NCBI GenBank assembly: GCA_947311255.1
Contig: CAMZKL010000022.1
Location: 10,801 to 74,800, forward strand
Length of the DNA: 64,000 nt
Reading direction: 5' to 3'
Source of the DNA: an uncultured Chlorobiota bacterium
GTDB taxonomy: Bacteria; Bacteroidota; Bacteroidia; Bacteroidales; JAADGE01
Below the pieces are notes generated by a model, which was given only the letters and a program-made list of their open reading frames with translations, did no database searches and was not told the DNA's origin. Positions 1 to 64,000 of this stretch are shown here, piece after piece; the first letter of the stretch is position 1; every line of letters starts with the position of its first letter. The translations under genes and the position numbers were made by a program.

Positions 1-282
1 ATTGCAATTGGAATTTCTGGCAGTGGAAATTCTAAAAACGTATTAAAAGCTATAAGTTTTGCAAACAAAAAAAATGCAATAACAATTGGGTTTACCGGAT
101 ACAAAGGAGGAAAACTAAAAACATCAGTAAATCTTTCAATACATGCTCCTGTTATTGATATGGAAGTAACAGAAGATATTCACATGGTAATTTTTCATGC
201 TTTAAAACAACAAATAATTTCAAAATTAAAAGGAAATGAATTTTCAATGGGGAAAAAATATGAAACCAGAATTGCAAACTAA
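1..282 (+). CDS. gmhA: SIS-domain sugar-phosphate isomerase, GmhA-like (sedoheptulose-7-phosphate isomerase); 3' fragment, 5' end outside window
   Basis: Frame 1 is open from base 1 to TAA at 280-282. The translation IAIGISGSGNSKNVLKAISFANKKNAITIGFTGYKGGKL...EDIHMVIFHAL resembles the C-terminal half of GmhA/SIS proteins (SGNS motif). Confidence 0.7.
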   Translation: MAIGISGSGNSKNVLKAISFANKKNAITIGFTGYKGGKLKTSVNLSIHAPVIDMEVTEDIHMVIFHALKQQIISKLKGNEFSMGKKYETRIAN

Positions 283-446
283 AAGTATAATTTTTAATAC
301 AATAAAATCTTATGATAACAAAACAAATATATTAAAACCCATAAAAAAACAATATAATTTTACTATTTTTTTTGTTCTTAATAATTTATTTGTAATTTTG
401 GAAACTTAAAGTATCTATTAAAATACAATTATTATATTCTTAAACT

Positions 447-1325
447 ATGAGAAAACTTATTTATTTAACCTTATTAGTACTTTTAATTCCATCTTTATCA
501 AATGCTCAAAGATGGAAACACGAAAGACTTTCCGTTTATGGAAGTGCTGGAACAAATTTCTTTTTAGGAGACTTGGGAGGTGGTCCAAAAGATGCTTCTC
601 ACTATTTCAGCTTACGCGATATAGACTGGGTATATACAAGACCTGTTGTTCAAGTTGGCATAAGATACAAACTTTTAAGAGATTTAGCAGTTAAACCATT
701 TGTTTCTTATGCAAGATTAAAAGCAGATGACATGAAATCTGAACACATAGGAAGACGTTCCAGAAATTTACATTTCAGAACAAACTTATGGGAAGTTGGT
801 GCACAATTTGAATACTATTTCATAAAAGAAAAACATCTTGGAAGATATACTTTCTCAAGTTACAAAGGGCTTAATAAATTGAGCGCATATGTTGCTATTG
901 GTGGTGGGGGTTTGTATTACAATCCAAAATCAGAAGAAGTTAGAGGAAATAACTCTTGGCAAGAATTAAGGCCTATGATGAACGAAAATAAAGCATACGG
1001 AATGTTTGCAGGGTTTTTCAATGTTGGTTTAGGGCTAAAATACAAACTTGACGAAAGATTTGCAATAGGATTAGACGTATCTAACAGATATACCTCTACT
1101 GATTATCTAGATGATGCAAGTGCTAGTTATACCGGAAAAGATAATGGATTTGCAGACAAACATTTAGTTATAGATTACGATAATGATATAGTAACAGATG
1201 TACATACTTTATATCCTGATGGAAAAGAAGGAAGAGGAGACCCAAGTTATAATGATGCGTATTTATTTTCAGTAATTACAGTTTATTATAAAATTAACAG
1301 TGTATTTAGTATGCCAAAATACTAA
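447..1325 (+). CDS. Outer-membrane beta-barrel protein, DUF6089-like
   Basis: 292-aa ORF with signal peptide MRKLIYLTLLVLLIPSLSNAQ and alternating beta-strand-like pattern. Its position upstream of uppS-bamA matches the synteny I remember for Bacteroidota DUF6089 genes. Confidence 0.7.
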   Translation: MRKLIYLTLLVLLIPSLSNAQRWKHERLSVYGSAGTNFFLGDLGGGPKDASHYFSLRDIDWVYTRPVVQVGIRYKLLRDLAVKPFVSYARLKADDMKSEHIGRRSRNLHFRTNLWEVGAQFEYYFIKEKHLGRYTFSSYKGLNKLSAYVAIGGGGLYYNPKSEEVRGNNSWQELRPMMNENKAYGMFAGFFNVGLGLKYKLDERFAIGLDVSNRYTSTDYLDDASASYTGKDNGFADKHLVIDYDNDIVTDVHTLYPDGKEGRGDPSYNDAYLFSVITVYYKINSVFSMPKY

Positions 1326-1442
1326 AAAAAGTTACAACTTATAATATAATGTTTCAATTTTTACACAATGTTTTTTTATAAAAACAGTTATTGTATAAAA
1401 ATTGAAACATTTTTTTTAATCATTCATTTGAATTGTTTAATT

Positions 1443-2111
1443 GTGAAAAAAAGTTTAATATTTCTATTAATAATATTTTTTACCTTAAATTTAAAATCTC
1501 AAACCCTAAATATAGAGCCCGGTTTTACTTTGGGCACTTCATATTATTTAGGAGACATAAATCATACAAAGCAATTTTATTCGCCCGGCTTAGCTGTTGG
1601 TCTTGCATTCAGAAACAATTTCAACACAAGATATGCTGCAAAATTAAATATTATAAGAGCAGTAATATCCGGAAACGATGCAGATTTCCCAAGTATATAC
1701 CAACAAACCAGAGCTCATTCTTTTGTAAACACTTTATATGAAATAGGTCTTCAAACAGAATTCAATTTTAAAGATTTTAATTCTAGAAAAAGAAAAAGTA
1801 AAACTCCATATATTACTGCCGGTGTTGCATTTGTAATGTCAAATTCTTTTCAATCATTCACTTTTGCTATTCCAATGGGAGTTGGATACAAATATTCGCC
1901 AAGTAAAAAAGTAACTCTAAGTGTCGAATGGGCTTTCAGAAATACAATCTCGGACAATTTAGATCTCCTAGAACCTGCGGACAATCAGGCAAAACAGATT
2001 ACAAAAAAAAGAAACAATGATTGGTACTCTATTCTTGGATTAACACTAACTTACAACTTTCAAAGTGACAAAAAATGGTGCCCTGCATACCAAAAAAAAG
2101 GGGCAAAATAA
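1443..2111 (+). CDS. Outer-membrane beta-barrel protein, second DUF6089-like paralog
   Basis: The ORF is open from 1368. A GTG at 1443 gives VKKSLIFLLIIFFTLNLKSQ, a plausible signal peptide, so the start is uncertain (1368, 1428 or 1443). It shares GD(L/I) and TGxD-like strand motifs with the upstream paralog. Confidence 0.6.
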   Translation: MKKSLIFLLIIFFTLNLKSQTLNIEPGFTLGTSYYLGDINHTKQFYSPGLAVGLAFRNNFNTRYAAKLNIIRAVISGNDADFPSIYQQTRAHSFVNTLYEIGLQTEFNFKDFNSRKRKSKTPYITAGVAFVMSNSFQSFTFAIPMGVGYKYSPSKKVTLSVEWAFRNTISDNLDLLEPADNQAKQITKKRNNDWYSILGLTLTYNFQSDKKWCPAYQKKGAK

Positions 2112-2117
2112 AACCCA

Positions 2118-2870
2118 ATGAATTCAATAAACACAATTAATAAAGATAATTTGCCAAAGCACATTGCCATAATAATGGATGGAAATGGAAGATGGGCAAA
2201 AAAAAGAGGCCAGCAAAGAGTATTTGGACATAAAAATGGAGTTCAATCAGTTAGAAATATTGTTGAAGCAGCAGGTCAAATTGGGATAAAGCACCTAACA
2301 CTATATGCATTTTCTACAGAAAACTGGAAAAGACCAAAAACAGAAGTAAGTGCTTTAATGACATTATTTATTACTGCCGTAAAAAATGAGACTAAAAATC
2401 TCATGAAAAATAATGTGAAATTAAATGCAATTGGAAGTTTAGAAAACCTACCTAAAAGTGTTCAAGAAAACTTAAATAAGATTATTGAAAAAACTAAAAA
2501 TAATACTGGTTTAAATTTAATATTAGCATTAAGTTATAGTTCAAAACAAGAAATTACAAATGCTGTTAAAAATATTTCTTCTGATATTCAAAAAGGAAAA
2601 ATTTCAATTAACGATATAACAGAAGAATTAATTTCGAACAATCTTCAAACAAAAGGAATTCCAAACCCAGAATTATTAATACGAACAAGTGGAGAAAACA
2701 GAATTAGCAACTTTCTTCTATGGCAAATATCCTATTCTGAACTTTATTTCTCAGAAGTATTATGGCCAGATTTTTCAAAAGAACATTTTTTTGAAGCAAT
2801 ATTGGAATACCAAAAAAGAGAAAGAAGATTTGGAAAAACAGGAGAACAATTAAAAGAAGATAAATCATAA
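2118..2870 (+). CDS. uppS: Undecaprenyl-diphosphate synthase (isoprenyl transferase)
   Basis: Motifs HIAIIMDGNGRWAKKRG, FSTENWKRP and IRTSGENRISNFLLWQ are diagnostic of cis-prenyltransferase UppS. Confidence 0.95.
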   Translation: MNSINTINKDNLPKHIAIIMDGNGRWAKKRGQQRVFGHKNGVQSVRNIVEAAGQIGIKHLTLYAFSTENWKRPKTEVSALMTLFITAVKNETKNLMKNNVKLNAIGSLENLPKSVQENLNKIIEKTKNNTGLNLILALSYSSKQEITNAVKNISSDIQKGKISINDITEELISNNLQTKGIPNPELLIRTSGENRISNFLLWQISYSELYFSEVLWPDFSKEHFFEAILEYQKRERRFGKTGEQLKEDKS

Positions 2871-2922
2871 CAATTTCCTTACATTTAGATTGAATTTCAA
2901 TTCTCAAATTGAAAACAAATAT

Positions 2923-2930
2923 TATCTTTG
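2923..2930 (+). promoter_or_regulatory. -7 promoter box (TATCTTTG) upstream of bamA
   Basis: Exact TAnnTTTG match, ending 77 nt upstream of the bamA ATG. Confidence 0.45.
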
Positions 2931-3007
2931 CAAAAATTAATTTAAAGTGTAACATTTGTCAGTTTAATCCGTTTTAAAACAGACACAGAATTTAAAGCAA
3001 AAACCTA

Positions 3008-5470
3008 ATGATTAAAAAAATAATCCTTTCAATACTTTTTATTTCATTTATACAAATAACCTTTAGCCAAGTTGATATAGATTACGAAAATCCACAAGAA
3101 TATGAAATTGCAGGAATTCAAACAAGAGGAATAAGATATCTTGACAGAACAGCATTAATTCAGGTATCTGGATTAACCGTTGGAAAGAAAATTTTAATTC
3201 CAGGTGATGACATTACAAATGCAGTTAAAAAAATGTGGGAGCAAAATATGTTTTCTGATGTTCAAATTAATAAATTAAAAACCGAAGGTAATAAAATTTG
3301 GCTTGAAATTTATCTTGAAGAAAGACCAAGACTTTCGGAAGTAAAATATTTTGGAATTAGAAATTCTGACCAAGAAGAACTTAATGAGAAATTAGATTTA
3401 ATAAAAGGAAGGAAAATTACTGAAAACACATTAGTTTTATCTAAAAATATAATTAAAGATTTTTATGCTGAAAAAGGTTTTTCAAGAACCAAAGTTAAAA
3501 TATACAAAAAACAAGATACAAGCTATCAAAATGCAATTTCTTTAAACATTTATATTAACAAAAATAAAAAAACACGTATCCAAAACTTAACAATTGAAGG
3601 AAATACAGTTTTCAAAACCCGGAAAATTAAATGGCGTAAAATTAAAGACACAAAAGAACGAAGATGGTACGGACTTTTTAAACCCTCTAAATATATTAAA
3701 AGCACTTACGAAGCTGACAAGAAAAATTTAATTGCTGAATACAACAAAGAAGGATATCGAGATGCAAAAATTATCAAAGATTCTGTTTCAAACAACGGCA
3801 AACATGTTAATATTTACATAAAAATAGATGAAGGAAAACAATATTTTTTTAGGAACATTAAATGGGTAGGAAATAAAAAATACGAAACTGAACTTCTTAA
3901 TAAAAGATTACACATTAAAAGAGGAGATGTTTACGACAAAGAAAAACTTAACAACAGATTAACAGTTGATGAAGATGCAGTAGGAAATTTATATATGGAT
4001 AACGGATACTTATTCTTTAATGTTAGAGCAGTTGAAAAGAAAATAGATAACGATTCTGTTGATTTAGAATTAAGAATGTATGAAGGTCCTAAGGCAAAAA
4101 TAAACAAAATTACAATTAAAGGAAATGACAGAACTAACGACAATGTTATAAGACGTGAACTTTACACAGTACCCGGAGAACTTTTTAGTAAAAGTGACAT
4201 AATTCGTTCAATCAGAGAATTAGCTACTCTCGGACATTTTGACCCCGAACAAATTGTTCCAACTCCACTACCAAACCAAGCAAATGGAACAGTTGACATT
4301 GAATATTCTCTTGTTGAAAGAGGAAATGACAGAGTAGAAATATCTGGAGGATGGGGAGCAGGAATGCTTGTCGGTCGACTGGGGCTTTCTTTTAACAACT
4401 TTTCAATTCAAAATGTATTTGAAAAGAAATCTTGGAGACCTTTACCCACAGGAGATGGTCAAAAACTCAGCATTAGTGCTCAAACAAATGGAGCAGCATA
4501 TCAATTTTACAGTGTTTCTTTCCAAGAACCTTGGTTAGGAGGAAAAAAGCCAAACTCTCTTTCTGTATCTTTTTATTATAATATTCAAACAAACAGGTCT
4601 ATATATAACCCCAATCCTGTTGAACTTCAAACAGCTAAAGTTTTAGGTTCTACTGTTGGATTTGGAAGAAGATTAAAATGGCCAGATAACTATTTCACAT
4701 TATATCATTCCATTGGATACCAAAATTATAACTTAAGCGATTGGAGATATCGTTCCTACATAAAAAACGTTACCGACGGAAGATTTAACAGTTTGAATTT
4801 CAGCACCACATTTGCAAGAAATTCAGTTGACAATCCATTATATTCAAGAAGAGGTTCTAACTTCTCAATAGGAGTTGAATTTACTCCTCCATACTCATAT
4901 TTAAACGGAAAAGACTATTCAAAAATAAGTACGGAAGAAAAATACAAATGGATAGAATATCATAAATGGACATTTAAAGGACAATGGTTTACCCAATTAA
5001 TTGGAGACCTTGTTTTTCATACAAAAACAGAATTCGGTTCTATAGGTTTTTACAATAAAAAAGTTGGATATTCTCCTCTTGGAGGTTATAGCCTTGGAGG
5101 TAGTGGAATGTCATACTATTCTTATGGAGTTGATGTTGTTGCTCTTAGAGGATATAAAGATGGAGCTCTTACCCCTCAAAAAGGAGCAAATATTTACACT
5201 AAATACACCATGGAACTGAGATACCCTGTTGTTTTAGGAGAAAGTGCAACAATTTTCGGATTAATATATACTGAAGCTGGGAACTCATGGTATAATACCC
5301 AAACTTTTAATCCTTTTAATGTTAAACGTTCGGCAGGAGCTGGTGTTAGAATTTTCTTACCAATGTTAGGGCAGTTAGGATTTGATTGGGGTTGGGGATT
5401 TGATAACCAACCAGGCGAAACAGGCCCTCACGGAAGTGAATTCCATTTTACGATGGGACAACAATTTTAA
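3008..5470 (+). CDS. bamA: Outer membrane protein assembly factor BamA
   Basis: 820 aa with a signal peptide, repeated POTRA-like units, a C-terminal Omp85 barrel and terminal GQQF. It sits in the uppS-bamA-skp synteny. Confidence 0.93.
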   Translation: MIKKIILSILFISFIQITFSQVDIDYENPQEYEIAGIQTRGIRYLDRTALIQVSGLTVGKKILIPGDDITNAVKKMWEQNMFSDVQINKLKTEGNKIWLEIYLEERPRLSEVKYFGIRNSDQEELNEKLDLIKGRKITENTLVLSKNIIKDFYAEKGFSRTKVKIYKKQDTSYQNAISLNIYINKNKKTRIQNLTIEGNTVFKTRKIKWRKIKDTKERRWYGLFKPSKYIKSTYEADKKNLIAEYNKEGYRDAKIIKDSVSNNGKHVNIYIKIDEGKQYFFRNIKWVGNKKYETELLNKRLHIKRGDVYDKEKLNNRLTVDEDAVGNLYMDNGYLFFNVRAVEKKIDNDSVDLELRMYEGPKAKINKITIKGNDRTNDNVIRRELYTVPGELFSKSDIIRSIRELATLGHFDPEQIVPTPLPNQANGTVDIEYSLVERGNDRVEISGGWGAGMLVGRLGLSFNNFSIQNVFEKKSWRPLPTGDGQKLSISAQTNGAAYQFYSVSFQEPWLGGKKPNSLSVSFYYNIQTNRSIYNPNPVELQTAKVLGSTVGFGRRLKWPDNYFTLYHSIGYQNYNLSDWRYRSYIKNVTDGRFNSLNFSTTFARNSVDNPLYSRRGSNFSIGVEFTPPYSYLNGKDYSKISTEEKYKWIEYHKWTFKGQWFTQLIGDLVFHTKTEFGSIGFYNKKVGYSPLGGYSLGGSGMSYYSYGVDVVALRGYKDGALTPQKGANIYTKYTMELRYPVVLGESATIFGLIYTEAGNSWYNTQTFNPFNVKRSAGAGVRIFLPMLGQLGFDWGWGFDNQPGETGPHGSEFHFTMGQQF

Positions 5471-5489
5471 TAAATTTTTACTTAAAAAA

Positions 5490-5497
5490 TATATTTG
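5490..5497 (+). promoter_or_regulatory. -7 promoter box (TATATTTG) upstream of skp
   Basis: Exact TAnnTTTG match, ending 84 nt upstream of the first skp ATG. Confidence 0.45.
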
Positions 5498-5581
5498 CAC
5501 CATTTTTGCATAATAAGTTAACAAACAAAGTCAAATACACGATACAAGGTGTAAGTTATTAATTATTAAAATCTTAGAAAA

Positions 5582-6094
5582 ATGAAAAAATCAATCGTAT
5601 CATTGTTGTTAATCGGTTTATTTGCTATTCCAACATTTGCACAAAAAAATGCTTATGTTGATACAGAATATATTTTAAGCAAAATTCCAGCATATGAAAA
5701 TGCTCAAACTAAATTAGACGGATTATCACAAGACTGGAAAAAAGAAGTTGAAAACAAATACAAACAAGTTGAAGAAAAATACAAAGAATTTCAAACTGAA
5801 ATTGCTCTTTTATCAGCAGAAATGAAGAAAAAAAGAGAAGATGAAATTATTAGATTAGAAACTGAAGCTAACCAATTAAAAGACAAATATTTTGGAAATG
5901 AAGGTGAACTTTATACTAAAAGACAAGAACTAGTTAAACCCATTCAAGATGAAGTTTATAATGCAATTAAAGAAATTGCAACCGAAGGAAACTACGGATT
6001 TATTTTTGATAAAGCTGCAAATATGTCTATGATATATACAGACCCAAGATATGACATAAGTGATGATATCCTTAAAAAACTTGGATACAATTAA
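5582..6094 (+). CDS. skp: OmpH/Skp family periplasmic chaperone
   Basis: 170 aa with signal peptide ending FAQ, a coiled-coil K/E-rich core and the typical position after bamA. Confidence 0.85.
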   Translation: MKKSIVSLLLIGLFAIPTFAQKNAYVDTEYILSKIPAYENAQTKLDGLSQDWKKEVENKYKQVEEKYKEFQTEIALLSAEMKKKREDEIIRLETEANQLKDKYFGNEGELYTKRQELVKPIQDEVYNAIKEIATEGNYGFIFDKAANMSMIYTDPRYDISDDILKKLGYN

Positions 6095-6142
6095 AAATCA
6101 CTTAAAAAAGAAAATTATTATTTTAAAAACTAAATAACAAAA

Positions 6143-6676
6143 ATGAAAAATTTATTAAAATTAAGCGTTGTAATTTTTCTACTTACAGCAATTACATCAA
6201 CAACTTCTGCACAAAAATATAAATTTGGGCACACAAATTCTCAGAAATTGGTTGACGAAATGCCTGAAACAAAAAATGCGAGAACAGAACTTGAAGCATT
6301 AACAAAAAAATACACAACACGTTTTCAGGAAATGCAAGTAGAATATGAAAACAAATATAAAGAATTTGTTGAAAATGAGCAACTTGCGGCTGCAAGCTCC
6401 GAAAAATGGGATGAGCTTACAAAAGAAGACAAACAAGCTGAAATAATGGGATTACAACAAAGACTTCAATCATACGAGGGAAATGTGCAACAAAAAATAA
6501 ATGCTAAACAAGTTGAGCTTCTTACTCCAATTACAGAAAAAGTTCAAAAAGCAATAAAAGATGTCGCAAAAGAAGGAGGATTTACATATATATTTGATGA
6601 GTCATCTTTACTTTATTTCTCAAAAGAACAAAGTATTGATGTTACTTCTTTGATAAAAGCTAAATTAGTAAAATAA
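6143..6676 (+). CDS. skp: OmpH/Skp family periplasmic chaperone (second copy)
   Basis: 177 aa with a signal peptide and a coiled-coil core. It is a tandem paralog of the preceding gene. Confidence 0.85.
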   Translation: MKNLLKLSVVIFLLTAITSTTSAQKYKFGHTNSQKLVDEMPETKNARTELEALTKKYTTRFQEMQVEYENKYKEFVENEQLAAASSEKWDELTKEDKQAEIMGLQQRLQSYEGNVQQKINAKQVELLTPITEKVQKAIKDVAKEGGFTYIFDESSLLYFSKEQSIDVTSLIKAKLVK

Positions 6677-6700
6677 AACTAATTACATCAAAAACATTTT

Positions 6701-6745
6701 AAACCTGCATAGTCAAATTATGAAAATGCAGGTTTAATATTTTAT
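6701..6745 (+). terminator. Rho-independent terminator after the second skp gene
   Basis: AAACCTGCAT (6701-10) pairs with ATGCAGGTTT (6726-35), followed by AATATTTT. Confidence 0.6.
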
Positions 6746-6759
6746 AAGTTTCAACACAA

Positions 6760-7584
6760 ATGGAAAATTTAAAACCAAATCAACCAATAGGAATTTTTGA
6801 TTCAGGTGCTGGAGGATTAACAGTAGCATCTGCTGTTAAAAACTTACTGCCAGAAGAAAAAATTATTTATTTTGGAGATACGGCACATCTTCCATATGGA
6901 GACAAATCTACTGAAACAGTAAAAAACTACTCTTTAAGAATAACAGATTTTCTATTAGAAAAAAAATGTAAGATTATTTTAATTGCTTGCAACACTGCAT
7001 CTGCAGCAGCATTCGAAGCGGTAAAAGAAAAAGCTAAGGGAAAAGCTATTGTTTTAAATGTTATTGACCCTGCAACTAAGTATGTTGCAAACGAAACTTC
7101 ACTAAAAAAAGTTGGAGTTATTGGAACAAAAGGAACAATTCAAAGTGGAACATATACCAAGAAAATAAAATCTATCCAAAAAAATAAGGAAGTAGTTTCT
7201 CTACAAACACCATTATTGGTTCCAATGATTGAAGAGGGTTTTATCTATGACAATATCAGCAACTCTATAATAAAACAATACCTTTCAAATGAGAAACTTA
7301 AAGATATTGACGGGCTTATTCTTGCTTGTACGCACTACCCTATTATTAAAAATCAAATTAGAAAATACTACAATTTTAAAACAACTATTATTGATTCTTC
7401 TGTAGTTGTGGCTCAAGAATTAAAGAAGTTACTTTCTGAAAATAATCTTTTAAATTCTGAAAACAAAATGCCGGAACACGAGTTTTTTATTTCAGATTAT
7501 ACAGACTTTTTTAAAACTCTTGCAGAAATGTTTTTTGATTCTGAAATAAATCTTCAAAAGAAATATTTAGAAAATAAAATCTAA
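6760..7584 (+). CDS. murI: Glutamate racemase
   Basis: Motifs GIFDSGAGGLTV, LIACNTASA and LACTHYP include the two catalytic Cys motifs of MurI. Confidence 0.95.
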   Translation: MENLKPNQPIGIFDSGAGGLTVASAVKNLLPEEKIIYFGDTAHLPYGDKSTETVKNYSLRITDFLLEKKCKIILIACNTASAAAFEAVKEKAKGKAIVLNVIDPATKYVANETSLKKVGVIGTKGTIQSGTYTKKIKSIQKNKEVVSLQTPLLVPMIEEGFIYDNISNSIIKQYLSNEKLKDIDGLILACTHYPIIKNQIRKYYNFKTTIIDSSVVVAQELKKLLSENNLLNSENKMPEHEFFISDYTDFFKTLAEMFFDSEINLQKKYLENKI

Positions 7585-7674
7585 ATTACTCACTTACAAT
7601 CTAATAAAACTATTTTATTAAAATCTCTTGAAACTCATATTTTAAAATGTGTTATTTTAAGGGTTTATGAAGAA

Positions 7675-10600
7675 TTAGGACAAACGCTTACTTTTCTCAA
7701 AATATAATTTAGCTTTATTTCCCATAACATACATAACCGGAACCATTATCAAAGTAAGAAATGTTGCAAATGACAACCCAAAAATTACTGTCCAAGCCAT
7801 TGGTCCCCAAAAGTCGGCATTATCACCACCAAAATATATATTTGGAGAAAAATCACGCAACAGCCCTGCAAAATCAATATTAAAACCTGTAGCCATTGGA
7901 ATAAGTCCTAAAATTGTAGTTATTGCAGTTAGTAGAACGGGTCTTAATCTTGTTTGTCCACCTTTAATTATTACACTAACAATTTCATCAAAAGGTAAGT
8001 TTTCATCTTCTTCAAGCCCTAATTCACGTTTTTTAATTTTCTTTAAGTAATCAATATAGTCAATAAGCACAATGCCATTGTTTACGACAATTCCTGCCAA
8101 AGAAATTATTCCTACGCCAGACATTATAATAACAAAATCCATTTTAAATGTGGCAATTCCTCCAAAAACGCCTATTGTACTAAAAATTACTGTTGCAATT
8201 ATAATAAATGGTTTTATAACTGAATTAAATTGTGTAACCAAAATCAAAATAATTAAGGCTACTGCAATTAACATTGCTTTCATCATAAAATCTGATGTCT
8301 CTTTTTGCTCTTCTTGCTCTCCTGTCAGTTCATATTTGTAGCCGTCTTTAAATTCAAAATTATCTAATATTTTCCTAATTTTATTATTTATTTCTGTCCC
8401 ATTTGCTCCTTCAATTATGTTTGATTGTAAACTTACAACTCTCTTATTATCAATACGTTTTATGGCACTAAAAGAAGTTGTATATTCAAAACTTGCAACT
8501 GCTGAAACCGGGATATGTAACATTTTCCCATTTGACGGATTTCTGAAACTAATTATTTGATTTAAAAGTGTTGAAATATTATTTCTAAACTCTGGTGCAA
8601 GTTGAATTTGAATGGGATATTCTTCATCTCCAATTTTAAGATCTGAAACTTCTTTTCCAAAAAGTGCTGTTCTTATTGTTGATGCAATTTGTCCGGTTGC
8701 CATTCCGAAACGTCTTGCATTTTCTCTGTCAATTTTTATAATTAGCTCGGGTTTACCTACATCTAAATCTGCTTTAAGTCCTTCAATCCCAGATATTTTT
8801 GCACTAGTTAAAATTTGTTTTATTGTATCTGTATAAACTAAAATTTGTTCAAAATCGTCTCCTGAAATTTCAATATTAATAGGTTTGCCAGTTGGAGGTC
8901 CCATTTTATTTTTTTCAACAGAAATTATTACTCCTGGATATTTTCCAATTAGCGAATCGCTAACAACTCGCATTAAATCTGATGTGTTTTTACCTTGTCT
9001 AAATTCAAAATCAACAAAATTTACTGTTGTAATTGATTTATGTGGTGTATTTCCTATTGATTTTTCATTTTGCCCAATTGCTCCTTTTCCAACTACTGTT
9101 ACCATGGATTCTACAAGTCCTAATTTGTTATATCCTTCGTTATCAATAATTTTTGCAATATCTTTCTCTACAATTTTTGCAATACTATCGCTGGCTGTAA
9201 TGTCTGCACCAATAGGAAGTTCAGCTTTTACCATAAAGAATTGAGGTTCATTAATTGGAAAAAGATTGACTTGTGGTTTTCTTATCTTCATAAACTGAAT
9301 TGTTAAAACCATTAAAACAATTGTTCCTATAAAAAAAAGAGTTGGTCGTTTGCCTTTTAATGCAAATTTTAAAAAATTAAGATAAAGGTTTTCAAGTTTA
9401 ACTAAAAAAACTTCTTGAAACCAAATTGAAATTCCAAAAAATACATAGAAGTTTAATATTGTTACAAATGCAACAACAAGAAGCAGACTTGCAAATATCT
9501 TAAAATCAGCAATATAAAACCCAGCTGCAAGAAGAAGCAAAGTTCCTGCAATAATTAGAGTTCTTTTTTGAGGAGGTTTTTCGCCCCCTGTTGATTTAAA
9601 AATTAAAGTAATTGCAGGTATTAAAACAAGTGCTACAAATAGAGATGATGATAAGACAATAATTAAAGTTTTTGGTAGAAAACTCATAAATGAGCCCATC
9701 ATTCCTGGCCAAAAAAGTAGTGGGATAAATGCTGCCAGTGTAGTTGCTGTTGATGCAATTATAGGCCATGCTATTTCGCCAACACCTAACCTTGCAGCCT
9801 CAAAAGCAGAATGTCCTTGTTGCCTGAAACGATATATGTTTTCTACTGCAACTATACCATTATCTACAAGCATACCAAGTGCTAGAATTAACCCAAAAAG
9901 AACAATCATGTTTATAGTAGAACCTATTGCACCCAAGACCACAAACGATATAAACATTGACATTGGTATTGCAAAGCCAACAAACATGGCATTTCGTGTT
10001 CCAAGAAAGAAAAAGAGAACAAACATTACGAACAGCACTCCCATTATTATGCTGTTTTCAAGATTAACAATCATTTTCCGGACCTTATCGGATTGGTCAT
10101 TCGTAACAGTTATAACAAGATTTTTAGGAAATACTTTCTCTTTTGCATTTTCAAGTATTTTATTAATTTTGTCGGAAGCTCGTATTAAATTTTCTCCTCC
10201 TTTTTTTATAATTTGAAGTGTTACAACAGTTTCTTTATTTAATCTGGCAACGCTTTGCATATCTTTGTATCCATCAACAACTTTTCCGTCTTTTATAACA
10301 TCTCTTAAATATACAATATTTCCTTTTTCACTTTTTACAATTATATCATTTAGTTCCGAAACTTTTTGAAACTCACCGTCTGTTCGAACAGAGCGACGTG
10401 TACCACTAATAACAATATCTCCACCGGAAACACTCATATTTTCAAAAGCAATTGCATTTTCAATATCTTTAAATGTAACAAAATGAGCGTCCATTTTCTG
10501 TTTGTCGATATTAACACGTATTAATTTATCTTCTACACCTGTAATATTTACTTTTGAGATTTCGTTTAGATCCTCAATTTTTTCTTCAAGATATTCGGCA

Positions 10601-11082
10601 TATTTTTTTAATTCATCTGTTGAAAAATCTCCTGAAAGATTTATGTTTATAACAGGAAATTCTGATGGGTCAAGATCAATAACTACCGGGTCTGCTGGCA
10701 AATCATCTGGTAATTCGGCATTTGCTCTGTCCACAGCATCTTTAACATCTTGAAGTGCATTTTTTATGTTTACATCTGAGTTAAAATCAAGCATTATCAT
10801 AGATACATCTTGTGAAGATGTTGAACTCATATTCTTAATTCCATCCACCGTAAACACCTCTTTTTCAATGGGTTTAGTAACTAAACTTTCTATATCATTT
10901 GGGGCATTCCCAGGATATACGGTTTGTATCATTATCATAGGTAGGGCAACTTCTGGAAACATTTCCTTTGGCAAACCAGCGTATGTAAAAATTCCTGTTA
11001 CTGCTAAAATAAAGATTAAAAGATATACTGTAATCTTATTTTTAAGTGATGCTGTTGTTATTTTAAAATCTCTTAATTGCAT
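7675..11082 (-). CDS. RND (AcrB/HAE1-type) efflux transporter permease
   Basis: 1135 aa with a 12-TM architecture and two large periplasmic loops. It is the last gene of a tetR-tolC-MFP-RND operon. Confidence 0.92.
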   Translation of the reverse strand: MQLRDFKITTASLKNKITVYLLIFILAVTGIFTYAGLPKEMFPEVALPMIMIQTVYPGNAPNDIESLVTKPIEKEVFTVDGIKNMSSTSSQDVSMIMLDFNSDVNIKNALQDVKDAVDRANAELPDDLPADPVVIDLDPSEFPVININLSGDFSTDELKKYAEYLEEKIEDLNEISKVNITGVEDKLIRVNIDKQKMDAHFVTFKDIENAIAFENMSVSGGDIVISGTRRSVRTDGEFQKVSELNDIIVKSEKGNIVYLRDVIKDGKVVDGYKDMQSVARLNKETVVTLQIIKKGGENLIRASDKINKILENAKEKVFPKNLVITVTNDQSDKVRKMIVNLENSIIMGVLFVMFVLFFFLGTRNAMFVGFAIPMSMFISFVVLGAIGSTINMIVLFGLILALGMLVDNGIVAVENIYRFRQQGHSAFEAARLGVGEIAWPIIASTATTLAAFIPLLFWPGMMGSFMSFLPKTLIIVLSSSLFVALVLIPAITLIFKSTGGEKPPQKRTLIIAGTLLLLAAGFYIADFKIFASLLLVVAFVTILNFYVFFGISIWFQEVFLVKLENLYLNFLKFALKGKRPTLFFIGTIVLMVLTIQFMKIRKPQVNLFPINEPQFFMVKAELPIGADITASDSIAKIVEKDIAKIIDNEGYNKLGLVESMVTVVGKGAIGQNEKSIGNTPHKSITTVNFVDFEFRQGKNTSDLMRVVSDSLIGKYPGVIISVEKNKMGPPTGKPINIEISGDDFEQILVYTDTIKQILTSAKISGIEGLKADLDVGKPELIIKIDRENARRFGMATGQIASTIRTALFGKEVSDLKIGDEEYPIQIQLAPEFRNNISTLLNQIISFRNPSNGKMLHIPVSAVASFEYTTSFSAIKRIDNKRVVSLQSNIIEGANGTEINNKIRKILDNFEFKDGYKYELTGEQEEQKETSDFMMKAMLIAVALIILILVTQFNSVIKPFIIIATVIFSTIGVFGGIATFKMDFVIIMSGVGIISLAGIVVNNGIVLIDYIDYLKKIKKRELGLEEDENLPFDEIVSVIIKGGQTRLRPVLLTAITTILGLIPMATGFNIDFAGLLRDFSPNIYFGGDNADFWGPMAWTVIFGLSFATFLTLIMVPVMYVMGNKAKLYFEKSKRLS

Positions 11083-11247
11083 TTTTTTTTATTAAATTGT
11101 TTATTAATGATACAATTATATAATTATTCAATGATAAAATATCCAAAACAAACTTAAGTACTTATAGATAAAACTATTGAATAAAATATTACTATTTGCT
11201 TTCCAAATATTACATATTTATATCATTAAAAATTGTATAATTTATAG

Positions 11248-12363
11248 TTATTTCACTATAAGAACCTCCATACCATTATTTACTAAATTATAACCATCTG
11301 TAATTATTTTTTCTCCTTCAATAATTCCACTTTCTATAACAGTTTTATTTTCAATGTGTACTCCTGTTTTTATGTATCTTTTCTCTGAAATTATTTTTCC
11401 GTTTTCATCTTTTGCTATAAAAATATACTTTCCTTTTCTGTCATTTTTAATTATGATTGATGGAACTGTAAAATTTTCACCTTCATAGTCAGAAAGAATA
11501 ATTTTAGCTATCATATTTGGCTTAATTTTTTTGTCTTTATTTTCAATTTTCACAAATACTTTAAAAGTTCTGTTTGCCGGATTTATAATATTTCCTGTTC
11601 GGTAAACTTTTGCTGTTTTTTTCCAATTTGGATATGTTGGAAATTCAACAGTAATTTCATCACCTTTTTTTATGAATGGTAAATATTTCTCTGAAATTTC
11701 TGCACCTGCTTCCATAGTATTGAGGTTTACAAGGTCAATTAATCTTCGCCCAGGTGATGCCATTTCTCCTTTTTTAGAATAAATTGCATCAATCGAACCT
11801 GAGAACGGTGAAGTTATTCTACTCATTCTTAATTGTGCGTTTACAGTTTTTAGCTTTGCTTCTAAACTTTCTTTTTGGTTTTTTGCTTGCAAATAGTCAA
11901 TTTCTTTTCCTATTTTTTGATCCCAAAGTTTTTTTTGTTTTTCATACATTATTTTGGCTAAGTTAAGTCCTGTTTTTATTTCCAAAATACTACTTTCAAT
12001 TAGCTCAGAGTTAAGTTTCACAAGCAATTGTCCTTTTTTAACAAACTGTCCTTCTTTAACATAAACTTTTTTTATTTGCCCGTTCATTTCTGGTGAAATA
12101 TATGCCATTTTTTCCGAGCGAACTGTTCCTGTTGAAGTAAACGAATGTTTTACTTTTTCTTTTTTTGCTTCTTGAATTTTAACTTTTAAAGTTTTGTTTT
12201 TTGAAACTACAACATCTTTATCTAATTTATTTTCAAGTTGTTTTATCTGTTCTTTCAACTCAAATATCTGATTTTTAATATCTTCATTTGATTTTTCAGA
12301 ACTACATGCTCCTAAAATTATTGTTAGTATTAATATTATGCTTATTTTTTTCATTTTGAACAT
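11248..12363 (-). CDS. RND efflux periplasmic adaptor (membrane fusion protein)
   Basis: 371 aa with lipoprotein-like N-terminus (ILGACSSEK), a coiled-coil hairpin and barrel-sandwich/beta-barrel segments. An alternative start lies at MKKIS, 3 codons in. Confidence 0.9.
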   Translation of the reverse strand: MFKMKKISIILILTIILGACSSEKSNEDIKNQIFELKEQIKQLENKLDKDVVVSKNKTLKVKIQEAKKEKVKHSFTSTGTVRSEKMAYISPEMNGQIKKVYVKEGQFVKKGQLLVKLNSELIESSILEIKTGLNLAKIMYEKQKKLWDQKIGKEIDYLQAKNQKESLEAKLKTVNAQLRMSRITSPFSGSIDAIYSKKGEMASPGRRLIDLVNLNTMEAGAEISEKYLPFIKKGDEITVEFPTYPNWKKTAKVYRTGNIINPANRTFKVFVKIENKDKKIKPNMIAKIILSDYEGENFTVPSIIIKNDRKGKYIFIAKDENGKIISEKRYIKTGVHIENKTVIESGIIEGEKIITDGYNLVNNGMEVLIVK

Positions 12364-12427
12364 TATTAAATTGTTAAATGTTATATTGTTTTTTAGTTCA
12401 ATATTTAAAATTCGGTATTTTTTTTAT

Positions 12428-13831
12428 TTAAAGCTTATTAGACAAGCGTTTCAAACTAATATATTTATCAATTAAATTGCTTAGTGATTTGTAATATTCC
12501 GTTAAAGATCTATAATATTGCATCTGTTTTTGCGATAAAACAAAACTTTGCTCCGTTCCAATTTTAAATTTCTTATATGAATTATTATAAATCTTTTTTG
12601 CAAGATGCCTTTGTTCTGATGTATTCTTAACAGTATTAATGTTATTTATAAAATCAGTTTTTGTTTGGTCAATTTCTAATTGTAGAGCTTGCTCAGTTTG
12701 AAGTCTTAAATTTGTCTTTTTTTCAAGTTCAAATTGTGCTTGTTTTATTTTTGCATAGCGTTGCCCACTACTAAAAATTGGTATTGTAAGTTTTATTCCC
12801 CACACTGAGGTTGGGTACCAATCTGCATCATCAGAAAAGAAATCCAAACTATCTCGCATCGATTGTTTTTTGTATGAATAAAATCCAACTACGGAAGGTA
12901 GTGTTTTAGTTTTTTCTCGTTTTAAACTTAAACTCGCCAAACTTTCTTGTACCTGAACTAACTCATAATCAATATTTTGATTGTAGGATATTTCCTCTGC
13001 AAAAATATTCTCACGCTCCATTTCCTCTATAATATCGTCAATACTTCCTGTTATTTTTATTTCTTTTTCATTATCAATGCCTACCTGAAATTTCAACAAC
13101 TTATATAAAATATCTTTTGTTTTCTGTAAAGAAATTAATGAATTTTCTGTTTGTTTTTTATTAAGTTTTACTTGCTCAACATCTGTTGCTTCCATAAAAC
13201 CAGCATCAAGTAATTTTTCATTTTCTAATAGCAATTTTGAAAGTCCGGTGTTCATACTATCCAGAGCTGAAATGCTTTCTTGTGCAATTAAAATTAAATA
13301 ATATGTTTTTTCGAGGTTTTCTTTTACGCTTACTATTGTTTTTTCTTTTGCTTTTTTTGACAATTCAAGGAATATTTTAGATGCTTTTAGGGCAATAATA
13401 TACTCGCCACTAAAAATTATTTGCGAAACTGAAACATTCCAATCTGCATTATGTTTGCTTCCAAATTGAACAGGCATTTTTTTTCCTTCTTCGTATGGTG
13501 CAAGAGGTGTTAATCCGAAAGCATTTGTATTTACGCCATAGATTGCAGGAGAAATAAAGTCTGGCATTAATTGAGTAGGAATATCTGGAAAATTTTGATA
13601 TTGCACAGCTCCATTTACTTGTGGTAAGCCAATTGCTGTGGTTTCCCATTTTAAGGCTTTTGACCTTTTTATTTCAAGTTCAGAGTTTTTAATTTGATAA
13701 TTATGCTTAACTGCATAATCTTTTAATTCTTGTAATGAATAGTTTTTAACACTATCGGAAGAATTATCTTGTGCTTTTACAAAATTTATTGCAAAAACAA
13801 TTATCAAAAATGCTAATATTTTTGTTTTCAT
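12428..13831 (-). CDS. TolC-family outer membrane efflux protein
   Basis: 467 aa with a signal peptide and two repeated coiled-coil/beta halves. It is operonic with the MFP and RND genes. Confidence 0.88.
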   Translation of the reverse strand: MKTKILAFLIIVFAINFVKAQDNSSDSVKNYSLQELKDYAVKHNYQIKNSELEIKRSKALKWETTAIGLPQVNGAVQYQNFPDIPTQLMPDFISPAIYGVNTNAFGLTPLAPYEEGKKMPVQFGSKHNADWNVSVSQIIFSGEYIIALKASKIFLELSKKAKEKTIVSVKENLEKTYYLILIAQESISALDSMNTGLSKLLLENEKLLDAGFMEATDVEQVKLNKKQTENSLISLQKTKDILYKLLKFQVGIDNEKEIKITGSIDDIIEEMERENIFAEEISYNQNIDYELVQVQESLASLSLKREKTKTLPSVVGFYSYKKQSMRDSLDFFSDDADWYPTSVWGIKLTIPIFSSGQRYAKIKQAQFELEKKTNLRLQTEQALQLEIDQTKTDFINNINTVKNTSEQRHLAKKIYNNSYKKFKIGTEQSFVLSQKQMQYYRSLTEYYKSLSNLIDKYISLKRLSNKL

Positions 13832-13833
13832 AT

Positions 13834-14439
13834 TTAATTTAATTCTTTTATTTTTTTATTAAGTATTTTTAGTCCGTTGGAGTTGCAAATTGCTCTTAAA
13901 TGATATTTAAACATTTCTTTTGTAGCTTTTGGCTTAAGAAATTCTTTATATGAAACAACAGAGTTTTCAATTTTTTGAGTTTCCAAAATAACCATTCTTT
14001 TTGCTATTAAGTCAATATCAATATCATCGTAAAACAAACCTTCATTAATTCCTTTTGTCAGGTTTTTAATTTTTACTTGATATATAAATTTCGACTTTTT
14101 CTCAATAAGTTCCCTGTGTATTACAGGATAATATTTATACATGTCATACTCCAAAGCAGGTATATAAGTTTTAATCATTGCAATTATATTTTTCCGAATT
14201 TCAAGAATTTCTTCAACTGCATTAAGTTTTTTTTCAGAAATTGAAGCAAAACGTTTTGTTTGAATTTCAAATTCATTTCGGAACGCTTGTGTTATTAAAT
14301 CAACTTTATCATTTACATATTTATAAAGTGTTTTTTTTGAAATCATGCATTCACGTGCAACATCATCCATTGTTACACTTTTAAGCCCATACTTTTTATA
14401 CAATTCCGTTGCTTTTTGTATAATTTCATTTTTTTCCAT
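13834..14439 (-). CDS. TetR/AcrR family transcriptional regulator
   Basis: The N-terminal HTH (VTMDDVARECMISKKTLYKYV) is typical of TetR. It is the first gene of the efflux operon, 2 nt from the tolC-like gene. Confidence 0.9.
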   Translation of the reverse strand: MEKNEIIQKATELYKKYGLKSVTMDDVARECMISKKTLYKYVNDKVDLITQAFRNEFEIQTKRFASISEKKLNAVEEILEIRKNIIAMIKTYIPALEYDMYKYYPVIHRELIEKKSKFIYQVKIKNLTKGINEGLFYDDIDIDLIAKRMVILETQKIENSVVSYKEFLKPKATKEMFKYHLRAICNSNGLKILNKKIKELN

Positions 14440-14465
14440 TTTGCAAATATAAAATTTTTATACAA

Positions 14466-14493
14466 GGAAACAAAAAAAGGGTAAAATGTTTCC
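14466..14493. promoter_or_regulatory. Inverted repeat upstream of the tetR efflux operon (candidate operator)
   Basis: GGAAACA (14466-72) and TGTTTCC (14487-93) are separated by 14 nt and lie 27-54 nt upstream of the tetR ATG. Confidence 0.35.
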
Positions 14494-14580
14494 GTTTTTT
14501 GTATTATTCAGTTTAAAAAAAAACTTTTGTGCATCACTTCTGTCAATTTTTACGTATTGGTTAAAACAAAACTAAATCAC

Positions 14581-14853
14581 GTGAAAAAAAACTTATTTAA
14601 AATATCATTATTTATTTTTGCAATAATATATGCTTATTTTCTAATAACAATTCAATCTTGCGATAAAAAAACACCTAAATTTGAATCAACGAAAAAATGT
14701 GAAACTTGTGCAACTGCCTATAAACCTGACACTTATCTTTCGCCAGAAAAACACATTCTATTAGGAGTTTCATTGGATGATAAAAAGATTAAATCTGAAC
14801 CTTTTAAAAAAGGATTTTATATAACTCAAAAATTTAATTATAAATTTAACTAA
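14581..14853 (+). CDS. Small hypothetical lipoprotein
   Basis: The ORF is open from 14527. A GTG at 14581 gives VKKNLFKISLFIFAIIYAYFLITIQSCDKK, a signal peptide with lipobox-like Cys. No recognisable family. Confidence 0.45.
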   Translation: MKKNLFKISLFIFAIIYAYFLITIQSCDKKTPKFESTKKCETCATAYKPDTYLSPEKHILLGVSLDDKKIKSEPFKKGFYITQKFNYKFN

Positions 14854-15263
14854 TGAATAAAATTATAATTATCGCTCTTGCAATTTTAAGTATTTCTAGT
14901 TTTTGTTGCAAAAAACAGAAAGACATAATTAATGAACTTAATTTAAAAGGAACATGGATTGAATCCTCACAACTTTCAGATACACTGGTATTTAAAAAAA
15001 ACAAATCAAAAGGCTGGTTTCAACTAAATAGAGCAAGAGAAATAAATGGAGACTATCTTTTACCATTGCCAAATTCTGGTTTGTATGATTACTCAATAAA
15101 TGACGATAGTATATCTTTAATTTTGAGCCTATCAAATTATAGACATCCAAATAAGTATTATTTTAATTTTTATAAAGACAGAGGAGAATTAAACATTGGA
15201 AATTTCTTTGAAGATAGTCTTTCAACAGATAAAATATTAATATTTAAAAAGATTTTAAATTAA
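14853..15263 (+). CDS. Small hypothetical lipoprotein
   Basis: 136 aa with [21 protein letters not shown] (signal peptide plus Cys). Its ATG overlaps the preceding TAA by 1 nt (TAATG), suggesting translational coupling. Confidence 0.55.
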   Translation: MNKIIIIALAILSISSFCCKKQKDIINELNLKGTWIESSQLSDTLVFKKNKSKGWFQLNRAREINGDYLLPLPNSGLYDYSINDDSISLILSLSNYRHPNKYYFNFYKDRGELNIGNFFEDSLSTDKILIFKKILN

Positions 15264-15546
15264 AAAAAATTATAATGATGAAATAAAAATCCCGTATTAT
15301 TCAAGCAATTAAATATTGTAAAATGCAAGTTGCCTAAACCGAATACATTTCCTTACATTAAGGATTAAAACTAAACTTTGCATAACAAAAAGTAATTGCA
15401 AACCACGTCTTATTTTTGATAAGTAATTATTATTAATAACTTCACAAAAATAATTAATGAGTGTTTTTTAATTAATGTGGTGAATAATGCGGTTTTTATA
15501 CTTGCATTAATGTAATTTTTTTAATATAATAATTCGCAAAAAGCAA

Positions 15547-16113
15547 TTGCAAATTGAAAAAAAAGAAATAGAGTCTAAAATACTAAAAGCTTGTGAAAGA
15601 GGAAGTTTAAAGCATCAAGAAGTGCTTTACAGAAAATTCTATGCCTATGGAATGAGTATAACTTTAAGATACACAAAGAGCAAAGAAGAGGCAATTGAAG
15701 TTTTAAACGACAGTTTTTTAAAAGTATTTGAAAACATAAAAAAGTTTGACAAAAAAAAGTCTTTTAAATCTTGGTTTAGGCAAATTACCGTTAATACTTC
15801 TATCGATTATTTTCGTAAGAATAAGAAAATAATTCAGACTGATAATATTGAAGAGTGCAAAACAGAGATTTTTGAAATTGAAACTATCAGTAATCTTGAG
15901 ATTGATGATATATTGAAACTTTTAAACTCAATACCAAAACAATATTCAATAATATTTAATTTATATGAAATTGAAGGTTATAATCACAATGAAATAGCTG
16001 AAAAATTAAATATTTCAGACAGTACATCAAGAGCAAATTTATCTAGAGCAAAAAAAATGCTAAGAGAATTATATAAAAAAAATTATTATACCAATTATGC
16101 AGGAGCAGTTTGA
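15547..16113 (+). CDS. ECF-type RNA polymerase sigma-70 family factor
   Basis: 188 aa from a TTG start. It has a region 2-like segment and a region 4 HTH (YNHNEIAEKLNISDSTSRANLSRAKKMLRE). Confidence 0.85.
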   Translation: MQIEKKEIESKILKACERGSLKHQEVLYRKFYAYGMSITLRYTKSKEEAIEVLNDSFLKVFENIKKFDKKKSFKSWFRQITVNTSIDYFRKNKKIIQTDNIEECKTEIFEIETISNLEIDDILKLLNSIPKQYSIIFNLYEIEGYNHNEIAEKLNISDSTSRANLSRAKKMLRELYKKNYYTNYAGAV

Positions 16114-17419
16114 CAAACAATTCGCCAATAAAATTCGTAGCACATTTGAGAACTATGATGAACCGTTCAACAATGATGCATGGGAATTAATGAAACAAAA
16201 ATTAGCCGATAAAAAAAAGAAAACTTTATTTTTATTTTCTAATTTTTCAAAAGTTGCATCAATATTACTTATTCTTGGATTAGGAATTTTTACAGTTTAC
16301 GAAACAAATAAGTATTTTTTTGAAAAAAAACAAATCGTTTTTAATAAAAAAGAAAAGGAAAATATTGATTTAGCTGAAAACAAAACCAAAGAATTATTAA
16401 TCCCAACTGAAAACAATGAAAAACAAATTATAAATACTAAACTAAAAATCACAACTGTTAAAAACACAGGTTCGAACAAAAAAACCAACTTTAATAAAAC
16501 TTATAAGGATAATTCTAATAAAAGAAATAGCAACATTGTTCTACTAAACAAAAAAAAATCAAATCAGAATCAAAAAAATGAAGTTAATGACATTTTAAAT
16601 AAAAATAACAAAAGCAATAGTGATACTCTCATAAATAAAGAATTACAAAAAGAAAATAAAAAAATATATGCCAGTAATGATAAAACTTTAAAGTCTGACA
16701 GTTTAAACAAACAAATAAAAGATAAAATTACAGACAAAAAGCCAATTTTAATGCCTGATGATGATGATTTCTTTATAACTAAAAAATCTGCTAAGAAATT
16801 CAATTATAGTGTTGCGTTTTCTTCACATTACAGTTCTTCAGACATGGGAACAGCTGACAAAATAAATGTTGGAGGAGGCTTTCAAACAGCATATATTATT
16901 TCGGACAATTTCAGTATTAACTCAGGTTTATTAATTGCAAATCATAATATGAACTCGAAAGAAAGCATACAAAAAGACAAAGAAGTTTACAAGTCTTCAA
17001 ATAAAACATTAATAAAAACATCTGAAACTAACATAAAATTTACAGGGGTAGATATTCCATTAAACATTCAATATAATTTGAATAATTTATATGTATCAAC
17101 AGGTATTTCTTCGATATTTTATTTGAAAGAATCCTACTCAATTAATTATTATTCTGAAAATACAACCGAAATATTTAATTACGAAACAAAATCTTACAAC
17201 AAAGTATATTATTACGACACTGAAAACGAAACGATTAATAAAAAAGCATTTAACACATTTGATTTTGCAAAACTTTTTAATATTTCATTAGGATATAAAA
17301 TCCCTCTTAAAAAAGGAAGTTTAATTGTTGAGCCATATGCAAAACTACCTATTGGAAAACTTACTTCATATAATATTTTATACGGATATGGGGGTTTGGG
17401 TTTGAAATATGGATTTTAA
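16097..17419 (+). CDS. Putative anti-sigma factor fused to a C-terminal outer-membrane beta-barrel-like domain
   Basis: It overlaps the sigma gene by 17 nt. It has a short cytoplasmic N-terminus, one TM helix (VASILLILGLGIFTVY), a roughly 150-aa K/N-rich low-complexity linker and a C-terminal alternating-strand domain ending GLGLKYGF. Confidence 0.65.
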   Translation: MQEQFDKQFANKIRSTFENYDEPFNNDAWELMKQKLADKKKKTLFLFSNFSKVASILLILGLGIFTVYETNKYFFEKKQIVFNKKEKENIDLAENKTKELLIPTENNEKQIINTKLKITTVKNTGSNKKTNFNKTYKDNSNKRNSNIVLLNKKKSNQNQKNEVNDILNKNNKSNSDTLINKELQKENKKIYASNDKTLKSDSLNKQIKDKITDKKPILMPDDDDFFITKKSAKKFNYSVAFSSHYSSSDMGTADKINVGGGFQTAYIISDNFSINSGLLIANHNMNSKESIQKDKEVYKSSNKTLIKTSETNIKFTGVDIPLNIQYNLNNLYVSTGISSIFYLKESYSINYYSENTTEIFNYETKSYNKVYYYDTENETINKKAFNTFDFAKLFNISLGYKIPLKKGSLIVEPYAKLPIGKLTSYNILYGYGGLGLKYGF

Positions 17420-17528
17420 TGCTAAACAACATTTCAAAAATACAGTTTAAAAGTATGAGTTTGCCCTGCGAAAGTTACTATTTAGCACTTTCTTTAGCAC
17501 AAACTATATCCATTACTTCCTATTTCTT

Positions 17529-18266
17529 TTAAATTTTAAATCCTATTCCTAATCTAATAGCAAGACTAACAGGTGTGTTATAAAAATCACTATTTTTTTT
17601 ACTCCTTTCTTCTAATGATAATTCTGGGTCTTCATTCCTTAAATATGTATAATGGGTAGTTGCAAGTGCTATTGGAATATTTAAATCAAAATACCATCTT
17701 TCACTTATAGAATACTCAATTCTTGGTATTACCGATAAATAAAGACCAACGATTGTTTTAGTCTTCTTAAATTCTGTATTTAATAAAGTGTCTATTTTGT
17801 CCCAAATAATAAAAGGAGTTCCTGAAAATCCAATTACTGGTTTAATTTTTTCCCAATCCTTATTTTTAAATAATCTTAATTTATATTCATAACGAAGATA
17901 TAATTCAAATTGTTTTTGAGTATTTTCTGAAATAACATTCAATAAAGAACCAGTAGAATCAAGTAAAGTATATTCTTTATTAAATTTGTTAGAATAATCT
18001 AATCGGGATATTTCAATTTCAGAAGAATTTCCTTTTTTAGTATAAAATACTAATGATGGAGAAAAATTAAAACCATTAATCTCTTTCACATATTCATTTC
18101 TGCTTATACCACTAATAGTATCAATTTCGCAATCTAAATATTTGGATAAAAAATCAAAATTTGAATATAATTTAAAATCTTTAGATCTTTTTTTCTTTAA
18201 ATCGTTTTGTCCAAATAAATTAACTGATACTAACAAGAGTACAAATATAAAATTTACACTTTTCAT
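17529..18266 (-). CDS. Hypothetical secreted / outer-membrane beta-barrel-like protein
   Basis: 245 aa with signal peptide MKSVNFIFVLLLVSVNLFGQ and a C-terminus (LGIGFKI) resembling a barrel closing strand. No family recognised. Confidence 0.5.
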   Translation of the reverse strand: MKSVNFIFVLLLVSVNLFGQNDLKKKRSKDFKLYSNFDFLSKYLDCEIDTISGISRNEYVKEINGFNFSPSLVFYTKKGNSSEIEISRLDYSNKFNKEYTLLDSTGSLLNVISENTQKQFELYLRYEYKLRLFKNKDWEKIKPVIGFSGTPFIIWDKIDTLLNTEFKKTKTIVGLYLSVIPRIEYSISERWYFDLNIPIALATTHYTYLRNEDPELSLEERSKKNSDFYNTPVSLAIRLGIGFKI

Positions 18267-18506
18267 TTTTATTATTTTTATGTTTGTAATTACGAAACGT
18301 CTATACTAAATTAATATTATACCTTTATGTCTTATATTCCATCTAAGTATTTAACATCAAAAAGATTTTCTTTGAAATAAAGTTGTTTGAACAAACACAT
18401 ACAAATAATTTAGTATTAAAACAATGAGCAAATTCCTAAAATCAGTCCTAAAAATAAAATAATTCAAATTATCTTTCAAAATATTTTACCTTTATCAAAT
18501 TATTTC

Positions 18507-18514
18507 TAATTTTG
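18507..18514 (+). promoter_or_regulatory. Bacteroidota -7 promoter box (TAATTTTG) for tRNA-His
   Basis: Exact match to TAnnTTTG, ending 4 nt before tRNA position 1 (18519). Confidence 0.55.
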
Positions 18515-18518
18515 CATC

Positions 18519-18592
18519 GCCGCCGTAGCTTAGTTGGTTAAAGCGCCTGATTGTGGTTCAGGAGATCAAGGGTTCAAATCTCTTCGGTGGTA
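18519..18592 (+). tRNA. tRNA-His (anticodon GTG); no encoded G-1, G1-U72 wobble, A73 discriminator, no encoded CCA
   Basis: Hand-folded cloverleaf. Acceptor GCCGCCG/CGGTGGT, T8 A9, D stem GCTT/AAGC. Anticodon stem CCTGA/TCAGG with loop TTGTGGT. T stem AAGGG/CTCTT with loop TTCAAAT. Confidence 0.85.
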
Positions 18593-18600
18593 CATAAACA

Positions 18601-18630
18601 AAGGCACTGCAAAATTGTAGTGCCTTTTTT
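18601..18630 (+). terminator. Rho-independent terminator-like hairpin after tRNA-His
   Basis: AAGGCACT (18601-18608) pairs with AGTGCCTT (18619-18626), and the 3' arm runs into a T-run ending at 18630. Confidence 0.6.
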
Positions 18631-18663
18631 GGCACTAAAAATCATTAAAAAATATTTTTAAAA

Positions 18664-20265
18664 ATGAGCAAAAACAAAAGAGGTGTTTTCCCACGTAAAA
18701 TTAAAGGATTTAGAGATATAAATCCAGAATTAAACCAATTGCGAACAAAAATAATTACAAAAGCCGCAGAAGTATATAGAAAATACGGATATGAGCATTG
18801 GGATACTCCATCAATAGAATATGCTGATAATCTTGGAAAATATATGCCAGACAAAGACACAATAGAAGAAGGAGTTTATTCTTTCAGAAACCCGGAAAAC
18901 GAACCTGTTTACTCAAATAAAGGAGAAGAATTACGAGATAATGACAACTCTGTAATTATGGAAAACCATTATCTTTCAATGAGATACGACCTAACTGCTC
19001 CTTTGGCTCGTTTATATTCTGAAAAAGTTTGGCAAAGCTATATGCAAGGTAATTTAACCGAAAAAAATATACCACTTTTCAGACGCTATCAATTTGGAAG
19101 AGTTTTTAGATATGAAGCAAAATTAGACCCAGGCAGATTTAGAGAGTTTTGGCAAATAGATTTTGATACTGTTGGAACAAATGATGTATCTGCTGATGCC
19201 GAAGCCTGTATGATTTTATCAGATGCAATGGAAGCTATTGGTCTTAAACGAAATACATACATTGTAAATGTTAACGACAGAAAAATTCTTAAAGGATTTC
19301 TAAAAAGTATTGGAATTTTTAAACTAAAAATAGAAGATGACAGCAAAATTCTCCAAGGCGAAGACTTAGAGCAAGCAATTCTTAGAATTATTGATAAGGT
19401 TGACAAAATTGACCTAAAAGGCGTTCTTGAAGAGCTAGGAAAAGGAAGAACTGACACATCCGGAGCAAAAATACAGGGCTTAAACTTACCTGACAGTATT
19501 ATTCCAAAAATAAACAGTTATTTGTCTGCTTTTGAAAACATAAAAACAAGAGCAGAAATTATTGAAAAACTTACAGCATTCAACATAAAAGACGTTATTT
19601 TTAATGAAGGACTTGAAGAACTGAAAAAAATTGATCTTTTATTAAAAAATATTGGATATCAAGATGATAGAATAATGTTTACCCCTACCCTAGTTAGAGG
19701 AATGGCATACTACACAGGACCCGTTTTTGAGGTAAATTCATTACAAACATACAAAGATCACAAAGGACGGAAAAGAGCAGTTGGAGCAATATGCGGAGGT
19801 GGAAGATACGACGGATTAGTAAAAAATTTACTCGGAATAAAAGCTCCTGCAACTGGTGCATCAATTGGAGTGGACAGGCTTGCAGAATTACTTATGCTCA
19901 CAAATCAAAATGATGATTTAGAAGATGGTCCTGTTTTTATTGTAATGTTTGACGATAACTTAATGCCTGAATATCAGAAAATTGCAGCAGAATTAAGAAA
20001 TGCAGGAATTGAAACAGAAGTTTATTACGGCTCTCAAAAACAATTAAAAAAACAAATGAAATATGCCGATAAAAAAAACTGCCCAATTGCCTTATTAATT
20101 GGAGAGAATGAATTTAAAGACGGTATTGTTACTGTTAAAAATCTAAAATTAGGCAAAGACAAATCAATGCAAGCAATACAAGATAGAAATGAATGGCAAT
20201 CAAAAATTCAAAAAGAAATTAAAAGGGAAAATTTAATTCAGTACATTTCAAAAATTATAAAATAA
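18664..20265 (+). CDS. hisS: Histidine--tRNA ligase, long eukaryote/archaeal-like form
   Basis: 533 aa. Class II motifs: RYDLTAPLARLY, FRRYQFGRVFRYEAKLDPGRFREFWQIDFDTVG (motif 2) and CGGGRYDGLV. The C-terminal anticodon-binding domain begins GPVFIVMFDD. Confidence 0.92.
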   Translation: MSKNKRGVFPRKIKGFRDINPELNQLRTKIITKAAEVYRKYGYEHWDTPSIEYADNLGKYMPDKDTIEEGVYSFRNPENEPVYSNKGEELRDNDNSVIMENHYLSMRYDLTAPLARLYSEKVWQSYMQGNLTEKNIPLFRRYQFGRVFRYEAKLDPGRFREFWQIDFDTVGTNDVSADAEACMILSDAMEAIGLKRNTYIVNVNDRKILKGFLKSIGIFKLKIEDDSKILQGEDLEQAILRIIDKVDKIDLKGVLEELGKGRTDTSGAKIQGLNLPDSIIPKINSYLSAFENIKTRAEIIEKLTAFNIKDVIFNEGLEELKKIDLLLKNIGYQDDRIMFTPTLVRGMAYYTGPVFEVNSLQTYKDHKGRKRAVGAICGGGRYDGLVKNLLGIKAPATGASIGVDRLAELLMLTNQNDDLEDGPVFIVMFDDNLMPEYQKIAAELRNAGIETEVYYGSQKQLKKQMKYADKKNCPIALLIGENEFKDGIVTVKNLKLGKDKSMQAIQDRNEWQSKIQKEIKRENLIQYISKIIK

Positions 20266-20449
20266 ATGAATACCAAAAAACAAAAAACATCTCAAAAAAT
20301 TCAAGTTTTTATTATTATACTATTATTTTAAGCTATTACACTTTATTCAAATATCTGAAACTTTAAGTTTTTTTTTGGACGAAGGTTTAATGTTAAAAAG
20401 AATAAACAATAAATTTCAAAAAATTTAATCTCCATATTTTTTTTATACC

Positions 20450-20457
20450 TATCTTTG
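20450..20457 (+). promoter_or_regulatory. -7 promoter box (TATCTTTG) for the pyrD operon
   Basis: Exact TAnnTTTG match 17 nt upstream of the pyrD ATG. Confidence 0.5.
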
Positions 20458-20473
20458 TAAAAAAAAACGGAAT

Positions 20474-21529
20474 ATGTATAAAACAATAATCAGACCTGTC
20501 TTATTCCTTTTTAATCCTGAATCAATTCACGGAATTCTCATCAATTTTTTAAAACTAATTAATATACTTCCTGGAATGAAAGCCCTTTTGAGGCTTTTTT
20601 TTATGTCTGAAAATCAGCTACTTAAAAAAACTGTTTTTGGAATTGAATTTAAAAATCCTATTGGTCTTGCTGCTGGATTTGATAAAAATGCCGAAGTTTT
20701 TAAAGCTATAAACAGCTTTGGTTTTTCATTTATTGAAATTGGATCTGTAACACCACTTCCTCAAAGCGGAAACCCAAAACCCAGAATTTTCAGGTTGAAA
20801 AAAGACAAAGCAATAATCAATAGAATGGGCTTTAATAATAATGGTTTACATGAAGCAATTAAAAAATTAAAAAAACGAAAGAACAACATTATTGTAGGAG
20901 GAAATATTGGAAAAAATACTGCAACATTAAATAAAAATGCAAACCAAGACTATATAAAATGCTTCAACGAACTACACCCTTTTGTAGATTATTTTACAGT
21001 AAACATAAGTTGTCCTAACGTCTGCAACCTCAGAGAACTACAAGACAAAGATGTTTTGTTGGAATTACTTTCAAAACTTAAAAAAATAAATGCGAGCAAA
21101 CATAAGCCTAAACCAATTTTACTTAAAATATCGCCAGATTTAACATTCCCTTTGATTGATGATACTTTGGAAGTAATAAGAAAAACAGGAATAGATGGAA
21201 TAGTTGCAACAAACACAACAACATCAAGAGAAGAACTCTCATATTCAGAAGATTACATAAGCAAAATAGCAAATGGAGGCTTAAGTGGAAAACCATTAAA
21301 AGACCGTTCAACCGAAATTATTAAATATATTTCTAAAAAAACAAAAGGTAATCTTCCCATAATTGGAGTAGGAGGAATAATGAATGCAGAAGATGCAATT
21401 GAAAAATTAAATGCAGGAGCATCTCTTGTCCAAATCTATACAGGCTTTATCTATGAAGGACCTAGTATCGTAAAAAAAATTAACAATACAATTATAAAAA
21501 ACCTTACAAAACAAAAAAATAGTATGTAA
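20474..21529 (+). CDS. pyrD: Dihydroorotate dehydrogenase (quinone), class 2
   Basis: 351 aa with a hydrophobic N-terminal extension and motifs GLAAGFDKN, NRMGFNNNG, NISCPN and GVGGI. Confidence 0.93.
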   Translation: MYKTIIRPVLFLFNPESIHGILINFLKLINILPGMKALLRLFFMSENQLLKKTVFGIEFKNPIGLAAGFDKNAEVFKAINSFGFSFIEIGSVTPLPQSGNPKPRIFRLKKDKAIINRMGFNNNGLHEAIKKLKKRKNNIIVGGNIGKNTATLNKNANQDYIKCFNELHPFVDYFTVNISCPNVCNLRELQDKDVLLELLSKLKKINASKHKPKPILLKISPDLTFPLIDDTLEVIRKTGIDGIVATNTTTSREELSYSEDYISKIANGGLSGKPLKDRSTEIIKYISKKTKGNLPIIGVGGIMNAEDAIEKLNAGASLVQIYTGFIYEGPSIVKKINNTIIKNLTKQKNSM

Positions 21530-21534
21530 TTAAT

Positions 21535-22806
21535 ATGAAAACACTCCTAAAAAACTGCAAAATAAATAACACCATACAAAATCTGTTAATAAACGATAAG
21601 ATTATTTCCTACATTGGGAAAAACACACCAGCTTGCAATAAAGAAATTGATATAAATAACTTAACAATTATACCTGGATTAATTGATCCACACACACACA
21701 TAAGAGATTTAAAACAAGCAGAAAAAGAAGACTGGACATCAGCATCGAATGCAGCACTAAGAGGTGGCACTACTATGGTTTTTGATATGCCAAATACAAG
21801 ACCCCCTACCGTAAATTTAGAATATCTTAATTTAAAAAGAGAAAAAGCAAAACTCTCAAAAGTAAATTATATGTTCAATATTGCAGCAACTTCTTTAAAT
21901 TTACCAGAAGTTATAAAAATTCTTGAAACTAAACCAACTGACGTAGCAGCTCTAAAACTATTCCTTGCAGGCTCAAACTCAAATGAATATGTTGATGATG
22001 AAGAAATAATTAAACAAATTTTTAACATTTCTCTAAAATATAATTTACCTGTAATTGTTCATACAGAACTTCAAAAATGTGTTGAAGAATATTCTGAAAA
22101 AATAAAACACCCCTCTGTAAAAGACCATAACTACATGAGAAACAGAGAATGTTCAATTAAAGGAACAGAATTACTTATAAAAATTGCTATAGAAACAGGA
22201 AATAAATTGTATATTGCACACACTTCAACAGCTGAAGAAATTGATATCATAAAAGCCAACAAAAACAAATGTAAAGTATATTGCGAAACATCCCCGCATC
22301 ATCTTTTAATTAATAAAGAGATTTTAGAAACAGCGAAAAATTTTGGTAAAGTAAATCCACCACTAAGAACAAAAAACGATAACAAAAGAATACTAAAAGG
22401 AATAATTGAAGGAACAATTGATACAATTGGTACTGACCATGCACCACACAAAAAAAGTGAAAAACTAAAAATTTACAATGAAGCCCCTTCTGGTTTTCCC
22501 GGCTTAGAAACTTCTTTACCTTTATTACTTAATGAAGTCAATAAAGGCAGTTTTTCATTAAACAAACTTATTGAACTGACATCATTAAACAGTAAAAACA
22601 TATTCAATATAAAAAAAAGAGGAAAAATAGAAGAAGGTTATTTTGCAGATTTAACAGTAATTGATTTTAACAAAACATGGAAAATTGAAGCAAAAAAATT
22701 CAATACAAAAGCAAAATATTCTCCTTACGAAGGAATGACAGGCAAAGGCGATATCAATATGACTTTTGTTAACGGTAAATTAAAGTATAAACAAACAATC
22801 AATTAA
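21535..22806 (+). CDS. pyrC: Dihydroorotase (amidohydrolase superfamily)
   Basis: 423 aa with metal-binding DPHTHIRD and GTDHAPH motifs. It sits between pyrD and pyrEF. Confidence 0.88.
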   Translation: MKTLLKNCKINNTIQNLLINDKIISYIGKNTPACNKEIDINNLTIIPGLIDPHTHIRDLKQAEKEDWTSASNAALRGGTTMVFDMPNTRPPTVNLEYLNLKREKAKLSKVNYMFNIAATSLNLPEVIKILETKPTDVAALKLFLAGSNSNEYVDDEEIIKQIFNISLKYNLPVIVHTELQKCVEEYSEKIKHPSVKDHNYMRNRECSIKGTELLIKIAIETGNKLYIAHTSTAEEIDIIKANKNKCKVYCETSPHHLLINKEILETAKNFGKVNPPLRTKNDNKRILKGIIEGTIDTIGTDHAPHKKSEKLKIYNEAPSGFPGLETSLPLLLNEVNKGSFSLNKLIELTSLNSKNIFNIKKRGKIEEGYFADLTVIDFNKTWKIEAKKFNTKAKYSPYEGMTGKGDINMTFVNGKLKYKQTIN

Positions 22807-22808
22807 TT

Positions 22809-24173
22809 ATGAAAAAAGAATTTTTCATCCTAAGACTACACGACATAGGAGCAATAAAATTTGGAGAATTTACTCTAAAAAGTGGTAAAAAATCTCCTTT
22901 TTATTTTGATTTGCGAGATATGATTTCATACCCCGATATTCTTAACACAGCAGTAAATTTAATTGTCGATAAAATTGAAGATTTAGATTTTGATTATATT
23001 TCAGGAATACCATATACTGCACTCCCCATTGCAACATTAGTTGCAGACATATTAGACAAACCGCTTATATATGCAAGAAAAGAAGAAAAATCCTATGGAA
23101 CAAAAAACACAATTATAGGAAAATTTGAAAAAGGTTCAAAATGCTTAATTATTGATGATTTAATAACATCAGGAGAAAGCATAATTGAAATATCAGAAAA
23201 ATTTAATAAAGAAGGTATTGAAACAATCGATTTTTCAGTACTTATTGACAGAAGCGACAATGCAAAGCAAAAATTAAGTAATGCAGGATTTAATCTTCAC
23301 CCAATATTTGAATTAGATGAAGTCATTAAAATTCTTAGAACTAACAATAGAATTACAAAACAAAGAGCTTCTCAAATTAAAAAATATACAAACGTAAAGC
23401 ATGAAAAAACAGATATAAAAGTTAAAAATAATCATTTAACCAAAATATTAAAGCAAAAAATAGAACAAAAAAAATCTAATCTAATACTTTCGCTTGATGT
23501 TGATAATCAAAAAGATTTTTTTGAAATTATTGACAAAACTTATAAGCATATTGTAATGGTAAAAACTCACGTCGATATTATAAATGATTTTGATGAAAAC
23601 TTCATAAAAAAACTTAAAGAATACGCAATCACTCGTAATTTTATGATTTTTGAAGACAGAAAATTTGCAGACATAGGAAATACTGTTCAGAAACAATATA
23701 AAAACGGAATATATAAAATAAAACAATGGTCAAATTTCATAACTGTTCATGCAAGTCCAGGAGAAGGAATTTTACAAGGTCTTTTTTCAGGAGTTGTTAA
23801 CAGAAGTTCATTTTTATTAGCAAAAATGTCATCAAAAGGCAATTTAATGAACGATAATTATACAAGACAAGTTTTTGAAATGGGAAAAAAATATTCCGAT
23901 GTAGTTTCAGGATACATAGTTCATGCAAACACAAAAGAAGAATTACAAAGATTAAAAAACAAAATTCCAAAGGGTCAATTATTATTAATGCCCGGAGTTA
24001 AACTCAAAGCAGGAGAAGATGCCACAGGTCAACAATACACAACCGTAGAAGATGCAATGCAAGGTGGTGCAGATTGTATAATTGTAGGAAGAGGAATAAT
24101 TGCGAATAATAATCCAGAGAAAATTGCAAAAGAATATAAGGAACGTGCTTGGAAAATTTACTCAAATAAATAA
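22809..24173 (+). CDS. pyrEF: Bifunctional orotate phosphoribosyltransferase / OMP decarboxylase (UMP synthase-type fusion)
   Basis: A single 454-aa ORF. The N-terminal half has the PRTase motif CLIIDDLITSGES. The C-terminal half has ODCase motifs LILSLDV, MVKTHVDIINDF, IFEDRKFADIGNTV and IIVGRGI. Confidence 0.9.
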   Translation: MKKEFFILRLHDIGAIKFGEFTLKSGKKSPFYFDLRDMISYPDILNTAVNLIVDKIEDLDFDYISGIPYTALPIATLVADILDKPLIYARKEEKSYGTKNTIIGKFEKGSKCLIIDDLITSGESIIEISEKFNKEGIETIDFSVLIDRSDNAKQKLSNAGFNLHPIFELDEVIKILRTNNRITKQRASQIKKYTNVKHEKTDIKVKNNHLTKILKQKIEQKKSNLILSLDVDNQKDFFEIIDKTYKHIVMVKTHVDIINDFDENFIKKLKEYAITRNFMIFEDRKFADIGNTVQKQYKNGIYKIKQWSNFITVHASPGEGILQGLFSGVVNRSSFLLAKMSSKGNLMNDNYTRQVFEMGKKYSDVVSGYIVHANTKEELQRLKNKIPKGQLLLMPGVKLKAGEDATGQQYTTVEDAMQGGADCIIVGRGIIANNNPEKIAKEYKERAWKIYSNK

Positions 24174-24370
24174 ACAAATAAGTAAAGTAAGAAAATAATA
24201 ATAATACATGAAACTCTCAGGACAAATATTTTTACACACAAGGGCATGATTATAATTCAGCACAATGATTACGTGCAAAAAAAAGCAAGTGTTCCTATGT
24301 GCAGAGCAAAACAATTAGTATAAATTAACTTTTAACTTTACACTTTCAAACTTTTAACTTTTTTAGACAC

Positions 24371-25276
24371 ATGAAACACCTAATCTCAATGCAAGATGTC
24401 AGTACCAAAGACATTATGAAACTAATAGATTTAGCCGACAAAATTGAAAACAAAAAAATTAATGTTGATATGACTGGCAAATTGGCTGCATTACTATTTT
24501 TTGAACCCTCAACAAGAACACATTTTTCCTTTGAAACTGCTGTAAAAAAACTTGGAGGCAACACTTTCTCAATGTCTGGAACAAACTCAACATCTGTTAA
24601 GAAAGGCGAAACATTAAGCGATACACTTATGACAATTAGTATGTATGCAGATTTAATTGTTATGAGACACATTATTGAAGGTGCTGCAAGATTTGCAGCA
24701 GAAACTGTTGATGTTCCAGTAATTAATGCAGGAGATGGAACAAATCAGCACCCAACACAAGCAATGCTCGATTTATATTCCATAAAAAAAACACAAGGCA
24801 CTTTAGAAAATTTAACAATAGGATTAATTGGCGATTTAAGATTAGGTAGAACTGTTCATTCTCTTTCTCAGGCATTATCCGATTTCAATACAAAATTTTA
24901 TTTTGCTTCACCAAGTCATTTACAAATGCCTAAATATATTACTGACGATTTAGACAAAAAAGGTATTCAGTACCAAGAATTAGAAGATATAAAAGAAGTA
25001 ATGCATGAACTTGACATTATGTATGTTACAAGAATACAGAAGGAACGGTTTGCAGTTTTGGAAGACTACGAAAAAGTAAAAGACAGCTACATAATAACAA
25101 AAAAACTATTGGAAGGTGTTAAAAACAACTTTAAGGTTTTGCATCCGCTTCCCAGAGTAAATGAAATTACAACAGAAGTTGACAACACTAAATATGCATA
25201 CTATTTTCAACAAGCTAAAAATGGAGTATATATGAGACAAGCAATAATTACAGAGCTTTTAAACTTAAAATACTAA
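24371..25276 (+). CDS. pyrB: Aspartate carbamoyltransferase catalytic subunit
   Basis: Motifs FFEPSTRTHFSFE, NQHPTQA and VLHPLPRVNEI. Confidence 0.95.
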   Translation: MKHLISMQDVSTKDIMKLIDLADKIENKKINVDMTGKLAALLFFEPSTRTHFSFETAVKKLGGNTFSMSGTNSTSVKKGETLSDTLMTISMYADLIVMRHIIEGAARFAAETVDVPVINAGDGTNQHPTQAMLDLYSIKKTQGTLENLTIGLIGDLRLGRTVHSLSQALSDFNTKFYFASPSHLQMPKYITDDLDKKGIQYQELEDIKEVMHELDIMYVTRIQKERFAVLEDYEKVKDSYIITKKLLEGVKNNFKVLHPLPRVNEITTEVDNTKYAYYFQQAKNGVYMRQAIITELLNLKY

Positions 25277-25316
25277 GCCTATAATTAACAAATAAACACT
25301 AAACATTAAAAATAAA

Positions 25317-25775
25317 ATGAATAAAGAAAAACTAAAAGTTGACCCAATAAAAAACGGAACTGTAATTGACCATGTAACAGCAGGTAAAGCACTTAAAGTT
25401 GCAGACATTCTAAATATTGAAAATTCTACAAAAGAAATAATGATAGGACTTAACCTTTCCAGCAAAAAGATGGAAAAAAAAGACATAATAAAGATAGAAA
25501 ACAGAGAAATTTCAAAACAAGAAGCTAACTCTATTGCTTTAATTTCTCCAACTGCAACATTAATTATTATTAAAGATTACAAAGTAGTTAAGAAATTTGG
25601 AATTGATATTCCAAAAGAAATAAAACAACATATAATTTGCCCAAATTCTCATTGCATAACAAACCATGAGCAAGTAAAAACTCGTTTTATACTAGCCGGC
25701 AAAAATCCGATTGAAGTTAGATGTGCGTATTGTGAAAAAAAATATTTTATTGACGAAGTGAAGTTTAGTTTTTAA
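25317..25775 (+). CDS. pyrI: Aspartate carbamoyltransferase regulatory subunit
   Basis: 152 aa with N-terminal KVDPIKNGTVIDHV and C-terminal zinc-domain cysteines (CPNSHC...CAYCEK). Confidence 0.92.
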   Translation: MNKEKLKVDPIKNGTVIDHVTAGKALKVADILNIENSTKEIMIGLNLSSKKMEKKDIIKIENREISKQEANSIALISPTATLIIIKDYKVVKKFGIDIPKEIKQHIICPNSHCITNHEQVKTRFILAGKNPIEVRCAYCEKKYFIDEVKFSF

Positions 25776-25784
25776 CATTCAAAC

Positions 25785-25810
25785 AAAAACTACAAAAATA
25801 GTTTTTTTAT
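25785..25810 (+). terminator. AT-rich hairpin plus T-run after pyrI
   Basis: AAAAACTA (25785-25792) pairs with TAGTTTTT (25799-25806), followed by TT. The stem is weak because it is almost all A/T. Confidence 0.3.
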
Positions 25811-26030
25811 TTATTGAGTTTAAATATTTTTATTAAACAATATATTTCTTAGTCTGTAAATTTAAAAATTAGTCGGACAAAAATATTAAAAAAACACAAA
25901 TTTCTAATATTTCAGAACATAAGCATTATTTTACATTCTTTAGAATAAATATTATACCAATTTTAGTTTGTCAATAAAGCTAAAGCCAAAACGCATTTGT
26001 ACTAACAAATCTTAAAAAACACACAAACTA

Positions 26031-27587
26031 CTAACATTCAGCAACTTGCCTTATCACATCAATAATTGTTCCATCACGATATTCTATTAAACCAACAATT
26101 TTATCAGTAAATTTTATAGGTTTTGCTGTTCCAACAATTTCATCAACTTCTTTTTCCAACTCTTCTATTTTTCTTGTTTTAATTCCTGCTTTATTAAGCC
26201 TTTTTTCTAATTCAGGAAATTTAGGATTTACACAAATTCCTCTTTCTGTAACTAAAACATGAACTGATTCGCCAGGAGTTACAACTGTATGAACTTTTTT
26301 TGTTACAATAGGAATCCTTCCTCTAAAAGATGGGCAAACAATAACCGTAAGTTGAGCTCCCGATGCAGTATCACTATGTCCGCCTGATGCTCCCCTAATA
26401 TTTCCTTCCGAACCTGTTATTACATTTACATTAAAATCTGTATCAATTTCTAATGCTCCAAGTGCTACAACATCAAGTTTATTCGTCATACAACCACAGT
26501 TAAAAGGATTTGCATAAAGTGATGCTGGTATTTCAATATGATGCTTATTGTTTAATAATGAATAACTTACTTCGGCATCAAAAGACTGAACATCAAAAAG
26601 TGTTTTGAATAAACCTTCTTTTAGCATTTCAACACAATATGAAGTTATACCTCCAAGCATAAAACTTCCTTTTATGTTTTTATGTTTCATTTTTTCTCTA
26701 ATGAATTTTGCAACTGCCAATGATGCTCCCCCTGCCCCAACTTGAAAAGAGAAACCCTCATCAAACAAACCTGAATGTTCAATTACATCTGCTGCGAGTT
26801 TTGCAATTCGCAAATCCATTGGCGATTTTGTAATACGTGTTGTTCCACTTGCAATTTTTGTAGGGTCGCCAATTGAATCAACTTTCACTATGTAATCTAC
26901 AAAATCTTGTCTAATTCCTATTGGGTTACACGGGTAATCAACCAAATTGTCTGTAACAACAATTACTTGTTTTCCGTAACGGGCATCAATTCTTGCATAA
27001 CCAATTGAGCCAAAGGCAGATTTACCATGTGCACCGGTTGCATTTCCTTCTTCGTCGGCTGATGCTGCCGGAATTATTGTAAGGTCTGGTTTTATTTTAC
27101 CTGTATGAATTGCTCTTACTCTTCCTCCATGAGAATGGATTACAACAGGATTTTTTAAAATGCCTTTTGAAATTGCTTTTCCAAGTTCGCCCCTAATTCC
27201 AGACGACCAAATTTTTGTAATTGTTCCATCTTCTAAATATCTCAAAAGTGCATCATGCGATTCGTTAAGTGATGAAGAAGCAAGTGTAATATCTTTTATG
27301 CCCAATTCTGCTAAAATTGAAATTGCTTTTACTAAAATATCATCTCCATTTCTTAAATGATGGTGATATGTTAATGTCATTCCACTTTGAGGATTAGTTT
27401 TAAGAATTGCTTCTTTTAAAGTGTCGCATATTTTTTTTTGATGTGGCAACTTTGCTTTGTTTGGAGGAGGTACACTAATTTCATCCATCCAACCTTTTTT
27501 TAGTTTTTCCCAAGCCCCCATAAAAGGTTCAAGTTCGCCAATATATTTTATTTTATTTGGTATTTCTCTGTTTATTGCGTTTTTCAT
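26031..27587 (-). CDS. citF: Citrate lyase alpha subunit (citrate CoA-transferase)
   Basis: 518 aa with the HHHLRNGD motif and the typical length. It follows citD-citE. Confidence 0.9.
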   Translation of the reverse strand: MKNAINREIPNKIKYIGELEPFMGAWEKLKKGWMDEISVPPPNKAKLPHQKKICDTLKEAILKTNPQSGMTLTYHHHLRNGDDILVKAISILAELGIKDITLASSSLNESHDALLRYLEDGTITKIWSSGIRGELGKAISKGILKNPVVIHSHGGRVRAIHTGKIKPDLTIIPAASADEEGNATGAHGKSAFGSIGYARIDARYGKQVIVVTDNLVDYPCNPIGIRQDFVDYIVKVDSIGDPTKIASGTTRITKSPMDLRIAKLAADVIEHSGLFDEGFSFQVGAGGASLAVAKFIREKMKHKNIKGSFMLGGITSYCVEMLKEGLFKTLFDVQSFDAEVSYSLLNNKHHIEIPASLYANPFNCGCMTNKLDVVALGALEIDTDFNVNVITGSEGNIRGASGGHSDTASGAQLTVIVCPSFRGRIPIVTKKVHTVVTPGESVHVLVTERGICVNPKFPELEKRLNKAGIKTRKIEELEKEVDEIVGTAKPIKFTDKIVGLIEYRDGTIIDVIRQVAEC

Positions 27588-27671
27588 TTTTTCTTTATAT
27601 ATATTTATTAGGCTTTTTATAAAAATACATTTTTTGGTATCTGTGTGAATGGTTTTATGAACATTCTTTCA

Positions 27672-28541
27672 TTAGTATTTTATATCCGCTAAATCCAAAG
27701 TATGCCTAGCCCTTGCAACCACCGGAGCATCAACCATTTTACCATCAATTGCAAAAACTCCAATTCCAGCATCTTTATTTTTTTTGAATTCTTTAATAAT
27801 TCTAAAAGCTCGTCTTATTTCAGCTTCTGTTGGTGTAAAAACTTCATGAATAATATCAATTTGACGAGGATTAATAACAGCTTTTCCTGTAAAGCCAATT
27901 TTTTTTGCATATTCAGTTTCTATTCTTAAACCTTCTTCATCGTTAACATCAACAAAAACAGTATCAATAGCATCAATATTATTTGCTTTTGCTGCCATCA
28001 CAATCATTTTTCTGGCAAGGTCAATTCCAGAGCCATCTTTTGCGTTTGCAATGTTCATGTCGGCAGTTAAATCTTGCCCTCCAATTGTTATTGCATCAAC
28101 TCTTTTGGAAAATTTCGCAATTTTAAAAACATTTTGCACTCCAAGAGCAGTTTCAATCATTGCATGAATTGTCATTTTATTATGAGGCAAATTATGTTTG
28201 TTTTCAATGATTTCTATAATATCAATAAGTTTTTTTAATTCTTTAACGGTTTCAGTTTTTGGAAATCGTATTGCATCTGGTTGTAATGGCACAATAGTTT
28301 CTAAATCTTCAATTCCAAAAGGTGTGTCTAAATGATTTACACGTACACAAACCTCTGTGTTATAATAACTTATTGATTTTAGCATATTTTTTACTAAAAT
28401 CCTTGCCGAATCTTTTTCATTTAATGCAACAGCATCTTCTAAGTCGAGCAAAAGACTATCTGCTCCATAAATTCCGCCTTGTTGCAACATTGCCGGATTG
28501 TTTCCGGGTATGTATAGCATTGTTCTTCTTTTTGTCTTCAT
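27672..28541 (-). CDS. citE: Citrate lyase beta subunit (citryl-CoA lyase)
   Basis: 289 aa, HpcH/HpaI aldolase/CitE-like (RTMLYIPGNNP, LDLEDAV). Confidence 0.9.
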   Translation of the reverse strand: MKTKRRTMLYIPGNNPAMLQQGGIYGADSLLLDLEDAVALNEKDSARILVKNMLKSISYYNTEVCVRVNHLDTPFGIEDLETIVPLQPDAIRFPKTETVKELKKLIDIIEIIENKHNLPHNKMTIHAMIETALGVQNVFKIAKFSKRVDAITIGGQDLTADMNIANAKDGSGIDLARKMIVMAAKANNIDAIDTVFVDVNDEEGLRIETEYAKKIGFTGKAVINPRQIDIIHEVFTPTEAEIRRAFRIIKEFKKNKDAGIGVFAIDGKMVDAPVVARARHTLDLADIKY

Positions 28542-28547
28542 TGTTTT

Positions 28548-28838
28548 TTATAATAAAGTTCCTTTTTGTTGGTTTAATGCTCTTGTAATTGCAGTTTCTA
28601 ATCTTGCAATAATTGTTGGTTCTAATGCACCTTTATCTTTGGCAATTAGGTGTACATTTTCAATTTCGTATTTATCAAGAATATTATTAACTAATTCGCT
28701 TAGCATATCACCATATTGCAGCATTACGCTTGATGAGATTTCGAGTTTTCGTCCTTCTTTATTTTTTAAAGGTTCAATTAAAATCATAATATCGCTTGAT
28801 TCAAAAGTTCCTGCTTGTGCTTTTCTGTGTAATTCCAT
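28548..28838 (-). CDS. citD: Citrate lyase acyl carrier protein (gamma subunit)
   Basis: 96 aa. AGTFESSDIMILIEP contains the prosthetic-group serine motif of CitD. Confidence 0.9.
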   Translation of the reverse strand: MELHRKAQAGTFESSDIMILIEPLKNKEGRKLEISSSVMLQYGDMLSELVNNILDKYEIENVHLIAKDKGALEPTIIARLETAITRALNQQKGTLL

Positions 28839-28857
28839 ATTTGTAATTTAAAAAAAA

Positions 28858-28865
28858 CAAATGTA
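28858..28865 (-). promoter_or_regulatory. -7 promoter box (TACATTTG on minus strand) for citDEF
   Basis: The reverse complement of CAAATGTA gives TACATTTG, with its G 19 nt upstream of the citD ATG. Confidence 0.5.
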
Positions 28866-28966
28866 GATACTTCAATTTGTTGTTTGCATGAGAAATGTCA
28901 TGTAAATTTATGTTTAATGAAATATTTAAAAAATAATAAAAATTATTGCAAGTTTGTTTAAAAAAA

Positions 28967-28974
28967 TATCTTTG
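28967..28974 (+). promoter_or_regulatory. -7 promoter box (TATCTTTG) for citXG-citC
   Basis: Exact TAnnTTTG match 24 nt upstream of the ATG at 28999. This argues against the longer TTG-initiated ORF from 28954. Confidence 0.5.
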
Positions 28975-28998
28975 CACATTCAATTTATTATAAAAATT

Positions 28999-30363
28999 AT
29001 GAGTGAAATTTTACAGAAAATATTATTAGCAAAAGATAATAGAGCAAATTTGCGTAATACTTTTTCTGCAAAAAAAAATGTGTCAATTAGTTTAAGTTTA
29101 AATATTGCTTCTTACCCAAAAACTAATAAAAACATAAGTCAATTTTTTAACTTGGTTTTAGCAGATTTAAAAATTTTCCTTTTAGCAAATAAAGTTTTTA
29201 TTGATAATCGTTCGGAAGTTAACAGTATTGATGAAGCAGGTAATTTTTTTATAGCAATTGTTAAAAATAAAGATATTACATCTTCTGAAATAAAACAAAT
29301 TACAGAAGAATTTGAAGAAAACCACAAGTTAGGAAGGTTTATAGATGTTGATATTACAAATAAACATGGCAAAAATGTAAGTTCACATAAAAAAAAGTTA
29401 TGCTATTTTTGTAATGAAAAGCCTGCCATTGTTTGTATGCGAGAGAAAACGCATTCATATCCTGAATTAAAGTCTTTTATTTCAAAAAAAATTAATGACT
29501 ATTTATTTAATGAAAAGAAGAAGCAAATTACAAAACAATTAAGTTCTATTGCTTTAAAATCAATATTATACGAAGTCTCACTAAGTCCAAAACCCGGCTT
29601 GGTTGATTTTTATAATTCTGGTTCTCATAAAGATATGAATTATTATACATTTTTAAATTCATCAGCAGCACTTGCCCAATATTTTACAAAATTTGCTGAA
29701 TTAGGGTATGGTTTTAATGAAGATTTATCAAAAGCAATTTCAAAAATTAGAATTATTGGTTTGCAAACCGAAAAAGATATGTTTGCTGCAACTAATGACG
29801 TAAATACACAAAAAGGAATAATATTTTTAATGGGAATTGCTTTATTTTCTGCATCTTATGTTTTTTATAAAGATGGAAAATTTACTATTTCAAATTTTCA
29901 GGAAACTGTAAAAAAAGTTTGTAAAAGTCTTGTTTACAGCGAATTGCAAAATTTACAAGTTTATAAAACTCATGGGGAAAAGTGTTTTGAAAAGTTTGGC
30001 TTAAAAGGAGCAGGAGCAAGACACGAAGTAGAACAAGCATTTCCGACAGTTGTAAATTTTGCATTGCCAGTATTAGAAAAATATTTTAGAGGAAACAAAA
30101 AAGAAGAAATTGAACTTGCACTAAGAAAAACTTTACTTGCAATTATTTCTAAAAATAATGATTCAAATGTTTTATACAGAAAAGGAGAAAGTATTCTTAA
30201 AAAATTAAAGATATTTTCAAAAGATGCGTTTATTGAGGATAAAGAATATAATAAAGTTTGTAAGTTTTGTATAAAAGAAAACATTTCACCCGGTGGTTCT
30301 GCCGATTTACTAGCAGTTTCACTTTTTTTACATTTTACTAAAAAAGATAAAAATGAATTTTGA
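28999..30363 (+). CDS. citXG: Fused CitX (apo-citrate lyase phosphoribosyl-dephospho-CoA transferase) / CitG (triphosphoribosyl-dephospho-CoA synthase)
   Basis: The N-terminal ~180 aa are CitX-like (GRFIDVDI). The C-terminal ~270 aa are CitG-like (SPKPGLVD, ISPGGSADLLA). The summed length matches separate CitX plus CitG. Confidence 0.8.
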   Translation: MSEILQKILLAKDNRANLRNTFSAKKNVSISLSLNIASYPKTNKNISQFFNLVLADLKIFLLANKVFIDNRSEVNSIDEAGNFFIAIVKNKDITSSEIKQITEEFEENHKLGRFIDVDITNKHGKNVSSHKKKLCYFCNEKPAIVCMREKTHSYPELKSFISKKINDYLFNEKKKQITKQLSSIALKSILYEVSLSPKPGLVDFYNSGSHKDMNYYTFLNSSAALAQYFTKFAELGYGFNEDLSKAISKIRIIGLQTEKDMFAATNDVNTQKGIIFLMGIALFSASYVFYKDGKFTISNFQETVKKVCKSLVYSELQNLQVYKTHGEKCFEKFGLKGAGARHEVEQAFPTVVNFALPVLEKYFRGNKKEEIELALRKTLLAIISKNNDSNVLYRKGESILKKLKIFSKDAFIEDKEYNKVCKFCIKENISPGGSADLLAVSLFLHFTKKDKNEF

Positions 30364-31438
30364 AGATACCGATTTCCGTCAGGAAGTTTTAGATATAGAA
30401 AATCCTTACGATGTTAAGCTTGTTTCAGACTTTTTAAATGATTTGGGTTTTGACTATAAAGTAGATGATGTTGATTGCACTATGTTGTTATATAATCTTA
30501 ATGATGAGATAGTTGGAACAGGTTCGTATAAAAATAAAACGTTGAAATATGTTGCAGTTGCACAAAAGTTTCGAGATTCTACGGCTTTTGCTTTAATTGT
30601 AACACATATTTCAAATGTTATTATGCAAAAGCATAGCACATGTTTTGTTTTTACGAAACCTAAGACAGCAAAATTATTTCAAAGTCTTGGTTTTTCGATT
30701 ATTGCAACAGCAGAACCACTTTTTACAGTTTTAGAATTTGGTTTGAAAACAATAAAAGATTATCAAGTTTATTTAAAGTCAATAAAAAGAGAAATTAAAA
30801 CAAATAATATTGCAACAATTGTCGTAAACTGTAATCCTTTTACAAATGGGCATAAATATTTAATTGAAAAAGCAGCTTCCGAAAGTGAGCTAGTATATCT
30901 ATTTGTTGTTGAAGAAAATTTATCTGCATTTCCATTTGAAATTCGATGGGACTTAATAAAAAAAGGAATACAGCATTTGAATAATGTTGTGATGGTTAAG
31001 GCAGGAGAGTACATTGTTTCAGGTTCAATTTTTCCTAACTATTTTCTTAAAAATGAAAGTTTTGATTTGGTTTCGCAAAAACAGGCAGAAATTGATGTTA
31101 CAATATTTACAGAGTATTTTGTTCCTATTTTAGGAATTACAAAAAGGTATATAGGAACGGAAAATTATTGTAAAACTACATGTGCCTATAATACAGCAAT
31201 GTTTAAAATTTTGCCAAAAGCAGGAGTTGAAGTCATTGAAATTACTAGGAAAGCTCTTGGAATGGATAAAAACAATGAGCCTAATTACATAAGTGCTTCA
31301 AAAGTTAGAGATGCTATTAAAAATGACAGGCTTAATGAAGTTATTGACTTTATTCCGGTGTCAACAAGAGATTTTCTTTTATCTGAAGATGCTATTGAAG
31401 TCATTCATAGAATTAAATCATATTCAGGAAGACACTAA
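30353..31438 (+). CDS. citC: [Citrate (pro-3S)-lyase] ligase
   Basis: 361 aa with an N-terminal GNAT-like domain and a cytidylyltransferase-like core (VVNCNPFTNGHKYLIEKA). It overlaps citXG by 11 nt. Confidence 0.88.
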   Translation: MNFEDTDFRQEVLDIENPYDVKLVSDFLNDLGFDYKVDDVDCTMLLYNLNDEIVGTGSYKNKTLKYVAVAQKFRDSTAFALIVTHISNVIMQKHSTCFVFTKPKTAKLFQSLGFSIIATAEPLFTVLEFGLKTIKDYQVYLKSIKREIKTNNIATIVVNCNPFTNGHKYLIEKAASESELVYLFVVEENLSAFPFEIRWDLIKKGIQHLNNVVMVKAGEYIVSGSIFPNYFLKNESFDLVSQKQAEIDVTIFTEYFVPILGITKRYIGTENYCKTTCAYNTAMFKILPKAGVEVIEITRKALGMDKNNEPNYISASKVRDAIKNDRLNEVIDFIPVSTRDFLLSEDAIEVIHRIKSYSGRH

Positions 31439-31518
31439 ATTAATGGGACTTCTAAAACTCATTCGCATCAAGATTTTAATAAATTTTAAATAACAAAAAT
31501 AGAATTGCTTAAATTTAT

Positions 31519-31526
31519 TATCTTTG
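31519..31526 (+). promoter_or_regulatory. -7 promoter box (TATCTTTG) for the J-domain gene
   Basis: Exact TAnnTTTG match, ending 48 nt upstream of the GTG start at 31575. Confidence 0.45.
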
Positions 31527-31574
31527 GACAATCTTATTTTTAATATCACAAAGCTATATTAATTTTATTAAATA

Positions 31575-32435
31575 GTGAATTTCAAAAACTACTATAAAAT
31601 ACTAGGATTAGATAAAAACACTGCTGAAAGTGAAATTAAAAAAGCATATCGTAAACTTGCTAAACAATGGCATCCTGACAAAAATCCCGGGAACAAAAAA
31701 GCTGAAAATAAATTTAAAGAAATTTCAGAAGCCTACGATGTACTTTCAGATAACATTAAAAGAAAAAAATTTGATGATTTCATTAATGTAAATAAGTCAA
31801 AAGCTGCATATTCTTATAATAATGCAAAACATTATTATACAAATACTTCTGAAACTGATTTTTCTGACTTTTTTAAGCAATTTTTCAAAAAAAGAAGTAA
31901 ACAAAAATATTCATACTTTAAAGGTGATGACCTCAGAGGAAAAATTACTATTGAGCTCCAAGAGGCTTACACAGGCTCAATGAGAATAATTAACACTAGT
32001 AAAGAAAAAATCAGAATAAAAATTAAACCCGGAATAACAAATGATAAGATCCTAAAAATAAAAGGAAAAGGGAAAGCAAGTAAATATGGTGGTGAAAATG
32101 GAGATTTATTTATTAGAATTGTTATAAATAAAAATGATTTATACACTCGCAGAAAAAATGATCTTATAAAAAAAGAAATAATTGATGTTTACACTGCAAT
32201 TCTTGGCGGAGAAATCTCAGTTTCTACTTTTAAAGGGAATATAAAAGTAAAAATTCCGCCAAATTTTAAATTTAACAAGAAGTTAAGAGTGAGAGAATAT
32301 GGAATGCCTGATTATGACAATCCAAGTAAATTTGGAGACCTTCATTTGGATTTAGACTACAAACTTCCAGAAACTATTTCAGAGGAAGAGCAAATTTTAC
32401 TTAAAAGAATACAAGAAATTAGAGATAGTTTATAA
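31575..32435 (+). CDS. DnaJ-class co-chaperone lacking the zinc-finger domain (CbpA-like)
   Basis: 286 aa from a GTG start. It has a J domain (YYKILGLDKN...WHPDKNPG) and DnaJ C-terminal domains, but no CxxCxGxG repeats. Confidence 0.85.
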   Translation: MNFKNYYKILGLDKNTAESEIKKAYRKLAKQWHPDKNPGNKKAENKFKEISEAYDVLSDNIKRKKFDDFINVNKSKAAYSYNNAKHYYTNTSETDFSDFFKQFFKKRSKQKYSYFKGDDLRGKITIELQEAYTGSMRIINTSKEKIRIKIKPGITNDKILKIKGKGKASKYGGENGDLFIRIVINKNDLYTRRKNDLIKKEIIDVYTAILGGEISVSTFKGNIKVKIPPNFKFNKKLRVREYGMPDYDNPSKFGDLHLDLDYKLPETISEEEQILLKRIQEIRDSL

Positions 32436-32439
32436 AAAA

Positions 32440-32470
32440 ATCGCACTTCAATAAAAAATTAAAGTGCGAT
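32440..32470. terminator. Bidirectional terminator hairpin between the convergent J-domain gene and etfA
   Basis: ATCGCACTT (32440-32448) pairs with AAGTGCGAT (32462-32470), flanked by an A-run on one side and A/T-rich sequence on the other. Confidence 0.6.
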
Positions 32471-32492
32471 AAACTATATTAAAAATTAAAAA

Positions 32493-33467
32493 TTAGCCTT
32501 CTGCATAGAACTTTTTTAATGCTTCATTAAGTTTAGGAACTACATCAAAAGCATCTCCAATAATTCCATAATCTGCCGCTTCAAAGAAAGGAGCATCTGC
32601 ATCAGTATTTATGCAAACCATTATTTTTGAGCTATTTACTCCTGCAAGATGCTGTACTGCACCGGAAATTCCTACTGCAATATACAAGTTAGGTGCAACA
32701 ACTTTTCCTGTTTGTCCTACATGCTCATCGTGTCCTCTCCATCCTAAATCACTTACTGGACGTGAGCAACTTATTCCTGCTCCCATAATTTCGGCCATTT
32801 CTTCAATCATTCCCCAGTTTTCAGCAGCTTTTAAACCTCTTCCGGCAGAAACAAGTATATCTGCGTCTGTAACAGAAAGTTTTCCTGTACTTTTAACAAC
32901 TTCAATAGGTTTTACTGCATAAGCTCCTTCTGGAATTTCTGCGGTAAAATCCTCAATTGAGATATCTTCTTTTGCTTCAACTATTTTATATGAATTTTGC
33001 GATAAAGTAACAACTTTTGTATCTGAGTTTACAACAACATCTGCAAATGCTTTTCCTGAAAATGCTCTTTTTCTCACAGTAAAAGGAGCTAAGGAAGAAG
33101 GTATTGCAACAGCACCTGCGACTAATCCTGCATTTAATTTAACACTTAATCTTGGAGCAATTGCTCTTCCTGATGGATTATTTCCAAAAAGAATTACATT
33201 TGCTCCGATATTCTTAGCAACTTGCTCAATAACAGCCGTGTATGCCTTTGCTGAAAAATCTTTTAGTTCATCGTTTCCAACTTTAATAACTTTTTTTGCT
33301 CCATAATTTCCTAGCTCTTTCAATGCTGACTCATCAACATTTCCTATTGTAACAGCTATTGCTTCTGTTCCTTCTTGTTTTGCAATCTCGACCCCGTATG
33401 ATACCAATTCATAACTTGATTTTTTAAATTTACCGTCGAAATTTTCTGTATATATTAAAACTGCCAT
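32493..33467 (-). CDS. etfA: Electron transfer flavoprotein alpha subunit
   Basis: 324 aa with a C-terminal FAD-binding segment (YIAVGISGAVQHLAG). Confidence 0.93.
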   Translation of the reverse strand: MAVLIYTENFDGKFKKSSYELVSYGVEIAKQEGTEAIAVTIGNVDESALKELGNYGAKKVIKVGNDELKDFSAKAYTAVIEQVAKNIGANVILFGNNPSGRAIAPRLSVKLNAGLVAGAVAIPSSLAPFTVRKRAFSGKAFADVVVNSDTKVVTLSQNSYKIVEAKEDISIEDFTAEIPEGAYAVKPIEVVKSTGKLSVTDADILVSAGRGLKAAENWGMIEEMAEIMGAGISCSRPVSDLGWRGHDEHVGQTGKVVAPNLYIAVGISGAVQHLAGVNSSKIMVCINTDADAPFFEAADYGIIGDAFDVVPKLNEALKKFYAEG

Positions 33468-33552
33468 TTTTTTATTTTTATAATTATTTGTTAATATTTA
33501 TGTTTTAAAAACATGAAATTATGTACTTGATAATAATTTCAAATTTTTAAAT

Positions 33553-34296
33553 TTAAATAACTTTTGCTTCTTCATGTAATAATCTTACCAATTCTTCAAC
33601 ATTGTCAGGCGAAACCATTTTACAAGCAGGTTTTGCTTCCGGAAGATAGTGTTTTATCACTTCTGTCATATTTTTTTGTTCAACAGGTTCAATAACTTCT
33701 AATTTTTTTCTTCTGGCAGTCATAATACCTCTCATATTTGGAATTCTTGGTTCTTTTGCAAAACCTTTTCCAGCACTTACAACAAAAGGAAAACTTGCTT
33801 CAAGAACTTGTTTTCCTCCGTCAATTTCTTGTTCCATTTTAATTTTATCTCCTTCAAGTTCAAATAAAGATGCTCCTGCTACCGTAGGTAAATCTAAAAA
33901 AGCACCTATCATTCCTTCTACCTGCCCTCCATTGTAATCAATTGATTCTTTGCCTGTTACAACAACATCAAATTCGCCGTTTTTGTAAACTTCTGCAATT
34001 TGTTTTGCAACAAAAGCTGCATCAGTAGGGTCTGCATTAATTCTTATTGCCTCATCTGCTCCCATTGCAAGGGCTTTTCTGAGTGTAGCTTCGGTTTCAG
34101 CATTACCAACATTTATTGCTGTAATGTGCATTTCAGTTCCTGCGTCTTTAATATCCAGTAGTCTGGTCAATGCTAATTCTTCATACGGACCAACTATATA
34201 TTGAATGTCTGTTGTGTCAAATTTAGTGTCGCCGTCTGTAAATTTCACTTTTGAAGTGGTATCAGGAACATGTCCAATACAAATGAGTGCTTTCAT
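33553..34296 (-). CDS. etfB: Electron transfer flavoprotein beta subunit
   Basis: 247 aa with an EtfB-like N-terminus (MKALICIGHVPDTTSKVKF). It is paired with etfA. Confidence 0.92.
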   Translation of the reverse strand: MKALICIGHVPDTTSKVKFTDGDTKFDTTDIQYIVGPYEELALTRLLDIKDAGTEMHITAINVGNAETEATLRKALAMGADEAIRINADPTDAAFVAKQIAEVYKNGEFDVVVTGKESIDYNGGQVEGMIGAFLDLPTVAGASLFELEGDKIKMEQEIDGGKQVLEASFPFVVSAGKGFAKEPRIPNMRGIMTARRKKLEVIEPVEQKNMTEVIKHYLPEAKPACKMVSPDNVEELVRLLHEEAKVI

Positions 34297-34340
34297 ATTA
34301 TATTAATTTATTGTTATATATTAATTTGTAAAAATCTTAT

Positions 34341-34348
34341 GCAAACAT
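34341..34348 (-). promoter_or_regulatory. -7 promoter box (TATGTTTG on minus strand) for etfBA
   Basis: The reverse complement of CAAACATA is TATGTTTG, about 45 nt upstream of the etfB ATG. Confidence 0.45.
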
Positions 34349-34390
34349 AATAAATTTTTCTTTATTTTCAAAATAAAGTTATGCAATTTT

Positions 34391-34429
34391 TTTTATTAAA
34401 AAACCGCAAAACATTATAATATCTTGCGG
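34391..34429 (-). terminator. Rho-independent terminator after pspA (minus strand)
   Basis: CCGCAA (34404-34409) pairs with TTGCGG (34424-34429). On the minus strand the hairpin is followed by a T-run. Confidence 0.55.
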
Positions 34430-34455
34430 CTTAATTAATGTTTAAAACACGAAGA

Positions 34456-35175
34456 TTATTCTGTTATTGCTTTATCTCCTCCGGATAATTTGGCTTTTAA
34501 AGCTGCAAGAGCATCGGAACCACTTCCTGCAGATGCTTCAAGAACACTATCAATTTCTTCATCAATACTTTGATTTTCAAAAGCAATATCTGCATAAGAT
34601 TCTGCAATTGCTTCATCTTGTTCAATTTTGTCTTTCATTCTTTCAAGCATTGCAACAGTACTATCTGCGTCTATACCAGCTAATTGTTTATTAACAACTT
34701 TAGTTGCTTTGCTTACTTTTGCTCTAGCTTTTAACATTTTTGCTTCATTTTCCCACTTTCTTATTTGTTTTTTTAATCTATCAATTGTTGATTCAAGTTT
34801 TGCAACTTGTGCATCGTATGTTTTTTGAGTTTGTAATGTATTATGTAAACTTTGACCAGCTTGTTCTTTTTCTCCCAAAGCTGCTGATGCAAGTCTATCA
34901 GCTTCTGAGGGTTCAATAGCACCGCTTTCTGCACGTTTAATAAGGGCAATTGCTTTATTTTCGTATTCATTCATTTTATTACGGTATTTATTTGCATCAT
35001 TTTTTGATCTAATTGCCAGAGCTTTAACCTCTGCTAATGCTTTTATACTAAGTTCTAATTTCCCTTTCATTTCCGAAATACCTTGTTCGGTCATTTTTAC
35101 CGGGTCTTCTAAATAATCAAGTGCTGCATTTGCTTCTGCTTTTCCTATTCTAAATAGTCTACTAAAAAATCCCAT
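34456..35175 (-). CDS. pspA: PspA/IM30 family membrane-stress protein
   Basis: 239 aa, entirely coiled-coil, with the PspA-like N-terminus MGFFSRLFRIGKAEANAALDYLEDP. Confidence 0.88.
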   Translation of the reverse strand: MGFFSRLFRIGKAEANAALDYLEDPVKMTEQGISEMKGKLELSIKALAEVKALAIRSKNDANKYRNKMNEYENKAIALIKRAESGAIEPSEADRLASAALGEKEQAGQSLHNTLQTQKTYDAQVAKLESTIDRLKKQIRKWENEAKMLKARAKVSKATKVVNKQLAGIDADSTVAMLERMKDKIEQDEAIAESYADIAFENQSIDEEIDSVLEASAGSGSDALAALKAKLSGGDKAITE

Positions 35176-35296
35176 TATGTTTTTAATTTTAAAATTTGTA
35201 AATATTTTTTTTCAAATATCGTAATAAAAATATTTAATGCCAAAAATATTGGCATTATAATAGACATTTTATTTATTTTCAAACATTCTCAACGTA

Positions 35297-37333
35297 TTAA
35301 AAGCTATATCCCAAACCAAAATTAATAAACCTCCCAATACTTTCTTGGTCAGAATAGATAAGGTATTTTTTGTTTAAGGCATTTTGAATTGAAACTGAGA
35401 CTTCAAAACCAAATTTTAAAGATTTTGACATTTTAAAATCTAATAAATACTGTTTTGGTATTGAAGTTGTGTTTGCATTATCTATAAATTGCTCACTCAG
35501 ATATGTAAATGAAGTTGAAAAAGTAATATTTTTTGCTTGTATTCTTAAACCAGTTTGCAAATTATGATTTGGAGAATAATTTAACACTTTCCCTTCTAAG
35601 TCCGGCTTCTTGCTAAATTTCATAATTTTGCTTTTTGAATAAGAATAATTTAAAAAGCCATTAAAATACTCGTTAAAACTAAATATAATGGAACTTTCAA
35701 ACCCATATAATTCAACTTCGGTAATATTTTCTTTCATTACAATAGGCTTTTTTCCAAAAATAACATCTCCTGTTTCTGTATAATACATGAAGTTCTTACC
35801 TCTTGTTAGATATGTTGAAATTTCAATTTTTATTTTCTTTTTTGAAAATGTAGTTCCAAGTTCATAGTTATCAACATTCTCAGATTTAAGCTCTGGATTT
35901 GCGATTTTAAAAGCTCCTGCAATAAAGCCTGTTCTACTGAGGTCATCGAGTGTTGGGGCTCTAAAACCGGTTGAATATGACATATAAGTTTTTAAAAAAT
36001 CGTTCAAAAAGAGCAACGATATTTTTGGTGAAAATGAATTTTGATTTTTGTTAGATATTTTAGATTGGTAATTTAAAAGAAAATTAGAATTATTTGTAGG
36101 TTTCTCAATTATAAACTCGGCTTTATTTAATAAAGTATAATCATAATGCAGGGTGGCATTAACAAATAATTTTTCTATAATCTTAAAATCATTATTTAAG
36201 AAAATGGAATAATTATTAATATCTCCAATATTTCGTATGATATCAGTTGATGTTTTATATTCATCCGACCCATTTACGATGCCTTTTTTCAAATCAAAAC
36301 CTGCTGAAAGTGTATTTCTACTAGTTTTATGTGAAATGTTTCCTGTAAATCCAAAATCTTTTCTGCTGGAATTTACATTATACATTGAATAAACTTGTTT
36401 TTTAATTTTCTCAACAGTTCTAAGGTATTGTTCGTTCTGAAAATAAACATTTGCATTCCAACTTATATTTTTGCTATGTCCTTGATATTTACTTCTAAAA
36501 AAATGAGTATCATGGTCAACTGCATTTCCAATTTTATCCTTAATTTTTATTCCTTGACTTCTTTTATCGTTATAATAATTGTAAGAAAAATTTATTTTAT
36601 TATTTTTATTTAATTTGTATTCTTTAGATAAATCTATCCCAAATTCTTCACACCAAGAAGCAATATTTGTCGAATCTCTCAAACTATCTATTTGAGAAAT
36701 ATATCCATCACTTTTTCTATAAAAAGAATTTATTTTATACTTAAATTTTTTATTTTTAAAAGGAGTTCCCGAAATACCGGCATTTACAGAATAAGTATTA
36801 AATGTACCGTAATTCAAGTTTATATTTCCCGAAATTACATTTTTGCTATAATCCTGAGTTAATATATTTATTACTCCACCCATTGCACTTTTTCCAAAAA
36901 AAGATGACCCCGGACCACGAACTATTTCAATTTTTGAAACATTTGAAGGATTAAATCTGTTCCAATTTACACCTCCCAAATCAGATTTGTTTATTGGCAC
37001 TCCATCTTGAAGCACAAGAATTCTACCTTGTTCATTTCCCCCAAATCCACGTAAACTAACATTGCTTTTTCCGAAAATTCCAAATGGTCTTACAATATTA
37101 ACCCCTGAAACGGCTCTCATGGCATCATCAATTGAGCTTAAAGGAATTATTTTTAAATATTTGGTATTGATAATTGATGCTGAAGCAGGAATTTTATTTA
37201 TTGATTGTTCAATTCTTCCAGCTGAAATAATTACTTCGTCTAATTTAATAGAACTTGAGTCTTTTTGTGCAAATAAAACTGCTGAAAAAAGACAAAAAAC
37301 AGTAAACAATACAAATGAATATTTAATCTTCAT
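35297..37333 (-). CDS. TonB-dependent outer membrane receptor (substrate unknown)
   Basis: 678 aa with a signal peptide, a plug domain (DEVIISAGRIEQS...) and a 22-strand-type barrel with terminal GLGYSF. Confidence 0.9.
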   Translation of the reverse strand: MKIKYSFVLFTVFCLFSAVLFAQKDSSSIKLDEVIISAGRIEQSINKIPASASIINTKYLKIIPLSSIDDAMRAVSGVNIVRPFGIFGKSNVSLRGFGGNEQGRILVLQDGVPINKSDLGGVNWNRFNPSNVSKIEIVRGPGSSFFGKSAMGGVINILTQDYSKNVISGNINLNYGTFNTYSVNAGISGTPFKNKKFKYKINSFYRKSDGYISQIDSLRDSTNIASWCEEFGIDLSKEYKLNKNNKINFSYNYYNDKRSQGIKIKDKIGNAVDHDTHFFRSKYQGHSKNISWNANVYFQNEQYLRTVEKIKKQVYSMYNVNSSRKDFGFTGNISHKTSRNTLSAGFDLKKGIVNGSDEYKTSTDIIRNIGDINNYSIFLNNDFKIIEKLFVNATLHYDYTLLNKAEFIIEKPTNNSNFLLNYQSKISNKNQNSFSPKISLLFLNDFLKTYMSYSTGFRAPTLDDLSRTGFIAGAFKIANPELKSENVDNYELGTTFSKKKIKIEISTYLTRGKNFMYYTETGDVIFGKKPIVMKENITEVELYGFESSIIFSFNEYFNGFLNYSYSKSKIMKFSKKPDLEGKVLNYSPNHNLQTGLRIQAKNITFSTSFTYLSEQFIDNANTTSIPKQYLLDFKMSKSLKFGFEVSVSIQNALNKKYLIYSDQESIGRFINFGLGYSF

Positions 37334-37547
37334 AACAATGAATTTTAATTAATAACTTGTAAGGAAACTGAGTTTGAATATAAGGTAAGCTATCCCATAA
37401 CAGGAATAATACAAATCATTCACCTTTCCAATTCAGATAACTCATGTTATCCTCGGGAGGTTAGTTCGTTTCCAAAAAAACCCATCGGTTAAAAATCATA
37501 GCCATCTGCCTTAGATATTTTAACTCGGAGAAATATTTAATTTAGTG
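37334..37547 (-). ncRNA. Long structured 5' leader of the TonB-dependent receptor (candidate cis-regulatory RNA, class not recognised)
   Basis: About 210 nt separate the TATATTTG box from the ATG. Sense-strand helices: GGAAAC/GTTTCC (37468-73 with 37363-68), GATAAC/GTTATC hairpin (37436-51) and AAGGTGA/TTACCTT (37420-26 with 37382-88). The G-U wobbles form only in the sense orientation. Confidence 0.4.
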
Positions 37548-37555
37548 CAAATATA
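37548..37555 (-). promoter_or_regulatory. -7 promoter box (TATATTTG on minus strand) for the TonB-dependent receptor
   Basis: The reverse complement of CAAATATA is TATATTTG. It is the only exact box I found upstream of the receptor. Confidence 0.45.
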
Positions 37556-37702
37556 TATTAAAATAATAATTATTCAACAATTCATGCAGAATATTAATAA
37601 GTCGTATTATTATACTAGGCGTGAGAAATTTTCATTAAATTCAAGAATTACAGACTTAAAATACCTGTTAAGCTAAAATAAAAAATGTATGAATAAAACG
37701 GA

Positions 37703-38143
37703 TTAACATTCATCTTCTTTTCGTTTAATCCTAAAAACTCCTCTTCCAATTGCTATAATTTTTTCTTTATTATCAGGATGATATATTTTCATTTCTGTAA
37801 CAACTGAACGTTTTCTTTTGCTTAAAACTTTGCCAACGGCTATAATATTTTTTGCTTTACCAGGTCGCAAATAATCAATTCTCATATCAATTGTTGCAAC
37901 ATCATCATCAGGAGAAGTCATAAAAGTCATTGATGCAACGCCACCAGCCAAATCTACAGCAGTTGCAGTATATCCCCCATGTAATCGTTTTGTGCGAGGG
38001 TCTCCTATAAATTCATCTCTATATGGAAATAGAAGTTTTACATATCCTTCGGAAATATCAAGAACTTTAACTCCTATAAATTTTGCCATAGGAATCTTAT
38101 TCTCAACAACATCAACAAATATATTTTTTGTAATTTCATCCAT
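37703..38143 (-). CDS. PaaI-family hotdog-fold thioesterase
   Basis: 146 aa with LHGGYTATAVDLAGG, typical of the PaaI/YbgC-like 'uncharacterized domain 1' thioesterases. Confidence 0.8.
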   Translation of the reverse strand: MDEITKNIFVDVVENKIPMAKFIGVKVLDISEGYVKLLFPYRDEFIGDPRTKRLHGGYTATAVDLAGGVASMTFMTSPDDDVATIDMRIDYLRPGKAKNIIAVGKVLSKRKRSVVTEMKIYHPDNKEKIIAIGRGVFRIKRKEDEC

Positions 38144-38149
38144 TAAAAA

Positions 38150-38887
38150 TTATTTTTTTCCGTAATAAACTGATGAAATGCCAAACGTCAGTTTTTTTTC
38201 TTGTGTATTTTTGAACCCTGCATCTTCCATTTTTTTAATAAATTTTTTTCCATAAGGAAAGGCATCAACAGAAGCTGGCAAATAAGTATATGCAGAGATA
38301 TCTTTTGAAAACATTCTTCCAATGAAAGGTAAAATTCTTTTAAAATAAAAATTATAGAGTTGTTTTATTGGAAATTTTTCGGGTCTTGAAAATTCAAGTA
38401 CAACAAGTTCTCCATTTGGTTTCAAAACTCGGTACATTTCATTAATTCCTTTTTGAAGATTTTCAAAATTTCTTACTCCAAAAGCAACAGTGATTGCATC
38501 AAAATAATTATCGTAAAAAAGTAAATTTTCTGCATCTCCTTCTTGAAATTTAATAATACTTGCTAACCCTTTCTTATTAATTTTTTTCTTCCCTACTTCA
38601 AGCATTCCAGTGGAAATATCACTGCCAATAATTTTTTCCGGTTTTAATCTTTTAAATATCTCAATTGCAAAATCGCCGGTTCCGGTGGCAACGTCAAGTA
38701 TTATTTTTGGTTGGGATTTTTCTAAAAACTTAATAGATTTTCTACGCCAAATTTTATCTATATTCATTGATAAAAAATGATTTAAAAAATCATATTTATG
38801 TGCTATATTATCAAACATTTCAGCAACTTGTTTCTTTTTGCCTTTGTTTGAATTTTTGTATGGTGTTACAATTTTCGTAGTGTCCAA
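38150..38887 (-). CDS. menG: Demethylmenaquinone / ubiquinone C-methyltransferase (MenG/UbiE)
   Basis: VAEMFDNIAHKYDFLNHFLS plus the SAM motif LDVATGTGD. Confidence 0.9.
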   Translation of the reverse strand: MDTTKIVTPYKNSNKGKKKQVAEMFDNIAHKYDFLNHFLSMNIDKIWRRKSIKFLEKSQPKIILDVATGTGDFAIEIFKRLKPEKIIGSDISTGMLEVGKKKINKKGLASIIKFQEGDAENLLFYDNYFDAITVAFGVRNFENLQKGINEMYRVLKPNGELVVLEFSRPEKFPIKQLYNFYFKRILPFIGRMFSKDISAYTYLPASVDAFPYGKKFIKKMEDAGFKNTQEKKLTFGISSVYYGKK

Positions 38888-38914
38888 AATATTATTTTAT
38901 TCAAATTTATAAAT

Positions 38915-39286
38915 CTATTTAGCAAGCCAAAATCCAAAATAAACTGCCACTAATCCAAACACTAAACTTGATGAAATATAAATAAACGACATCAAATATT
39001 GTTGAGTTTGTAAAAATTGTAAATTTTCAAATGCAAATGCAGAAAAAGTGGTAAATCCACCGCAAAGACCAACAGCAAGAAACATTTTCCAGCTTACAGA
39101 CAGTAAATCGTCTTTTTCAAATATTCCTAAAACTAAACCTATTAGAAAACTTCCAATAATGTTTACAAAAAGAGTTCCAATAGGTTGAATTGAATCAAAC
39201 ATTTTAAGCAATAACTGACCAGAGCCAAAACGCAAAGCACTTCCAATAAACCCTCCTGCACCAACAAGTAGCATATTCTGTAACAT
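38915..39286 (-). CDS. crcB: Fluoride ion channel CrcB/FluC
   Basis: 123 aa with 4 TM helices, GAGGFIGSALRF and GLCGGFTTFSAF. Confidence 0.92.
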   Translation of the reverse strand: MLQNMLLVGAGGFIGSALRFGSGQLLLKMFDSIQPIGTLFVNIIGSFLIGLVLGIFEKDDLLSVSWKMFLAVGLCGGFTTFSAFAFENLQFLQTQQYLMSFIYISSSLVFGLVAVYFGFWLAK

Positions 39287-39308
39287 ATAAATTTATTTTT
39301 TTGCTTTG

Positions 39309-39316
39309 CAAAGATA
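39309..39316 (-). promoter_or_regulatory. -7 promoter box (TATCTTTG on minus strand) for crcB
   Basis: The reverse complement of CAAAGATA is TATCTTTG, about 22 nt upstream of the crcB ATG. That is too close to leave room for a riboswitch. Confidence 0.5.
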
Positions 39317-39494
39317 ATAAAAACCTTTAAGCTCAAAAATTGATTAATTATTAGCACATTATAATATGAAAACTTGATGCAATGAGTTAATAACATTTAC
39401 AGTTAACACACTGCTAATCTACAAATTACATTAGCTTATTGTTAAAAAATAAATTAATAGAACTAAATTTAATTTTCAATAGCATAAAATTGAT

Positions 39495-39502
39495 TAAATT
39501 TG
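39495..39502 (+). promoter_or_regulatory. -7 promoter box (TAAATTTG) for rsfS-ftsH
   Basis: Exact TAnnTTTG match 30 nt upstream of the rsfS ATG. Confidence 0.5.
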
Positions 39503-39532
39503 CACTTTAAAAATTAAAATATTGTATATTAT

Positions 39533-39907
39533 ATGAATAATACAAAAAAACTTCTTGAATCTATCATTGAAGGAATGACTGAAAAGAAAGCAGAAAGAAT
39601 AGTGAAAGTTAATTTTGCAGAAATTGAAAATACAATTACTGATTTTTTTATTATTTGTGAAGCAACTACTGACAAACAAGTTAAAGCAATTTCAGATTCA
39701 ATAGAAGAAATAGTTTTTAAAAAGACAAAAGAAAAGCCTTTAAATGTTGAAGGAAAAGATAATTCAGAATGGATTATTTTAGATTATTTTGATATTATTG
39801 TTCATGTATTTAAAAAAGATTTTAGAGAATTATATAATTTAGAAGATTTATGGGCAGATGCTCAAATAACAAAGATTGATATTAAGTATTCAAGTTTAGA
39901 TAATTAA
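39533..39907 (+). CDS. rsfS: Ribosome silencing factor RsfS (iojap family)
   Basis: 124 aa with FFIICEATTDKQVKAI and WIILDYFDIIVHVF. Confidence 0.9.
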   Translation: MNNTKKLLESIIEGMTEKKAERIVKVNFAEIENTITDFFIICEATTDKQVKAISDSIEEIVFKKTKEKPLNVEGKDNSEWIILDYFDIIVHVFKKDFRELYNLEDLWADAQITKIDIKYSSLDN

Positions 39908-39921
39908 AAATAAAAAAATAA

Positions 39922-42033
<2,112 letters not shown>

Positions 42034-42044
42034 ACACTAAAAAA

Positions 42045-42983
42045 ATGGATAACTGGATAAAAATTCAATCATTTAAAAGAGTTCATCAAGCAGAACTAAG
42101 AAAAGATATTTTAGCACAAAACAATATTAATTCTGTTATAATTAATGAAAAAGACAGCCTTTTTCTTCTTGGCGAAATAGAACTCTTTGTAGAAGAAAAA
42201 GACGAAAAAAAGGCAAAAGCTTTAATTAATGAATTTAATGGTCTAACTAAAATAAATTCATTTATTGACATGAAACCTATTTTGCTTTTTCAAAAAATAT
42301 TACAAGATGCAAATATTGAAACTTTTATTAAAAGAAAAGAAAGCGACAAATACATTCTTGGAAACTATGAATTATATATCGAAAATGATAATTTGGACAG
42401 TGTTATACCTTATCTTACAGGAAAAAAAATTGAAGGTTGGAAAAAAATTAAAACTTGCAAAAAAGTAAGACAAACCAAATTATATATAGATTTACTTTCT
42501 GAAAATTTAATTAATTCAATAATTATTAAGCAAAAAAATTCAGAATATCATTTAGAAGCAATAAATATTTATGTTAAAAATGAAGATACTGAAAAAGCTG
42601 AAAAAATCATTAATGAACTAAAAGGTTTTTCTACAATTGTAGAGTCCGACAAGTTTTCTTCTGTTGAAAAAGCCGAAGAATTATTAGCAAAAGAAGATAT
42701 AAAATCTTTTATTAAAAAAGATGGCTTAAAATTCAAAACACTTGTTAAAGATGCTGAAATTGAAAAAGCTAAAACAATAATAAATAAAAATATTGATTGG
42801 GTTAAACTTAAAACTTTCTCAAATATAGGCAATGCAATATATTATAAAGGAATTTTAGAAACAGCAAATATCCCATCAATAATTATTAACGAAAAAGATA
42901 GTGCTTTTTTATTAGGAAGCATTGATCTTTTTATTGAAAAAAACTCATACAATAAAGCTAATGAATTAATTGAAAAATTATAA
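42045..42983 (+). CDS. Hypothetical protein built from tandem DUF2007-like repeats
   Basis: 312 aa. Three clear ~62-aa units begin at DNWIKIQSF, EGWKKIKTC and IDWVKLKTF, and units 1 and 5 share IINEKDSxFLLGxIxLFxE. Two more degenerate units lie between them. Confidence 0.6.
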   Translation: MDNWIKIQSFKRVHQAELRKDILAQNNINSVIINEKDSLFLLGEIELFVEEKDEKKAKALINEFNGLTKINSFIDMKPILLFQKILQDANIETFIKRKESDKYILGNYELYIENDNLDSVIPYLTGKKIEGWKKIKTCKKVRQTKLYIDLLSENLINSIIIKQKNSEYHLEAINIYVKNEDTEKAEKIINELKGFSTIVESDKFSSVEKAEELLAKEDIKSFIKKDGLKFKTLVKDAEIEKAKTIINKNIDWVKLKTFSNIGNAIYYKGILETANIPSIIINEKDSAFLLGSIDLFIEKNSYNKANELIEKL

Positions 42984-42992
42984 AATTAAAAT

Positions 42993-43823
42993 TTGAAAAA
43001 AACCCTTTTTATAAGAGCACTATCAGCAATTATTTTTCTTGTTATTCTGTTGAGTGGTATATTAATTAACCAATATCTATATCTTGCAATATTTGTAGTA
43101 ATAAATGCACTATCTCAATTTGAATTTTACAAATTAATAAGAAAGAAAGACCATTATGCACAATACGGATATGGTATTTTTGTTGGAATAGTATTGTTCT
43201 TGTCAACTTTTTTTGTTGCAAATGGAACTTTACCCGCAGCAACATATCTTATTTCAGTTTTTTTAATTCTAATTCTTTTTATTATTCAACTTTACGGAAA
43301 AAGAGAAGAACATTTCACTTCTGTTGCTTTTACAATAGTTGCAATTCTCTATATTTCAGTTCCGCTTTCTACATTAAATTTCATTGCTTTTTCCGGAATA
43401 AATGAGAACCAATATACATACGAATTTATTCTTGCAATGTTTATTCTAATATGGGTAAACGATAGTGGAGCATACATATTAGGTTCAATATTTGGAAAAC
43501 ATAAACTATTTGAACGAATTTCTCCCAAAAAAACATGGGAAGGCTCAATTGGAGGATTTTTTTCTGCCTTGGGAACATCATATTTTTTATCATTTTGGCT
43601 AACAAGTCTAAATATTTATGAATGGTTTATTTTCGCAACAATAGTTTCGGTATTTGGAACTTATGGCGACCTTGTTGAGTCTCATTTAAAAAGAAGAGTT
43701 GGAGTAAAAGATTCAGGAAGAATAATGCCCGGGCATGGAGGAATGCTCGACAGATTTGATAGTACTTTCTTTGTTGCTCCTATGATTTTTTTATATCTTA
43801 AAATTTTAGAACATCTTTTTTAA
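42993..43823 (+). CDS. cdsA: Phosphatidate cytidylyltransferase
   Basis: 276 aa from a TTG start, multi-TM, with the signature SHLKRRVGVKDSGRIMPGHGGMLDRFDS. Confidence 0.92.
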   Translation: MKKTLFIRALSAIIFLVILLSGILINQYLYLAIFVVINALSQFEFYKLIRKKDHYAQYGYGIFVGIVLFLSTFFVANGTLPAATYLISVFLILILFIIQLYGKREEHFTSVAFTIVAILYISVPLSTLNFIAFSGINENQYTYEFILAMFILIWVNDSGAYILGSIFGKHKLFERISPKKTWEGSIGGFFSALGTSYFLSFWLTSLNIYEWFIFATIVSVFGTYGDLVESHLKRRVGVKDSGRIMPGHGGMLDRFDSTFFVAPMIFLYLKILEHLF

Positions 43824-43834
43824 TAAAAAACATT

Positions 43835-44488
43835 ATGACAATACATAAACAAGGTTACAGGGTAATTTTAGTTGTAATTATAACAATTTCAACAATCTTA
43901 GCATTACTTTATTTTTTTGTAGAATGCAGAATACCATTATTTGTGCTAAGTTTTTTATCTGCAATAATACTTGGAATAACTTTGCAATTTTTCAGAAACC
44001 CAAATAGAAAAGGTATTATTTCAGAAGGCAGTATAATCTCACCTGCCGACGGAAAAGTAGTTGTAATTGAAAAAACTTCTGAAAATGAATATTTTAAGGA
44101 CGAAAGATTAAAAATATCTATATTTATGTCTTTGTGGAATGTTCATATTAATTTTTATCCTATAACAGGAATAATAAAATATGCAAAATACCATAAAGGA
44201 AAATATTTATTAGCAATAAACCCAAAATCTTCTCTAGAAAACGAAAGAACATCAATAGTTATTGAAAACAAAGATAAAAAAGATGTCTTATTTCGTCAAA
44301 TTGCAGGAATAGTTGCAAGAAGAATTGTTTTTTATGCAAAAAAGGATGACAAAGTAAAACAATCTGACGAATGTGGTTTTATAAAATTTGGCTCAAGAGT
44401 TGATATTTTCTTACCTCTTGATGCAAAAGTAAAAGTAAAAATTGGAGACAAAGTTAAAGGATCGCAAAGTATTATTGCAGACTTATAA
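43835..44488 (+). CDS. psd: Phosphatidylserine decarboxylase proenzyme (short form)
   Basis: 217 aa with two N-terminal TM helices and an FGSRVD self-cleavage-type motif. It follows cdsA. Confidence 0.88.
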   Translation: MTIHKQGYRVILVVIITISTILALLYFFVECRIPLFVLSFLSAIILGITLQFFRNPNRKGIISEGSIISPADGKVVVIEKTSENEYFKDERLKISIFMSLWNVHINFYPITGIIKYAKYHKGKYLLAINPKSSLENERTSIVIENKDKKDVLFRQIAGIVARRIVFYAKKDDKVKQSDECGFIKFGSRVDIFLPLDAKVKVKIGDKVKGSQSIIADL

Positions 44489-44494
44489 AAAATA

Positions 44495-44884
44495 CTATCT
44501 TTTTAACTCAAGCAAAACATCAGTTTCTTTTTTTACGCTTTTTAAACTCATCGTATTATCGCTAATATTTTGAATCTCAAAAAAAACATCTTTGTTTGAA
44601 GTTAATATTCTTTTACCATCCTCAGAAATAGACCAAGTGCCAATTGTTGGTTTATTAAGCACTGACAATTTAAAAGTTTTATCTTGATTAAACTCGATAA
44701 ACGAACTTTTTAACATACTGTTTACAATATTATTAACTGAATTATCAGTAACAGAAGAAACATCGGTTTTTAGAGCAACGATTTGCCATTTTCCAATTAT
44801 ATTTTTTGCAGTTTTTTTAGAGATAGAACAAGAAAATATTGAGAAAATAATAGTTAAAGCAATTATAATTTTAAAAGATTTCAT
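44495..44884 (-). CDS. Hypothetical lipocalin-like lipoprotein
   Basis: 129 aa with signal peptide and lipobox (IFSIFSCS), followed by GKWQIVAL, a motif common in small lipocalin-like proteins. Confidence 0.55.
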   Translation of the reverse strand: MKSFKIIIALTIIFSIFSCSISKKTAKNIIGKWQIVALKTDVSSVTDNSVNNIVNSMLKSSFIEFNQDKTFKLSVLNKPTIGTWSISEDGKRILTSNKDVFFEIQNISDNTMSLKSVKKETDVLLELKR

Positions 44885-45019
44885 ACGTTTTATTTTAAAT
44901 AAAAAACAAAGATATAAAGAATTATTTGCAATTCTTAGTTTGGAATATTAATTTTAACATCAATTATATTAAAATATTCATAAATTTTTATACAAAAACA
45001 AACAAAACAAATTTTAAAT

Positions 45020-45700
45020 ATGGCTTGGAATATTTTTAAAAAAGGAAAAGAAAAACTTCAAAATCAAGAAGGCATAAATTTAAAAACGAAAGTTGAAAAT
45101 GCTCTTAGAGATGCTGAAAATGATAAGGAAGAAGCAATAAAAGAAATAGAAACTATAAAAGACTGGGCAGCAGAAGCTATTGTAGAAACCTATGCAGATG
45201 TTTTTCCCAATGGGCATCTAACATATTATAAAAATAAATATAAAAAAGATGCACTTGAAAACTACAATAAATATAAAACAGAAAATGTTAATAAAATTGA
45301 CCCTAAATTAGCAGAAAGGTGCGATAAAATTGTTAATGCTTATAATCTCCAAATAAATTTAAGAGACTCTAAACTAATGCTTTACGATAAATTAGTTCAA
45401 AAATATCAGGCTACTAAAGAAAAGCTCAAAGAATTAGAACTAAACAAAGAAAAAGAAGACACAATAATTAAACACGAAAAACGAATAAAAGAATTAGACA
45501 ATTCTGAAAAAGAATTTGTTGATGCTTTAACAGATACTGCAAAATTTGAAGAACTTGAAAGAGAATTTGAACTTAAAATAGAATATGCAAAACAATTAAA
45601 CGTTCTTAATGAAAAATATAAAGACGAAGGAGACCTAGACGACCTAACAGCATCTATAGCATTTAAAGATGAAATTGATAAAATGATTGATGAAATTTAA
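45020..45700 (+). CDS. Hypothetical coiled-coil protein (no signal peptide)
   Basis: 226 aa, K/E-rich with heptad character. Its 3' end overlaps the next gene by 14 nt. No family recognised. Confidence 0.55.
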   Translation: MAWNIFKKGKEKLQNQEGINLKTKVENALRDAENDKEEAIKEIETIKDWAAEAIVETYADVFPNGHLTYYKNKYKKDALENYNKYKTENVNKIDPKLAERCDKIVNAYNLQINLRDSKLMLYDKLVQKYQATKEKLKELELNKEKEDTIIKHEKRIKELDNSEKEFVDALTDTAKFEELEREFELKIEYAKQLNVLNEKYKDEGDLDDLTASIAFKDEIDKMIDEI

Positions 45701-47384
45701 TTTTAAATTAATACTTTTTTATACTGTTTTTATACTGTTATTTTTGTTTACTAAAAGTATTTATGCTCAAAAATACGAATTAAACATTATTCCATCAGAT
45801 AGTAGTTCAATTAGTTTTATCAAAAAAAAATCATTTACAAAAACCTTCAATGACAGTATTCAATTAAACAATGAACTTACTAAGATAAGAAGTAAGCTCT
45901 TTTCAAAAGGATATATTACTGCCTCATTAGACAGCTTAATTTTTGACTCTTTAATTGCAAACGCATATTTTTTTATTGGAGAAAAGTTTCAAATTATAAA
46001 AATAAATGCACAAGGTATTGATGACAGAACTATCAGAAAACTTAACATCCCTCTGAATAAAAATAAAACTACAAACCCAATTGAGTTAATACAGATTTAT
46101 GAAAGAATAATTAAATATTATGAAAACAATGCTTATCCGTTTGCCCATATTAGTCCCAGAAACATTGAAATATTAAACGGAAATATAATTCTAGATTTAA
46201 GCATAAAAAAAAATAAGCATATTTCTATAAACAAGGTAATTATAAAAGGAACTGATAAAATTCCAAAGACATTTATTAAGCATTATATCTCAATTTTTGA
46301 AGAAGATTATTATAATGAAAAATTGATATCTGAAATAAGCTCAAAAATACAAAACTTAAGTTTTATTTCAGAAATTAGAAAACCTGAACTTGAGTTTATA
46401 ACTAATAAAGCAAATCTCTATCTTTATCTTAAAAAAAAGAAAGCAAATCTTTTTAATGGTATCATAGGTTTTATTCCTGAAAAAGAAAACAATTACAAAC
46501 TATCTTTTACGGGAGATGTTAATCTTAAGCTGATAAACAATTTTTCAAAAGGAGAAGATATTTCATTAAATTGGAGTAGAACAAAGAAATTGTCTCAAAA
46601 ACTAAGTATAAAAAGTAATATTCCGTACGTTTTTAAAAGTCCATTTGGTATAAATTTAAAATTCAAATTAGACAAAAAAGACACTACATATATGACAATT
46701 AAAAGTACCTTTGGCTTTGACTACTCTTTTAAAAACAATGATAAAATTTTTGCTTATGCAAAAAAAGTAAATTCATATATTCTTTCCTCAAAATATACTG
46801 ACACAACTCTTTATGCAAATATTAATTCTTTTGCATTTGGGTTATCATACAAAACAGAAAAAATTAATTATTTATTCAATCCGTCAAAAGGATACTTCTT
46901 TTTCATGGATATAACAAGCGGTAAAAAGAAAATAAATTCAATAGAATCCAACTATGTAAACACTCAATTATTATTTGATTTATACACACCTTTAATAAAC
47001 AAATTTGTATTAAAAACTTCATTAACAAACAATTATTTATTCTCTAAAACAAGTCTTTTTCAAAATGAGATGTTTAAAATAGGAGGTTTTAATTCAATAA
47101 GAGGATTTGATGAAGATGCTTTTTATTCATCCGGATATTCTATTCTATCAAATGAAATAAGATTTTTATATGAAAAAAATTCAAATGTATATATTTTTTC
47201 GGATGTAGCACGAACAATAAAAAACAAGAACAATGAAATATATCTTTTTGGTTTTGGTATTGGAACTAATTTTGCAACAAAAGCAGGAATTTTCTCTGTT
47301 GCATATGCCTTAGGCAAATTTCATAACGAAATTATTCAACTTTCTTCCTCAAAAATTCATATAGGATATATTAACAAATTTTAG
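45687..47384 (+). CDS. Omp85/BamA-TamA family outer membrane protein
   Basis: 565 aa with a signal peptide (SIYAQ), POTRA-like N-terminal units, the barrel motif FKIGGFNSIRGFDEDAF and terminal GYINKF. Confidence 0.75.
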   Translation: MMKFNFKLILFYTVFILLFLFTKSIYAQKYELNIIPSDSSSISFIKKKSFTKTFNDSIQLNNELTKIRSKLFSKGYITASLDSLIFDSLIANAYFFIGEKFQIIKINAQGIDDRTIRKLNIPLNKNKTTNPIELIQIYERIIKYYENNAYPFAHISPRNIEILNGNIILDLSIKKNKHISINKVIIKGTDKIPKTFIKHYISIFEEDYYNEKLISEISSKIQNLSFISEIRKPELEFITNKANLYLYLKKKKANLFNGIIGFIPEKENNYKLSFTGDVNLKLINNFSKGEDISLNWSRTKKLSQKLSIKSNIPYVFKSPFGINLKFKLDKKDTTYMTIKSTFGFDYSFKNNDKIFAYAKKVNSYILSSKYTDTTLYANINSFAFGLSYKTEKINYLFNPSKGYFFFMDITSGKKKINSIESNYVNTQLLFDLYTPLINKFVLKTSLTNNYLFSKTSLFQNEMFKIGGFNSIRGFDEDAFYSSGYSILSNEIRFLYEKNSNVYIFSDVARTIKNKNNEIYLFGFGIGTNFATKAGIFSVAYALGKFHNEIIQLSSSKIHIGYINKF

Positions 47385-47450
47385 TTATTTGTAATTATTC
47401 TTAATCAAGTACTTATTTGCTTATTTTTTGGTTATTAAAACTGTATTTTT

Positions 47451-47458
47451 TATATTTG
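47451..47458 (+). promoter_or_regulatory. -7 promoter box (TATATTTG) for the porin gene
   Basis: Exact TAnnTTTG match 36 nt upstream of the ATG at 47495. Confidence 0.5.
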
Positions 47459-47494
47459 TGAAAAAATATTTATTTACTAATTAAATTATTTTAT

Positions 47495-48922
47495 ATGAAA
47501 CATTTAAACTTAATTTTTGCACTAATTTTCACTTTTCTTTTTAGTGGAATTGTATCTGCACAAGATGACAAAAAAGATAAAAAGAAAGCTGAGATTACAA
47601 TTTGCGGTGAATTGAGACCAAGAACAGAATTTAATCATGGTTTAAAAGCTCCTATGCTAAAATGGAACATTCAAGACGAGTATAAACAAAAAGGCTCATT
47701 AGCAACTACTCAAAGGTCTCGTTTTGGAATACACTACAAAACAAATAAAGTAAAATTTGGCATCCAATTACAAGATGTAAGAATGTGGGGGGGGCAGCCT
47801 CAACTAGTAAAAAATGAAGCAAATAGTATTTCTGTACATCAAGCATGGGCAGAATTTTATTTTACAAAAGAATTTTCATTAAAAGCGGGGCGTATGGAAC
47901 TTGCTTATGATGATCACAGAATTCTTGGTAATGTAGGTTGGGCACAACAAGCACGTTCACATGATTTAGCTCTTTTTAAATATGAAGGCGACATTAAAGT
48001 TCATCTTGGATTAGCATACCACGGCGGTCCATACGCAGGACCTGACGCATACAAAGCAATGCAATTTTTATGGGTAAACGGTAAAGCTGCTGATTTTGGA
48101 TATAGCATTTTATTTTTAAATAATGGCAAAACTGAAAATGGTGTTTGGGCAAATGATCTTACAACTGGAGATTTTACTGGTGTTGCTGAAAGAAACGCAT
48201 ACAGTCAAACTGTTGGAGGTCATTTCACTTATAAATTAGGTGATTTAAAATTAGGATTAAATGCTTATTACCAAATGGGTAAAAAGTCAAAAATGTGGGT
48301 TGACACAAAAAGTTTACCGGCTGGTGTAACTGCTGAAAGTATTGGAATGGCAGACAAAAAAGGTCAAGGTCAAAAAATAGCTGCATATAATTTTGCTTTT
48401 GATGCAATGTACAAAGTTAGTGATGATTTAAAAGTTGGCTTTGCTTATGAGAACCTTTCTGGAAATGATTTAACAAACGCAGACAGAAAAGATGAAAATG
48501 CTTTTGCTCCTTTATACGGAACAAATCATAAATTTAATGGTTGGATGGATTATTTTTACGTAGGAAATCATGGAAGTAATGTTGGTTTACAAGATATTAA
48601 CTTTAAAGCAATCTATAAAAATGGACCTTTCTTCGTGAAATTTATTCCTCATTATTTTATGGCTGCTAACAAATCAAAATATACAGATTTAGATGGCAAC
48701 GAACAAGATTTAAAAGCATTAGGTACAGAAATTGATATTTGGGCAGGTTATAATCTAGTTCCAAAAGTAGCAAGTATTCAATTTGGTTATTCACATATGT
48801 TAGCAACAGAAGGAATGTATGCACTTAAAGGTGTTGGTCTTAGTTCTAATAATGGCATGGGAACTAACAACTGGTTTTGGGCAATGTTAGTTTTAAAACC
48901 AAAGTTTATGATGAGTAAATAA
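47495..48922 (+). CDS. Outer membrane porin, alginate-export (AlgE)-like family
   Basis: 475 aa with a signal peptide (VSAQ). GELRPRTEF and AGRMELAYDDHRILGNVGWAQQARSHD resemble my memory of the alginate_exp family signature. Confidence 0.65.
   Translation: MKHLNLIFALIFTFLFSGIVSAQDDKKDKKKAEITICGELRPRTEFNHGLKAPMLKWNIQDEYKQKGSLATTQRSRFGIHYKTNKVKFGIQLQDVRMWGGQPQLVKNEANSISVHQAWAEFYFTKEFSLKAGRMELAYDDHRILGNVGWAQQARSHDLALFKYEGDIKVHLGLAYHGGPYAGPDAYKAMQFLWVNGKAADFGYSILFLNNGKTENGVWANDLTTGDFTGVAERNAYSQTVGGHFTYKLGDLKLGLNAYYQMGKKSKMWVDTKSLPAGVTAESIGMADKKGQGQKIAAYNFAFDAMYKVSDDLKVGFAYENLSGNDLTNADRKDENAFAPLYGTNHKFNGWMDYFYVGNHGSNVGLQDINFKAIYKNGPFFVKFIPHYFMAANKSKYTDLDGNEQDLKALGTEIDIWAGYNLVPKVASIQFGYSHMLATEGMYALKGVGLSSNNGMGTNNWFWAMLVLKPKFMMSK
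47787..47794 (+). repeat. G8 homopolymer inside the porin CDS
   Basis: tgg ggg ggg encodes W-G-G. It is one of two 8-G runs I noticed on reading through this AT-rich window. Confidence 0.9.
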
Positions 48923-48948
48923 TATACTTTCTTAAAGTATTGTTTTTT

Positions 48949-48984
48949 AACCATATAAGATGTAAATCTTATATGGTTTTTTAT
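48949..48984 (+). terminator. Strong rho-independent terminator after the porin gene
   Basis: A 13-bp perfect stem, AACCATATAAGAT (48949-61) with ATCTTATATGGTT (48966-78), has loop GTAA and is followed by TTTTT. Confidence 0.8.
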
Positions 48985-49469
48985 TTATAAGTTTCATCAC
49001 TAACAGCCTCAACTGTCCAGTTTTTTAAAAAACTTTTGAATTTCTTTTTATCATAACTGCTTTTTCCATCTTCCAAATACCACGAATTTTGTGTATGAAG
49101 TCGCTTTCCATCTGCATCAGTGATAACTATTACTGGAAAGCCAAAACGTTGAGGATAACCTAATTGCTTAAAAAAAGATTCATTAGCAGATTTCTTATTA
49201 TAATTTACATTTATAACTATATAGTTAGATTTTAACAATGAATCTAATTCTGTATCATTTTCATAAAAATCATGAAATTTATAGCACCAAGGACACCAGT
49301 TACCTCCAATTTGTATCATTACATGCTTATTTTTTAATTTAGCATTTTCAATGGCCTTGTTAAATTGTTCAACAGGGTTAGCATTAACATCATACAATTT
49401 TTTCTTCTGAGAAAAAGATGTTGTATAGAATATACAAAGGATGAAAAAACCAGATAATATGTGTTTCAT
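48981..49469 (-). CDS. Thioredoxin-fold protein (secreted, CxxC)
   Basis: 162 aa with a signal peptide and the redox motif GGNWCPWCYKF. Confidence 0.8.
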   Translation of the reverse strand: MKHILSGFFILCIFYTTSFSQKKKLYDVNANPVEQFNKAIENAKLKNKHVMIQIGGNWCPWCYKFHDFYENDTELDSLLKSNYIVINVNYNKKSANESFFKQLGYPQRFGFPVIVITDADGKRLHTQNSWYLEDGKSSYDKKKFKSFLKNWTVEAVSDETYK

Positions 49470-49625
49470 GTTTAAAGAAATTAAAAGTTTGAAGATATAA
49501 AGTTAAAAGTTAATTTGCATTTATTAAAGATATACAATAAATAATTTAATATTAATAGGTTACATATTCTAAATTATAATTTTTATCCAAAACATAAGGG
49601 ATTTTAAATATTATCCAAATATTCA

Positions 49626-49633
49626 TATCTTTG
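49626..49633 (+). promoter_or_regulatory. -7 promoter box (TATCTTTG) for the interrupted zincin gene
   Basis: Exact TAnnTTTG match 54 nt upstream of the ATG at 49688. Confidence 0.45.
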
Positions 49634-49687
49634 TTATGATAAGCAGAATCTAGCATAAAAAATTATTACTGATATATAACAGAAAAA

Positions 49688-50167
49688 ATGAAACGAAAAT
49701 TGTGCAACAATGAACTTATAATTTTAAAATCATTATATTTTAATGAAATTAATTATTCTAAAATAAAACTAACTAATCAACACATATTCAGCAAAATACT
49801 AAAAAAGTATAGCGGAATTGTTTTTGGTAACACTATTGTTTTTACGAAAAAAAGTTACAAATCAGATTTTAGCAAAAATATAAATGATATGGCATTATTA
49901 GTTCATTAAGTTTGCCATGTTTGGCAATATCAAAATTTGAACTATCGATGGTATAAAGCAGGAATTGAACATTTAAAATTCGGAAAATCTACTTATTCTT
50001 ATAATATTGCAATGAATAAAAAACTTACAGATTATAGATTTGAACAACAAGGAGAAATTTTGGCAGATTATTTTAAAAAAAGACTCTTGTCTTCTGTGGA
50101 TATTTCGTTTTATGAAGATGTAATTTATTCTGTAATAAAAAAAACAAACTTTGGAACAAAAAATTAA
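49688..50167 (+). pseudogene. Small HExxH zincin ('vgr-related'/DUF4157-like) interrupted by one in-frame TAA at the catalytic Glu codon
   Basis: ORFs 49688-49909 and 49937-50167 are in the same frame. Read-through gives ...MALLVH*VCHVWQYQ..., i.e. H-(stop)-V-C-H where HExxH is expected. The downstream YRFEQQGEILADYF resembles the family C-terminus. Confidence 0.6.
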
Positions 50168-50336
50168 AATAAAAAGCCCCTGCATTGACAAATGCAAGTA
50201 TGATGAAGATAAAATTTGCATGGGTTGCCATAGGACACTACTTGAGATTGTTAACTGGATGGAATTCTCTGATGTTGAAAAAACAAAAATAATTAAACGA
50301 GTCCATAAAAAGATGAAAAAGAACATCTTAAAATAA
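50151..50336 (+). CDS. DUF1289-family small cysteine-rich protein
   Basis: 61 aa. SPCIDKCKYDEDKICMGCHRTLLEIVNW matches the remembered DUF1289 signature (SPCxxxCxxDxxxxCxGCxRTxxEI). The TTG start is uncertain and overlaps the preceding ORF. Confidence 0.6.
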   Translation: MEQKIKIKSPCIDKCKYDEDKICMGCHRTLLEIVNWMEFSDVEKTKIIKRVHKKMKKNILK

Positions 50337-50341
50337 TAGTG

Positions 50342-50527
50342 TTATAAAATACTACAACAATATTTACATTTTTTTTCACCAAGCAGATTTTGGGTTTCAC
50401 AAACCGGACAAACAAAGAAATTTTCATTATCCAAGTATGTTTCTTCAACAGGAATTTCACAATTTGGACAAAAATCCTCATCTCCATTAAGTGTAAAAGA
50501 GCAATTTTTACATATAAGTTCTTTCAT
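50342..50527 (-). CDS. Double zinc-ribbon small protein
   Basis: 61 aa with four CxxC pairs (CKNC, CPNC, CPVC, CKYC). Confidence 0.6.
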   Translation of the reverse strand: MKELICKNCSFTLNGDEDFCPNCEIPVEETYLDNENFFVCPVCETQNLLGEKKCKYCCSIL

Positions 50528-50667
50528 AAGAAATCATACAAAAGCAATAATAAACTAACAAAAAAAGGGAATTAACAGCAAAGCCTATACGTACACAACC
50601 GACGAGTTAACCCGTCGGTTTATGCATTGAATATCTTAATATCAGTTTAATATCAAAAAAGTCTCAG

Positions 50668-51852
50668 TTAATAACACTCCTTTATCAATTCGTAAGTCCT
50701 TTCGATATCATTATCCAGTCCTACAGAAAACCTAACAAGTCCTGGCGACATGCCCATTTCACGTTGAATATCCTCAGGAATTTCAGAAGAAGTACTACTT
50801 CCCGAATTACTAAAAAGTGTTTTAAAATATCCTAAACTAACAGCAAGATAACCAATATTTCTATCTTGCATTTTTTCCATAAAACTATATGCTTTTTCTT
50901 TGGTTTCAAGGTCAATAGCAATCATTCCACCGTATCCAAACTCATTATTCATCAAAGAGTTTAAAAGTTCATAATCTTTGTGTGTTTTTAGTCCGGGGTA
51001 AATAACTTTTATCCCTTCTTTTGTGAATTTTTCAGCTAAATACAAAGCATTTTTACTGTGTTGCTTCATTCGGATATGTAAAGTATATAAATTTTTTAAA
51101 ATACTTGAAGAACGCAATGGGTCTAGTACAGGTCCCAGCAACATAGCAGTTCCGGTGTTTACATCAATTAACGAATTTATAAAATCATTATCAGAACAAA
51201 TTGCTCCTGCAACACAATCATTCTTTCCATTAATAAATTTTGTCATACTATAAACAACAACATCTGCTCCTAGTTTATATGGAGAAACTATCATTGGAGA
51301 AAAAGTATTGTCAACAACAAGTTTTGCTCCTACATTCTTTGCAATTTTAGACATTTTCGGAATATCAGAAATTTGAAGAAGTGGATTTGAAATTGTTTCA
51401 GTGTAAATAACCTTAGTATTTGGTCTAACTGCTTTTCTTATACTTTCTAAATCAGTTGGAATAACAAATGTTACATCAATATTGAACTTTGGAAGATAGT
51501 TTTTTAAAAACGCATAAGTTCCACCGTATGTAGTTACTGATGATATAATATGGTCACCAGAATTACATAATTGTAGAATTGCAGAAGTTATTGCTCCCAT
51601 TCCGGATGCTGTTACCCAACCTGCCTCTGTTCCTTCCATTGCGGCAAGGGCATCAGACAAATATTTATTTGTAGGATTCCAATGTCTTGAATACAAAAAA
51701 CAACCTTCTGCTTCTCCATGAAAAGTATCAACCATTGTTTCTGCACCAAGAAATGTGTATGTTGCAGAGTCGGTTATTGATGGGTTAACTCCTCCAAATT
51801 CTCCAAATTGTTCTAATTTACTAAGCTCTGTTGCCGGATCAAACTTTTTCAT
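50668..51852 (-). CDS. PLP-dependent Cys/Met-metabolism family enzyme (methionine gamma-lyase / O-acylhomoserine sulfhydrylase-like)
   Basis: 394 aa. YSRHWNPT and VVYSMTKFINGKND contain the PLP-lysine motif, which is a variant of S-x-T-K-Y-x-x-G-H. It overlaps the wzc-like gene by 14 nt. Confidence 0.8.
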   Translation of the reverse strand: MKKFDPATELSKLEQFGEFGGVNPSITDSATYTFLGAETMVDTFHGEAEGCFLYSRHWNPTNKYLSDALAAMEGTEAGWVTASGMGAITSAILQLCNSGDHIISSVTTYGGTYAFLKNYLPKFNIDVTFVIPTDLESIRKAVRPNTKVIYTETISNPLLQISDIPKMSKIAKNVGAKLVVDNTFSPMIVSPYKLGADVVVYSMTKFINGKNDCVAGAICSDNDFINSLIDVNTGTAMLLGPVLDPLRSSSILKNLYTLHIRMKQHSKNALYLAEKFTKEGIKVIYPGLKTHKDYELLNSLMNNEFGYGGMIAIDLETKEKAYSFMEKMQDRNIGYLAVSLGYFKTLFSNSGSSTSSEIPEDIQREMGMSPGLVRFSVGLDNDIERTYELIKECY

Positions 51853-54241
51853 TATTTTTCTTTTTAAATATATTTAATATTCTTTTAATAAATGATTTTT
51901 TTTTAGTCCCAAATTCATCGTAATATCCTTGTCCGTCACCATATCCATATCCATATCCATATCCATGGCTATAATCGAAAGCTCTTTTGGTTTGAACTTC
52001 ATTTAAAATAATACCAAGGTTTTTTAATTTATTATCTCTTTTAATATCATTAACAAGTTTTATAATGTTTTTTGATGAATAATTTTGCCTCATTACATAT
52101 AAATACGCATCAGCAATGTCTGCCATCAAAAGTGCATCTGTAACTACTGCAATTGGTGGTGTATCAATTATAATGTAATCAAATTCTTTAACTGCTTTTT
52201 CAAAAAACAACTTCATATTATCAGATTCAATTAATTCAGCTGGATTTGGTGGCACTGGTCCCGAAAGAGCAATATATAAGTTAGGAATAGTAGTCTTTTG
52301 AATAACTTCGTTATAGTTTGCTCGTTCAACTAAGAATGAACTAATTCCTTTTTCATTATTATAATTAAAATCATCTTGTAACTTTGGTTTTCTTAAATCT
52401 AAACCCACCAATAAAGTTTTCCTTTCAGCAATAGACAATACACAAGCTAAATTCATAGAAACAAATGATTTACCCTCGCCACTAATAGAAGAAGTTACAG
52501 CAATAATTTTTTTGCTTTTAGTTTTAAGAATATATTGTAAATTAGTTCTTATTGCTCTAAAAGATTCTGAAATTGGTGATTTTGGAAAAGTAATAACAGG
52601 CACAGATGATTTATTTAGATTTTTACCAACTGTTCCATATATGGGAATTGTAGTTCTGCTTTCTATATCACTTTTATCTTCAATTTTATTATTCAAAAAT
52701 TCTAACAAAATAATAATTAAAATAGGTATTAACAAACCAAACAATATCCCTTTTTTCTTATTTCCTCCTGTATCAGGAGTTTTTTTTGATGCTAGTTCCA
52801 TTCTTGCTTTATCCAATATTTTTGTATCAGCTTTGTTTGATGCTTGAGTTATGGCAGCTTCCATTCTGCGCGTTAACAAAAGCGTATACATTGCATCATT
52901 TATATTAAATTTTCTTTCAATATTTATTATTCTTCTTTCAGAAATAGGCAATTTTTTTATGTCCTTATTTACTTTACGTATATTATTTCTTATATTTTCA
53001 ACATCCCCTTCTGTTACTTCAATATTCTTTTTTGCATGAATAAAAATTTGATTTTGAATCTTCTTTATCTTTAAATCTAATTTTTCCGAAATTGGAATAT
53101 CATTTTTTACACTAAAATCTAAAATGTCTCTTTCTGTTACAGTTTCCGATAATTTCTCAAGATAACTTAATAATACGGGGTCATTTATGTCCATAACAGA
53201 TGGGGCAGTGAAAGATTTTACATTTTTATCTTTTAAAAACTGATTATATAAATATTTATAATATGCCAGTTTCTTTTTCTGTATCTCAAGAGACTTATGA
53301 AATTCAGTTAATCTATTAAGTAAAATCATGCCCTCATTACTAATATCAACTGTTTTATTTTGTTGTTTAAGAATTTGCATATTACTTTCTGTCTCTCTTA
53401 AAGAATCTGAAACTCCCTCCAATTGTTTATCAATAAATTCAATAATACTCGATGCTTTTTTATTTTTATCTTCTAAACCATTTCTAATATATATATCAAT
53501 AAGGCGATTCATATAATCAGCATCTTTTTGGGGAACAGTACCTTCGAGCCACAACCATAAAATAGAACTTTTTTCTGGGCTTACATCAATTTGCAATCTT
53601 CCAAGAAAATTCTGAGCAACATCAGTAATCGAGTTTTTTGTAACAAAATACTTGTTTCCAATTACTGTTTTATCAAAATTTAAAGAATCTCTATGAGATA
53701 TACTAAAATTGAAATTTTTATAAGAAAATTGTTCTCCTATTTTTATTTTCTTTTCTATCTCAAACTTTTCTATTGAAACTAAAACCTCATTTTCAGAAAC
53801 AAATTCAATATAAATAGGAACATAAAGATATTGAGAAAAACTTGTATCGAAGTTTATAACAAAAGGACTTTTTTTATAAATTTCATAATTTTTTCGAAAC
53901 CTTTCATCTCTGAAATAAGAAACGTCAAATTCTAGTTCTTTAACAGTTTCTTTGCTTAAAGAAAAAGATTGTAAAATACCTTTTTGTGTATCTATGTTTT
54001 TACGTTTATTAAAGAGAGTTAGTCCTCCGGCCACTTCATCTTCATTACTTTCACTTTTTAATAGCACAGTAGCATGAAGCCCATAAGTTGGTATAGCATG
54101 ATCGTTTACCCATTTTGCTATAAAAATTGAGATTATTATTGATATTACAAATAGATACCAATGAGATATTGCAGTAAAAAGATATTTTTTAATATCAATC
54201 CCTTGCATTGAAGTTTCCGGTATATTATTTTGCTCTTCCAT
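51839..54241 (-). CDS. Polysaccharide co-polymerase / tyrosine autokinase (Wzc/GumC-like)
   Basis: 800 aa with an N-terminal TM, a long coiled-coil periplasmic domain and a second TM. The kinase has Walker A SGEGKSF, LLVGLDLRKP and Walker B YIIIDTPP, plus the C-terminal Tyr cluster GYGYGYGYGDGQGYY. Confidence 0.9.
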   Translation of the reverse strand: MEEQNNIPETSMQGIDIKKYLFTAISHWYLFVISIIISIFIAKWVNDHAIPTYGLHATVLLKSESNEDEVAGGLTLFNKRKNIDTQKGILQSFSLSKETVKELEFDVSYFRDERFRKNYEIYKKSPFVINFDTSFSQYLYVPIYIEFVSENEVLVSIEKFEIEKKIKIGEQFSYKNFNFSISHRDSLNFDKTVIGNKYFVTKNSITDVAQNFLGRLQIDVSPEKSSILWLWLEGTVPQKDADYMNRLIDIYIRNGLEDKNKKASSIIEFIDKQLEGVSDSLRETESNMQILKQQNKTVDISNEGMILLNRLTEFHKSLEIQKKKLAYYKYLYNQFLKDKNVKSFTAPSVMDINDPVLLSYLEKLSETVTERDILDFSVKNDIPISEKLDLKIKKIQNQIFIHAKKNIEVTEGDVENIRNNIRKVNKDIKKLPISERRIINIERKFNINDAMYTLLLTRRMEAAITQASNKADTKILDKARMELASKKTPDTGGNKKKGILFGLLIPILIIILLEFLNNKIEDKSDIESRTTIPIYGTVGKNLNKSSVPVITFPKSPISESFRAIRTNLQYILKTKSKKIIAVTSSISGEGKSFVSMNLACVLSIAERKTLLVGLDLRKPKLQDDFNYNNEKGISSFLVERANYNEVIQKTTIPNLYIALSGPVPPNPAELIESDNMKLFFEKAVKEFDYIIIDTPPIAVVTDALLMADIADAYLYVMRQNYSSKNIIKLVNDIKRDNKLKNLGIILNEVQTKRAFDYSHGYGYGYGYGDGQGYYDEFGTKKKSFIKRILNIFKKKNNEKV
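51939..51966 (-). repeat. Hexanucleotide tandem repeat (GGATAT x4 on the coding strand) encoding the Wzc Tyr cluster
   Basis: The plus strand reads ccATATCCATATCCATATCCATATCCat. Confidence 0.9.
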
Positions 54242-54278
54242 TTCTGTTATCTTTCTTCTTTATAAAAAATTTAGCTAT

Positions 54279-55061
54279 TTATTTAAATAGACTAATCATA
54301 ATAACTGTTGTTGTGATTGCAGAAGATATTGCAGAAAAGAAATAAAAATAATCTTTAAAATTCATTCTTGCAATTTTAGCATTCATTGGTTCAACTATAA
54401 CAATATCATCAGGGTATAAATAAAATTTATTAGAAGATAATAATTGCCTGTCAGTTAAGTCTAATTTATAAACAAATCTTTGATTCTCTCCTTGCCTAAC
54501 AACAGTAACGTTTGTCATTTTGCCATATTCTGTTATGCCACCCACTCTTGCTATTGCTTCTAAAATATCAATATTATCTTGATAAATAAAAATTGACCCT
54601 TCATTTTTTACTTCTCCTAAAAAAGACACTTTAAAACTTACAAACTTCACACTTACTATTGCATTATTTAAAAATTCATTTGTTTTTGAAGTTACAACAG
54701 AACGAAATTCTTGAACTGTTTTTCCTGCTGCAGGAAGACTTCCTAAAATTGGGATTTGAACAAAACCGGAATCATTAACAGTAAATCCGGAAAGATAAAA
54801 CTCCCCTCCACTACTTGCTCTCACATTATTACCACTTCTTGTTTCAATTTTAAACAACTCATTAATTTTAGGGTCGGTTGTAATTATCTTAACATGAAGA
54901 ACATCACTTGGTTTTAGTCTGTACTGTTCTGATTTGTTTTTGTAAACATATACGCTATCATTTTTTTGATCTTCATTATATATGTACCTCACTCTCCTAT
55001 TGCAAGAAGAAAAAATCATTACAAATATTATTACAAAAAAAATTAAGTTTGAAGTTTTCAT
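54279..55061 (-). CDS. Polysaccharide export outer membrane protein (Wza-like)
   Basis: 260 aa with lipoprotein signal (FSSCN), a Poly_export-like motif (YRLKPSDVLHVKI) and an SLBB-like domain. Confidence 0.85.
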   Translation of the reverse strand: MKTSNLIFFVIIFVMIFSSCNRRVRYIYNEDQKNDSVYVYKNKSEQYRLKPSDVLHVKIITTDPKINELFKIETRSGNNVRASSGGEFYLSGFTVNDSGFVQIPILGSLPAAGKTVQEFRSVVTSKTNEFLNNAIVSVKFVSFKVSFLGEVKNEGSIFIYQDNIDILEAIARVGGITEYGKMTNVTVVRQGENQRFVYKLDLTDRQLLSSNKFYLYPDDIVIVEPMNAKIARMNFKDYFYFFSAISSAITTTVIMISLFK

Positions 55062-55176
55062 TATTTTTTTACTATTTTTCTTAATTTACAAAAGTAAAAA
55101 TTATATTTGTTTTTTAAAGGTAAATAATAAAAACGGCATTTTAATTGTACTTTTATCTATTATAAAACTACAAACT

Positions 55177-55764
55177 ATGGAATTAAATTCAGATATTTTT
55201 AAAATAAAACACAATGGTATTGCCCCTAAACAAGGGAATATCCTTATTTCTGAACCATTTGCACCAGACAGTATATTTAGTCGTTCTGTTATACTACTTG
55301 CAGAGCATAACGAAGAAGGAACTATTGGATTCATACTTAATAAGCCTTTAAAACAAAATTTGGCGCAAATAACCGACAATTTCGGAAATATTGACATGAA
55401 AGTATCAATAGGAGGTCCGGTTAGTAAAGCTAACATTTATTATATTCATACATACGGAAAATTAATTCCTGAAAGTATAAAAATAAAAAATAATTTATAC
55501 TGGGGGGGGAACTTTAAAGTTCTTCAAACATTATTAGAATCGGGAACTGTTAATGAAAGGAAAATTAGATTTTTTATTGGATATTCCGGTTGGCAACTTA
55601 AACAATTAGAAGATGAATTAAAAAAAGATTTTTGGCTCGTTTCTGATATTGATACTAAAACAATAATGAGATATGACAAAGAAATTTGGAATAAAGTTAT
55701 TTCAAAACTTGATAAAAGATACAGTATTTGGCAACATTTTCCAGAAAATCCAAATTTGAATTAG
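55177..55764 (+). CDS. YqgE/AlgH family protein (DUF179)
   Basis: From the ATG at 55177: MELNSDIFKIKHNGIAPKQGNILISEPF...SVILLAEHNEEGTIGFILNKP and GYSGWQLKQLEDEL. The 65 codons upstream in the listed ORF overlap wza and look non-coding. Confidence 0.85.
   Translation: MELNSDIFKIKHNGIAPKQGNILISEPFAPDSIFSRSVILLAEHNEEGTIGFILNKPLKQNLAQITDNFGNIDMKVSIGGPVSKANIYYIHTYGKLIPESIKIKNNLYWGGNFKVLQTLLESGTVNERKIRFFIGYSGWQLKQLEDELKKDFWLVSDIDTKTIMRYDKEIWNKVISKLDKRYSIWQHFPENPNLN
55503..55510 (+). repeat. G8 homopolymer inside the yqgE-like CDS
   Basis: tgg ggg ggg encodes W-G-G, the same nucleotide string as the tract at 47787. Confidence 0.9.
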
Positions 55765-56615
55765 ATAACAGTCTCATTTAACAGATTAATTAAAAATGTA
55801 GCCTTTTTTTTATAAAACCTTTTGCTTTTATATGCAACAACCCATTGTATCCCTGTAATTGAATTAGTTAAAAAAACTTCGTCTGAATTTAATAAATCAT
55901 TTTCATTTATTGTTTTTTCAACACAAACAATACTATTTGATTTTGCAATAGAAAATATTACACTACGCATAATTCCACTAATGCAACCACTCTTAATCGG
56001 TGGAGTGTATAACTTTTCACCTTTAACAATAAAAACATTTGACGAAACTGATTCAACAATATTATCAGATTCGTTTAAGATTAAACAATCTTCAAATTTA
56101 TTTTCTTTTGAATAGATTCCTGCCAAAGTAAACAGAATTGAATTTGCTGTTTTAAAAGGAGAAAAAACATTAATAGGTTTTCTTACATCTTTATAAATAC
56201 CAATATTTAATCCATAAGTATTTAAAACAAATTTCTTATCTTTAATCTTAGAACAAGATATTACATAATTTATGAGATTTGTACTCGGTGTGTAGAAACC
56301 ACCTGTTCGCCTGTAAACAGAAATCCTTACTCTTGATGAATCCTTACAACTTTTTTTATCTATCAATTTTAAAACATCCTCTTCTAACTTTTTTTTGAAT
56401 TCAAATATGTTATCAGACAATTCATATTTTAACACTTTCATTCCTGCATAAAGTCTTTCAATATGTTCATCAAAAAATAAAAATTTACTATTGATAACCC
56501 TAATAGTTTCAAAAATAGAATCTCCATATAAAAATGCTCTATTTTTAAGATAAAAATTTACAGATTCTCCCGAAACGAACTCACCATTTAAAATTATTTG
56601 CTCCCTTTCAAACAT
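55761..56615 (-). CDS. Class IV aminotransferase-fold protein (aminodeoxychorismate lyase-like)
   Basis: 284 aa with GDSIFETIRV and EVFLTNSITGIQWV, typical of the PabC/IlvE fold-type IV family. Confidence 0.75.
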   Translation of the reverse strand: MFEREQIILNGEFVSGESVNFYLKNRAFLYGDSIFETIRVINSKFLFFDEHIERLYAGMKVLKYELSDNIFEFKKKLEEDVLKLIDKKSCKDSSRVRISVYRRTGGFYTPSTNLINYVISCSKIKDKKFVLNTYGLNIGIYKDVRKPINVFSPFKTANSILFTLAGIYSKENKFEDCLILNESDNIVESVSSNVFIVKGEKLYTPPIKSGCISGIMRSVIFSIAKSNSIVCVEKTINENDLLNSDEVFLTNSITGIQWVVAYKSKRFYKKKATFLINLLNETVI

Positions 56616-56882
56616 TTAATATTTTTATCTTGCAATTATAAACAAAATTTACGTTTTAGAACTCCCCTTTATACATTAGTATTCTATTATTAGTGTTAAA
56701 ACTACAATAAAACATAAAGTTTTACAAGTTTTAGCTTAGAATTGCTTTTATTAACTATAAAACTTAGCAAAGTGGTATATTTCATAGGAATTTGAACACT
56801 AAATAGGAAGTTTTAATGCAAAAAGCTAATTTTAATACTTAAAAAAAACAAAATATTTTTTTTATATTAAAAATAAATAATC

Positions 56883-56890
56883 TATTTTTG
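56883..56890 (+). promoter_or_regulatory. -7 promoter box (TATTTTTG) for tRNA-Leu
   Basis: Exact TAnnTTTG match, ending 12 nt before tRNA position 1. Confidence 0.5.
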
Positions 56891-56902
56891 CCAACTCAAA
56901 AT

Positions 56903-56984
56903 GCGGATGTGGTGAAATTGGTAGACACGCTAGACTTAGGATCTTGTGCCGCGAGGTGTGGGGGTTCGAGTCCCTTCATCCGCA
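56903..56984 (+). tRNA. tRNA-Leu (anticodon TAG), type II with long variable arm
   Basis: Acceptor GCGGATG/CATCCGC. Anticodon stem CTAGA/TCTTG has one T-T mismatch, with loop CTTAGGA. Variable arm TGCCGCGAGGTGT, T loop TTCGAGT, discriminator A, no encoded CCA. Confidence 0.88.
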
Positions 56985-56986
56985 CT

Positions 56987-57015
56987 ATCCGCCTGCATTT
57001 TGTAGGCGGATTTTT
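56987..57015 (+). terminator. Rho-independent terminator-like hairpin after tRNA-Leu
   Basis: ATCCGCCT (56987-94) pairs with AGGCGGAT (57004-11), followed by TTTT. Confidence 0.65.
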
Positions 57016-57041
57016 ATTTTAACAAAAAATAATAAAAAATT

Positions 57042-58406
57042 ATGAATATTACCAGAACCGAAAATGATGAGCTAACATCACTAATCTCTTTAAAAATTAC
57101 TAACAAAGATTATGAGCCAAAAGTTGAAAAAGAACTTAAAGAATACAGAAAAACAGCTCAAATAAAAGGTTTCAGACCAGGAAAAGCACCAATGGGCTTA
57201 ATAAAAAAAATGGTTGGTAATCAAATAATTATGCAAGAAGTTGATAAACTTGTTTCCAACTCTTTATCAAACTATCTTTTTGATGAAAAACTAGAAATCT
57301 TAGGACAACCCCTTCCATCAGACAAACAACAACCTATTGATTTAGAAAACAATACTGAACATGAGTTCTTCTTTGATATTGGACTTGCTCCAAAACTTGA
57401 AGTTAACATTGATAAAAAAGTATCAATCCCTTACTACAAAATTAAGGTTGACGATAAACTGATTGAAGATGAAATTTCAAAACATAAAAATCAATTTGCA
57501 AAAGCAGAACAAAAAAATGTGATTGGAGACAATTCATATGTAAAAGGGAATGTTATACAGGTTAACAAAGACGGAGATGTTGTTGAAGGTGGAATTTTAT
57601 CCGAAGCAACAATGATTGCAACAGACATTATAAAAGACAAAAAAGAAAAGAAAAAATTTGTAGGTTCAAAAATTGACGAAACTATTTATTTTGATATTAA
57701 AAAAGCGTTTCCTAACAATACTGAAATTGCCGGAATTTTAAAAATAGACAAAGAGCAAGTAGATAAAATTGAACCTTATTTTCAATTTATTGCTTCTGAA
57801 ATTACAACATATACTCCTGCAGAAATAAATCAAGAACTATTTGATAAAGTTTATGGAAAAGATTCTATAAAATCAGAAGAAGAATATAAAGAAAAAATAA
57901 AATCAAGTATTGAAAGTGCATATGTCTCTGAATCTGAATATAGATTTGGAATAGATGCAAAAGAAAAAATTCTTTCAAAATACGACATTAATTTACCTAA
58001 TGAATTCTTAAAAAAATGGCTGAAAGCAACTGACAGAGAAGGAAAACTTACTGATGAAGTTCTTGAAAAAGAATATCCGATGTTTAAAAAAGATACTCAG
58101 TGGCAATTAGTTAAAGGCCAAATTGCAAAAACACAAGAAATTAAAGTTTCAGAAGACGAACTTCGAAACGAATCACGAAAATTTACAGAAGCACAATTTG
58201 CTCAATACGGATTACCTTTAGGATCACTCCCCGAAGAGCAAATGGCTCAATTTATAGAAAAGAACCTTGAGAAAGAAGAAGACAGGAACAGATTTGCTGA
58301 ACGTGTTGTAGAAAATAAAGTTATTTCTTATATTAAAGAAAATGTTACACTTGTTGAAAAAGAAATTTCAATAGATGATTTAAAAAAATTATATGAACAA
58401 AAATAA
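57042..58406 (+). CDS. tig: Trigger factor
   Basis: 454 aa. The N-terminal ribosome-binding motif region (IKGFRPGKAP) and the tig-clpP-clpX synteny support the call. Confidence 0.92.
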   Translation: MNITRTENDELTSLISLKITNKDYEPKVEKELKEYRKTAQIKGFRPGKAPMGLIKKMVGNQIIMQEVDKLVSNSLSNYLFDEKLEILGQPLPSDKQQPIDLENNTEHEFFFDIGLAPKLEVNIDKKVSIPYYKIKVDDKLIEDEISKHKNQFAKAEQKNVIGDNSYVKGNVIQVNKDGDVVEGGILSEATMIATDIIKDKKEKKKFVGSKIDETIYFDIKKAFPNNTEIAGILKIDKEQVDKIEPYFQFIASEITTYTPAEINQELFDKVYGKDSIKSEEEYKEKIKSSIESAYVSESEYRFGIDAKEKILSKYDINLPNEFLKKWLKATDREGKLTDEVLEKEYPMFKKDTQWQLVKGQIAKTQEIKVSEDELRNESRKFTEAQFAQYGLPLGSLPEEQMAQFIEKNLEKEEDRNRFAERVVENKVISYIKENVTLVEKEISIDDLKKLYEQK

Positions 58407-58412
58407 AACACT

Positions 58413-59090
58413 ATGAACAATAATGAATTTAATAAATACGCACAAAAGCATCAAGGAATAAGCAGTCTAAATCTACATAGATATTCAAAAGCAATTAAAA
58501 GCAATTACATTTCACCTTCAATTATTGAAGAACGCCAATTAAATGTGGCCCAAATGGATGTTTTTTCTCGTTTAATGATGGATAGAATTATTTTTCTTGG
58601 ACTTCCTATTGATGATTATGTAGCAAACATAATTCAGGCTCAATTATTATTCTTAGAATCTTCTGACCCATCAAAAGACATACAGATTTATATTAATTCT
58701 CCTGGAGGTGGCGTATATGCAGGTCTTGGAATTTATGATACAATGCAATATATAAGTTCAGATGTTGCAACTACCTGCACAGGAATGGCAGCATCAATGG
58801 CAGCAGTCTTACTTGTTGCTGGAAAAAAAGGCAAACGTGCTTCTCTAAAACATTCACGAGTTATGATTCACCAACCAATGGGCGGTGCACAAGGACAAGT
58901 TTCTGATATTGAAATTACTTTTAATGAAATTAAAAAATTAAAAGACGAATTATATCAAATTATTGCAAATCATTCAGGCAAAACATTCAAACAAATTGAA
59001 AAAGATTCTGACAGAGATTATTGGATGAAATCTGATGAAGCTGTAAAATATGGAATGATTGACAAAATATTATCTAACGATAAAAAATAG
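58413..59090 (+). CDS. clpP: ATP-dependent Clp protease proteolytic subunit
   Basis: 225 aa with the catalytic Ser context TGMAASMAA, His in VMIHQP and Asp in DSDRDYWM. Confidence 0.96.
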   Translation: MNNNEFNKYAQKHQGISSLNLHRYSKAIKSNYISPSIIEERQLNVAQMDVFSRLMMDRIIFLGLPIDDYVANIIQAQLLFLESSDPSKDIQIYINSPGGGVYAGLGIYDTMQYISSDVATTCTGMAASMAAVLLVAGKKGKRASLKHSRVMIHQPMGGAQGQVSDIEITFNEIKKLKDELYQIIANHSGKTFKQIEKDSDRDYWMKSDEAVKYGMIDKILSNDKK

Positions 59091-59163
59091 TTTATTTTTA
59101 TAAAAATGTACTTATAAGATAAAACCATAAATGGGGAGTTTCAATTTTTAAAAACAAATATAA

Positions 59164-60387
59164 ATGGATAAATGTTCATTCTGTGAGAGAAAAAGAAGTG
59201 AAGTTAATTTTTTAATTTCCGGAGTTTCTGGCTTCATATGTGATGAATGCACAGGAAGAGCCCACGATATTGTTAAAGAAGAAAACAATCAAAATAAACA
59301 AAAAGGGAAATTTGATTTAAACAAAGTTCAACTAAAAAAGCCAAAAGAAATTAAAGCCTTTCTAGACCAATACATAATAGGTCAGGATGACGCTAAAAAA
59401 ACATTATCAGTTGCTGTTTACAACCATTATAAACGTCTATCTGTTAAAGATGTAACAAAAGACGATGTTGAAATTGATAAATCCAATATTATTATGGTTG
59501 GAGAAACAGGAACAGGCAAAACATTAATTGCAAAAACAATTGCAAGAATGTTGCAAGTTCCTTTTGCAATTGTAGATGCAACTGTATTAACAGAAGCTGG
59601 TTACGTAGGAGAAGACATAGAAAGTTTACTTGTTAGATTATTGCAGGCAGCAGATTTTGATGTTGACCAAGCTCAGCAAGGAATTGTCTTTATTGATGAA
59701 ATTGATAAAATTGCAAGAAAAGGAGATAATCCATCTATAACAAGAGATGTTTCCGGTGAAGGAGTTCAACAAGGTCTTCTAAAACTTTTAGAAGGAGCAG
59801 TAGTTGGTGTTCCTCCAAAAGGTGGAAGAAAACACCCAGAACAAAATATGATTCAAGTTGACACAAAAAACATCCTTTTTATCGCAGGAGGTGCTTTTGA
59901 TGGAATTGAAAAAAAAATTGCCCAAAGATTAAACACCAATGTTGTTGGATTTGACAAAACAGCTTCTGAAAACATTGATAATGAAAATTTTTTACAATAT
60001 GTAGCTCCACAAGATTTAAAATCATTTGGTCTTATTCCTGAAATAATTGGTAGGCTTCCTGTTATTACCCATCTTAATCCACTAGACAAAGAAATTTTAA
60101 GAAAAATTTTAACCGAACCTAAAAACTCAATTATAAAACAATACAAAAAACTTTTTAAAATTGATGGAATTGATTTAAAGATAGACAATAAAGTTTATGA
60201 ATATATTGTTGAAAAAGCAGTTGAGTATAAAATTGGGGCTAGAGGCTTAAGGTCTATTTGCGAAACAATTATGACTGATGCTATGTTTGAACTCCCATCA
60301 AAGAATGTTTCTGAATTTAAACTTACATTAAAATATGCAAAATCAAGATTGGAAAAAGCAAATATTCAGAAAATTAAAGTTGCTTAA
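59164..60387 (+). CDS. clpX: ATP-dependent Clp protease ATP-binding subunit ClpX
   Basis: 407 aa with an N-terminal zinc finger (CSFC...CDEC), Walker A GETGTGKT, Walker [10 protein letters not shown] and an IGF-like loop. Confidence 0.96.
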
Positions 60388-60533
60388 AACAGACACTAAA
60401 ATTATTTGTTATGCAACAATATTTTAATTGTTTTATATCATATTATTTAATGTTATTAAACATATATATATTTTTAGAATATTTTAAAATTATAAAACCA
60501 ATTTTGCATTACTAATTAATAAACTAAAAAATA

Positions 60534-60896
60534 ATGGTCTCAAAAAATCCCAAAATAGAACTTTGTGATATAAATGGTATTGAATATCTTCGTTTCACTT
60601 TCAGGGAAAAATTTTTAAAAGACCATGCAAAAAATGCGACACAAGAATGGAGAGAAATTTTCGACTCAACTTATGGAGAAAAGGTTCCTGTTATTTGGGA
60701 TTGTCTTGACATGACAGGATATGAGCATAAAGCAAGAGTTTTATGGCAAAAAGAAATTAAAAAATTAAAAAAACAAATTGATTGTGTTTGGCTTATTACA
60801 GACTCCAAACTTATTAAGGCTGGAGCAAAAACAATGTCTTTATTTACCAGTTTTAAAATAAATGTTATAGAATCTGAGAATCAAATTAACATATAG
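60534..60896 (+). CDS. Hypothetical protein (possibly STAS/SpoIIAA-like fold)
   Basis: 120 aa with no signal peptide. The pattern of hydrophobic strands is reminiscent of small STAS-like proteins, but I cannot confirm this. Confidence 0.45.
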   Translation: MVSKNPKIELCDINGIEYLRFTFREKFLKDHAKNATQEWREIFDSTYGEKVPVIWDCLDMTGYEHKARVLWQKEIKKLKKQIDCVWLITDSKLIKAGAKTMSLFTSFKINVIESENQINI

Positions 60897-60897
60897 T

Positions 60898-61923
60898 TTA
60901 AGATTTTAAAGCATTTTCGCATACTTCAACAATTTCTTCCGGTTTTATTGTTTCAAAACATTCAAGAGTTTTTTTATAACAAATTTTATTCCCAAAAACA
61001 GAACAGGGCCTGCAATCCAAATTTTCATTTTGAATAATAAAAGATTTTTCATCAGCAATAAATGGGCTAAAACCTGCAAATGGATGAGTTGAACCCCAAA
61101 TTGAGACAATTTTAATTCCTGTTAAAGCAGCAATGTGCATATTTGCAGAATCCATACTTATCATTAAATCTAAATTACTCATAATTTCAATTTCTTCTTC
61201 TAAGGAAAACTTGCCAATTAGAGAACTTACTTTTTCAAATTCATCTTCAAAAGATTTTGCAATTTTTCTTTCGCTAAGACCTCCTCCAAATATAAAAATA
61301 TCATAAGACTTATTATTTAATAGTTTAATTAAGTCTTTCATCTTCTCAATAGGATATTGTTTTTGTATATGCATAGCAAAGGGTGCAATTCCAATTTTTT
61401 TAAGGTTTCTATTTTTAAAGAGATCAAGTTCTATATCTCTCTTAGTAGAAGAATACTGGATATCATTTTGTAAAATAAGTTTTAAACCTGCTTTATAAAA
61501 AACTTCTTTATACCTTTCGGTTGAATGTTTTAATTGCTTAAAAACTTTATTCTCTTTTTTGCAGAGGTGTTTTTTTTCTCTTCGACCTTTTTCAATCTTA
61601 AAAGTTTTTTTTCCGGAAAGAATAAATAAAAACCTTAAAATCTTAGTTCGCAGAACATCATGAATATCAATTATAATATCAGGTTCAGCTTCATTTTTTA
61701 GTTTATTATAAAGTTTAAATAAACCAAAAATTCCTTTGTGCTTATTTTGAAAATCAGGATTAATTATACTTAAGTTCTTAATACCTGCAAAAAAAGGATT
61801 AAAAGCCTTTCTTGTTAACATATTCAACTCACAATCAAGACATTGCTCTGATAGTGCTTTAATTACAGGCACACTCAAAGCAACATCTCCCATTGCAGAT
61901 AATCTAATTATTAAGATCTTCAT
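60898..61923 (-). CDS. Glycosyltransferase family 9 (LPS heptosyltransferase-like)
   Basis: 341 aa with MKILIIRLSAMGDV at the N-terminus and MDSANMHIAA in the C-terminal Rossmann half. Confidence 0.85.
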   Translation of the reverse strand: MKILIIRLSAMGDVALSVPVIKALSEQCLDCELNMLTRKAFNPFFAGIKNLSIINPDFQNKHKGIFGLFKLYNKLKNEAEPDIIIDIHDVLRTKILRFLFILSGKKTFKIEKGRREKKHLCKKENKVFKQLKHSTERYKEVFYKAGLKLILQNDIQYSSTKRDIELDLFKNRNLKKIGIAPFAMHIQKQYPIEKMKDLIKLLNNKSYDIFIFGGGLSERKIAKSFEDEFEKVSSLIGKFSLEEEIEIMSNLDLMISMDSANMHIAALTGIKIVSIWGSTHPFAGFSPFIADEKSFIIQNENLDCRPCSVFGNKICYKKTLECFETIKPEEIVEVCENALKS

Positions 61924-61948
61924 TTCTTAAAATTTGAAATTGAACGGT

Positions 61949-62551
61949 CTATTTATCTTTTCTCAAAAACTCATTCATGCTTGGATCATTATACATTTTC
62001 ATTTGCTTATATGTTTTTATAATAGATTTACCCTGTTTTATATTGTCAAAAAGTTGGTTAATTGCCAAGGACAAATCTTCTCGTTGTTGCATAAGTACCT
62101 TAGTTTTAAAAGCACATTTATCACGATGTTCATTGTCGGCATCTTCACGTTCTGACTCTTCTTTCATGTGGTAGATCTTCAAATTTAATATTGACAATCT
62201 ATCAATTGCCCATGCAGGAGTTTCTGTTGCAATATATGCATCAGAATTTGGTTTCAAATTTTTAAACTCATTAAAAAAGAAATCATCAATAAGCTCAACA
62301 AGATCAGTCCTTTCTTGGTTGGACTTATCAATTGCTCTCTTAAAAATTAATGCCTTTTCAGGATCAATAGATGGTTCTCTAATTACATCTTCTAAATGCC
62401 ACTGTACAGTATCAATCCAACTTTTCTTATCAAGAAGATATTCAATAGACTTTTCTTCATAAACTGAAGATAATTTTGCTGAAATATCATTTTTAATATG
62501 ATATTTTTTAATATTTGCTTCAAAAATTTGATTAAATAAGTTGCTATTCAT
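61949..62551 (-). CDS. DUF4254-like protein
   Basis: 200 aa. Its position immediately upstream of a GT9 gene matches my memory of DUF4254 context in Bacteroidota. Motif: WAIDRLSILNLKIYHM. Confidence 0.6.
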   Translation of the reverse strand: MNSNLFNQIFEANIKKYHIKNDISAKLSSVYEEKSIEYLLDKKSWIDTVQWHLEDVIREPSIDPEKALIFKRAIDKSNQERTDLVELIDDFFFNEFKNLKPNSDAYIATETPAWAIDRLSILNLKIYHMKEESEREDADNEHRDKCAFKTKVLMQQREDLSLAINQLFDNIKQGKSIIKTYKQMKMYNDPSMNEFLRKDK

Positions 62552-62641
62552 GTTTTTAGTTTAAGTTTACTATTTCTATTAAAAATGTAAAAATAAGAAA
62601 AAATGATGAAGTGATGCATTTAATTAATTTGCTTTTTTTTA

Positions 62642-62649
62642 TATTTTTG
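62642..62649 (+). promoter_or_regulatory. -7 promoter box (TATTTTTG) for the acyltransferase gene
   Basis: Exact TAnnTTTG match 43 nt upstream of the ATG at 62693. Confidence 0.45.
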
Positions 62650-62692
62650 CACAAAACGAGATTAACTAAGATTTTAATTTATTAAATATTAT

Positions 62693-64000
62693 ATGAAATT
62701 AGGAAAAGTAGATAAGCAAACTCTGTTATATTCATCTTTAAAATTTTACGGAAAAATTATACATGATTTTTTCTTCTACAAAAGTGTTAAATATATTGGA
62801 ATTGAAAATATTCCAAAAGACAAGCCAGTTTTAATTGCTCCAAATCATCAAAACGCATTGATGGATGCTCTTGCTATAGTTTTTGCTCAAAAAATTCAGC
62901 CTGTTTTTTTAGCTCGTTCCGATATTTTTAAAAACCCAATTGTTGCAAAAATACTCTTTGCTTTTAAAATTCTGCCTGTTTTCAGATTAAGAGATGGCAA
63001 AGAAAAGTTACAACTTAATGAAATAATTTACAATAAAACCATAGAAGTATTAGAACTCAACAGGCAAGTTGCAATTTTTCCTGAAGCCCAACATATAGAC
63101 AAAAAACATATACGAAAACTGAAAAAAGGTATTCAAAGAATTGCATTCCAGTTTGAAGATAAAAATGATTTTAAAGCTGATGTGCAAATTGTTCCGGTAG
63201 GAATTTATTATTCAAATTATTGGAATTTCAGGTCAAAGTTATTGGTTAAATTTGGCAAAGCTATAAGTATAGCAAAATACAGAGAAGAATATAAAGAAGA
63301 CCCTGCAAGAGCAATAGTAAAGTTCACATCAACACTCCACGAAAAAATTAAGGAGCAAGTTATTCACATTAAAAATTTAGAGTATCATGATGAGTATGAA
63401 TTAATTAGAAAAATAGACATGAGTAATGTTTTAGGAAAACTTGGGCTTAAAGAAAATATTGAAAACGAAATAAAAGCATCTAAAATAACTATTAATAAAT
63501 TAGATTCTATAAAAACAGAAAGACCTAAGGTATTTGATTCTTTAATATCTAAAACTAAACAATATTCTGAGATATTAACAAAATATAAGTTGAAAGATTG
63601 GGTAATTCAAAACAAAAAAAGTAATATTCTTTTAAGATTTTTATTTTTGTTTATCATTAGTCCGGTTTTCATATACGGGCTAATTAATAATATTGCAGTT
63701 TATTTATTACCAGGTATATTAACAAGAAAATTAGAAGATAGGCAATTTCAAAGCTCAATAGTTTTTGTATTTGGGATGTTCTTTTTCCCTATAATTTATT
63801 TTTTACAAACTATAATAGTTTGGATAACCTTTAAACTATGGTTTGTAGCATTAATTTATTTTATATCTGTTCCGTTTTTTGGTTTATTTGCTTTTGAAAT
63901 TCACAGATTTTTCGTAAAAACTATGTCTTTATTGAGGTTCAGCAGATTAAAAAATAAGGAAGATGGAAAAAAAGCAGTTTACCTTAGAAATGAGATATTG
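62693..64000 (+). CDS. Acyltransferase (PlsC/LPLAT family) with C-terminal membrane domain; 3' end outside window
   Basis: I translated this frame by hand from ATG 62693 and found it open to the window end. It has the HX4D motif NHQNALMD and FPEAQH, with TM helices from about 63640 onward. Confidence 0.8.
   Translation, partial: MKLGKVDKQTLLYSSLKFYGKIIHDFFFYKSVKYIGIENIPKDKPVLIAPNHQNALMDALAIVFAQKIQPVFLARSDIFKNPIVAKILFAFKILPVFRLRDGKEKLQLNEIIYNKTIEVLELNRQVAIFPEAQHIDKKHIRKLKKGIQRIAFQFEDKNDFKADVQIVPVGIYYSNYWNFRSKLLVKFGKAISIAKYREEYKEDPARAIVKFTSTLHEKIKEQVIHIKNLEYHDEYELIRKIDMSNVLGKLGLKENIENEIKASKITINKLDSIKTERPKVFDSLISKTKQYSEILTKYKLKDWVIQNKKSNILLRFLFLFIISPVFIYGLINNIAVYLLPGILTRKLEDRQFQSSIVFVFGMFFFPIIYFLQTIIVWITFKLWFVALIYFISVPFFGLFAFEIHRFFVKTMSLLRFSRLKNKEDGKKAVYLRNEIL

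Follow-up and report, generated by a model that had tools for sequence, protein, structure and literature searches.

Few identity marks in biology are as conserved as the G-1 nucleotide of tRNA-His. Canonical bacterial histidine identity, in E. coli as well as in Bacteroides, Prevotella, and Parabacteroides, relies on an encoded G-1:C73 pair and an unusual RNase P cleavage. The window (the whole 64-kb stretch of DNA analysed here) contains one tRNA-His and one hisS, and the tRNA gene encodes no such pair. How, then, is histidine identity specified in this organism? Comparison of both genes with known systems indicated that the locus is quite likely a two-gene unit for G-1-independent histidine identity, of the same kind as the dG-1 system of the Rhodobacteraceae-Rhizobiales-Caulobacterales-Hyphomonadaceae (RRCH) clade, which was worked out biochemically for Caulobacter crescentus (Yuan 2011, PMC3064791).

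The host is an uncultured Bacteroidales-like bacterium of low G+C content (28%), and the closest named relatives of the FtsH protein in the window were from "Bacteroidales bacterium" MAGs (77-78% identity). Housekeeping genes surround the tRNA-His/hisS locus, and no mobile-element genes were found in the window. Among close relatives, the genomic neighbourhood of the pair varies, and a hutH-like gene neighbours the pair in relatives.

The tRNA-His gene and its proposed transcription unit

The locus comprises the following features:

18507..18514, plus strand: TAATTTTG, a putative Bacteroidota-type -7 promoter box (TAnnTTTG) identified by motif match
18518..18518, plus strand: position -1 of tRNA-His, read from the sequence as C, not G, and unable to pair with A73
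18519..18592, plus strand: tRNA-His(GUG) of the dG-1 type (ARAGORN, Rfam RF00005, identity table)
18553..18555, plus strand: anticodon GTG of tRNA-His (ARAGORN and sequence reading)
18600..18630, plus strand: a 12-bp G+C-rich hairpin followed by a T-run, 7 nt past tRNA-His (RNAfold)
18664..20265, plus strand: hisS, encoding a 533-aa HisRS of the dG-1 type, subfamily "group A" (TIGR00442, Pfam, neighbour-joining tree)

The tRNA-His at 18519-18592 was confirmed to be a real gene without an encoded G-1, as the initial annotation had read it. ARAGORN called a tRNA-His(gtg) at 18519-18593, and the Rfam covariance model RF00005 matched 18519-18592 with 66.8 bits (E = 2.4e-12; gathering score 29), with the alignment beginning at G1 and model positions 1-71 at full posterior probability. 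The acceptor stem, GCCGCCG/CGGTGGT, contains the pairs G1:U72, C2:G71, C3:G70, and G4:U69, the last being a second wobble absent from the initial annotation. The discriminator A73 is the A at 18592, and since the base at position -1 is C, no G-1:C73 pair is encoded. A shifted register, in which G18519 would serve as G-1 paired to C18593, was rejected, because the following pairs would be C:A and C:T. The canonical Bacteroidales tRNA-His genes used as controls (Segatella, Parabacteroides) encode G-1, G1:C72, and C73; in place of the encoded G-1:C73 and G1:C72, the window tRNA has C at -1, A73, and U72. Its D-loop, AGTTGGTTA, consists of 9 nt and includes U20a; G occupies position 37. The 3′ trailer reads ACATAA, with C74 encoded (18593) and CCA not encoded.

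The hallmarks published for the alphaproteobacterial dG-1 tRNA-His are A73, G1:U72, C3:G70, a 9-nt D-loop with U20a, and G37 (PMC3064791; PMC7590224), and every one of them was found in the window tRNA-His. The acceptor ends are, moreover, nearly identical to those of Pseudorhodobacter and Methylobacterium tRNA-His (GCCGCC../..GGTGGTA, with T at -1). The alphaproteobacterial exception, to which attention had been drawn at the outset, proved to be the right comparison, both in the tRNA hallmarks and in the HisRS clade described below.

The promoter box was found to end 4 nt (CATC) before position 1, as first reported. This short gap is specific to the window species; in its relatives, the distance from the TAnnTTTG box to the linked tRNA-His downstream is 11-15 nt (L087, L001, L110, L091, and L112). 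Because the box is only 4 nt from G1, tRNA-His may be made leaderless in the window species, without an RNase P step, and transcription would possibly start at or beside G1. Five Bacteroidota-type spacers between tRNA and hisS, that of the window among them, were scanned and contained no TAnnTTTG box, and a sigma-70 promoter scan returned promoter-like sites at shuffle level. The tRNA-hisS spacer, measured at 71 nt instead of the 72 nt originally given, folds at -18.5 kcal/mol (RNAfold). The 18600-18630 hairpin within it was missed by a simple terminator scan, and looks like a putative intrinsic terminator or attenuator between the two genes. An equivalent hairpin and T-run were found in L087, L001, L007, and L010 (RNAfold), and by eye in L110 and L112.

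Under the mechanism proposed here, one upstream promoter would transcribe both tRNA-His and hisS, and the hairpin would pass only a fraction of transcripts into hisS. Without a G-1:C73 pair, RNase P would cleave at the ordinary +1 site. The 3′ trailer of tRNA-His would be trimmed, and CCA would be completed from the encoded C74.

The histidyl-tRNA synthetase and its relatives

The following segments of hisS distinguish the encoded enzyme:

18889..19068, plus strand: additional group A-specific segments (aa 76-103 and 121-135), not in alphaproteobacterial dG-1 HisRS (alignment)
19108..19155, plus strand: motif-2 loop RYEAKLDPGRFREFWQ (aa 149-164; alignment and sequence reading)
19435..19488, plus strand: insert LGKGRTDTSGAKIQGLNL (aa 258-275) in the insertion domain (alignment)
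19744..19782, plus strand: insert QTYKDHKGRKRAV (aa 361-373), common to dG-1-type HisRS and not in canonical bacterial enzymes (alignment)
20152..20220, plus strand: insert GKDKSMQAIQDRNEWQSKIQKEI (aa 497-519) in the anticodon-binding domain, common to dG-1-type HisRS only (alignment)

The 533-aa protein scored 334.6 bits on TIGR00442 (cut-off 286.75), and contains HisRS domains only (PF13393 and PF03129). Its length, against 424 aa for the E. coli enzyme (L096), and its motif-2 string at residues 149-164 had been given correctly in the initial annotation, and the physical linkage of the tRNA to an atypical, long HisRS was borne out. In a neighbour-joining tree of 50 sequences with 200 bootstraps, the window HisRS and the alphaproteobacterial dG-1 HisRS formed a joint clade in 200/200 bootstraps, with human HisRS outside it. 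The tree resolves the clade into group A (200/200), whose members are 513-535 aa long, and group B (179/200), which holds the alphaproteobacterial enzymes, and places group A as a deep sister subfamily of group B. The window HisRS is ~40% identical to the alphaproteobacterial dG-1 type, 32% to canonical Bacteroidales HisRS, 26% to E. coli HisRS, and 32% to human HisRS. The best tblastn matches in annotated records were alphaproteobacterial hisS genes (36-39% over the full length, E ~1e-97), and canonical Bacteroidales hisS matched at ~29% (E ~1e-39). A 99%-identical HisRS is present in GCA_054023215.1, and in a set of relatives the HisRS/tRNA pair retains 71-76% identity. Besides the window, 7.6 kb of the same species (L086) was covered.

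In the motif-2 loop, Asp155 (19126-19128) aligns with Gln118 of the E. coli enzyme. In group B (Alphaproteobacteria and allies), 26/26 sequences have Gly here; in group A, 14/16 have Asp; and among the canonical and solved-structure references, 5/8 have Gln. Gly is reported to typify the RRCH clade (PMC3937112). The Gln118 equivalent is lost in the window and alphaproteobacterial enzymes, which also have the PGRFR segment of the motif-2 loop in common. The inserts at aa 497-519, 258-275, and 361-373 all align with alphaproteobacterial inserts, and none was found in canonical, human, or Nostoc HisRS. The insert in the anticodon-binding domain, confidently modelled by AF2 as short helices and a strand, was reported to be unique to the dG-1 HisRS type and the likely basis of anticodon discrimination (PMC3064791). 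In contrast to the alphaproteobacterial enzymes, the window HisRS has Asp and not Gly at the Gln118 position, and carries ~40 additional residues in its N-terminal part (aa 76-103 and 121-135), which account for most of the length difference (533 versus ~495 aa). The AF2 model has low confidence there, with pLDDT <50 at residues 49-79 and 101-107. Since group A has Asp in place of Gly, as well as these additional segments, its acceptor-end recognition could differ in detail.

The closest solved structures were those of human, Nostoc, and Elizabethkingia HisRS, the human enzyme being the top structural neighbour of the model; the structure search returned no dG-1-type HisRS with its tRNA. The initial characterization of the protein as eukaryote/archaeal-like therefore holds for its nearest structures. 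As an explanation of the missing G-1 it was rejected, because the canonical HisRS of Bacteroidota, which work with G-1:C73 tRNAs, fall into the same broad class (6nhi) and are equally eukaryote-like.

Biochemical studies established that the C. crescentus HisRS reaches full charging on a transcript lacking G-1, that an added G-1 brings no gain, and that identity rests on A73, U72, and the anticodon (PMC3064791). By analogy, the window enzyme would be a dimeric class IIa HisRS that selects tRNA-His through the G1:U72 wobble and A73, using the remodelled motif-2 loop, in which Asp155 would stand where E. coli has the Gln that reads G-1:C73. The enzyme would also read the GUG anticodon through the anticodon-binding domain with its family-specific insert, and G-1 would be dispensable. 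Both a mature 5′ end without G-1 and charging without G-1 are inferred here from homology at ~40% identity.

Other routes to histidine identity

The dG-1 system itself is already known, and was described for Alphaproteobacteria only in the literature searched; judged by its sequence, the window pair is a Bacteroidales-like example in a distinct HisRS subfamily. The alphaproteobacterial pair is reportedly also treated by Wang 2007 and by Ardell & Andersson 2006. The window system has in common with the canonical bacterial one the amino acid, the anticodon, and the class IIa enzyme fold, but differs from it in having no G-1, A73 instead of C73, U72 instead of C72, a replaced Gln118, and a HisRS only 32% identical to the Bacteroidales and 26% to the E. 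coli enzymes. It shares the absence of an encoded G-1, the tRNA hallmarks, the HisRS clade, the PGRFR loop, the loss of the Gln118 equivalent, and the anticodon-binding-domain insert plus two more with the alphaproteobacterial system, from which it differs in its Bacteroidota host and in its sister HisRS subfamily at ~40% identity.

Could a canonical hisS and a G-1:C73 tRNA-His be present elsewhere in the genome, the window pair being a recently acquired accessory that is redundant, or specialised, for example, for histidine catabolism? The C. crescentus HisRS is ~250-fold poorer at charging E. coli tRNA-His, and the C. crescentus pair was described as orthogonal in an E. coli background (PMC3064791). 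Since each HisRS type discriminates against the tRNA of the other, both pairs could coexist. Mobility is suggested by the cassette-like layout and the patchy distribution among phyla; the neighbourhood varies between close relatives, the hutH-like gene next to the pair in relatives would suit the catabolic variant, and the view of the genome is 64 kb. Against this stand the position of the locus amid housekeeping genes with no mobile-element genes, the 71-76% conservation across relatives, the finding of no second tRNA-His or hisS in the 64 kb, and the precedent of Alphaproteobacteria, in which the dG-1 pair is the sole histidine pair (PMC3064791). On balance, an accessory role appears unlikely.

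Considerably less probable is the addition of G-1 after transcription by a Thg1-like 3′-5′ nucleotidyl transferase encoded elsewhere, with the HisRS reading G-1 as in eukaryotes, an alternative that the initial annotation had left standing. The window gene does share A73 and the absence of an encoded G-1 with the eukaryotic cytoplasmic system (Thg1-added G-1, G-1-dependent HisRS), human HisRS is among the closest solved structures, and bacterial Thg1-like proteins exist, some of which accept A73 substrates (PMC3245924). But the HisRS groups with enzymes for which G-1 independence has been shown, separate from the eukaryotic clade, and lacks the Gln that reads G-1:C73, whereas the G1:U72 wobble and U20a, which are relevant only to dG-1-type recognition, are conserved in the window type. 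Furthermore, archaeal-type Thg1 places U rather than G opposite A73 (PMC3245924), and a scan of 47 ORFs in the 64-kb window, each 150 aa or longer, found no Thg1 domain (PF04446).

A convergent, independent loss of G-1 in Bacteroidota, with a eukaryote/archaeal-like HisRS adapting by itself, as the word "independent" in the initial annotation implied, is scarcely credible despite the ~40% identity of group A to the alphaproteobacterial enzymes and its Asp in place of Gly, since the joint clade in 200/200 bootstraps, the three common inserts and PGRFR loop, the same five tRNA hallmarks, and the near-identical acceptor ends argue for common descent with lateral spread.

Tolerance of a G-1-less tRNA-His has precedents outside Alphaproteobacteria. 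Trypanosoma brucei and Acanthamoeba castellanii were reported, in the work as summarized in PMC9976931, to have a G-1-independent HisRS (PMC4338351, PMC3561963), and, as is predicted for the window species, serve a G-1-less tRNA-His with a non-canonical HisRS (PMC9976931). These are eukaryotic lineages, in contrast to the window host, and presumably of independent origin; trypanosome HisRS sequences were more distant matches to the window HisRS than human HisRS. Phages of Alphaproteobacteria carry (8/4) tRNA-His without G-1, with A73 or U73 (Mukai 2017, PMC5389517). As in the window and its relatives, these are G-1-less genes on potentially mobile DNA, and U73 also occurs in the related locus L093, but the window tRNA is an ordinary 7/5 cloverleaf, chromosomal, and located beside its own synthetase.

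Occurrence of the unit and its implications

The same arrangement was found in other lineages. A tRNA-His lies 28-110 nt upstream of a dG-1-type hisS in the window and in L087, L001, L110, L112, L113, L007, L010, L011, L014, L025, L040, and L093, and 5.4 kb upstream in L091. Among these 14 linked tRNA-His genes, G1:U72 and A73 are each present in 13/14 and G-1:C73 in 0/14; base -1 is C, T, or A, never G. The pairing of this tRNA with this HisRS is more than chance, because the covariance score far exceeds the gathering score of 29 and the same pairing recurs at 13 other independent loci. MAGs in which the linked unit was found carry the labels Bacteroidales, Chitinophagaceae, Ignavibacteriales, Planctomycetota, and Acidimicrobiia, and for most of the related loci such a label is the basis of the taxonomy. 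A GTDB scan with the HisRS family motifs PGRFREFW and [LM]RYDLTAPL returned Alphaproteobacteria, Bacteroidales, Chitinophagaceae, Myxococcota, Planctomycetota, and Acidimicrobiia among the matches listed.

No adjacent tRNA-His was found at L006, L008, L009, L012, L013, L015, L089, L111, and L114, or at any alphaproteobacterial locus scanned for tRNAs, in contrast to the window, where the tRNA is directly upstream of hisS with the hairpin between. A scan of viral contigs yielded five alphaproteobacterium-like loci only, 0/5 with a tRNA-His, and no phage-borne cassette. A blastn search of a plasmid collection with the window tRNA recovered no alphaproteobacterial tRNA-His, whereas a higher-G+C query from L014 did match them.

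Since both group A and group B are found across several phyla, and the cognate tRNA often lies immediately before hisS, the tRNA and synthetase have probably spread laterally between phyla as a self-sufficient cassette. A broader scenario is possible and is put forward tentatively, as somewhat doubtful: G-1-less identity would be an old tRNA-His and hisS cassette of two deep subfamilies that moved between phyla (Bacteroidota/Ignavibacteria, Planctomycetota, Acidimicrobiia, Myxococcota, and Alphaproteobacteria) and repeatedly displaced G-1:C73, so that the RRCH "synapomorphy" would be one acquisition and not an alphaproteobacterial invention, with the window tRNA perhaps being leaderless.

These findings bear on annotation and on genetic-code engineering. 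Annotation pipelines should not expect G-1 in tRNA-His genes of the dG-1 class. The loci may also represent a large, diverse pool of natural HisRS/tRNA-His pairs, perhaps orthogonal to canonical hosts such as E. coli; orthogonality has already been shown for the C. crescentus pair, and such pairs could serve genetic-code engineering. Loss of G-1 has been treated as a single event within one alphaproteobacterial clade, and the G-1-less trait has been used as a phylogenetic marker, for example, in the placement of SAR11. The presence of the dG-1 pair in Bacteroidota and several other phyla weakens the trait as a unique marker. Because tRNA and enzyme travel together, a changed identity rule has a concrete vehicle for lateral transfer, and the origin of the alphaproteobacterial dG-1 system becomes a reopened question.

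The tRNA-His gene and its acceptor end

ARAGORN placed two tRNA genes in the window, and the elements of the tRNA-His/hisS locus are as follows.

18507-18514, TAnnTTTG-type box TAATTTTG (motif match), 4 nt before tRNA position 1
18519-18592, tRNA-His(gtg); 66.8 bits against the Rfam tRNA model (gathering score 29)
18600-18630, predicted strong hairpin with a 12-bp stem and T-run after tRNA-His; the spacer folds at -18.5 kcal/mol
18664-20265, hisS, 533 aa, starting 71 nt past tRNA-His

The ARAGORN call for tRNA-His, 18519-18593, takes in C74, one base beyond the discriminator. Model positions 1-71 were fully aligned by Rfam, thus identifying G18519 as position 1 and A18592 as the discriminator. 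The base at -1 is C, the acceptor stem GCCGCCG/CGGTGGT contains the wobbles G1:U72 and G4:U69, and the 3′ trailer, ACATAA, indicates that C74 is encoded and CCA is not. A shifted register, with G18519 as G-1 opposite C18593, was rejected; its subsequent pairs would be C:A and C:T. The initial annotation had described a G-1-less tRNA-His followed by a long hisS, and its sequence statements on this locus all held, with trivial corrections only, on inspection by ARAGORN, Rfam, TIGR00442, and direct reading.

The identity elements of alphaproteobacterial tRNA-His lacking an encoded G-1 (the dG-1 type) are A73, U72, and the anticodon, with no benefit from G-1 (Yuan et al., PMC3064791), and G1:U72 and A73 are critical for another alphaproteobacterial HisRS (Mukai, PMC7590224). 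The window tRNA carries every published feature of this type. It is almost identical in acceptor ends and D-loop to control tRNAs from Pseudorhodobacter (GCCGCCT.../...AGGTGGTA-CCA) and Methylobacterium (GCCGCTG.../...CAGTGGTA-CCA), both with T at -1, whereas control tRNAs from the canonical Bacteroidales Segatella and Parabacteroides have G at -1, G1:C72, and C73. The controls thus show that the window tRNA departs from ordinary Bacteroidales and fits the alphaproteobacterial exception.

Two sister groups of dG-1-type HisRS

The window HisRS scored 334.6 bits against the hisS equivalog TIGR00442 (cut-off 286.75). A protein search returned one sequence at 99% identity and some ten relatives at 71-76%, followed by a very large group of 513-530-aa proteins at 57-65%, some of which carry Bacteroidales, Ignavibacteria, Omnitrophota, Acidobacteria, and other source labels. 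The top matches among annotated records were alphaproteobacterial hisS (Ruegeria, Paracoccus, Sinorhizobium, Cereibacter, and Methylobacterium; 36-39% identity over the full length, E ~1e-97); canonical Bacteroidales hisS reached only ~29% (E ~1e-39). GTDB, with one genome per species, was scanned with the most conserved dG-1-type peptides, PGRFREFW and [LM]RYDLTAPL; among the matches listed (at least 600 rows) were Rhodobacterales, Parvibaculum, and Hyphomicrobium, together with MAGs labelled Bacteroidales, Chitinophagaceae, Myxococcota, Planctomycetota/Phycisphaerae, and Acidimicrobiales/Microthrixaceae/Iamia.

A neighbour-joining tree (50 sequences, 481 columns, 200 bootstraps) united the dG-1-type enzymes in one clade (200/200), outside of which fell canonical Bacteroidales, E. 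coli, Streptomyces, a haloarchaeon, a B. cereus plasmid copy, human, and Nostoc 3net. Group A (200/200) holds the window, Bacteroidales, Chitinophagaceae, Ignavibacteria, Myxococcota, and Omnitrophota-, Acidobacteria-, and Deferrimicrobium-labelled sequences; group B (179/200) holds Alphaproteobacteria, Planctomycetota, and Acidimicrobiia. Over the trimmed columns, the window enzyme shares 40-43% identity with alphaproteobacterial enzymes, 32% with both canonical Bacteroidales and human, and 26% with E. coli.

The alignment revealed features common to both groups and absent elsewhere: the motif-2 loop core PGRFR(E/Q)F, an insertion-domain insert (window aa 258-275), an insert at aa 361-373, and an anticodon-binding-domain insert (aa 497-519). 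Additional segments, aa 76-103 and 121-135, are found in group A alone and account for the 533-aa length. In E. coli HisRS, Gln118 reads G-1:C73. The equivalent position is Gln in five of eight canonical and solved-structure reference sequences, Gly in all 26 group B sequences, and Asp in 14 of 16 from group A (D155 in the window); the change to Gly has been termed characteristic of the alphaproteobacterial clade (Amrine et al., PMC3937112). Citing Wang et al., PMC3064791 points to an anticodon-binding-domain insert that no other class IIa synthetase has and that probably underlies discrimination of the anticodon. The aa 497-519 insert was confidently modelled in the window HisRS (overall pLDDT 79.6), with low confidence in parts of the N-terminal extra-segment region. 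No dG-1-type bacterial HisRS was found among the solved structures searched, the nearest being human HisRS, Nostoc 3net, Elizabethkingia 6nhi, and trypanosome enzymes. The eukaryote-like character noted in the initial annotation is therefore real as a resemblance, but does not explain the G-1-less tRNA, because canonical Bacteroidota HisRS have the same look.

Linkage and transcription of tRNA-His and hisS

In 13 loci, including the window, tRNA-His lies 28-110 nt directly upstream of a dG-1-type hisS.

Loci with tRNA-His directly upstream of hisS
Window; same arrangement in L086 (assembly with the 99%-identical HisRS)
L087, 75% relative
L001, Bacteroidales MAG; L003 is identical in sequence
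L110, 8.07-Mb contig
L112 and L113
L007, Chitinophagaceae MAG
L010, unclassified MAG
L011, Planctomycetota MAG
L014, L025, and L040, three Acidimicrobiia MAGs
L093, Omnitrophota-labelled MAG

The tRNA lies 5.4 kb upstream of hisS in an Ignavibacteriales MAG (L091). With this locus included, G1:U72 is present in 13 of 14 linked tRNAs (the exception, L007:483-557, has C1:G72 with A73) and A73 likewise in 13 (L093 has U73); none has G-1:C73, the base at -1 being C, T, or A. T at -1 lies opposite A73 in nine of the 14 and in both alphaproteobacterial controls. Base -1 could pair with base 73 at L093:9865-9938 (U73, A at -1) and L113:1077-1151 (A73, U at -1), where ARAGORN included the extra base.

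The linkage is not universal: adjacent tRNA-His is absent at a number of loci from groups A and B, among them every alphaproteobacterial locus scanned for tRNAs. A 74%-identical relative lacks tRNA-His upstream of hisS; its T-arm/3′ acceptor-like stretch GTTCAAAGCTCATCGACACCATA, with a conserved hairpin and T-run (L089:9845-10003), suggests that only a degenerate 3′ end of the linked gene persists there. Many group A relatives carry an aromatic amino-acid lyase directly after hisS, best matching histidine ammonia-lyase (NF006871, 535.7 bits in L001), which makes tRNA-His/hisS/hutH-like a conserved neighbourhood in these relatives, whereas pyrD follows hisS in the window.

hutH-like lyases directly after hisS
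L001:11625-13382
L089:11609-13330
L091:11581-13167
L093:11575-13209
L110:11565-13328
L113:2875-3948
L114:2776-3954

The TAnnTTTG box precedes tRNA-His in Bacteroidota- and Ignavibacteria-type loci, and none was found between tRNA-His and hisS in five such spacers scanned. The gap to the tRNA is 11-15 nt in L087, L001, L110, L091, and L112; the 4-nt gap is peculiar to the window species and, speculatively, would allow transcription to start at G1 or an adjacent base. Hairpins equivalent to 18600-18630 were predicted in L087, L001, L007, and L010 and are visible in the L110 and L112 sequences. A simple terminator scan missed the window hairpin, probably because A/T pairs at the stem base consume part of the T-run. 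We infer that tRNA-His and hisS may be co-transcribed as a single unit, and that the hairpin would then set the ratio of tRNA to hisS mRNA.

Genomic setting and mechanism

The window (28% G+C) carries ordinary chromosomal genes, among them uppS, bamA, two skp/ompH, murI, an RND efflux set, citrate lyase and ETF genes, pspA, ubiE, ftsH, cdsA, psd, tig, clpP, and clpX. No mobile-element gene was detected in it. The closest named FtsH relatives are from 'Bacteroidales bacterium' MAGs (77-78% identity). Further features are:

15547-18266, ECF sigma factor gene overlapping the start of a 440-aa Lys/Asn-rich ORF, possibly an anti-sigma factor, and a 245-aa ORF on the opposite strand, neither ORF with a Pfam match; the 252-nt A+T-rich gap from the latter to tRNA-His holds the promoter region
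22809-24173 (+), single ORF with phosphoribosyltransferase and OMP decarboxylase domains, a UMP synthase-like pyrE-pyrF fusion within the pyrD-pyrC-pyrEF-pyrB-pyrI cluster immediately downstream of hisS
28954-30363 (+), CitX-CitG fusion (apo-citrate lyase phosphoribosyl-dephospho-CoA transferase and triphosphoribosyl-dephospho-CoA synthase), beside genes for citrate lyase alpha and beta subunits and citrate lyase ligase
37405-37542 (-), Moco/tungsten-cofactor riboswitch RF01055 (63.4 bits), immediately preceding the gene for a TonB-dependent receptor (35297-37333, -), an arrangement that suggests cofactor-controlled outer-membrane uptake
54279-55764, polysaccharide export protein ORF (-) and AlgH-like ORF (+), overlapping by 80 nt as listed; the AlgH match covers the ORF only from residue 94 on, and the real start codon is therefore likely to lie downstream of the listed one

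The best-supported reading, which we consider probable, is that the locus encodes a HisRS/tRNA-His pair of the kind known from Alphaproteobacteria, which works independently of G-1: RNase P would cut at +1, and HisRS would recognise G1:U72, A73, and the anticodon. That the pair is an accessory beside a canonical one is unlikely, on a view that spans 64 kb. Later addition of G-1 by a Thg1-like enzyme is highly improbable, as the HisRS falls in a G-1-independent clade, Thg1 of the archaeal type places U opposite A73 (PMC3245924), and no Thg1 domain was found among the 47 window ORFs scanned, all of at least 150 aa. Independent convergence on a G-1-less tRNA-His is the least credible, given the joint clade with alphaproteobacterial HisRS and the shared inserts.

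No description of a dG-1 system beyond Alphaproteobacteria was found in the searchable literature, including a 2023 identity review (PMC9976931) and PMC7590224. Searches for tRNAHis with G-1 or A73 in Bacteroid*, or for tRNAHis/HisRS across phyla, gave nothing relevant in this literature, outside which lie many subscription papers; the nearest item concerns G-1-less (8/4) tRNA-His in alphaproteobacterial phages (Mukai 2017, PMC5389517). The tRNA-His/hisS pair of the window belongs to the known dG-1 kind, in a distinct subfamily, and this kind is spread over several phyla, often travelling as a unit of tRNA and synthetase.
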